Shown: piece after piece, positions 1-18,738 of the stretch
Layout: the number at the start of each line of letters is the position of its first letter
How positions within the stretch are numbered: position 1 is the first letter of the stretch
Assembly: GCA_963804955.1 (NCBI GenBank)
Contig: CAWDSQ010000012.1
Coordinates: forward strand, 1 to 18,738
Reading direction: 5' to 3'
DNA length: 18,738 nt
DNA from: an uncultured delta proteobacterium
GTDB lineage: Bacteria; Desulfobacterota; WTBG01; CAIYCZ01; CAIRTM01
Program-made: the position numbers and the translations under genes
The notes under the pieces: generated by a model
The model's input: only the letters and a program-made list of their open reading frames with translations
Databases searched by the model: none
What the model was told of the DNA's origin: nothing

Positions 1-112
1 TTCAGCTCATAGCAGATTCATAAAAGTAGTAGTCACGCCTGCATGATTCTTCACAAAATTAGCCGTTCCCTTAACCCTTATTCGGCTAGCCCCGCCATGT
101 CATATCCGACTG

Positions 113-150
113 AAACAGCCCGATTCCTTTAAAGAGCCGGGCTGTTTTTT
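113..150 (+). terminator. Rho-independent terminator of an upstream transcript
   Basis: AAACAGCCCG (113-122) pairs with CGGGCTGTTT (138-147), running into a T tract to 150. Confidence 0.75.
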
Positions 151-303
151 GCATGCCATATTATTTTTATATTATTTTAAGATAACCATCACCAAAACAT
201 GGCATCAGAAAGGTGATATGCCCGCGGCAGATTTCAAGGCATTGGCTGCAATAACAGTAATTCAAAATATTTAACAAAATCCACAAATTGGCTTAGTGGA
301 TAA

Positions 304-341
304 TTGTGCAAATTTGCAAGTTTTTGTGCAGATATGCACAA
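304..341. promoter_or_regulatory. Tandem palindromic sites, putative bacterial enhancer-binding protein UAS
   Basis: TTGTGCA-AATT-TGCAAGT (304-321) and perfect TTGTGCA-GATA-TGCACAA (324-341), 20 bp apart, ~100-135 bp upstream of a -24/-12 motif. Confidence 0.6.
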
Positions 342-438
342 GCAGAGAATGTGCGGGGCACAGGGGCAAGGCAGCACAAACCTTAATAAATACCTTGTTT
401 AGCTTCATATTTTAGTTTTGTAACCCTCAAAAAAATTA

Positions 439-455
439 CGGCATGCTTTATGCTT
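439..455 (+). promoter_or_regulatory. sigma54 (RpoN) -24/-12 promoter
   Basis: CGGCATGCTTTATGCTT: GG at 440-441, exactly 10 nt, GC at 452-453; close to the TGGCACGNNNNTTGCW consensus. Confidence 0.7.
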
Positions 456-595
456 AACTAATGCTAATTATTATTTTTTTGGAGATTTCAGGGTCTTAAT
501 TAAATATAGAAAGGAGGTTCATTTGTTTAAAAATTTTAAATAATCCGGTCTCCAAAATCGTCCAACCCAACTATAAATCCTACCAGGAGGCGTTT

Positions 596-2877
596 ATGAA
601 GAAATTGACACTTTTTTTCTTAACACTTGGTCTAATCTGCTTTGCTTACAATGCCGTGGCTTGCGAAGGTGAAGATTGTGAAAAAGGTAAAACGGTCGGT
701 ATTACGAGAAACCCCGAATCCTGTAACCAATGCCATGCCTCGCACATCATAACGTATCACAATGAAAATATTTTTTCCACGCCCAAACCCCTTAATATCT
801 CCTGTTATCCGTGTCATGATCACGTGACCACCATTACCGACATCAGCTGCGATGCCTGCCATACCAATCATTCTTTCGGCAAGCTAAAAATGGACCGTGC
901 CGTTGGCACGTGGTCAATGACCGGGCCCATGGCCATAGCCCGTTTCTATAATTCAGCCAGCCTTCTGCAGGATGGCAGATTTATGGTGGCCGGCGGCTCA
1001 ACACCGCCCGCCTTCGGGGCAACCAAAACGGTTGAAGTCCTGGATCCGGTAACACGGCTGTTCACCACTGTTGCTCCCCTGTCGGTAACCCGCGTGAGCC
1101 ATATGCAGACCACGCTGCCTGACGGTAAAGTGCTCATCACCGGCGGACGCCCGCAGCTTTTCGGCGCGCCCGGTTCAGTAGCCTACAACACCGCGGAAAT
1201 CTATGACCCCGCGACCAATACGTTTATGCCGGCCGGCACCATGAACGCCAACCGCCGCAGCCACCGCGACATACTGCTTGATGACGGCAGAGTCCTTATT
1301 ACCGGCGGTACTGCCGCACTGGCCGGCGATATTACCTCGGTCAGCCTTAACAGCGCCGAAGTCTATGATCCGGCAGCCGGCACGTTTACGCTGGTTGGCA
1401 ATATGAATAGCCCCCGCCAGTCGCATCATCTGGTAAAACTGGCCGACGGCAAAGTGCTGGTTGTGGGCGGCGGCGCAGGCCCCGGCCTTGCCAACCCTCT
1501 GTGCGTCCATGGAAATTTTTGATCCGGCAACAAACCTCTTCACCCCTGCTGCATCCATGTCCAATCCGCGGATGACCTGCGCGGTCTCCCTGCTTGCCGA
1601 CGGCAAAGTGCTGCTGGCTTTTGAATGGAACGGTTCGGTGGTGACGCCTCAAAGCGAACTGTATGATCCTGCAACCGATACCATAATTCCCATCACCGGG
1701 ACACTGCCGTTTCACGGCAAGGTCGACAATCTTGCCATACGGCTGTATGATGATACGGTTGTCATTCCGACCGGCGGCAATGCAAATATTCAGGTTCTGC
1801 CGGATACTTCCGTATACAGGCCAAATCAAGACGATTTTGTAATGGCGGGTTCAGTTCAGTTCCCCAGAACCACGGGCTACGGCACGGCCGCCCTGCTCAC
1901 TGACGGACGTATTGTTACCGGCGGCGGCATCGGCCTCACAGCCGCAGGCTCGCCCAAATTTTTCAACAATGGCGAAATTTATACGCCCAGTGATCTGTCC
2001 CAGGCAAAGGGTCTGAAAAAAGTAATTGGTGATCTACCCAAGAGCGCCTTCAAGAACAAAGAATCAGAAAGAAGCTCTGAAAGACGCCGTTGCTTCCATT
2101 ATCGACCTGCTCAAATGCGACGGGAAGCAGCAGCAGGCAAAAGACCTGCTCGTGCAGTGCGTTATTCCCCGGTTTGACGGCTGCGCCGGCGGCAATGCGT
2201 CTGATGACTGGATCATTGCCTGCAATAATCAGGCAAAACCGTATGCGGTTGCAACGCGGCTTCTCAAGACCCTTGATGAGATACTGGGCATTCTGCAGCC
2301 ACCGGTGATTACCATTACGGCGGCTCCGACCAGCGGGGACCAGCCTCTCGCGGTCAGCTTTACCGCAACGGCCACCGATCCTGACGGCACCGTCCTGTCC
2401 TATTACTGGGATTTCGGCAATGGGGCAAACAGCATTTTGCAGAATGCATCAAACACCTATACCTGCCCGGGCACCTACACCGCGACCTGTGCGGTTATCG
2501 ACAATGACGGGCTTATCGCTGAGGCAACAGTAAATATTAACGTAGCGTACCCTGCAGGCGTCACAGCTCAATTTAAATGCGATCTGTTGCCGGCATATAA
2601 TTCTTTCTGCGCAAAGGTGTGCCATTACACGGGCGCTCCCTACAATGTCGGCGCAGGCGTCAATCTGAGCAGTTATGCCGCTATCATGGCAGGCAGAACA
2701 ATGCCTGACGGGACCATTGTCCCCATTGTTATCCCCGGCGATCCGGACAACAGCCCCATTGAGATTATTACGGGCCCGCCCCGGATTCATGCTCATGATG
2801 TGGGCGGAGAACGGCTCAATGACGACGTAAAGGCAAAACAGCGGGCATGGATACTTGAAGGAGCGCTGAACAACTAA
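596..2877 (+). CDS. Secreted multidomain c-type cytochrome: signal peptide + 3 CxxCH + 7 Kelch repeats + helical domain + PKD + C-terminal cytochrome c (planctomycete-type) domain; ~759 aa after correcting two +1 indels
   Basis: RBS AGGAGG 585-590. Motifs CNQCH, CYPCH, CDACH; repeats of L.DG(K/R)VL..GG...E.YDP; PKD signature (V.FTA.ATDPDG....Y.WDFGNG...TY..PGTY); CAKVCH...IPGDPDNS...WILEGALNN. Track ORFs 596-1522, 1461-2177 and 2026-2877 join on removing one base at ~1502 (NPL-ASMEIFDP) and one at ~2059 (AFKNK-NQKEALK). Confidence 0.85.
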
Positions 2878-2913
2878 AGGCTCTGATGCTCACATAAAAA
2901 TAACACTCTAACC

Positions 2914-2961
2914 GGGGGTGGCCGGCTGGGCTGCACTAACCAGCCGGACCCCCTTTTTTTA
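2914..2961 (+). terminator. Rho-independent terminator
   Basis: GGGGGTGGCCGGCTGG pairs imperfectly with CCAGCCGGACCCCC, followed by T8. Confidence 0.8.
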
Positions 2962-3111
2962 CATTCTGCCAGCCTGTGACCGATGGCGCGGGCGATCGTG
3001 TCTGCAACAGAAAAAATCAGTTTTACTGAAGCCCCCATGATGGTAAGAATCAAGCCTCATGAAGAATAAGGCGAAGAACGCAGCTCAATTTCGGTGAAAG
3101 GTGACAGTGCC

Positions 3112-4069
3112 ATGAAACGGAATTTTTTATTGTATGCCCTGGGGATACTGCTTATCGCCATGCCGTGCTGCTCGAAAAACGACAGCACCACAGCACCGGC
3201 CAAGCCTGCCGGCATTGTCGCCACAATCGGCAGCGCGTCGCTGACCACGGAAGATTTGGCTCGCGCCCTTAACGACGATGCCCCAGACGCAGCAGTTCGA
3301 ATACCTGTCAGATGATGGCAAGCGGGTATTGATTGAGATGCTGATCGACTGGAAGCTGCTGTCGCAGGAGGCTGTCAAAGCCGGGCTTGAGAAGGACGAG
3401 ACTGTCAAGGCTGCTTTAAAGAACACATCAGGCAGCACCGGCGAGCGGGAGGAGGTCCTGGGCAGCGCCTATCTTCTCCACCGCATCAAACAGCTGCCTG
3501 CCGTGACCGCAGAGCAGATAAAAAAGTATTATCTCACCCACCCGGCAGAGTTCGCGCAGCCCGCAAGGATTCGGGTGCAGCGAATCATCTTTGACAGCAG
3601 GGAGCAGGCGCAGCAGGCCCTGCCAGCCATCACGGAAGGCGCGACATTTGAGCAGTATAAGCAGCAGCATCAGCAGAGCAAAATCAAGGTTGATACCCTG
3701 TGGCTGCAGCAGCGCGACAATGCTACGGACATGGAAAGCGCCGCTTTCAAGCTGACAGGCAGCCAGCTGAGCGGCATTATTCCGGTCAGCTCCGGCTTTT
3801 GCCTTGTGCGCGTCGAGGAAAGACTGCCGGCCGGCAGCCGGTCACTGGAGTCTGTCAGCGCAAGTCTTAAGGCGCTGCTCAGGAGCCAACAGGAACAAGA
3901 GCTGATTACCGGGATCAAGGCTGGCCTGCGCAAGGGCAAAACCATTACGGTGAATGAAAGCGCCCTGGCTAACTATCGGTGCGCCGAGTGCGAAGGCAGA
4001 ACTCAGCCGGCAGTGCTGCGCCGCAATCCAGGCATTCCGCCGCAAACGCAGCGGAATACTGCCCCATAA
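3112..4069 (+). CDS. PpiC/SurA/PrsA-like periplasmic foldase, probable lipoprotein; ~318 aa after correcting one +1 indel at ~3277
   Basis: Signal peptide ending ...LLIAMPCCSK; VATIG...LTTEDL; LIEMLIDWKLLSQEAVKAGLEKD; EQIKKYY..HPAEF.QPARIRVQRI; AF.L...QLSGIIPVSSGFCLVRVEER. ORFs 3094-3315 and 3278-4069 join as ALND-MPQTQQ. Confidence 0.8.
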
Positions 4070-4349
4070 GAGTCGGAGCCAAAAAAACGCTATTCTGCGG
4101 GTCGGATAGTAGAATAAAAAACAAAGGAAGTGTTTGGGGAATTAAGTAGAGTCCTATTAATTCAGGAAGGAGAGCACACCATATCTTGTGCCCTTTTGAT
4201 TTGTTGTCAAAAACTCCACATTACGGCTCTATCTGGACAAAACAAAATCCAGAAAAATCAAGATGGTCAGAAGTATGTTGCAGCTTTAATCGCTACGGGT
4301 CAATTCTCCGCAGTTTGCTGCGAATGATGTATACAACTAAAATATCTTT

Positions 4350-4383
4350 GATACCCCGTCCGCTTGCGGCGGGGTCGTTCATT
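4350..4383. repeat. Solo palindrome resembling an IS200/IS605-family (HUH Y1) terminal hairpin or REP
   Basis: GATACCCCGTCCGCTTGCGGCGGGGTCGTTCATT: stem ACCCCG/CGGGGT plus CCGC/GCGG, a T bulge and a TT loop; resemblance recalled from IS200/IS605 ends. Confidence 0.55.
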
Positions 4384-4440
4384 ATTTGGGCATAAATCTT
4401 CTTTTTAAAGTTTTCGGCGATCGTTTCGATAAATTAATAA

Positions 4441-4824
4441 ATGTTGTTTGTTCAGGATATGGCCGCTGATTATGTGAAGAGAGGAGATATGGACGGGAAT
4501 AAACAGATATGCCCACGCATAAAGACCAATATCAAAACAATATTTGAATTCTCAGGAGTTCTTGTTCCGGGGGATATTTTGAACTTAAGCAGAAGCGGTA
4601 TCTTCGTCAGGACTGACATTCAGCCGCCTGTTGATGAGGCGCTATCCCTGCGCTTTTATTTGCCGGGCGACCCTGAACCACTAGAAGTTGAAGGCCGGAC
4701 GATATGGATACAAAATACAGCCAATGCGCTCCCCGGAATAGGGGTGCAATTTGATAATATCCCGCAGTTTGATAAGGAGCGTATCCACGCTTTTGTAGAA
4801 TGCCATATGCATATGGGAAATTAA
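4441..4824 (+). CDS. Stand-alone PilZ domain protein (start may be ATG 4489)
   Basis: NLSRSG matches (D/N)xSxxG; LRFYLPG..EPLEVEGRTIW...PGIGVQF...DKERIHAFV is a typical PilZ pattern. Confidence 0.85.
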   Translation: MLFVQDMAADYVKRGDMDGNKQICPRIKTNIKTIFEFSGVLVPGDILNLSRSGIFVRTDIQPPVDEALSLRFYLPGDPEPLEVEGRTIWIQNTANALPGIGVQFDNIPQFDKERIHAFVECHMHMGN

Positions 4825-4964
4825 GCGGACAGCAACTTGCCCTTCGGGCTTGAACAGTCGCCGCACCTACAGTTATCCCCTACCATTTATCAACCTAAAA
4901 CCGAATTGTTTATCTGTGGAAAAGAGGCCTGTTTTTTTCTTTTGGGTAGCAATAGGGTAGCACA

Positions 4965-5010
4965 ACAAAAAAGCACTTAGAAACCTAATCGAGAAAGTTT
5001 CTAAGTGCTT
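4965..5010 (-). terminator. Terminator hairpin downstream of tRNA-Arg
   Basis: Perfect 14-bp inverted repeat AAGCACTTAGAAAC (4971-4984) / GTTTCTAAGTGCTT (4997-5010), followed by a T run on the minus strand. Confidence 0.65.
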
Positions 5011-5018
5011 GAATTTTC

Positions 5019-5094
5019 TGGCGCGCCCGGAGGGATTCGAACCCCCAACTTTCGGATTCGAAGTCCGACGCTCTATCCATTGAACTACGGGCGC
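5019..5094 (-). tRNA. tRNA-Arg, anticodon TCG
   Basis: Reverse complement GCGCCCGTAGTTCAATGGATAGAGCGTCGGACTTCGAATCCGAAAGTTGGGGGTTCGAATCCCTCCGGGCGCGCCA: 76 nt, anticodon arm TCGGA-CTTCGAA-TCCGA, TTCGAAT T-loop, encoded CCA. Confidence 0.97.
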
Positions 5095-5168
5095 CAAAAG
5101 TGCTCAGTACTATGCCTGTTTTGCCTGAGCTTTTCAACAATAATTTCCGCAGAAGAAGGCTGGTTCTG

Positions 5169-5948
5169 TCAGCTCAGCTCAGGCGGTATTTTCGCGCAGG
5201 GTATGGGCTCTGTCTTGTGCCGGTTTGCCCGGTTGAATTTTCTGTAAATGGCAAGGACCTCCTTCTCACGGGTGCTGAGCATTTTTTCATCCTGCTGCGA
5301 CTCTTCAAACAGCATGGCCTTTTCAAGCTCGGGATAGGAGGCTCCGATCTGGCTTTCATCAGTGCGGTTATCATGCCACAGGCCGTCGGTTGACGGGCAG
5401 GACAGAATGGACCCGGCAATGCCCAGTGCGCGGCCCAGTTCATACACCTGGGTTTTCATAAGGTCGGCAATGGGCGAAATGTCAACCCCGCCATCGCCGT
5501 ATTTGGTAAAAAACCCGATGCCGAAATCCTCAACCCTGTTGCCCGTCCCGGCAACCAGCAGCCGGCTGTGGGAAGCCTGCGCATACAGCGTGAGCATCCG
5601 CAGCCGCGCGCGGGTGTTTGCCATGGTGAGCCCGTCCTGAATATCCGCCGGAAATGTCTGCTCAATAGCGTGAAAAGCCTGTGTCAGGTCAACAGTCACC
5701 CCCTGCACAGACGGATACTGCCGCTCAAGTGACTGTATGTGCTGCGCTGCCCGGTCGAACTGATCAGGGGCCTGGTAGATGGGCAGGTTCATAAGAACCG
5801 TCTGCCTGCGGGTTTTTGCACACAGAGTCGAGGTAACCGCCGAGTCAATGCCGCCTGAGATACCCACGACAAAACCGTTCATGCGTGAGCTGTCGCAGTA
5901 ATCAGTGAGCCAGTGCACCAGATAGTCTATAACCAGGGCTGTTTTCAT
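5169..5948 (-). CDS. nadE: NH3-dependent NAD+ synthetase
   Basis: GFVVGISGGIDSAV PP-loop, ANTRARLRM, GTGNRVE, GFFTKYGDGGVDISPIADLMKTQVY, TDESQIGASYPELE; no glutaminase domain. Confidence 0.97.
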   Translation of the reverse strand: MKTALVIDYLVHWLTDYCDSSRMNGFVVGISGGIDSAVTSTLCAKTRRQTVLMNLPIYQAPDQFDRAAQHIQSLERQYPSVQGVTVDLTQAFHAIEQTFPADIQDGLTMANTRARLRMLTLYAQASHSRLLVAGTGNRVEDFGIGFFTKYGDGGVDISPIADLMKTQVYELGRALGIAGSILSCPSTDGLWHDNRTDESQIGASYPELEKAMLFEESQQDEKMLSTREKEVLAIYRKFNRANRHKTEPIPCAKIPPELS

Positions 5949-6123
5949 GAATATGCCGCCTCGGAATGAAGTATTGCTTAGTGCAATATTTAGCCACGAA
6001 ACAGCGCCTTTTGCAACAGGTAAAGAGCTGTTTCTCGCGGAAAATCGGCCGGATCATATGACCTGTTCAGCTCCCTTCGAACAGGCAGTAAAAAAACCCC
6101 CGGGCACTGTCCGATAAAATAAT

Positions 6124-6151
6124 TTGCAAAATAAAAATGTAGTGCTAAAGT
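6124..6151 (+). promoter_or_regulatory. Putative sigma70 extended -10 promoter for the DUF1573-like gene
   Basis: TTGCAA, 16 nt, TAAAGT with TG at 6143-6144; same layout as the TetR promoter. Confidence 0.4.
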
Positions 6152-6214
6152 ACCAAGTTTATAATGGGTGTTGCAGTTACTAACTCGTATAGAAAAGAAG
6201 GAGGTTCGACCTAC

Positions 6215-7336
6215 ATGAAAGCTACACGAAGAACATGGCCCGCTGCGGTTGCTTTAGCAGCACTGCTTGGCTTCTGCCTCTCTCCGGCACAGGCAGCAGA
6301 TCCGGTCGGGCCACAGCCAAAGATTCAATTTGCTAAATCATCCCATGATTTCGGTAAATCGGCTCCCAACATGGAGCTGAAGCATTCCTTTACGTTTAAA
6401 AATACCGGCAAGGCGCTGCTGATAATTCAAGACGTCAAAGCAGGCTGAGGCTGCACCGCTGCTTTGGCTTCGGCCAAAGAAATTCCCCCGGGCGGGGAAG
6501 GAAAAATCGATGTAACCTTCAAGACGGGTACAGGCTCAGGCGGCAAGCGGGAAAAACACATTACCGTTACCACCAACGACCCGGAGAAAAAAACGGTCAG
6601 TTTGACGGTGAGCACCGAGGTTATCGAGGCTTTCGGTGTTTCGCCAGTGCGCGTCAACTTCAATCAGGTCAAGAGAGGCCAGGAGCATGTGCGGTATACC
6701 TCGGTGTCCGGCGAAGATAAAGATAGAACGAAGCTCACCGGCTCCGAGTCGCCAAATCCCAATATAAAAGTAGAAATAAACCCCAAGGGCTTTGAAGGTG
6801 ACAAATATCAGCAGATTAAGATTATACTGATGCCGACCATGAAGGCCGGACGGTTTTTCGAACGGGTCACGATTCATACCGACCATAAAACCATGAAGGA
6901 CATTCAGCTCAATGTAATCGGGGATGTAACCGGAGATGTAAGCATTGCGCCCAATCAAGTGCATTTCGGCCTGTTCCAGAAAGGTAAAAAGCCATCTGAG
7001 CGCTTTATGACGATCAGGGCTGTCGGCGAGGTGACTTTCAAGATACTCGAAGTGACATCGTCCATTCCGGAAGTCACCACAAGCCTGGAAACGGTTGTTG
7101 CCGGAAAGGAATATAAGCTGCGTTCGACCCTCAGCGATACGTTTGCCGGCGATTCCCTGAACGGCAAGCTTACGATTAAGACGGATCTGGTGACCGACGG
7201 CATCATCGAAGTGCCCATCGCCGGCCGCGTGCTGCCGCCGGCTGCGCAGCAGCCAGCGGCAGCTACTACCCCCCCGGCAGCACAGCCTGCCGGCGGGATA
7301 CAGCCAGCGCCGCCCTCTCTGCCTGCCAAACAGTAA
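6215..7336 (+). CDS. Secreted DUF1573-like (Ig-fold) protein, 373 aa with in-frame TGA at codon 78 read as selenocysteine (VKAG-U-GCT)
   Basis: RBS AAGGAGGT before ATG 6215; signal peptide ending ...AQA. HDFG...HSFTFKNTGKALLIIQDVKAG*GCTAA...EIPPGGEGKIDVTF...KHITVTTNDP follows the DUF1573 pattern, whose conserved motif is CGCT. ORFs 6164-6448 and 6464-7336 share one frame and are separated only by TGA 6446-6448. Confidence 0.8.
6462..6499 (+). promoter_or_regulatory. Candidate bacterial SECIS hairpin(s)
   Basis: CTTTGGC-TTCG-GCCAAAG (6462-6479) begins 13 nt after the TGA; a second hairpin TTCCCC-CGGGC-GGGGAA lies at 6483-6499. Confidence 0.5.
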
Positions 7337-7363
7337 ATGTTTCAGAGCCATAGAGCATTTCAG

Positions 7364-7395
7364 GGAAGCCGGGCAGAAGCCCGGCTTCCTTTTTT
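7364..7395 (+). terminator. Rho-independent terminator
   Basis: GGAAGCCGGGC-AGAA-GCCCGGCTTCC followed by T6. Confidence 0.9.
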
Positions 7396-7420
7396 CCTGG
7401 TGAGCCTTCCATATTTAGCC

Positions 7421-7448
7421 TTGACAGAACTGAAAGGAATGCTAAGAT
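7421..7448 (+). promoter_or_regulatory. sigma70 promoter of the TetR gene
   Basis: Perfect TTGACA (7421-7426), 16 nt, TAAGAT (7443-7448) with extended -10 TG. Confidence 0.75.
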
Positions 7449-7467
7449 GAATTTGAATTCATATTCA
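7448..7467. promoter_or_regulatory. Putative TetR operator (autoregulatory)
   Basis: TGAATTTGAA|TTCATATTCA, 20-bp palindrome with one mismatch, overlapping the -10/+1 region. Confidence 0.7.
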
Positions 7468-7499
7468 AAAAGTTAACCACACTGGGAAAGTAGTGCTCT

Positions 7500-8120
7500 A
7501 TGGAAGACGGTAAAAAGGCCCTTATTCTTGAAGCGGCAACAAGAATCTTTGCTGAAAAGGGCTATCAGTACGCCACGATTTCAGATATTGCACAAGCAGC
7601 AGGTATTTCAACCGGCCTCATCTATTCATATTTTAAAAACAAGCTTGATGTGCTGCTGTCAATTATTCTGAACTTTCTGCAGACGCTCAATGCCGGCAAT
7701 CAAGAACAGGTCGCCGCTGCACAGGGCCCGCTTGCCAGCCTTCATGCCGTGCTGCATAATTTCGAAAATATGCTGTTCCGTAATAAAGAGTCTCTGCACA
7801 CGGTGAAGGTCCTCAATGAAGCCCTGCCGCACCTTGTCATGATTAAAGAAGAAAACCTGCAGGAGAAGCGCCGTGAAATAATCGCGGAAAACAAAAAGCT
7901 TTTGGAAACATTTGATACTATTATCTGCCAGGGCCAGAAGGAAAATATTTTTGATGAAACATTAAACCCTGCCGTTATGCGGCAGGTACTGTGCGGCGCC
8001 ATTGAGCGGCTGCATTACGGGCTGTTTTACAGCTCCTACAGCGACCAGAGCATCGGCTACAATGAAACCGATGCGCATCAGTCGATCGTTCGGCTGATTG
8101 AAAAATTTATCTGCAAATAA
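7500..8120 (+). CDS. TetR/AcrR family transcriptional regulator
   Basis: KKALILEAATRIFAEKGYQYATISDIAQAAGISTGLIYSYFKNKLDVL, the TetR helix-turn-helix. Confidence 0.95.
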   Translation: MEDGKKALILEAATRIFAEKGYQYATISDIAQAAGISTGLIYSYFKNKLDVLLSIILNFLQTLNAGNQEQVAAAQGPLASLHAVLHNFENMLFRNKESLHTVKVLNEALPHLVMIKEENLQEKRREIIAENKKLLETFDTIICQGQKENIFDETLNPAVMRQVLCGAIERLHYGLFYSSYSDQSIGYNETDAHQSIVRLIEKFICK

Positions 8121-8152
8121 AAAAAGCGGGACACAGAGCCCCGCTTTTTTTT
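8119..8152 (+). terminator. Rho-independent (bidirectional-type) terminator
   Basis: A7-GCGGG, loop, CCCGC-T8. Confidence 0.8.
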
Positions 8153-8160
8153 ATGACCCA

Positions 8161-8180
8161 TGAAAAAGAATTCAAATTCA
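8161..8180. promoter_or_regulatory. Second copy of the putative TetR operator
   Basis: TGAAAAAGAA|TTCAAATTCA; right half is the exact reverse complement of the left half of the 7448 site. Confidence 0.6.
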
Positions 8181-8237
8181 AAGGCCGGCTTAAGTGAAAC
8201 ATAAATTAAAAAAGTGACCTTAAGAAGGAGGTAGCCC

Positions 8238-9092
8238 ATGAAAACGTCGAAAGAGTCATTGCAGAATAAACTCGCAGATCTTGAAAAGCCCTATGTTGCA
8301 TTTCTTTGCGAGCAGTTTGCCGGGTGGCGAGGCTTTGCTGATGCGACGCAGCGATTGATCGAAGGCAAAGAGGTGAACCAGACAGACTGCCCCGAGTCAT
8401 ACCTGCATGAATTCAGAATGCTTAAGGAAGTTCTTGCCATGGATGCAACAGGCTCCTTTGACTGGAACAATCCCGTGCTGCGGGAAAGTTTTGCCCATTT
8501 TGCCACATCGCCGTTCTATATACTGTGGGGTGAAACAATCGCCCGGATTTCGCTGCGGCTGGCTGAAGAGGCTGGCGTCAAAACACTCGTGGAGATAGGC
8601 GCGGGCCGCGGACACATGACCGGCATCATGATGAAGCAGATTGAAGAAAAAGACTGCAGCCTCCCTCTGGTTGTCACCGATGTGGCGCCGGCTGTGCTGG
8701 AAAACATTGACAAACTCGCCGCAGGCCATCCAGGCATTGCAATGCGCACCATGCCCTGGGATATCACCCAGCCGCCGCCGCAGGCCCTGCTTGAATCAAT
8801 TGAGCGGCCCTGCCTCATCTATGAGCGGGCGTCCATTATGTATTCAAACATTCCGGCACTGGAGAACATGGCCTCCGTTGCCGATATCGTGGTCTTCGGC
8901 GATATGTTCAATTACACGGGTGAGCTGTACGCCTACGACTCTATTTCTGAAAAAATCGGCGGCAAGCCGCTTTTCTACTCTCAAATTCGTCCCCTCATGG
9001 AAAAATATTTTACCGGCCACTTCTTTTTCGATCTGCGCGCGCAGGAAGCGCTGGGCTATCCCAGCACCACGATCCTTATCGGGTGGCGTTAA
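8238..9092 (+). CDS. Class I SAM-dependent methyltransferase-like protein, substrate unknown
   Basis: RBS AAGGAGGT; motif I LVEIGAGRG, acidic motif LVVTD, then WDI; extra N-terminal helical region. Confidence 0.7.
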   Translation: MKTSKESLQNKLADLEKPYVAFLCEQFAGWRGFADATQRLIEGKEVNQTDCPESYLHEFRMLKEVLAMDATGSFDWNNPVLRESFAHFATSPFYILWGETIARISLRLAEEAGVKTLVEIGAGRGHMTGIMMKQIEEKDCSLPLVVTDVAPAVLENIDKLAAGHPGIAMRTMPWDITQPPPQALLESIERPCLIYERASIMYSNIPALENMASVADIVVFGDMFNYTGELYAYDSISEKIGGKPLFYSQIRPLMEKYFTGHFFFDLRAQEALGYPSTTILIGWR

Positions 9093-9129
9093 CGGCAGAA
9101 ACAGAAAGACCATTATTTCAAAGGGGACA

Positions 9130-9255
9130 ATGATGGACACCTTCGAAAAAATATCGATTGAAGAGCTTAAAAAAGTACCGGAAACACTGCTCTATCCGCT
9201 CCAGGCCCGCTCTATTGAAACAAAGAAAAAAATTGCGCACCTGCGCTTTGCATGA
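9130..9255 (+). pseudogene. Truncated N-terminus (41 aa) of an LCM/TcmP-type O-methyltransferase
   Basis: [39 protein letters not shown] matches the V.ETLL.PL.ARA.E start of this family; no continuation visible. Confidence 0.6.
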
Positions 9256-9360
9256 ATTTTTTTCATAGAAAGGTTTGCGGATTTATACTAGTCTACAGGC
9301 GGAACGAAAGTCCTGAACCACGGATTTGTTGGGTTCGCCCTTATGCAGGTGCTTCTTTGC

Positions 9361-9445
9361 AAGCATTTGGTTTTTCGCAGGTTGGGTTGAGGTACGAAAC
9401 CCAACGGTTTTTTCCGGGCTTAACCCAACCTGCAAAAAACTGCTT
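9361..9445. repeat. REP/REPIN-like nested inverted repeat
   Basis: GCAGGTTGGGTT (9377-9388) / AACCCAACCTGC (9422-9433); inner hairpin GTTGGGTT-GAGGTACGA-AACCCAAC; outer arms extend to AAGCA/TGCTT; an extra GTTGGGTT at 9328-9335. Confidence 0.65.
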
Positions 9446-9470
9446 GGTCATGCAGAAATGGAGAGTGCAG

Positions 9471-10536
9471 ATGAGCAGATACTGGAGCAGACTTGCGGCA
9501 ACGATTAAGCCCTATGTGCCGGGCGAGCAGCCGAAAGACAAAAAATATATTAAGCTCAACACCAATGAAAACCCCTACCCGCCTTCGCCGAAGGTGATTG
9601 AGGCTATCCGGGCTGCGGCTGATGACTACTCTGCGGCTCTATCCCGACCCGAGCTGCAGCAGCCTGTGCCGGACGATAGCACGCTATTTTGGCCTGTCCG
9701 AAAATCAGGTGTTTGTGGGCAATGGCTCCGATGAACTGCTGGCCTTTTGCTTCCCGGCATTTTTTAATCCCGAAGGCCCGCCGATCCTTTTTGCCGATAT
9801 TACCTACAGCTTCTATCCCGTGTACTGCAGGTTCTTCGGCATCCCCTTCGAGACCGCGGCCCTTGACGACGAGTTTCGCATGCCGGTGGAAGCGTTTTTT
9901 AAACCCAATGGCGGAATACTTATCGCAAACCCCAATGCCCCCACCGGGCGATTTCTCGATTTGCCGGCAATCGAATCCATTCTGCAGCGCAATCCGGACA
10001 CCGTCGTTATAGTTGATGAAGCATATGTCGATTTCGGCGGTGAGTCGGCGGCTGGTCTTATAAAAGAATATGAGAATCTGCTCGTCGTGCAGACGCTGTC
10101 AAAATCCCGCTCGCTTGCAGGGCTGCGCGTGGGATTTGCACTGGGGCATGAAGACCTGATAGAAGGCCTCTGCCGCGTGAAGGATTCGATAAACTCCTAT
10201 ACTCTCGACAGGCTTGCGCTTGCGGGAGCACAGGCTGCTATTGAAGACGAAGCCTATTTTCGGGAGACGACGGCCGGCATTATCAAAACCCGCGAGGCAA
10301 CGGCCAAAAGGCTGGAGGCTCTGGGATTCAAGGTTATTCCATCGACAGCAAATTTCATTTTCATATCACATCCTGCCAATGCCGCAGAAACGATCTTCAC
10401 AAAATTGCGTGCGCGCGGTGTGCTGGTGCGTTATTTTAAGCTCCCCCGCATCGACAACTGGCTGCGCGTGAGCATCGGCACTGATGCTGAGATGGATGCA
10501 TTGCTGGATGCTGTAGAATCAATTATACGGCGGTAA
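9471..10536 (+). CDS. hisC: Histidinol-phosphate aminotransferase; ~354 aa after correcting one +1 indel at ~9627
   Basis: [64 protein letters not shown] (PLP lysine), LRVSIGT. Confidence 0.95.
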
Positions 10537-10738
10537 GGGCCTGCCTTCGCCCATAAAGAAGTGCAGCCGCAGACACGTGCAGTGCCTCCTGAAGAGTGCC
10601 TTCCCCCTGAAACCATGTATAGTGCGGTCAGACAGGCCGCTTGCCGGATGCCTGCATTCCATGGAAACACTTTGATTCAAGGCCAATCCTGCTGTATACA
10701 GAGAGCATGATCCTTTTTCTTAATTCTGCAGCCGAATG

Positions 10739-10801
10739 GTCATTTCGATCCGCCGCAGGGGATCGAAATCTTTGAAGATACCTCCCCACGGTCGAGATGA
10801 C
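10739..10801. repeat. Short palindromic intergenic element of the GTCAT...ATGAC type
   Basis: Ends GTCATTTCGA / TCGAGATGAC; internal ATTTCGATCC (10742-10751) / GGATCGAAAT (10760-10769). Confidence 0.55.
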
Positions 10802-10929
10802 AGAAAAAGAGAGGTCAACAGTAAAAAGAAAAATGCTCCAAAAAGAAGCTTTTTTTGAAGAGAATAAAATATGAAACTCAGGAACTGTAAGGTCACCAGC
10901 GCTCCGGGCATGCATCCGGCGGGGGATGT

Positions 10930-11991
10930 ATGATACAAAACATGCCTCCCCTTGTACATATCGTTGGCCGGAAAGGTTCGGGAAAAACCCGTCTGCTGAC
11001 AGCACTTATTACGCACCTGACCGCTCGCGGATTTCGTATTGCCGCTGTTCGCCACACGCCCCACAATCACCGCCTTGACAGGCAGGGGGCAGACACAGCT
11101 TTGTTCACCGACGCAGGGGCTGACGGTACAGCCCTTGCCGCAGCGCAGGAAACGGCAGTGTTTCTCCCTGCAGCGACATGGGGTGAAAAAATTGCCGCCA
11201 TTGGCAGTGCCTTTGCCGGGTGCCATCTTGTTCTTATGGAAGGCGGCCTGCAGCATGGCCTTGAAAAGATCGAGGTGGTGCCCGAAGGGGAAGCGCCTCT
11301 GTGCCGCGATGATGCCAGCCTGCGCGCGTATGTGGGCCAGCCCCGGGACATGAGCTGCATACCCTGTTTTGCTGCCGATGACAGTGCCGGCATCTGCGCT
11401 TTTCTTGAAGCCCGCTATCTCAAGCCCCAGCTGTCTGCAGCCATTATGGCAGGAGGCAAGTCAAGCCGTCTGGGGCGCAACAAGGCGCTGCTTTCGCTTG
11501 GCGGCGCCACGGTCATAGAGCATGTGATTGCCACCGTGTCGGCCATTGCCACGCCGGTCACTATCATTACCAACAACCCCGAAGAATACAAGCATCTGGG
11601 CCTTGCAACAGCCGGAGATCTGCGCCCGGGCTGCGGCCCGCTTTCGGGGATTCATGCCGCCCTCAGCCTGAGCGGCACCGAGTATGTGCTGGTGAAATCA
11701 TGCGACATTCCGCTCGTCGGGCCGGAGCACCTTAGCCTGCTGCACCGCAGCTACCCCGGCCATGACATCACCATATTCAAGACTTCCCGCTTTCAGCCGC
11801 TGTGCGCCATCTATCGCCGCACCTGTCTGCCCGCCCTTGAGGAGCTGATCGACCACGGCGAGTACCGCATTATCGACCTGTTTCCAACCCTCGATACCCT
11901 TGTGATACGCTCCGATGACGAGGATGCGTTCAGAAGCATCAATACCGACGAGGATTATGAAGCCATGCTGAAACGCTTCGAAAACAAATAA
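10930..11991 (+). CDS. mobA: Fused MobB (N-terminal) - MobA molybdenum cofactor guanylyltransferase (C-terminal)
   Basis: IVGRKGSGKT P-loop, RH..H...D..G.DT and LVLMEG (MobB); AAIMAGGKSSRLGRNKALL, GPLSGIHAAL, CDIP, QPLCAIY, SINTDED (MobA); single open frame. Confidence 0.92.
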   Translation: MIQNMPPLVHIVGRKGSGKTRLLTALITHLTARGFRIAAVRHTPHNHRLDRQGADTALFTDAGADGTALAAAQETAVFLPAATWGEKIAAIGSAFAGCHLVLMEGGLQHGLEKIEVVPEGEAPLCRDDASLRAYVGQPRDMSCIPCFAADDSAGICAFLEARYLKPQLSAAIMAGGKSSRLGRNKALLSLGGATVIEHVIATVSAIATPVTIITNNPEEYKHLGLATAGDLRPGCGPLSGIHAALSLSGTEYVLVKSCDIPLVGPEHLSLLHRSYPGHDITIFKTSRFQPLCAIYRRTCLPALEELIDHGEYRIIDLFPTLDTLVIRSDDEDAFRSINTDEDYEAMLKRFENK

Positions 11992-12278
11992 AAAGCCATG
12001 TCGGATTGAATCGTGGGCAAGCCATAGACCCCATGGTTCCCTGGGGGAGATGTGGAAAAAAAAGGGAAATATCTTGTGCAAAATGACTGCTTTTTGTATT
12101 GTAGATGACGGCAATATCAAAAAATATTTTGATCGACTTTGTACAAATAAATAATAATTGGTCATGGTAAATAGTATAGATCTGAGAGTCGGCACAGAAA
12201 GCGTACTATCAGAAAAACCGGTCATCCAGTTTCTAACACTATTGAGATGTTCTAAAATAATTATTTTTAAATAAGATT

Positions 12279-12752
12279 ATGATGATTCGCCAAGCTGAAG
12301 AAAAAGATATTTATGCTCTGAGTAAACTCCACAAAAAATTTATCCAAGAGCATGCGCAACTTTATGACAGTGTTTTTTATGCATTATCCAGTGACGCAAC
12401 AGAGCAATGGACGCAATGGGTAAAAAAGATGCTCCAAAACAAATCGATAGGATTTTTTATTGCAGAAGAACAAAATGAAATCGTCGGGTATGTTTCAGGT
12501 TGGATAGAAGAACGCCCGCCGATATACTCTCTTAACAAAACAGGATACCTTTCAAATTTATTCATTATTCCCCAAGAACGGAAAAAAGGGATTGGTTCAA
12601 ATCTTCATAAAGCATTACTTGGGTGGTTTAAAACAAAAAAAATAAAATATATCGAACTTAGTGTAAACGCACAAGCGGCACCTGCATATGCAGCATGGTC
12701 CGCATTCGGATATAAAGAAGTTGCCAAACGAATGAGAAGGATTGTTAAATAA
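12279..12752 (+). CDS. GNAT family N-acetyltransferase
   Basis: IRQAEEKDI, FFIAEEQNEIVGY, GYLSNLFIIPQERKKGIGSNL (acetyl-CoA motif A), IELSV, FGYK. Confidence 0.92.
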   Translation: MMIRQAEEKDIYALSKLHKKFIQEHAQLYDSVFYALSSDATEQWTQWVKKMLQNKSIGFFIAEEQNEIVGYVSGWIEERPPIYSLNKTGYLSNLFIIPQERKKGIGSNLHKALLGWFKTKKIKYIELSVNAQAAPAYAAWSAFGYKEVAKRMRRIVK

Positions 12753-12806
12753 TAGAGATTTATTTTATAGATTTGAAAATGGAAAACCCTGCTTGTTTTA
12801 AAATTG

Positions 12807-12835
12807 TTGTCAAATAAGTACGGTTATATTAACAT
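12807..12835 (+). promoter_or_regulatory. Putative sigma70 promoter of the glycosylation operon
   Basis: TTGTCA, 17 nt, TAACAT, ending 45 nt before ATG 12881. Confidence 0.45.
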
Positions 12836-12880
12836 GCCATTAGTTTAACCTGAACGTAACGCCATTTACTATTGAGCCCC

Positions 12881-13815
12881 ATGAAAACATTTTCCATTGT
12901 TGTTCCGATTTATTTCAATGAGTTAAACATCCCTCATTTGATCCCCCGGCTTAAAGGCCTTGCAGGAAAGGCTTCCGGATTATAATTTTGAATTCATTTT
13001 TGTTGACGATGGTTCGAAGGGATGACTCGTATGCGGTGCTTCTGAACGAGCATAAAAAAGGACAAAAGAATAAAAATAATTAAACTCAGCCGAAATTTCG
13101 GCTCTATGTCCGCCATTCAGGCTGGCCTGCAGTATGTAACCGGTGATTGCGCGGGCATTATCACCGCAGACCTTCAGGATCCGCCGGAGCTGTTTCTGGA
13201 GATGCTGGCAAAGTGGCAACAAGGCAACAAAGTAGTCATGGCCTTTCGAGAAGGACGGGAGGACTCGAAGCTGCAAAGCTTTTTTTCAAATGCCTATTAT
13301 TTTTTATTAGATGCTTTTGCTCTTAAAGGGTATCCGAAGGGCGGCTTTGATCTGGTTCTTATTGACCGGCAAATAGTTGATGAGCTAAACAAAATTTCTG
13401 AAAAAAACACCAATATCATGAATCTCATATTCTGGTTGGGGCATGACCGCAGTTCGATTTCATATATACGGCAAAAAAGAGAATATGGCACATCACGGTG
13501 GACCCTTTCCAAAAAAATAAAGCTCATCGTCGACTCATTCATCAATTTTTCATATATACCTATCAGATTTATCTCTTCGGTCGGATTTATAACCGCACTG
13601 CTTAGCTTCAGCTATGGTGTTCTTGTATTGTTTTTGTGGTTTTTTTCTACGGTAGCTCTGCCGGTGCGGGGATGGGCCTCCATTGTCGCAATCATCACGT
13701 TTCTGCTTGGACTCATCATGATTATGCTTGGAATAATCGGAGAATATTTATGGCGAATCCTTGATGAAACCGGAAACGTCCCAGCTATATTGTTGATAAA
13801 GTTATTGAGGGATAA
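12881..13815 (+). CDS. GT2 polyprenyl-phosphate glycosyltransferase (GtrB/ArnC/DPM1-like); ~310 aa after correcting four indels
   Basis: MKTFSIVVPIYFNELNI, FEFIFVDDGSKDDS, IKLSRNFG, ADLQDPPE, two C-terminal TM helices, GIIGEYLWRILDET-RKRPSYIVDK. Requires removing one base each at ~12959, ~13020, ~13059 and adding one at ~13770. Confidence 0.88.
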
Positions 13816-13927
13816 ACAGTCAAATCCCCATCAGCACAGCACCCGCATGTTACTGCAGGGCGAGGAGAGAACGCCAATCCAGCCGCGCCAGATGATAAAC
13901 GCAACACAAGCAGGGAGCGCCACACAA

Positions 13928-14362
13928 ATGAAAGGACTTGAAAAATTGGAACAGTCCGGCAATAAGCTTGATGAGGTGCGCATTATTTCGCTGCCGTCGG
14001 TTGTAGATGCGCGTGGTGTGCTGACTGCAATAGAAGGCACCCGGGATATACCGTTTGAAATGAAACGGGTTTTTTATATGCACCATATTAAAAGCGACCG
14101 GGGGGGGCATGCCCACCGCGACACGGACCAGATAGTCATAGCCGCTTCCGGTTCATTCACTTTAGAGCTTTTTGACGGCAAAGAGTACAAGAGCTTTGCT
14201 ATGAATGACCCGACCAAAGGGGTCTATATTCCGCGCATGATATTTATCAGGATGTTTGATTTTACTCATGACAGCGTCTGTCTTGTAATTGCAAACAGCT
14301 ATTATGACATAACGCGCTCTTTTCGGACACAAGAAGCGTATCTGGGTTTTTTAAATCAGTAA
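13928..14362 (+). CDS. FdtA/QdtA (WxcM-like) cupin sugar 3,4-ketoisomerase
   Basis: DARGVLTAIE...IPFEMKRVFY...RGGHAHR..QIVIAASGSF...DG...GVYIP...VCLVIANSYYD; start uncertain (ATG 13928 or TTG 13946). Confidence 0.88.
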   Translation: MKGLEKLEQSGNKLDEVRIISLPSVVDARGVLTAIEGTRDIPFEMKRVFYMHHIKSDRGGHAHRDTDQIVIAASGSFTLELFDGKEYKSFAMNDPTKGVYIPRMIFIRMFDFTHDSVCLVIANSYYDITRSFRTQEAYLGFLNQ

Positions 14363-14376
14363 CTCAAAGCATCTAT

Positions 14377-15819
14377 ATGCGGACCACTCATCTACACCAT
14401 AAGTTTATATTGTCGGCATTAACGACAAACGGCGCTTTTTTCACTGAAGACCAATTTTTAGCATGGTTTAATGCCAAGTCTATAAACGGCTCCTATGCCG
14501 TTAAGCAAATCCCTTTTTCAGAGCTTCAGAACTGGCATTTCAACCCCGACACGGGTGATTTAGCCCACGACTCAGGTAAATTTTTTACCGTTCATGGCAT
14601 TTCCATAAAGACCAACTACCCTAAAGACCTGTACTGGGAACAGCCCATAATATATCAGCCGGAAATCGGCATCCTGGGAATACTTACAAAAACATTTGAT
14701 GGCATCCCGCATTTTCTTATGCAGGCGAAAATGGAGCCTGGCAATATCAACATGGTTCAGCTGTCCCCGACGCTTCAGGCAACCAAAAGCAATTATACGC
14801 AGATTCACAAGGGAAAGCTGCCGCTGTATTTTGAATATTTTAAGGACAGAGCCAGGGGGAAGATTATTATTGACCAGCTGCAGTCCGAACAGGGCGCCCG
14901 GTATTTTAACAAGAGAAACCGGAATATGATTGTGGCCATTGAAGATGATATCGAGGTGCATGAGGATTTCTGCTGGCTGACCCTTGGCCAGATAAAAAAA
15001 CTATTGTGCTATGACAATCTTGTCAATATGGATTCGCGGACTGTTCTGGCCGGCATTCAATTTTTTGATTGGGAAAATTTGGGCGCTGTCAGTCATGTGA
15101 TCGATGGCTCTTCAGTTGAGCTGTTTGGTATGAGGCTGGAGGGGTTTAAGTATGATCTGTATATATCCCTGGTGGAGAAGGATAAAACGCTGCACAGCTT
15201 TGATGATCTGATCAGCTGGTTTACCCATTTAAAATCAAGTTGTGACGTGCTGGTTAAAAGAATTCCCCTGAATTCGGTACAGAAATGGAGCAAAGACGCC
15301 TATGAAATACGGCATGATTCGCACCACTATTTTTCGGTGATTGCCGTTGAAGCCCAGGCGCACAACCGGGAGGTTTCCTCCTGGACCCAGCCGCTGCTCA
15401 AACATTTTTCCCATGGCATAGTCGGTTTTTTAGTGGCGAAGATAAACGGCGTACTGCATTTTCTTGTTGAGGCCCGAATGTGCCCCGGATATCTGGATCT
15501 GATAGAAATGGGGCCGACAGTTTCCTGCTCTGAGGTTGAGCACCGGGTGCAAACCAATATGGCGCCGCCTTTTTTTGAATATTTCTACGAAGCGGATGAG
15601 AAAAGAACGCATTTTTCGACGATACTTTCCGAGGAGGGCGGCCGTTTTTACCATTACCAAAACCGGTATATGATTGTTGAAATAGACAACCCGGAGACGC
15701 TGAAGGTCCCTACCAATTATATCTGGATGAGCCTGGGCCATTTAATGAAATTTATTAAGCATACCAATTATATAAATGTCGAGGCGCGAACTTTAATCGC
15801 TTGCCTCAATTTTTTATAG
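14377..15819 (+). CDS. NDP-hexose 2,3-dehydratase (EvaA/OleV/TylX3-like)
   Basis: HDSGKFF.V.G, WEQPIIYQPEIGILGIL, HFLMQAKMEPGN...QLSPTLQATKSNY, LQSEQG..., and the duplicated half WTQPLL...GPTV...LSEEGGRFYH...NVEARTL. Confidence 0.93.
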   Translation: MRTTHLHHKFILSALTTNGAFFTEDQFLAWFNAKSINGSYAVKQIPFSELQNWHFNPDTGDLAHDSGKFFTVHGISIKTNYPKDLYWEQPIIYQPEIGILGILTKTFDGIPHFLMQAKMEPGNINMVQLSPTLQATKSNYTQIHKGKLPLYFEYFKDRARGKIIIDQLQSEQGARYFNKRNRNMIVAIEDDIEVHEDFCWLTLGQIKKLLCYDNLVNMDSRTVLAGIQFFDWENLGAVSHVIDGSSVELFGMRLEGFKYDLYISLVEKDKTLHSFDDLISWFTHLKSSCDVLVKRIPLNSVQKWSKDAYEIRHDSHHYFSVIAVEAQAHNREVSSWTQPLLKHFSHGIVGFLVAKINGVLHFLVEARMCPGYLDLIEMGPTVSCSEVEHRVQTNMAPPFFEYFYEADEKRTHFSTILSEEGGRFYHYQNRYMIVEIDNPETLKVPTNYIWMSLGHLMKFIKHTNYINVEARTLIACLNFL

Positions 15820-15864
15820 GTTTTTTACATGGCACTGCATGATTATGATGTCCGGGAGAGTGGT

Positions 15865-16830
15865 ATGCATGTGCTGTTGTTAGGGTATTCGCGCATTGCC
15901 CGCAAACGCATCATGCCAGCCCTGAGCGCCTTCGGTACGGCTGTTCATCTGGATATTGCGTCAAAAAGCTCAGCAGGTGCCGCCAGGGCTGAACAGTGCC
16001 TGCCGGGAAATATATTTGATTCCTATGGCTCAGCGCTTCATGAAAGCAGGGCTGAGGTGGTCTATATTTCCCTGGTAAACAGCGATCATGCCCATTGGGC
16101 TGAAATGGCGCTTGCAAGCGGCCGTCATGTTGTGGTGGATAAGCCGGCTTTTCTAACATATGTTGATGCCGAACGATTAGTGGCTCTGGCTCAAGACAAA
16201 AAGCGGCTTCTTGCCGAAGCAAATGTATTTCCGTTTCATCCGCAAATTGAATGTGTATGTGAAGAGTTCAAAGCCGTTAAGTCTTCTCCCCTCAAGATAA
16301 CCTCTGTTTTTTCATTTCCTGGCTTTCAAAAAGAGGACTTCCGTTATAAGGCCGATTGTGGCGGCGGCGCTCTCAATGATCTGGGCCCCTACGCTATCAG
16401 CGCCGGCACGGTTTTTTTTAACGAGCACCCGCAGAAGCTTTTTTGCCAGGTGACGGATCGCTCCAGCGCGGGGGTTGATTTGTCATTCAGCATGGCGGCT
16501 CTTTATTCCGGGGGACGTGCTATGGTCGGTCATTTCGGCTTTAACACCGAATACCAGAATACAATTTCCATACTGGGTCCCTCGATGTGTATCAGCTTTG
16601 ATCGTGTGTTCACAATACCCGCTGATTATAGAAACACGCTGAAGGTGCGGGCGTCAGATACCCTTAAAGAGATAACCGTGCCTCAGTCGGACTGTTTTGT
16701 AAATTTTTTTAATAGGATTTTCAGTGCGGTTAAAAACAGTCAGTTTAGAGACTGGTATGAGCACGTGCTCTTGCACGCTAAATCTCTTGAGATGCTTAAG
16801 TCTGCCACGCACAAGGAAGATGCCGTATGA
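15865..16830 (+). CDS. Gfo/Idh/MocA oxidoreductase, putative NDP-hexose ketoreductase (alternative start 15829)
   Basis: LLGYSRIARKRIMPAL, VYISLVNSDH, GRHVVVDKP, FRY....GGGALNDLGPY, DRVFT; GGGAG RBS 6 nt before ATG 15865. Confidence 0.85.
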   Translation: MHVLLLGYSRIARKRIMPALSAFGTAVHLDIASKSSAGAARAEQCLPGNIFDSYGSALHESRAEVVYISLVNSDHAHWAEMALASGRHVVVDKPAFLTYVDAERLVALAQDKKRLLAEANVFPFHPQIECVCEEFKAVKSSPLKITSVFSFPGFQKEDFRYKADCGGGALNDLGPYAISAGTVFFNEHPQKLFCQVTDRSSAGVDLSFSMAALYSGGRAMVGHFGFNTEYQNTISILGPSMCISFDRVFTIPADYRNTLKVRASDTLKEITVPQSDCFVNFFNRIFSAVKNSQFRDWYEHVLLHAKSLEMLKSATHKEDAV

Positions 16831-17930
16831 TAAAAGTCTGGGATTACCTTCAGGAATATGAAGACGAAAAGAATGAAATCAAAGAGGCTATTGAAGCAGT
16901 TTTGACCTCCGGCTGGCTGATTCTCGGGCAGCAGGTAAAGCAGTTTGAAAGCTCCTTTGCCGCATATTGCGGCGTATCCTACGGGGTAGGGGTCAATTCC
17001 GGAACCGATGCGCTGTTCCTTGCTCTGAAAGCAATCGGTGTCGGCAGTGGCGATGAGGTTATTACGGTATCCAACACGGCCGTCCCGACAGTGTCTGCAA
17101 TTGTATCTACAGGCGCTGTTCCCCGCTTTGTTGATATTGATCCGCGGACATACCTGATGGATACTGATTTACTGGAACAGGCAATAACGAAAAAGACCAA
17201 ATGTATCCTCCCCGTCCACCTGTATGGCCAGTGCGTCAACATGGAAAAGCTCACCGCGCTGGCTGAAAAACACGGCATACCTGTTCTGGAAGACTGTGCC
17301 CAGAGCCACGGGGCAGAGTATAAGGGGAAGCGCGCAGGCGGGATGTCAGCACTTGCTGCATTTTCCTTCTATCCGACAAAAATTCTGGGCGGCTACGGTG
17401 ATGGCGGCATGGTTGTAACCAACGATGAGAGCATATACAAAAAGCTTCTGCGCCTGAGATTTTACGGCATGGAAAAGACCTACTATGCGCTTGAACACGG
17501 GTATAATTCGCGGCTTGATGAACTGCATGCCGCCATTCTTTTAAAGAAGCTTGCTCACTTGAATGACTATATCAATCGCCGAAGAGCAATCGCGGCCCTC
17601 TATGATGACATGCTTGCAGATACGTCTCTGACATTGCCTTATCGGGATCCCGACGGCATGCATGCTTTTTATTTGTATGTCTGCCGCCATGCAAAGCGCG
17701 ATGCCATCATTGCGAAACTTGCGGAGAACAGCATATCGGTAAATGTCAGCTACCCCTGGCCCATTCACACTATGGAGGGCTATCGGTCTCTTGGCTACGC
17801 AGCGGGCGATTTCCCCCATACTGAAGCAGCTGCCAATGAAATATTTTCTCTGCCCATGTATCCCGGCCTTGATGAACCGACTCAGTTGCAGGTCATAGAC
17901 CATCTTAAAAGGATACTGAAGCATTTGTGA
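16827..17930 (+). CDS. DegT/DnrJ/EryC1/StrS sugar aminotransferase, EvaB/DnrJ-like (C3 transaminase)
   Basis: VWDYLQEYE N-terminus, NSGTDAL, PVHLYGQ, EDCAQSHGA, FSFYPTKILGGYGDGG (PLP lysine), GYNSRLDELHAA; ATGA overlap with the previous gene. Confidence 0.93.
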   Translation: MIKVWDYLQEYEDEKNEIKEAIEAVLTSGWLILGQQVKQFESSFAAYCGVSYGVGVNSGTDALFLALKAIGVGSGDEVITVSNTAVPTVSAIVSTGAVPRFVDIDPRTYLMDTDLLEQAITKKTKCILPVHLYGQCVNMEKLTALAEKHGIPVLEDCAQSHGAEYKGKRAGGMSALAAFSFYPTKILGGYGDGGMVVTNDESIYKKLLRLRFYGMEKTYYALEHGYNSRLDELHAAILLKKLAHLNDYINRRRAIAALYDDMLADTSLTLPYRDPDGMHAFYLYVCRHAKRDAIIAKLAENSISVNVSYPWPIHTMEGYRSLGYAAGDFPHTEAAANEIFSLPMYPGLDEPTQLQVIDHLKRILKHL

Positions 17931-18086
17931 AAGCCTGTTTTAAAATTTGCTATACCCGGGTTAAGAAATTAAAGGGTTTCTTATAATGGAAAATGAATAT
18001 TGATGTCGAAAAGGTAAAATAACTTCAATAGGCGTCTATATACAATAACTATCATTTTTACTGATTTTTCAAGCTTGCAAAACCCT

Positions 18087-18738
18087 ATGGTTTCAAAAAA
18101 CCATCATTATCTCGTTGCCCTTTCCATTATCTGCTGTATTGGATTTGCCTTCCGTATATATAATATAAATGTTTCTTTGTGGTGCGATGAAATGATGCAG
18201 GCAACAGCTGCATCTGCAGAATGGAAAGATCTATTTTATTTAATCGCAAATCATAGCTCGCCGCCGCTGGACTATGCACTAATGAAAACTGTCATTCTTT
18301 GTTTCGGCAAGGCGACTGGGTTCTCAGAATGCCTGCTTTCTTGTTCGGGGTTGCTTCTATACCGGTTTTTTATTATTTTTCCCGAACATTAGTAGAGCAA
18401 AAAACAGCATTGGTTGCAGCAGCCCTATTGGCGCTTTCACCTATTGCACTATACTATTCGCAAGAAGCCCGGATGTACTCGCTTTTTTTATTCCTCTCAT
18501 TGATAAGCTTTATTGCAGCTTTAAGGTTAGCCGAAAAAAACAGTTTTACGTATAGCCTTGTATTGGGGGCTGTAAACGGATGCCTTCTTCTCATTCATTA
18601 TTTTGGGATCTTTGTGATCGCTTATGAAACGATTTTTTTAATGTCAGTTGCGCTGTGCGCTGTAGAGAAAAAAAGACGCATCGAACTGTTGGCGGTTAGC
18701 CTGATTATTTCTTTTTTCTTTTTCTTGCCGTGGCTTCC
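18087..18738 (+). CDS. GT-C fold polytopic membrane glycosyltransferase (PMT_2/ArnT-like, GT39/GT83); runs off the window end; one -1 indel at ~18312
   Basis: TM1, then R....SLWCDE, PPLDY..., FG..DWVLRMPAFLFG, ALLALSP...YYSQEARMYSL, HYFG, FLPWL. Confidence 0.85.

Follow-up and report, generated by a model that had tools for sequence, protein, structure and literature searches.

Positions 6215-7336 of the window, that is, of the whole 18,738-nucleotide stretch of uncultured deltaproteobacterial DNA that was analysed, very probably hold a single gene that encodes an exported selenoprotein belonging to the OS_HP2/DUF1573 family, with UGA-78 specifying selenocysteine (Sec) under the direction of RNA. 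In the proposed mechanism, UGA-78 would be decoded as Sec by the SelA, SelB, SelD and tRNA-Sec of the host, and this decoding would be directed by RNA structure within the 55 nt that follow the UGA, namely a first hairpin at 6462-6479 (hairpin 1) followed by a second one, the loop of which is rich in G, at 6483-6499 (hairpin 2). The product would comprise a signal peptide, three tandem Ig-like β-sandwich domains and a Pro/Ala tail, and its residues U78 and C80 would be linked by a reversible selenenylsulfide, available in the cell envelope for exchange with thiols or disulfides. The features of the locus, together with the ORFs of the window that use TGA as a stop, are collected in Table 1.

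Table 1. Coordinates of the selenoprotein gene, its encoded domains and RNA hairpins, and other features of the window.
Feature	Positions	Strand	Remarks
Window ORF ending in TGA	596-1522		Stop usage
Window ORF ending in TGA, nadE	5169-5948	-	Stop usage
Shine-Dalgarno-like AAGGAGG	6198-6204	+	10 nt upstream of the ATG; visible in the sequence itself
Selenoprotein gene, 373 codons including one Sec codon	6215-7336	+	ATG 6215-6217; stop TAA 7334-7336
Signal peptide, residues 1-27 (predicted)	6215-6295	+	Likely cleavage after AQA; by eye; residues 1-30 of low pLDDT
Ig-like domain 1 (DUF1573/OS_HP2), residues 37-135	6323-6619	+	Carries U78-G79-C80; PF07610, NF041425 and model
Sec codon TGA (U78), in frame as codon 78	6446-6448	+	Aligned loci and an independent contig
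Hairpin 1, 7-bp stem, loop UUCG	6462-6479	+	-9.0 kcal/mol; apical loop 20 nt past the UGA
Hairpin 2, 6-bp stem, loop CGGGC	6483-6499	+	-8.2 kcal/mol; apical loop 40 nt past the UGA
Ig-like domain 2, residues 140-240	6632-6934	+	AlphaFold2 model, pLDDT mostly >90; no Pfam match
Ig-like domain 3, residues 241-340	6935-7234	+	AlphaFold2 model; no Pfam match
Pro/Ala-rich tail, residues 341-373	7235-7333	+	Low model confidence; poorly conserved
Intrinsic-terminator-like hairpin, 13 pairs, then a T run	7362-7391	+
TetR-family regulator gene	7500-8120	+	Own promoter-like site at 7421-7448
Window ORF ending in TGA	15829-16830		Stop usage
Window ORF ending in TGA	16827-17930		Stop usage

ORF calling under translation table 11 splits the locus into two, 6164-6448 and 6464-7336. 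A preliminary description of the window had placed a single in-frame TGA within one continuous frame, and this was confirmed: the frame is open from the ATG to the TAA, and a six-frame search with the protein returned one TGA within its match at this locus. Translation gives G-U-G-C-T for residues 77-81, within the local peptide VKAG-U-GCT. The contention that the domain continues uninterrupted across the TGA also holds, as the match to PF07610 spans residues 37-135 in one stretch. Elsewhere in the window TGA is an ordinary stop, as the same description had it for nadE and for the ORFs that end at 16830 and 17930; it terminates four of the 15 larger ORFs, and a change of the genetic code is thereby ruled out. 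The statement that the downstream ORF lacks an evident ribosome-binding site is roughly correct, save for a GAGG that lies 13 nt upstream of TTG 6464. The separate table 11 ORFs, this GAGG and the use of TGA as a terminator by other ORFs are the points in favour of reading the TGA as a real stop, which would leave either a pseudogene or a 77-residue secreted fragment followed by a 290-residue ORF that starts at TTG 6464. This reading is highly improbable in view of the relatives of the gene, which were collected in two sets.

The first set derives from 41 related genomes, which were searched in six frames with the protein; 33 of them gave matches. Among the 53 rows listed, a TGA lay inside the match in 45 and none was present in eight; 40 of these rows were used for codon reading, the remaining 13 being partial or the weakest matches. 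At the codon aligned to residue 78, these 40 loci have TGA in 36 and TGC in four, and the identity of the TGA-containing loci to the query ranges from 87% down to 25%. A single one of them (L053) is a Sec form with U-G-S instead of U-G-C. The second set derives from a scan of 201 genomes of the phylum with the NCBIfam model NF041425, by which the domain was found in 82 genomes. The rows above the cut-off of the model number 14, with TGA in 11 and none in three. From the same table, 20 rows with a TGA and 20 without were chosen from other families, and the residue-78 column of the former reads TGA in 20/20, whereas that of the latter reads TGC in 16/20 and TGT in 4/20. With both sets pooled, the column is occupied by TGA in 56 of 80 loci and by TGC or TGT in the other 24, so that homologues with either Sec or Cys at this position, which the preliminary description had suggested seeking, are both amply represented. 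A nonsense mutation would not persist in 56 loci of many families at identities as low as 25%, and a real stop would not be replaced by Cys codons only, as it is in the 24 other loci. Equally at odds with a stop are the single Pfam domain that spans the TGA, the full Sec machinery of the genome and the Sec-specific RNA structure that follows the codon.

With 4.26 Mb, 36 contigs and a completeness of 87%, the genome is a draft, which is the one circumstance that speaks for an error of sequencing or assembly in place of TGC or TGT. The probability of such an error is nonetheless minimal. Run X17, an independent RNA library, has a contig that spans 6378-6528 and differs from the window solely at 6502; thus the TGA is kept in independent sequence, a check that had been proposed at the outset. 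A contig of the DNA run X3 covers 6392-6582 with 10 differences, and none of the eight that are listed falls at 6446-6448; the contigs of runs X1 and X16 do not span the TGA. X16 and X17 being RNA libraries, presence in them is no proof of transcription. Moreover, 55 other assemblies have TGA at the same column.

The genome also encodes what is needed to insert Sec. The presence of selA, selB, selC and selD had been named beforehand as a point to verify, and all four were found: selA (383 bits), selB (345 bits, exceeding its cut-off of 242), selD (334 bits), which has an in-frame TGA of its own, and a gene for tRNA-SeC(tca) that adjoins selA. Two genes for FdhA-like (formate-dehydrogenase-like molybdopterin) proteins have a TGA within the customary R-x-U-H context. 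On these comparative grounds the assignment of UGA-78 as a Sec codon is strongly supported, and sequencing error, pseudogene and split gene are all very unlikely given the conservation of the column, the machinery and the independent contigs.

The protein belongs to a family that has been catalogued before. Its match to PF07610 (DUF1573) scores 94.5 bits (E 4.2e-27; gathering cut-off 26.1) and covers profile positions 1-97 of 98. NF041425, which NCBIfam names ‘OS_HP2 family (seleno)protein’, is the top NCBIfam match by a wide margin; with C replacing U it scores 98.1 bits, 1.9 under the curated cut-off of 100, and in the six-frame search, where the stop is unscored, 86.2 bits. Within PF07610, the U-x-C or U-G-C motif by which OS_HP2 is recognised is present. 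OS_HP2 was first reported in 2007 from the metagenome of the Olavius algarvensis symbionts, then as two Sec sequences and no Cys homologues (PMC1976440), and was entered in the 2008 GOS paper as ‘OS_HP2, pfam07610, UxC’ with two Sec and 354 Cys sequences (PMC2398784). The family and its UxC/UGC motif recur in papers of 2022 and 2026 (PMC9312934, PMC13188914), with the motif given as UxC in the 2008 paper (PMC2398784) and as UGC in other family tables. The question whether Sec forms of the family were already on record, which the preliminary description had left open, is therefore answered in the affirmative, and the present gene is an ordinary member of a selenoprotein family known since 2007. 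The tables of these sources give OS_HP2/DUF1573 as a computational prediction (PMC1976440, PMC2398784, PMC9312934, PMC13188914), and the SECIS elements drawn in Figure 5 of the 2007 paper are those of other families, without OS_HP2 (PMC1976440). A literature search on OS_HP2 and DUF1573 selenoproteins found no experiment on the family, and a search for DUF1573 in full text found no functional study, as judged by title and abstract.

With the OS_HP2 family the protein has in common the PF07610 domain, a U-G-C at the same column and a deltaproteobacterial or Thermodesulfobacteriota host, and it differs in the addition of two Ig-like domains and the Pro/Ala tail, all of which lack a Pfam model. 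The closest named records to the protein come from MAGs labelled ‘uncultured delta proteobacterium’ or ‘Thermodesulfobacteriota’. The Cys forms of DUF1573, with C-G-C or C-A-C, likewise have the same fold and the same motif position and occur in the same phylum; they have a Cys codon for the UGA and are mostly without hairpin 1. Sometimes a Cys form is found in the same genome as a Sec form or adjoining it (G006, G005, G013), and at G079:C37 two copies of DUF1573 are adjacent, one with TGA and the other with Cys.

An exported Ig-fold protein with a U-G-C motif had been proposed from the start, and on this the translation, Pfam and an AlphaFold2 model agree. A lipoprotein reading of the LLGFC sequence near the N-terminus was considered and set aside as unlikely because Cys21 is not conserved, being Trp in the closest homologue (L016). 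The AlphaFold2 model, built from an alignment of 37 rows, has a pLDDT of 87 and folds into three β-sandwich domains (residues ~35-137, 140-240 and 241-340). In this model U78 is situated in a short turn of domain 1 between the strands of residues 69-76 and 80-84. Residues that are invariant or nearly so in the alignment include H57, N63, U/C78, G79, C80, P92, G93, N121, D122 and P123. Domain 1 has a β-sandwich in common with the ASH/HYDIN/VesB-like Ig domains (PF22544, PF15780) and matches the former with 68.6 bits. When the PDB was searched by sequence for the entire protein, no match emerged at E up to 1, and a Foldseek search with the three-domain model returned only generic tandem Ig/ASH-like arrays that give no functional lead. 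Proteins of the ciliary central apparatus, in which such domains abound, head the Foldseek list, with titin and cadherins after them. Identities to these tandem Ig arrays of the PDB are 9-16% and TM-scores are 0.20-0.35, the latter being low because the relative orientations of the domains differ; the matches are uninformative about the U/C-x-C site. As to a thiol/selenol-disulfide oxidoreductase, what the sequences show is the U-x-C spacing and the interchange of Sec with Cys; no thioredoxin fold was detected in the product by Pfam, the AlphaFold2 model or Foldseek.

CxC peptides can mimic disulfide isomerase, and CxC pairs serve as metal ligands in other proteins. By the established rule that Sec replaces a redox-active Cys (PMC1794560, PMC9312934), U78 is expected where a redox-active Cys would sit, and U78/C80 is accordingly predicted to be a CxC-type redox centre outside the cytoplasm, a prediction that we regard as evenly balanced between right and wrong. 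The main alternative, a site made by these two residues for a metal, metalloid or chalcogen, such as Cu(I), Hg(II) or As(III), in place of a catalytic redox couple, appears rather unlikely. Chelation of a soft metal would be within reach of two soft ligands spaced two residues apart on an exposed turn, and the tables of reviews do list metal-handling selenoproteins, including a cation-transporting ATPase, a putative mercuric reductase, a CobW-like protein and a YHS domain protein. However, no metal-resistance or transporter gene adjoins the locus, the neighbouring regulator is of the TetR type and not MerR or ArsR, and the U-G-S form of L053 keeps one nucleophile but no chelating pair. The probability that remains falls to a structural or other role of U78 and C80.

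The gene stands alone between the divergent nadE and the terminator-like hairpin, and looks monocistronic. Both nadE and the TetR gene are syntenic within the genus, and the TetR gene is found as well at three loci of other genera (L021, L024, L026); neither of these neighbours offers a hint of function. Two genomes have distant Sec paralogues next to TMTC/PMT_2-TPR genes, an arrangement that is absent at the present locus.

The RNA that follows the UGA had been described beforehand as a stable hairpin. This is borne out for 6462-6479, as none of 200 shuffles is as stable as hairpin 1; the 60-81 nt after the UGA, taken as a whole, are however no more stable than shuffles (z -0.83 and z 0.06), and hairpin 2 is not more stable than shuffles of its own G+C-rich letters. 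Thermodynamics alone is thus not evidence, since the 60-81 nt stretch equals its shuffles, and the case for a SECIS element depends on the comparison of homologues. For the same reason the folding energy of the whole stretch was discarded as a test for a SECIS element, the total MFE also overlapping between Sec and Cys forms. A scan of 6350-6600 against Rfam at E up to 10 produced chance-level matches only and no SECIS family.

Comparison among close relatives indicates that the pairing is maintained. One consensus for hairpin 2 across the phylum was attempted and abandoned, the pairing register being dependent on the group (i+j = 26, 28 or 29 in a 30-nt frame), and the counting of pairs was therefore confined to 19 close Sec forms. 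In these, 97.2% of cells pair, as against 50-65% with slid partners. In hairpin 1, three pairs have both partners exchanged, one of them being UA in 10 sequences, CG in five, GC in two and GU in two. Hairpin 2 is invariant in the same 19 sequences, save for a single C-to-U substitution that leaves a wobble pair in place. The codons of the region are correspondingly uniform: codons 87, 90, 92, 94, 95 and 97 are each represented by a single codon in 22/22 close Sec forms, codons 91 and 93 by one codon in 95% of the 22, and the mean share of the majority codon in close Sec forms is 0.79 over codons 79-98 and 0.54 elsewhere. Hairpin 2 is situated on the codons for I-P-P-G-G-E, and their synonymous sites are frozen in the close Sec forms. 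Distant Sec forms keep hairpin 2 through coordinated codon changes and even residue changes, such that PPGQEG, PAGGRG and APGGSG are each still encoded with a perfect hairpin 2 stem.

The contrast between Sec and Cys forms (56 and 24 loci, respectively) lies chiefly in hairpin 1. Its mean energy is -9.9 kcal/mol in Sec forms and -4.7 kcal/mol in Cys forms, while the corresponding values for hairpin 2 are -9.65 and -8.1 kcal/mol; an energy of -5 kcal/mol or lower is attained by the two hairpins together in 54/56 Sec forms, as opposed to 8/24 Cys forms, each hairpin being counted on its own energy. Measured against synonymous recodings, hairpin 1 has a median z of -2.37 in Sec forms (40/56 at or below -2) and of -0.68 in Cys forms (3/24 at or below -2), whereas hairpin 2 has medians of -1.0 and -0.56. 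The difference in energy has a p of 4e-9 in hairpin 1 and of 0.02 in hairpin 2, and the synonymous-recoding contrast for hairpin 2 has a p of 0.01; these values are indicative only and overstate the case, because the genomes compared are kin. The contrast is weak for hairpin 2 because this hairpin lies on the I-P-P-G-G-E-G peptide, of which the codons CCN CCN GGN GGN are complementary. Hairpin 2 arises in large part from the PPGG peptide motif, and it is open to some of the Cys forms as well.

Like a canonical bacterial SECIS, the structure described here is a stem-loop arrangement directly 3′ of the UGA and within the coding sequence. The bSECIS consensus, as stated in PMC13188914, consists of a stem of 4-16 bp and a loop of 3-9 nt with an MFE of -7.5 kcal/mol or lower, and has a G in the first two loop positions and a distance of 16-37 nt from the UGA. 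Hairpin 1 agrees with this consensus in stem, loop size, energy and spacing, yet has no G at the start of its loop, whereas hairpin 2 agrees in stem, loop size, G and energy, yet its 40 nt is outside the range. For selD and the two FdhA-like genes of the same genome, a single hairpin fits the model in each case, with loops that start with GG and are 18-23 nt from the UGA. The two-hairpin anatomy, which is the addition made here, does not fit cleanly to the standard bacterial SECIS model.

Two readings of this anatomy were weighed. In the first, which we prefer although it falls somewhat short of an even chance, the signal would be a bipartite SECIS, with hairpin 2 as the SelB-type GG-loop element and hairpin 1 as a spacer. 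The GG-loop hairpin is encoded by the conserved, self-complementary Pro-Pro-Gly-Gly codons, and its distance of 40 nt from the UGA is therefore too large; hairpin 1, being Sec-specific and freely covarying, would loop out 18 nt and bring the effective spacing to ~22 nt, which is within the 18-23 nt of selD and the FdhA-like genes. If this is true, a latent PPGG hairpin would explain why Sec and Cys forms are so frequently found side by side in the OS_HP2/DUF1573 family. In the second reading, a possible one that we consider on the doubtful side, hairpin 1 alone would be the SelB-binding SECIS, with a non-canonical loop, and hairpin 2 a consequence of the PPGG motif. It is hairpin 1 that separates Sec from Cys forms, that covaries and that places its loop inside the 16-37 nt range, and the two classes differ but weakly in hairpin 2. 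Against this, the loops of hairpin 1 are unconserved and mostly lack the required G at their two leading nucleotides, and the three other Sec genes of the genome have loops that begin with GG, 18-23 nt from the UGA. Nor is stability alone sufficient to account for the frozen synonymous sites in the hairpin 2 loop of close Sec forms.

Standard gene callers will split or truncate the gene; it should be called as one OS_HP2/DUF1573 selenoprotein. The family is widespread in the phylum, with the domain in 82 of the 201 genomes sampled, and Sec forms make up approximately half of its strong matches. A review of 2026 treats what SelB requires as still an open question for ‘a subset of selenoprotein genes’ (PMC13188914), and the two-hairpin signal represents a small, testable addition on what bacterial SelB needs. 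Furthermore, an exported Ig-like domain with a U-x-C motif is not the usual scaffold for the chemistry of selenium, and a biochemical study of it would be new.

The U-G-C motif varies among homologues of the exported DUF1573 selenoprotein encoded in the window. In one Sec-form locus (L053, G022:C35:7446-9264), the segment aligned to window positions 6446-6454 reads U-G-S rather than U-G-C, and the resolving Cys is therefore not universal. Some of the Cys forms from the phylum (L081, L088, L090 and L093) carry C-A-C instead of C-G-C. One of these, L090, has no UGA, yet the codons for its IPPGGEG still form a strong hairpin; this could reflect either a recent Sec-to-Cys conversion or a chance product of the PPGG codons. 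One Cys form and one Sec form of the DUF1573 domain also adjoin one another within a single genome (G079:C37, 14970-15254 and 15924-16208).

Beyond this locus, the selD gene of the same genome is a selenoprotein gene in its own right: it contains an in-frame TGA, and approximately 20 nt 3′ of this lies a hairpin of 9 bp whose loop is G-rich. Canonical GG-loop hairpins likewise lie 18-23 nt 3′ of the TGA in both FdhA-like genes that encode R-x-U-H-S. The TGA of a third molybdopterin match, found in an atypical context, may mark a gene boundary or frameshift. The MobB-MobA fusion encoded in the window, which belongs to molybdopterin guanine dinucleotide synthesis, fits with the presence of Sec-containing molybdopterin formate dehydrogenases in this genome.

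Features of the window, of its genome (G000) and of the distant paralogue loci (L055, L056)
Feature	Location	Strand	Remarks
Kelch-repeat protein and PKD-domain protein	window 596-1522 and 2026-2877		
PpiC-type rotamase	window 3278-4069		Kelch-repeat and PKD-domain genes upstream
PilZ protein	window 4441-4824		Kelch-repeat and PKD-domain genes upstream
MobB-MobA fusion	window 10930-11991		
Deoxy-amino-sugar nucleotide cluster	window 13106-17930		glycosyltransferase/FdtA-WxcM fusion; NDP-hexose 2,3-dehydratase; GFO/IDH/MocA oxidoreductase; DegT/EryC1 aminotransferase
PMT_2 family glycosyltransferase	window 18299-18736		incomplete, continues past window end
selD	G000:C28:1709-2632, outside window	-	TGA at codon 9 of match
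Molybdopterin (FdhA-like)	G000:C7:184916-185392, outside window	+	TGA in R-x-U-H-S
Molybdopterin (FdhA-like)	G000:C13:110294-111352, outside window	+	TGA in R-x-U-H-S
Third molybdopterin match	G000:C7:202892-204187	-	TGA at codon 270 of match
Facing paralogue pair, L055	G030:C8:335500-348000		
Facing paralogue pair, L056	G022:C35:1-11000		

Among the remaining genes of the window, the Kelch-repeat and PKD-domain proteins are probably exported. ORFs 8238-9092 and 9252-9734 have no match in Pfam, and the former is syntenic with the TetR gene in several relatives; gene boundaries across 8238-9734 are tentative, as candidate ORFs 8641-9255 and 9598-10536 overlap there. Further downstream lies the deoxy-amino-sugar nucleotide cluster, with the PMT_2 gene 3′ of it.

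Distant Sec-form DUF1573 paralogues occur as facing pairs, approximately 6 kb apart, in two genomes of another family. The intervening stretch holds genes for TMTC/PMT_2-like membrane glycosyltransferases with long TPR arrays, adjoined by a HEAT-repeat protein; no such TMTC/PMT_2-TPR neighbourhood was seen at the DUF1573 locus of the window. The arrangement shared by the two pairs may represent a conserved envelope-glycosylation neighbourhood of that paralogue group.
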